From: Myxococcales bacterium
GTDB taxonomy: Bacteria; Desulfobacterota; Binatia; HRBIN30
Length of the DNA: 10,572 nucleotides
Assembly (NCBI GenBank): GCA_037445065.1
Contig: JBBILD010000038.1
Coordinates: 1-10,572 of the forward strand
Reading direction: 5' to 3'
Shown here: positions 1-10,572 of the stretch, piece by piece
Position numbering within the stretch: the first letter of the stretch is position 1
Layout of the letters: every line of letters begins with the position of its first letter
Translations under genes and position numbers: made by a program
The notes under the pieces: model-generated
Told to the model about the DNA's origin: nothing
What the model saw: the letters and a program-made list of their open reading frames with translations, nothing else
The model's database searches: none

Positions 1-1
1 C

Positions 2-379
2 AACCAGGGTTCGGCGTATGTGTTCGTGAAGCCGGGAACGGGCTGGGGGAACATGACCGAGACCGCCAAGCTCACCGCCTCGGATGGGGCCATGGATGAC
101 AACTTCGGCTCTTCCGTTGCCATTTCCGGCGACACGGTGGTAGTGGGGGCGCCGTTCGTCGACATCGACAGCAAAAGCAACCAGGGCTCGGCGTACGTGT
201 TCGCGAAGCCGGGAATGAATTGGGCGAACATGACCGAGAGTGCCCGACTTATCGCCGCGAATGGCGCTCTGGGCGACTCGTTTGGCTTCGCCGTTGCCAT
301 TTCCGGCCAGACGGCGGTGGCAGGGGCGCCGTTGGATGACATCGAGGCCAGCAGCGATCAGGGTTCGGCGTATGTGCTC
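2..379 (+). repeat. Intragenic FG-GAP tandem repeats (59 aa / 177 bp period)
   Basis: aac/gat-cagggytcggcgtaygtg recurs at 2, 179 and 356; two full units are visible. Confidence 0.85.
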
Positions 380-1318
380 TCCGACGTCCCCGTTACCCCT
401 ACGGAAACATCAACGGCAACGGCGGCAACGACACCGACAACAACACCAACGGAGGCGCCAACGGTGAGCCCGACAGATAGCCCGGCGGCATCCCCGACTT
501 TGTCGCCGAGTCCATCGGCTACGGCAACAGTCAGCCCCACCGGCACGCCGAGCCCGACCGCTACGGCCACTGTCTCCGCGACTCCGTCGTCGAGCCCGAC
601 GCTGACAGCCTCTGCCACGGCTACGGCCACACCGAGCCCGAGCAGCACGGCAACGTCCACGCCCACTCCAACGGCAACTCCTTCCTCAACCGCCACCTCG
701 AGCCCGACCCCGGTGGACACCGACGGCGACGGGGTGCCGGACGACGTCGAGGAGGCATGCGCCGAGGGCAAGAGCACCGACCCCAAAACCACCGCGCTGC
801 CCGCGGCCTCTGGCGGTGGCTGCGCGATCGTGGAGAGCGACTGCGACCAGCACTCCGCGGTGGCGGCGTTCTCGGCCAATCAAGTCGGCAGCGATGGCAA
901 TTTCTCGTATCCATTTGGCTTGGTCGGCTTCACGCTCCGGGGCTGCCGGAATGGGACCGCGCAGGTTCGGCTGACCTTCACCGCTGCCACGGATCTTTCT
1001 TCATTGACCTTCCGCAAGTTCGGCCCCTTGCCCCCGGGCAGCACAAACGCGGTGTTCTACACCCTGGCCGAGGTCAACCCGAGCGCGAATGTGACCATCT
1101 CCGGCAACACGGTCTCCTTCCAGTTGCAGGACGGGCAGCCGGGCGACGACACAGAGGTAGATGGGGTCATCGTGGACCAGGGCGGGCCGGCGCTGCCGAG
1201 TCCGGCAGCGGTACCGGTGTGGTCGGCACTGAGCCGCGCTCTGGCGGTGCTGGCGCTGGTGGTGGTGGGGATCGGGAGCTTGCTTTGGTCAGCGCTCCGC
1301 AAAGTCGCGCTGCGTTGA
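2..1318 (+). CDS. 5'-truncated cell-surface protein: FG-GAP (integrin-alpha-like beta-propeller) repeats, Thr/Pro/Ser-rich linker, DxDxDG Ca-binding motif, choice-of-anchor-U-like domain, C-terminal IPTL-CTERM-like sorting/TM anchor
   Basis: The frame is open from position 2 (NQGSAYVFVKPG...), so the GTG at 20 is internal. FG-GAP units (KLTASDG..D.FG.SVAISGDT.VVGAP...QGSAYVF) recur at a 177-bp period (2, 179, 356). A TPTATATPS-type linker spans about 386-712, followed by DTDGDGVPDDVE, then YPFGLVGFTL...FRKFGP...VSFQLQDGQPGDD...GVIVDQGGP. It ends VPVWS + hydrophobic helix + RKVALR. Confidence 0.9.
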   Translation, partial: NQGSAYVFVKPGTGWGNMTETAKLTASDGAMDDNFGSSVAISGDTVVVGAPFVDIDSKSNQGSAYVFAKPGMNWANMTESARLIAANGALGDSFGFAVAISGQTAVAGAPLDDIEASSDQGSAYVLSDVPVTPTETSTATAATTPTTTPTEAPTVSPTDSPAASPTLSPSPSATATVSPTGTPSPTATATVSATPSSSPTLTASATATATPSPSSTATSTPTPTATPSSTATSSPTPVDTDGDGVPDDVEEACAEGKSTDPKTTALPAASGGGCAIVESDCDQHSAVAAFSANQVGSDGNFSYPFGLVGFTLRGCRNGTAQVRLTFTAATDLSSLTFRKFGPLPPGSTNAVFYTLAEVNPSANVTISGNTVSFQLQDGQPGDDTEVDGVIVDQGGPALPSPAAVPVWSALSRALAVLALVVVGIGSLLWSALRKVALR

Positions 1319-1425
1319 TGTCGCCGCTTGCCACCACAGTGGGGAGCAACGACCACGACGCCACTAGCCCACGAGCAACAGGGAAGGCGTTGCGCCCGGG
1401 CGGCCTGAATCCCGTGTGCACCGTC

Positions 1426-1860
1426 GTAAGGGCGACCTTTCTACACCCCGCGGTGCACGGCCAGCGGGAAGCGGCACATGGCGACGGATCCGTTTGCAGC
1501 AACACCTGTGACCGGCGGTACAACGCCCCTGCGAGAAGGCGTAGGGGCGGTACTCAAGGCCGCCCGTGATGCGGTTGGGCATTCGGGTCAAACGGGAACA
1601 CGGGCAGGCACAAGGCCCGCCCCTACAAACCGATTCGGCGCCACCCGGAGCACGCCAGTGACCCGGATCGTTTCCCCCGATGGGCTGCGGCGTGACCCCA
1701 CACTGCCAGCAACAAACTGTAGGGGCGGCCCCTGTGGCCGCCCGTGGTGAGCGGCGAGCGGTGCTTGCAAGTAGCGAATGGCGAATGGGCGTACCGCCGG
1801 CACGGTGGTTCGGTCGCGGATATAGGGGCGGCCCTTGTGGCCGCCCGTGGCGAACGGCGA
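1426..1860. repeat. REP/BIME-like cluster A: 25-nt GTAG-initiated imperfect palindromes plus YGGCGAR heptamer repeats
   Basis: GTAGGGGCGGTACTCAAGGCCGCCC 1541-1565 (+); GTAGGGGCGGGCCTTGTGCCTGCCC 1602-1626 (-); GTAGGGGCGGCCCCTGTGGCCGCCC 1719-1743 (+); ATAGGGGCGGCCCTTGTGGCCGCCC 1822-1846 (+); a degenerate copy at 1426-1450. A GTAG tetranucleotide followed by a GC hairpin is the REP signature recognised by RAYT/TnpA-REP. Confidence 0.85.
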
Positions 1861-2287
1861 CACGGTGCTGCGATCAGCCACCGCGTGGTGCCTGCAAGGC
1901 ACCCGCGGTGCACGGCGCCGCGTGTTGAAGGTCGCGTTCCCGTCGGCAGGGACATTCTCGCTCGCCCGCTAGGCTTGCCCGAAGCCGCCGTGGTTCGGGC
2001 GTGCCTGCCGGCGGAACCTGAATTTCCAGAATTGAGATTTTTTAATTCACGCCTTTGCTAGCATAAGATAGCGTCGGCTAAACGTTCAGTTCAGTTTCCC
2101 ACATACCTAAGTGAGCTTCTCATCGGATCCTAGGGCCTTTTTGGGACCTCCTCACAAATCAACATCCTTTTCTTCGCGTCGGATCCGACCCATAGCGTCT
2201 TAAGTCTGAGAATCGCGAACCCACCTGAGCCGGTTAGAACGGCGGAGTCGTCCGCGAGCAGTGGGAGCGAGTGCCCCCGGGTTCTGA

Positions 2288-2303
2288 TGGCACAAATTCT
2301 GCA
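2288..2303 (+). promoter_or_regulatory. Sigma54 (RpoN) -24/-12 promoter of the molybdoenzyme operon
   Basis: TGGCAC-AAATT-CTGCA has GG (2289-2290) and GC (2301-2302) separated by exactly 10 nt, with one mismatch to TGGCAC-N5-TTGCW. Predicted +1 is about 2314, just ahead of the RBS AGGAGG (2320-2325) and the ATG at 2331. Confidence 0.75.
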
Positions 2304-2330
2304 CCGCCGCCGTCCGAAAAGGAGGCCCAC

Positions 2331-3158
2331 ATGGCGGAACAGCCTGCAGGGAAGTCGGATGGTGTCGGCGCGGCTGCCCCCTCCCGGCGGCAAGTGTTTC
2401 GCTGGCTCGGTGGAATCGCAGCGACGGTTGCCACCGAGGCGGTTCCCCGGGTGAACTCTGCAGCCAGTCGCTCCGGAGGCAATCCCAACCGGCGGTGGGG
2501 TATGGTGATCGACCTCAGGCGGTGCGTGGCGTGCAAGAGCTGCACGATCGCCTGCAAGAACGAAAACAAGACGCCCCCGGGGGTCGCCTACGGCGTCTTC
2601 ATCGAGGAGGAACACGGCGAGTATCCTCACGTGTATCGAACGGCCTTCTTCCGCCCTTGCATGCAGTGCGGAAACTCTCCGTGCACGAAAGTTTGTCCCA
2701 CGGGGGCGACCTACAAGCGAGCTGACGGAATCGTTGCGGTCGACTACGAGCGGTGCATTGGCTGCCGGTACTGTATCGCCTCTTGCCCGTACGGAGCGCG
2801 CTCGTTCGATTACGGTCACGAGTATATCGAACGCCCGGACAATCCTTACAATCAGATTCCTTCCAGCGAGTACGGGGCGAGATACGGCCTGCGCAAGAAG
2901 GGCAAATCACCAGTGGGAAACGTGCGCAAGTGCACGTTCTGCCTCCATCTGCAGGATGAGCACGGCGAATACCGGGAGCCTCCGGCGTGCGCTCGCACCT
3001 GTATGGGGCGGGCGATCCACTTTGGTGACCTGAAGGATCCCGAGGCGGTCTGTCTGGTCCACGGAGAACAGATGCGCGAGCTGCTGGCGCGGCGGGGGCA
3101 CTATCGTTTGAAGGAAGAACTCGGAAACGAACCAGCCGTGTACTACCTGCCGGCGTGA
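2331..3158 (+). CDS. 4Fe-4S dicluster (DmsB/NrfC/PsrB/TtrB-type) electron-transfer subunit with Tat signal
   Basis: ATG 2331 follows AGGAGG. Twin-arginine SRRQVF. RWGMVIDLRRCVACKSCTIACK, CMQCGNSPCTKVCPTGA, CIGCRYCIASCPY and KCTFC...PPACARTC give four cluster-binding groups. The C-terminus has LKEELGNEPAVYY. Confidence 0.95.
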   Translation: MAEQPAGKSDGVGAAAPSRRQVFRWLGGIAATVATEAVPRVNSAASRSGGNPNRRWGMVIDLRRCVACKSCTIACKNENKTPPGVAYGVFIEEEHGEYPHVYRTAFFRPCMQCGNSPCTKVCPTGATYKRADGIVAVDYERCIGCRYCIASCPYGARSFDYGHEYIERPDNPYNQIPSSEYGARYGLRKKGKSPVGNVRKCTFCLHLQDEHGEYREPPACARTCMGRAIHFGDLKDPEAVCLVHGEQMRELLARRGHYRLKEELGNEPAVYYLPA

Positions 3159-3174
3159 CGGGAAGGAGCGAGTG

Positions 3175-4455
3175 ATGGCGTCACAGTCACTGGTTGCTCG
3201 GATGGATTGGTGGCTTCGTGCCTTGGGTTCCTGCATCTTGCTCGCGGTCTCTGCGGTGGGGATCTGGGCCATAGCCGCTCGTTTCCGTGAGGGCCTGATC
3301 TTGACCCACATGACCCAGAATGTCCCGTGGGGATTATGGATCTCTCTCTACATATACTTTATCGGGTTGTCGGCGGGTTCGTTTCTGCTCTCGACCCTCA
3401 TCTACGTTTTCGGGGTACGCCGTTTCGAGCCGGCGGGAGCTCTGGCGCTGCTCCAGGCACTTGGGTGTCTCGCCCTTGGAATGGTGTTGATCTGGATCGA
3501 TTTGGGGCATCCGGAGCGGTTTTTGAACGTCTTCGTTCACTTCAACGCGACTTCGGTTCTTGCCTGGGAGGCGCTTTTATACGTGGCCTATAGCGCGATC
3601 GTGTTGGCGGAGCTCTATCTTGTTCTCCGTCCGGCCCTGGCGCAGAGGGCAGCCTCCGGAGGCGTTTCAGCGACTTGGTACCGGGTGTTCGAGTTCGGCG
3701 ACAGTTCGCTGAAAGAGCGATGGCAGCAGCGCGCCGCCGGGTGGCTACGAATGCTCGGCATCGTCGGGATTCCCGTGGCCATCGGCGTTCATGGGGGCAC
3801 CGGAGCGATTTTCGCAGTCGTGAAGTCGCGGCCCACCTGGTACAGTGGCTTGTTTCCGATCGTCTTTCTCGTATCGGCCCTGGCTTCGGGCGGCGGGCTG
3901 CTGACGTTCCTCGCCGCTGCGGCGTTGCGGATACGCGAGCGGCAGAAGCTGGATCTGGTGGGAGGGCTCGCGCGGCTGACCGTCGGCATTGTCGCCTTCG
4001 ATCTTCTCCTTTTGACCTCCGAGATCTTGGTGGTCTTCTACGGCGGAATTCCGCATCACCAAGCCGGCTGGCGAGAGATCCTTTTCGGGCCGTTTTGGTG
4101 GGTGTTTTGGTTCGTTCAGCTCGGGCTGGGGGCCCTTGTTCCGATTGCGATCGTATCTGGGCGGCGAACCAGAGACTCGCTGCCGTGGCTTGCTGTCGCC
4201 GGCTTGGCGGTCGCCGTCGGGATCATCGGGGTTCGGCTGAACATCGTGATTCCGGCGCAGATCGAGCCGCAGTTTCCCACGTTGCCAGACGCTTACCACC
4301 ATGTTCGGTTTAGCTACGGGTATTTCCCGAGCTCGAACGAATGGCTGGTTGGGCTCGGGGTGATCGCCCTCGGAATCTGGGCGTTTCTGCTGGCCCGGTC
4401 GGTGCTGCCGCTCGAGCCCGTCGAAGAAGGGGTGCACGGAAGGGGGGAGCGATGA
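3175..4455 (+). CDS. nrfD: NrfD/PsrC-family molybdoenzyme membrane anchor (quinol-interacting) subunit
   Basis: AAGGAG RBS at 3163-3168; start is ATG 3175 or GTG 3172. Motifs VPWGLWISLYIYFIGLSAG, DLGHPERF, FLVSALASG and FWWVFWFVQL, with many hydrophobic helices. The symbol marks the family only. Confidence 0.93.
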   Translation: MASQSLVARMDWWLRALGSCILLAVSAVGIWAIAARFREGLILTHMTQNVPWGLWISLYIYFIGLSAGSFLLSTLIYVFGVRRFEPAGALALLQALGCLALGMVLIWIDLGHPERFLNVFVHFNATSVLAWEALLYVAYSAIVLAELYLVLRPALAQRAASGGVSATWYRVFEFGDSSLKERWQQRAAGWLRMLGIVGIPVAIGVHGGTGAIFAVVKSRPTWYSGLFPIVFLVSALASGGGLLTFLAAAALRIRERQKLDLVGGLARLTVGIVAFDLLLLTSEILVVFYGGIPHHQAGWREILFGPFWWVFWFVQLGLGALVPIAIVSGRRTRDSLPWLAVAGLAVAVGIIGVRLNIVIPAQIEPQFPTLPDAYHHVRFSYGYFPSSNEWLVGLGVIALGIWAFLLARSVLPLEPVEEGVHGRGER

Positions 4456-6914
4456 TGAGAGCGGAATCGACGCGTCGGGAGTTCCTGGCGGGATCCGTCC
4501 TAGCCGGTGCAGGCCTCGGATCTTTGCTCTGCAGCAGAAGCTTCGAAGCGTTCGCGGCGGAAGTAGACCAGCGGTACGACATGCGCGCCGGAACCTGGGT
4601 GCCGAGCTGCTGCAATATGTGCGGCGGGCAGACGGGAATTCTCTGTCAGGTCGTCGAGGGACGGGTCGTACGAATTAAGCCGAATCCGTACAACCCGATC
4701 GGGTTCACGAACGTCTCGGACGACTTCTTTGCGAACTGTGCCAGGGAAGGGCCGGTGATGTGCCCGAAGGGCAACGCTGGGATCATGACTCTCTATGATC
4801 CGGATCGTCTGGCACGGCCGGTCCGCCGGACGAACCCGAACAAGGGGATCGGGATCGACCCGGGATGGAAGGAAATCACCTGGGAAGAGGCCCTCGACGA
4901 GATCACCGGACGGCTCAAGGCCTTGCGCGACGCGGGGACGCCAGAGGCACTTCTCTGGTTTTCCGAAGACCACAGTTTCACCCACATCCAAGCCGACTTC
5001 TGCCAGCTCTTCGGTACGCCTAACTACAGCATGCACTCGAGCCTCTGCGATACGTCTCGGAAAGCGAGCTTTCGCCTCGTCGTGGGGGATGAGCGGCCGC
5101 TGATGGATGCGATTCACTCGCGCTACATCCTCCTGTTCGGCTGGAACCCCGTGGGAGCCACGAAATGGTCACACCTTCCCCGGATCCTTACTCGGGCGCG
5201 GGAGCACGGGGCAAAGCTGGTCGTGGTGGATCCGTATTTTAGTGCGACCGCGCGGAAAGCGGACGAATGGATCCCCATCCGGCCCGGCACGGATGGGGCG
5301 ATGGCTCTGGCCATGGCCCACGTGATCATCCAGGAGGGCTTGTACGACCGGGAATTCGTCGAAAACTGGACTTACGGGTTCGACCGCTTTGCCGATTACG
5401 TGCGAGACAAGACGCCCGAGTGGGCGGAGCAAATCACCTCGGTTCCGGCGACGACGATCGCTCGGATTGCTCGTGAATTCGCGACCACCCAACCCGCGGT
5501 TGTGGATGCGTGGTCCGGACCGGGCCAGCATTCGAACGCGGTACTCGGCGGCGCAGCGATCGCGTGCGTGGCGGCACTCACAGGAGGCTACGACCGTCCC
5601 GGCACTCTGCATCTACCGGACGCGCGCGGAAACAAGCATGTGGACCTGGATGCGGACAAGCCGAAGGCTCCGCGCTTCGCCGACGACGACAAGCGATACC
5701 CAATGTTCCACAAGTCGGGCGTCTACTGTGAGATCTTTCGTCGCCTGGCCGAGGGGACGGGCAATTATCCGGCGAAGGTAGGGGTGATCGTGTTCCAAAA
5801 CCCGATGATGTCCGTACCGGGGACGCAGACCGTCGCCAAAGCGTTGGCGAAGCTGGAATTTCTCGTGGTGAACGACATCTTTTTGTCCGAGACGGCGCAG
5901 CTTGCCGACATCGTCCTCCCCGGCACGGTCTACTTAGAACGGTACGACTGGAACACCCACTGGGTGACGTGGCCCGCGCTCGGGCTGCGGCAGCCGGTTG
6001 TGAAGCCGTTGTTCGGGCAACCCACGGAGTACGAGTTCGTGATCGAGCTCGGGCGGCGCCTGAACCTTCGCGATCGCAGCGGAAAGGAGTTTTTCTGGAT
6101 CGGGCCCCTCTCGGGGAAGCGAATCGAAAGCCCGACCGAGTGGTACGAAGAGTACCTCTCGAGGGAGTCCCTGGAAGGAGCACCGAAAATGACGCTCGAG
6201 CAGATCAAGGCCTTGCCAGGTGCGACGTGGGTCGACTCAAGGGGCACGAGGTACCGGAAGTACGCGGAGCCGATCCCGCCGGAAAAGATGGCGACGGCCG
6301 TGGTGGTGAAAATTCAGGTAGGCGAGCTTGAAGTGGAGCAAATCTACGACAAGCCCAAGGAGGCCGGGGGGAAACGGATCGGCACGTGGTTGGGCGGGCG
6401 AGCGGTGCGAGGCTTTTTCACGCCGACCGGCAAAGTGGAATTTGTCCTGACGGCGCTCGCCGGGAAAAAGGATGCCGAGGGAAGAGAGTGTCCGGACCTT
6501 CCCGTGTACGAGCCGCGCGACTGGCAGCCGAACGAGGAGTATCCCCTTTACTTGATCAACTGGAAGGAGAGCACGCACACCCACACGCGCACGCAGAACA
6601 ACCGCTGGCTGGTGGAGCTGAAGCCGGACAACCCTCTCCAGATCCATCGCAAGACCGCTGAGCGGCTGGGGATTGCCGAGGGGGACACGGTGTGGGTCGA
6701 GTCGAGGTATGGTAGGGTCCGGGCGAGAGCGCACCTGACCGAGGAAATCCACCCCGAGGTCGTGGGGCTGCAGCACGGTTTCGGGCACTGGGCCCTCGGT
6801 GAGGTGGCCCAGGGGCGAGGCACGTCGGACAGCGCCCTTCGGCCCACCCGAGCCGAACCCATCAGCGGACAGGCGATGCACAAGCAGTGCTGCGTGCGTG
6901 TGTACCGAGCCTGA
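4452..6914 (+). CDS. Molybdopterin (bis-MGD) oxidoreductase catalytic subunit, DMSO reductase superfamily, Psr/Phs/Arr/Ttr-related, Tat-exported
   Basis: ATG 4452 overlaps the upstream stop (ATGA) after GGGAG. Tat motif TRREFL. Fe-S region CCNMC...MCPKG and LYDPDRL. GTPNYSMHSSLC places a Cys at the Mo-ligand position. Further motifs are VVVDP, ADEWIPIRPGTDGA and DIFLSETAQLADIVLPGTVYLER, plus a C-terminal MGD-binding domain (HTHTRTQNN...LGIAEGD.V.VES...HGFGH). Confidence 0.96.
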   Translation: MMRAESTRREFLAGSVLAGAGLGSLLCSRSFEAFAAEVDQRYDMRAGTWVPSCCNMCGGQTGILCQVVEGRVVRIKPNPYNPIGFTNVSDDFFANCAREGPVMCPKGNAGIMTLYDPDRLARPVRRTNPNKGIGIDPGWKEITWEEALDEITGRLKALRDAGTPEALLWFSEDHSFTHIQADFCQLFGTPNYSMHSSLCDTSRKASFRLVVGDERPLMDAIHSRYILLFGWNPVGATKWSHLPRILTRAREHGAKLVVVDPYFSATARKADEWIPIRPGTDGAMALAMAHVIIQEGLYDREFVENWTYGFDRFADYVRDKTPEWAEQITSVPATTIARIAREFATTQPAVVDAWSGPGQHSNAVLGGAAIACVAALTGGYDRPGTLHLPDARGNKHVDLDADKPKAPRFADDDKRYPMFHKSGVYCEIFRRLAEGTGNYPAKVGVIVFQNPMMSVPGTQTVAKALAKLEFLVVNDIFLSETAQLADIVLPGTVYLERYDWNTHWVTWPALGLRQPVVKPLFGQPTEYEFVIELGRRLNLRDRSGKEFFWIGPLSGKRIESPTEWYEEYLSRESLEGAPKMTLEQIKALPGATWVDSRGTRYRKYAEPIPPEKMATAVVVKIQVGELEVEQIYDKPKEAGGKRIGTWLGGRAVRGFFTPTGKVEFVLTALAGKKDAEGRECPDLPVYEPRDWQPNEEYPLYLINWKESTHTHTRTQNNRWLVELKPDNPLQIHRKTAERLGIAEGDTVWVESRYGRVRARAHLTEEIHPEVVGLQHGFGHWALGEVAQGRGTSDSALRPTRAEPISGQAMHKQCCVRVYRA

Positions 6915-6961
6915 GCCGGTGCGGACAGGAACAAACTCACCGGGCAACGGGAGACCAGAAA

Positions 6962-8161
6962 ATGCGCGCGACAATTTTAGCTGTCGCAGGTGCGTTCGTG
7001 CTGATGGGGTTCGTGGGCGGGGTGATCGCAGAGACCCACGAGGAGCGACTTCAGCGCCTGGAGCAGAAGCTGCGAGACTACGAGCGGGTGGGACGCGAAC
7101 TCCGGGAGGAAATGGAACTTCTGAACGCACCGGAAGCACCCTCCGGGGTCGCCCAGAAGCCCGATACCGCTCCCCCGTTCGAGGTCCGGATCGGAAGAGG
7201 AGTCGCGACGATCGGCGGTCTCCTGCAGGTCTGGGGTCTCCACAGCGAGCTCGGTCCTGACGACTTCCTCCTCCGTCGGTCCGAACTCAACCTAAAGGGC
7301 TCGATCATCGACTGGTTCGGATACACGGTAATGATCGATCCGGCGAAGACGCTGAGCAAGAACAAGACGATCCTGGTGGGCACCGAAGCCGTCACCCTTT
7401 CCCAACCCAAGAGCGACGCGAAGATTCTCCAGGACCTGTTCGTGACCTTGAAGCTCGTCTCCCACCACACGATCGATGTGGGACAGAAAAAAATCCCCAT
7501 AAGCATGGAGGGTCTCGAGTCTTCGGCGGAACTGGATTTTCCGGAACGGGCGATCGTGAGCGGGGCCACGTTCCAGGGCCACAGGGGGTTCGGGGACTTC
7601 CGGGAGCCGGGAATCCAACTGAACGGGGAATGGCCGCACGTGTCCTACACGGTCGGGGTGTTCAACGGCGAGGGGCCGAACGCGTCGGACAAGAACGACC
7701 GTAAAGACATCGCCGAGCGAGTGGTCGTGAGACCCTTCCCGTGGCTTCATCTGGGCGGGTCGCGCTACGACGGCTGGCTGGGTCCTCAGAAAATCCGAAA
7801 GAACCGGACCGGTGGTGAGTTCAAGCTGGCCTACGAGCCGATCTTCCTGAAAGGGGAGTATATCCGGGCCTACGATGGTCCCGTGGCGAAAGAAGGGTGG
7901 TACGTATCGGCGGGCTACCGCTTCGGAGGCCTGCGGGTGGGTCGGGTGCGGTTCGACCTCCAGCCGGCCGTGCGCTGGGAAGGCTTCGATCCAGACCGCG
8001 ACGTGGGCGAGAACTCGATCTCCGGGCCCACTGTCGGGGTGAGTCTCCTCTTCGACGAGTACTACGCCAAGATCCAGGGAAGCTATAGCCACTTCGAAGT
8101 CCGTGGTGCAGGAAGGGAAGACGAGGATCTGCTGACTGCGGCTTTCCAAGTGGCGTTTTGA
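6962..8161 (+). CDS. Outer-membrane porin, OprO/OprP (phosphate/anion-selective)-like, with N-terminal coiled coil
   Basis: GGGAG RBS then ATG 6962. Sec signal MRATILAVAGAFVLMGFVGGVIA and coiled coil EERLQRLEQKLRDYE. Motifs FLLRRSELNLKG, VGQKKIPISMEGLESSAELDFPER and YTVGVFNGEG.N..D.ND.KD...R. Alternating beta-strands end in a terminal Phe (AAFQVAF), the BAM signal. Confidence 0.85.
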   Translation: MRATILAVAGAFVLMGFVGGVIAETHEERLQRLEQKLRDYERVGRELREEMELLNAPEAPSGVAQKPDTAPPFEVRIGRGVATIGGLLQVWGLHSELGPDDFLLRRSELNLKGSIIDWFGYTVMIDPAKTLSKNKTILVGTEAVTLSQPKSDAKILQDLFVTLKLVSHHTIDVGQKKIPISMEGLESSAELDFPERAIVSGATFQGHRGFGDFREPGIQLNGEWPHVSYTVGVFNGEGPNASDKNDRKDIAERVVVRPFPWLHLGGSRYDGWLGPQKIRKNRTGGEFKLAYEPIFLKGEYIRAYDGPVAKEGWYVSAGYRFGGLRVGRVRFDLQPAVRWEGFDPDRDVGENSISGPTVGVSLLFDEYYAKIQGSYSHFEVRGAGREDEDLLTAAFQVAF

Positions 8162-8509
8162 TTCCCGGGCCTCGGGCTCGAGCCGTTTCGGCGAGGGAGG
8201 AACGGGTGGTCAGGAAGCCGCCGCCGAGAAGGCCTTTCCCGCGTCGGGGCAAACCTTTTCGGGAGACCGGCGGCTGTATCGGTCGGAGGCACTTCTGTTT
8301 CCGATGGGTCCGGAAGGAGCCGGGCGACCCGGTCGCCGCACGGGGCCCGGCTCGCGAGATGCTCGCGACGGAGCGGATAATCATTCTGGCCGCGTTTTCG
8401 TGAAGCTTGATGTCCAAGCGGCCTCGCAAGTGGCTTGTTGCCAACATGGTCTAGGAGGGCTGCGCGGAGAAGATCAGCGCTGGGTTGGGTCTGCTCGCCC
8501 CTGAAGACG

Positions 8510-8805
8510 TTGTAAGGGCGGGCCTTGTGCCTGCCCGTGTTTCAGATCGAACCGGATGCCCCATCGCGTCGGCCGCGCCATGCCACGGCCGTCGCACCCC
8601 GGCATCTTGCCGGCGGCGCGCCTGCACGATCGGAACAGCGCGCCAATGGTGCCGCGGGCGGCGACAAGGGCCGCCCCTACACCCTCTCGGATGTGGCGCC
8701 GGTGCCAGGTGCCGGTCACAGGTTCCATTCGCCATTCGCTACTTACCGCTCGCCGCCCGCCATCCGCGAATCGCAGCGCGGGCGGCCACAAGGGTCGCGC
8801 CGACA
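8510..8805. repeat. REP/BIME-like cluster B (inverted homologue of cluster A)
   Basis: GTAAGGGCGGGCCTTGTGCCTGCCC 8512-8536 (+); GTAGGGGCGGCCCTTGTCGCCGCCC 8656-8680 (-); GTCGGCGCGACCCTTGTGGCCGCCC 8780-8804 (-); heptamer run 8725-8762. Confidence 0.85.
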
Positions 8806-9711
8806 TCACTGCGATCCGCTGCCGAGCTTGCGGCAGGCGCGCAGCTTGGCACTGGCAGCGCGTGGATTGGCTTCGACTTCGGCTGGGCTCGGCCGCACGG
8901 GCTTGCGGGTGAGCACTTCCACCAAGCCGCGCTGGGCGCCATCGCGGAAGAAGTGTTTCACGATCCGATCTTCGAGCGAGTGGAATGAAATCACCACTAG
9001 GCGGCCATCGGGAGCAAGGCAGCGTAGCGCTTGGGGCAGAGCGGTGTGCAGGGCGCTGAGTTCGTCGTTCACGGCGATCCGCAAAGCCTGGAAGATGCGC
9101 GCCGCGGAGCGTGCTGCCTGCCAGCGCACCGGCTTCGGTAGAGAGGCTTCGATGACGTCGTACAGTTCGCGAGTGGTGCGCACCGGGCGCGCCTCGGTAA
9201 TGCGCTGGGCGATCCGGCGGGCGTAGCGCTCCTCGCCCCATTGGGAAAACATGCGGGCGAGCTCGCTAGCCGCGAGGGTGTTTAACAACTCAGCGGCGGT
9301 TGCTTGCGTGCCAGGGGAGAAACGCATGTCGAGCGGTTCGTCACGCTGGAACGAAAAGCCGCGGCCGCTGCGGTCGAGGTGATAGGAACTCAGCCCGAGA
9401 TCGAACAAAACGCCCGCGAAGGAGGGAAACCCATGATCGCGCGCCACCTCTTCGAGCTGGGAAAAGCTCGCGCAAACCAGAACCACCCGGCCTTGCTCGA
9501 TTTCGCGTGCGAAGCGCGCCCGCGCCTGGTCGAGCATCGCACCATCGCGGTCGAGTCCGAGCAGGCGCCCGCCGGGTTCGATGGCCTGTAGGATCCGTGC
9601 CGCGTGCCCACCTCCGTCAACGGTCGCGTCGAGGTACGGAAGGCCAGGCCTGGGGGCGAGGAAGTCGAGGACCTCGCGCACCAAAACCGGTATGTGTACC
9701 TGCTCGCTCAC
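8806..9711 (-). CDS. rsmH: 16S rRNA (cytosine(1402)-N(4))-methyltransferase RsmH (MraW)
   Basis: HIPVLVREVL, DATVDGGGHA, LLGLDRD, GVLFDLGLSS..LD...RGFSF..D.PLDMR, WGEERYARRIA, FQALRIAVNDEL, GRLVVISFHSLEDRIVKHFF, NPRAASAKLR. Confidence 0.97.
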   Translation of the reverse strand: MSEQVHIPVLVREVLDFLAPRPGLPYLDATVDGGGHAARILQAIEPGGRLLGLDRDGAMLDQARARFAREIEQGRVVLVCASFSQLEEVARDHGFPSFAGVLFDLGLSSYHLDRSGRGFSFQRDEPLDMRFSPGTQATAAELLNTLAASELARMFSQWGEERYARRIAQRITEARPVRTTRELYDVIEASLPKPVRWQAARSAARIFQALRIAVNDELSALHTALPQALRCLAPDGRLVVISFHSLEDRIVKHFFRDGAQRGLVEVLTRKPVRPSPAEVEANPRAASAKLRACRKLGSGSQ

Positions 9712-10460
9712 CGTAGAGGAGGCTGGGTCGCGCCGACCACCTGCAACACTTCGTCCATGGACAGCGCCCTGGGATAGATCTGAACGCCGCGGATGCGGCT
9801 ACGCGCACCGGGGGCACCATCGGGATGGTCGGAGCCAATGTACCACGGAGTTCCCGGCGGAATGACGATTTCACCGGTGTACTCGCGCGATCCGGCAGGT
9901 GCTCCATCTATATACAAGCTTGCCACGCCATCCCCCCACGTAGCGGTCACCGCGTGCCACTCGTCCGGCTTCCAGTGCAAGATGTTCACGCCTACCCCGC
10001 TCTCCACACCTTCGTCGGTGGCCAGCAAGAAGCGTAAGAAGGGACCGTTTTTGAAGATCTGGATGCGATTTTCGAAGGAGTGCGTTCGCCACTGGAAATA
10101 AGCTGCGTTGCTTTCCGCCTCACCGGTCCAAGCCGGCTGAACCCAAAACGACACCGTGCCGGCGAAGCTGGGCAGGTCGGGCGGGGGCACCACGACAAAG
10201 CGCGCCAGCGGCCCGAAAAACGCCCCCAGGTCGTCGTAGGTCACATCCTCGGCGGCAGCTGGGGCGAGGCCGTTGGATTCCGTTTTGCCTTGCGCTAGCG
10301 GCAGCGACGCAACTGCCCCGAGGCTTTGCGCCACGGCGTCTTCCGCGCTGAGAGTCTCTGTCCCTGCGGCGCTTGCCTCTTCGCTGACCGCCGCCGGTTC
10401 CGCGGCTGTGTCGCGCCGCGGCCCGCCGGCAGCGAGCGGCGCCGCAGCCGGCTGATCCCC
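9708..10460 (-). CDS. LamG-like jellyroll (concanavalin A-like) domain protein, apparently 5'-truncated
   Basis: GTVSFWVQP...WHAVTATW...ASLYIDG...WYIGS...IRGVQIYPRALS.DEV is a Laminin_G_3-type pattern, preceded by an Ala/Glu/Pro-rich linker. Its stop overlaps the rsmH GTG (GTGA 9708-9711). The ORF-track N-terminus (10461-10565) is the antisense of an mtaB-like fragment, so the true start is missing. Confidence 0.8.
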   Translation of the reverse strand, partial: GDQPAAAPLAAGGPRRDTAAEPAAVSEEASAAGTETLSAEDAVAQSLGAVASLPLAQGKTESNGLAPAAAEDVTYDDLGAFFGPLARFVVVPPPDLPSFAGTVSFWVQPAWTGEAESNAAYFQWRTHSFENRIQIFKNGPFLRFLLATDEGVESGVGVNILHWKPDEWHAVTATWGDGVASLYIDGAPAGSREYTGEIVIPPGTPWYIGSDHPDGAPGARSRIRGVQIYPRALSMDEVLQVVGATQPPLR

Positions 10461-10572
10461 CACAGCGCGCGGGCCTGCGCGTAGTCTGCCCGCGGAGAAA
10501 GTCCTGGAACAGGTGCGGCTGCTGCGGGAGCGCGGTTTCCGCGAGATCGTACTCACCGGCATCAACCTGGGG
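10459..10572 (+). other. mtaB: Internal fragment of a MiaB-family radical-SAM tRNA methylthiotransferase (MtaB-like), joined at a sharp junction and running off the window end
   Basis: My translation of frame +1 is PTARGPARSLPAEKVLEQVRLLRERGFREIVLTGINLG, matching the methylthiotransferase segment right after the CxxxCxxC motif (IP.ARG..RS......E.VLTGINLG). It is preceded by an in-frame TGA (10453-10455) and has no start or N-terminal domain. Confidence 0.8.

Follow-up and report, generated by a model that had tools for sequence, protein, structure and literature searches.

The closest described relatives of the locus reported here, both by solved structure and by HMM score, are PsrABC of Thermus thermophilus (2vpw) and PhsABC of Salmonella. 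Each has three subunits, is exported by Tat and combines a catalytic component, in which a cysteine ligates Mo-bisPGD, with a Fe-S subunit of four clusters and an anchor of the NrfD type. The genes of phsABC are arranged A-B-C, and the earlier note on this DNA was correct in placing A first there. Among the arsenic enzymes, ArrA and ArxA carry the substrate motifs RGRY (163-166) and GRGWG (164-168), respectively (PMC13685797). Melioribacter roseus has a non-Arr, Ttr-like and arsenate-induced system, Mros1074-1076, which adjoins an ArrTSR-type sensor and ars genes and whose catalytic component, Mros1076, comes last, consistent with a B-C-A order (PMC5492636; PMC3534657). The TtrA homologue of Anaeromyxobacter sp. 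PSR-1 has been grouped with the Ttr-like non-Arr arsenate reductases. OprP and OprO of Pseudomonas, which are phosphate and diphosphate porins, are found in the Pho regulon.

The present locus lies in a window (the whole 10,572-nucleotide stretch of DNA that was analysed) and consists of four genes, B-C-A-porin, on the + strand from 2331 to 8161, behind a -24/-12 element at 2288-2303 (Table 1). Its order differs from that of phsABC, and PsrABC and PhsABC differ from it further in that the window has its own porin. Pfam, Tat motifs and the sequence placed all five elements (promoter, B, C, A and porin) where the earlier note had put them; the start codon of A does overlap the stop of C (ATGA), and the porin gene does start 47 nt past A.

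Table 1. Features of the B-C-A-porin locus, in window coordinates.
Feature	Position	Strand	Basis
Candidate upstream activator site, first copy, core TCGGATCC	2123..2130	.	inferred
Candidate enhancer-binding-protein site, perfect 12-nt palindrome GTCGGATCCGAC	2178..2189	.	inferred
Sigma54-type -24/-12 promoter TGGCACaaattcTGCA	2288..2303	+	sequence match
Subunit B, Tat-exported four-cluster Fe-S protein, 275 aa	2331..3158	+	Pfam Fer4 families
Subunit C, NrfD-type membrane anchor, 427 aa, ~10 helices	3172..4455	+	Pfam NrfD 2.8e-49
Subunit A, Tat-exported Mo-bisPGD catalytic subunit, 820 aa	4452..6914	+	Pfam, Tat motif
OprO/P-type outer-membrane porin, 399 aa, signal peptide, N-terminal helix 26-55	6962..8161	+	Pfam Porin_O_P

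The promoter TGGCACaaattcTGCA has one mismatch to TGGCAC-N5-TTGCW, with the correct GG/GC spacing, and ends 28 nt ahead of the ATG at 2331, with AGGAGG at 2320-2325. Sites with no more than one mismatch are scarce, only 53 being present on both strands of the 7.59 Mb source genome, in which rpoN was found. The palindrome GTCGGATCCGAC is 99-110 nt 5' of the element, the usual spacing for sigma54 activator sites, and shares its core, TCGGATCC, with the copy about 160 nt 5' of the -24 element. Several NtrC-type regulators are encoded elsewhere in the source genome and none in the window. No sigma70-like promoter was detected on either strand in a scan of 1300-8900, where + strand terminator-like signals were confined to a pair of weak 5-bp stems within C (3561 and 4369); such signals overall were at background (7 observed, 7.0 expected). 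The sigma54 control proposed in the earlier note recurs among relatives, 6 of 60 testable loci carrying a site of at most one mismatch 5' of the operon against 0.35 expected. It is very probable, from the sequence, that B, C, A and the porin form one sigma54-dependent operon. A GC anomaly was considered as a sign of transfer and rejected (62.2% GC in the operon, 62.9% in the genome). The flanks of the operon alone are GC-richer, at 66%.

Subunit A contains the domains Molybdopterin (PF00384, 1.6e-34), Molydop_binding (PF01568, 1.6e-24) and Molybdop_Fe4S4 (PF04879, 3.5e-6), behind the Tat motif TRREFL (STRREFL being residues 5-11 from the 4452 start). Its Cys199 aligns with the Mo-ligand Cys173 of PsrA and Cys193 of ArrA, and is invariant in all 120 relatives aligned, as are E172, D173, H195, D200, R203, K204 and R215. 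The FS0 cysteines C54-x2-C57 and C104 are kept in 119 and 120 of these relatives, respectively, and the extra C53 in 113; the x3 position is Ser in 76, Thr in 36 and Cys in 8. The resulting motif, CC-x2-C-x3-S/T/C, distinguishes A from the PsrABC and PhsABC enzymes, as do residues of the substrate pocket. Subunit B has the Tat motif SRRQVF and 16 cysteines in four ferredoxin-type ([4Fe-4S]-type) groups. Its best NCBIfam matches were DsrO (177 bits, cut-off 200) and TtrB (145), and its PDB matches PsrB (2vpw_B, 4.5e-36) and ArrB (6cz7_B, 1.7e-32). A hydropathy scan of C gave about 10 hydrophobic helices, compared to 8 in PsrC (PMC8076601); the best NCBIfam match was DsrP (107.6 bits, cut-off 350), and phmmer gave no solved relative. 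C is predicted to be a quinone-interacting 10-helix anchor of the NrfD type, devoid of cofactor motifs. With Tat signals on both B and A, and the Mo-ligand cysteine retained, there is little doubt that the predicted complex is a membrane-anchored, periplasm-facing molybdoenzyme.

The earlier note had proposed an uncharacterised respiratory oxyanion or sulfur oxidoreductase, and by identity and model scores A indeed falls in no characterised clade. The best NCBIfam model was PhsA (NF012032), at 393.2 bits under a cut-off of 694, and identity to PGAP-named PhsA was 28-30%; the ArrA (NF041714) and TtrA (NF011567) models gave 233.2 and 97.8 bits, under cut-offs of 1600 and 1750. Of the solved relatives, PsrA of Thermus came first (E 1.5e-78). 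With TtrBCA the window has only its B-C-A order in common. Published primers for qPCR of soil ttrA transcripts span 274 bp (PMC11462812); if, as a hand translation suggests, they correspond to the GYPxK and YLER motifs, the distance between these in A is 189 bp, a weak comparison made by hand. No clade named in the available text of Wells 2023 fits the A family. Many MAG proteins with more than 20 phylum labels are 55-80% identical to A, and the best 119 relatives listed (60-80%) have names that are MAG proteins or automatic labels only. A search with the Ignavibacteriaceae homologue as query gave 120 best matches of 67-91% identity, none of them named Melioribacter. The ArrA model found nothing at E 1e-100 or over its cut-off in 401 genomes of one class, where the controls were equally silent, so that this outcome carries no weight.

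A neighbourhood survey was made from 248 candidate stretches in species genomes, 242 of which encode A relatives; the best 80 were kept and gave 78 loci. The conserved B-C-A-porin order envisaged in the earlier note held in its parts, with B-C-A in 51 of the 78 loci and a homologous porin in 35, always on the operon strand (34 by hmmsearch and L046 by tblastn). The exact order did not hold: apart from the window, only the loci L008 and L010 of close relatives have it, and elsewhere the porin gene is mostly ahead of B. Of the circumstances that the earlier note named as refuting its reading, neither nesting of A at high identity in a characterised clade nor a porin lacking beside homologues was observed. 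No porin was found in the 16 Chloroflexota or Actinomycetota loci among the 78. Porin ORFs of three clusters proved mutually homologous by hhalign, at probabilities of 99.4-99.5%. Cofactor genes cluster with the relatives, namely MoaA, MoeA, MoaC, MobA, a MOT1-type molybdate transporter and TorD-type chaperones.

The assignment of the porin to the OprO/OprP type was borne out. It scored 46.9 bits with Pfam Porin_O_P (PF07396, cut-off 20.9), which was also found in 28 of 30 homologues, and although phmmer matched it to no solved chain, the AlphaFold2 model (mean pLDDT 82.4) had OprP (2o4v, E 4.9e-14) and OprO (4rjw) as top Foldseek matches, with TM about 0.6. Identity to OprP/OprO in the structural alignment is about 15%, the window porin has an extra N-terminal helix (26-55), and it is part of a respiratory operon rather than of the Pho regulon. 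Phosphate selectivity in OprO/OprP stems from an arginine ladder and a lysine cluster; many Arg and Lys residues are invariant in the family alignment. On its modelled fold the porin is an OprP/OprO-type protein, of the 16-strand trimeric-porin kind, and a putative anion channel.

The best reading of the complex is that of a quinol-linked periplasmic oxyanion reductase. Reduction as the direction is suggested by MenB, which scored above cut-off in the source genome, and by the FNR-type regulators adjoining some relatives. The hosts are mostly of menaquinone phyla; in the source genome MenA was below cut-off, and MqnA and MqnD of the futalosine pathway were not found.

Evidence on the substrate comes from the relatives. 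In 9 of the 78 loci (from the best 80 of 242) the operon is preceded by a gene for a periplasmic binding protein, X, followed at L007 by a histidine kinase and a sigma54-dependent regulator. The profile of X scored 262 bits to ArrX (6x6b), 206 to AioX and at most 121 to PtxB/PhnD, and X keeps the pocket residues, among them a Cys absent from PhnD (cf. PMC5908839). By these sequence features X is placed in the AioX/ArxX/ArrX subfamily of arsenic sensors. Together with a -24/-12 promoter, X, kinase and sigma54 regulator give some relatives the arrangement seen in Aio and Arx systems (PMC5908839). Arsenic and phosphate genes also occur, with ArsC-like genes at L013 and L079, ACR3 at L056, ArsR-type genes at L024 and L079, and PstS at L034, L048 and L081. 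The ars and pst neighbours of relatives, together with the XSR sensor, narrow the list of candidates towards arsenic oxyanions. Within A, the equivalents of His189, Cys193 and Lys198 of ArrAB(C)/ArxAB(C) are kept; PhsA too has the His, whereas the Lys at Cys+5 (K198 of ArrA) is common to A and ArrA and missing from PhsA and PsrA. The sensors, the ArsC, ACR3, ArsR and PstS neighbours and this shared Lys all suggest a link to arsenic.

Precedent, by analogy, suggests the same. Besides the arsenate-induced non-Arr enzymes of Melioribacter, plasmid pAZKH of Azoarcus sp. KH32C, a cultured host, follows the same module logic, with arsA-ACR3, a divergent X-S-R and then B-C-A-TorD. Its X is 40% identical to that of the family, and around the ligand Cys its A has the same H-x-S-x-C-(D/E)-x-S-(R/K)-K as the family. 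That protein (879 aa, 29% identity) nevertheless belongs to another family and is likewise uncharacterised; the anchor, TtrC-like, has 285 aa, and the plasmid stretch contains no porin gene.

Other observations suggest caution about arsenate. X is present in only 9 of 78 loci, other loci carrying Crp/Fnr, LysR, Rrf2, MarR or ECF-sigma genes instead, and ArsC or ACR3 in only 3 of 78. Neither tblastn nor a profile search found an X homologue in the window or the source genome (97.7% complete). RGRY and GRGWG of ArrA and ArxA are absent from A (PMC13685797), and in their place is a near-invariant WFSEDH, with two acidic residues; Tyr210 of ArrA is replaced by Arg215, and PhsA, not ArrA, is the nearest named family by HMM. 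We consider arsenate the likeliest substrate at a probability of roughly 40%, on the strength of the relatives rather than of the source genome itself. If that holds, the family would count as one more lineage of respiratory arsenate reductases outside Arr.

A reductase of sulfur compounds (polysulfide, thiosulfate or tetrathionate) resembling PsrABC/PhsABC, with thiosulfate or polythionate admitted by the porin, is unlikely, even though PhsA (393 bits, 28-30% identity) and Thermus PsrA (E 1.5e-78) are the nearest named relatives and JGI pipelines call relatives thiosulfate/polysulfide reductase chain A. The PhsA score is far under the cut-off of 694, and the order B-C-A is not that of phsABC. 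PsrA His145 and Arg332, which are reportedly substrate-related residues (Jormakka 2008), align with Glu172 and Ser355 of A. A TauE/SafE-type gene lies amid the cofactor genes in three loci; against this, no rhodanese, Sud or other sulfur-handling gene was found among 221 neighbour ORFs scanned, and many host labels are those of aerobic soil or groundwater lineages. The sensors also bear on this reading, since in Methanoperedens elements ArrX-like sensors adjoin a putative sulfur reductase, SreA, so that such sensors need not signal arsenic (PMC13444090).

Reduction of another metalloid oxyanion (selenite or selenate, antimonate, tellurate or similar), with the porin and the Cys-bearing sensor tuned accordingly, is distinctly improbable. 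It would fit a family signature whose substrate positions match those of no assayed family, and the B-C-A order, which is also that of srdBCA. Chromate-transporter genes are found 3' of the operon at L054 and L060, and the same superfamily lineages include SrrA, SrdA and further Se enzymes (PMC10100899). The neighbour ORFs scanned contained no selenium- or tellurium-specific genes, however, and X reached only 91 bits with a putative selenate-binding model (cut-off 250), far below its ArrX and AioX scores.

An Arx-like oxidase of arsenite (or antimonite) feeding the quinone pool appears more doubtful still. The Glu, Asp, His and Arg conserved without exception near the Mo-ligand Cys may resemble the polar pocket of Aio, several host labels are those of aerobes, and the regulator beside relatives is sigma54-dependent, as are AioR and ArxR, unlike ArrR (PMC5908839). 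X is nevertheless closer to the arsenate-binding ArrX than to AioX, and it must lack the longer AioX loop because its alignment with ArrX has a single one-residue gap over 256 positions (PMC5908839). Transfer of electrons from arsenite to quinone would presumably be unfavourable given menaquinone hosts and MenB, GRGWG of ArxA is missing, and uncharged As(OH)3 needs no anion porin. Finally, a non-catalytic electron-transfer module with a cofactor-less A, like QrcB or ActB, is hardly credible: it is true that DsrO and DsrP, which partner cofactor-less or haem-based complexes, give B and C their best scores, and that Ser or Thr replaces the third FS0 cysteine in 112 of the 120 relatives, but all 120 keep the Mo-ligand Cys and the residues around it unchanged, and genes for Mo-cofactor synthesis, molybdate transport and TorD-type chaperones cluster with the relatives.

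The proposed sequence of events would begin with an NtrC-class activator firing the -24/-12 promoter. The porin would let the anionic substrate into the periplasm, menaquinol would be oxidised at C, and electrons would travel by way of B and the FS0 cluster to the Mo-bisPGD of A, where the substrate would be reduced. A somewhat more doubtful extension is that the family as a whole may be an unrecognised respiratory arsenic lineage, distinct from Arr/Arx, from Aio and from the Ttr-like enzymes, carried by transfer into hosts with more than 20 phylum labels and coupled to a phosphate-type porin in diderms.

Molybdenum enzymes of this superfamily decide which oxyanions microbes respire, and surveys of genes for the cycling of arsenic, selenium and sulfur lean on a handful of assayed clades. 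The A clade is large and highly conserved, and occurs in lineages dominant in aquifers and soils. A periplasmic reductase recurrently accompanied by its own anion porin offers a model for the passage of scarce anionic acceptors across the outer membrane. If the arsenate reading is true, a phosphate-type porin would bring arsenate, a phosphate look-alike, to a periplasmic enzyme; surveys using arrA, arxA and aioA would overlook the family entirely, in hosts from soil, groundwater and hot springs, and estimates of which organisms mobilise arsenic in groundwater would change.

The earlier note had described a compact B-C-A-porin gene set, and this is borne out: genes for a Tat Fe-S subunit (B), an NrfD-type membrane anchor (C), a Tat Mo-bisPGD catalytic subunit (A) and an OprO/P-type porin are close-packed on one strand (see table) and are predicted to form a real, compact operon. 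The window is the whole of contig C38 of a 3.79 Mb genome (46 contigs, 97.7% complete). The flanking genes are unrelated to the operon; GC content is 66% in the flanks, 62% in the operon and 62.9% in the genome. At least four more molybdopterin-oxidoreductase genes occur in the genome, on contigs C3 (approximately 11.1-13.2 kb), C7 (approximately 11.5-12.9 kb), C10 and C16, with 28-43% identity over parts.

Features of the window and their coordinates
Feature	Position	Strand	Remarks
FG-GAP / choice-of-anchor-U protein	2-1318		upstream flank
~38-nt repeat, TAGGGGCGG...GGCCGCCCGTG	1541-1860		three direct copies, one inverted; GC-rich, partly palindromic; in 1-kb non-coding region upstream of operon
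Repeated core of palindrome	2123-2130		candidate activator site
Perfect palindrome, GTCGGATCCGAC	2178-2189		candidate activator site; ~100 nt upstream of promoter
Sigma54-type promoter, TGGCACaaattcTGCA	2288-2303	+	GG-N10-GC spacing; one mismatch to consensus
AGGAGG	2320-2325		followed by ATG of B at 2331
B	2331-3158	+	13-nt gap before C
C	3172-4455	+	ATGA overlap with A
A	4452-6914	+	47-nt gap before porin
First Fe-S motif of A	4608-4646		residues 53-65
Porin	6962-8161	+	last of four packed genes
Long helix of porin	7037-7126		residues 26-55
RsmH and LamG-domain protein	8806-9711 and 9708-10571	-	downstream flank

The proposed -24/-12 promoter before B is correctly spaced, and rpoN was found on contig C2. 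Sites of matching quality number 53 in the genome (both strands), so that one is unlikely to lie by chance in the 100 nt preceding B. No sigma70-like promoter was detected on either strand between 1300 and 8900. The only + strand terminator-like hits in that scan were two weak stems within C, and the total of such hits (7) did not exceed the background expectation (7.0). Putative sigma54 control recurs among relatives: at the 60 testable loci, a site with at most one mismatch precedes the operon's first gene in 6 (0.35 expected), and one with at most two in 12 (2.95 expected). The ~38-nt repeat further upstream looks like a REP-like dispersed element, with 34 copies on 14 contigs by a loose pattern.

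Subunit A carries a Tat signal, TRREFL, together with the domains Molybdopterin, Molydop_binding and Fe4S4. It fell below the cut-offs of the NCBIfam models for PhsA (393 bits, cut-off 694), ArrA (233, cut-off 1600) and TtrA (98, cut-off 1750), and PGAP-named PhsA of Salmonella and E. coli plasmids is only 28-30% identical, so that the description of an uncharacterised enzyme stands and the family is separate, by sequence, from the named ones. The TtrA score argues that A is not of the Ttr-like type; primer spacing by hand translation, 189 bp in A vs 274 bp for the ttrA primers of PMC11462812, is a weak comparison which agrees. Among proteins of solved structure, A matches Thermus PsrA (E 1.5e-78) and Shewanella ArrA (8.7e-58). 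Relatives made up 6219 of the 8000 candidates scored in a large protein collection; the best 119 (window's own excluded) are 60-80% identical and carry MAG or automatic names. A search of species genomes yielded 248 candidate stretches, of which 242 code for relatives, and the best 80 gave 78 loci, with MAG labels of Planctomycetota, Myxococcales, Bacteroidota, Omnitrophota, Chloroflexota, Methylomirabilota, Nitrospirota, Armatimonadota, Actinomycetota and others. Identity is highest in Planctomycetota (76-80%) and in a single Myxococcales MAG (78-79%); other Planctomycetota copies reach only 51-67%, a pattern that favours transfer between phyla.

Alignment of the top 120 proteins shows E172, D173, H195, C199, D200, R203, K204, R215, P216 and a D-x-W-S-G motif (352-356) to be invariant. 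C199 aligns with the Mo ligands Cys173 of PsrA and Cys193 of ArrA. ArrA His189 and Lys198 are present in A, whereas ArrA Tyr210 is aligned to Arg215; PhsA shares the His but not the Lys. The substrate-related residues His145 and Arg332 of PsrA correspond to Glu and Ser in A. Where ArrA has RGRY and ArxA GRGWG (PMC13685797), the A family has W-F-S-E-D-H. The first Fe-S motif is CC-x2-C-x3-(Ser/Thr/Cys) rather than the canonical C-x2-C-x3-C; the third position is Ser in 76, Thr in 36 and Cys in 8 (Ser or Thr in 112/120), and the extra Cys precedes the first in 113/120. A subclade at 50% identity (L078, L083, L084) retains the entire signature but has A-B order, no adjoining C and a TorD-type gene. 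The region upstream was scanned for L083 and L084, and in both a gene for a multihaem cytochrome of c7/c3 type directly precedes A; the arrangement suggests a soluble, cytochrome-linked form.

B matches Pfam 4Fe-4S dicluster families and carries a twin-arginine motif (SRRQVF); 16 Cys fall into four groups of ferredoxin type. C, with 427 aa, belongs to the NrfD family (Pfam, 2.8e-49) and has about ten hydrophobic helices by hydropathy scan, as in the ActC type and unlike the 8-helix PsrC type described in PMC8076601.

The neighbourhood survey found B-C-A order in 51 of the 78 loci, B-A in 15, C-A in 5 (mostly at contig ends) and A alone or A-B in 7. Recurrent neighbours are MoaA, MoeA, MoaC, MobA, a MOT1-type molybdate transporter and TorD-type chaperones. 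The porin (Porin_O_P, 46.9 bits, cut-off 20.9) gave an AlphaFold2 model of mean pLDDT 82.4, whose best solved matches are OprP 2o4v (E 4.9e-14) and OprO 4rjw. In the model a signal helix and then the long helix precede the barrel, and the latter may be a periplasmic stalk. Heptad-like N-terminal stretches were noted by eye, from ORF sequences, in porins of two of three clusters beside relatives, and an SLH domain is additionally present in one homologue. By hhalign, the three clusters are homologous to one another as well as to the porin of the window (probability 99.4-99.5%). Profile search placed a porin ORF in 34/78 loci, each on the operon strand, and tblastn added L046; neither method found one in the 16 loci with Chloroflexota or Actinomycetota labels, leaving 35/62 once these are set aside. 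A partnership of porin and A family, as same-strand neighbours, is shown by these 35/78 loci. The position after A is found in the window, L008, L010, L015, L025, L027, L044 and L046; elsewhere the porin lies before B.

The porin type points to an anionic substrate. Electrons would pass from quinol to substrate, given MenB over cut-off in this genome, the mostly menaquinone phyla and the FNR-type regulators adjoining L013, L014 and L041. Arsenic oxyanions lead, unproven, and arsenate is the best single candidate, with a probability of roughly 0.4. A Phosphonate-bd protein (X) is encoded upstream in nine loci (L007, L014, L025, L026, L062, L070, L078, L080, L081); in L007, where the order was checked, a histidine kinase gene comes next and then one for a response regulator of the sigma54-dependent type. 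The profile of X scored 262 bits to ArrX (6x6b), 206 to AioX and at most 121 to PtxB and PhnD. Invariant C127, Y154, S184, H215 and D233 match, at constant offset, AioX pocket residues Cys106, Tyr131, Ser161, His192 and Asp210, and the pocket Cys is absent from PhnD, according to PMC5908839; the same paper has arsenite bound by AioX and ArxX, arsenate by ArrX, and AioR and ArxR as sigma54-type. An arsenic-type sensor, as judged by these scores and residues, stands beside a minority of A relatives. Other neighbours are ArsC-like (L013, 159 bits; L079, 150 bits; cut-off 174), ACR3 in two pieces (L056, 215 and 205 bits; cut-off 283), ArsR-type (L024, L079) and PstS (over cut-off in L034 and L081; family member under cut-off in L048).

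Against arsenate, this genome has no X protein, most of the 78 loci lack X and ars genes, and A lacks the substrate motifs of Arr and Arx, having two invariant acidic residues instead. ArrX-like sensors also occur beside a putative sulfur reductase (PMC13444090), and reduction of sulfur compounds is a possible though doubtful alternative. Other metalloids are less likely still, and arsenite oxidation is improbable.

Arsenate is respired without Arr by Melioribacter roseus, in which a Ttr-type enzyme (Mros1074-1076, adjoining ArrTSR and ars genes) and a Psr/Phs-type one (Mros1774-1776) are both arsenate-induced (PMC5492636, PMC3534657); in soil, TtrA-homologue transcripts outnumber arrA (PMC11462812). 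Plasmid pAZKH of the cultured Azoarcus sp. KH32C (L099, record 52310-66252) carries arsA-ACR3, a divergent PhnD-like/kinase/sigma54-regulator set, a B-C-A molybdoenzyme and a TorD gene. That enzyme, of another uncharacterised family, is 29% identical to A, has Asp at the Ser/Thr/Cys position of the Fe-S motif, and reads G-R-N-R-T-G at the substrate-motif position, which is close to the GRN(R/Q)G described in Arx of Methanoperedens. The same module logic therefore appears in at least two enzyme families. A itself belongs to a large, uncharacterised clade of a known superfamily of enzymes, and its porin partner is conserved.
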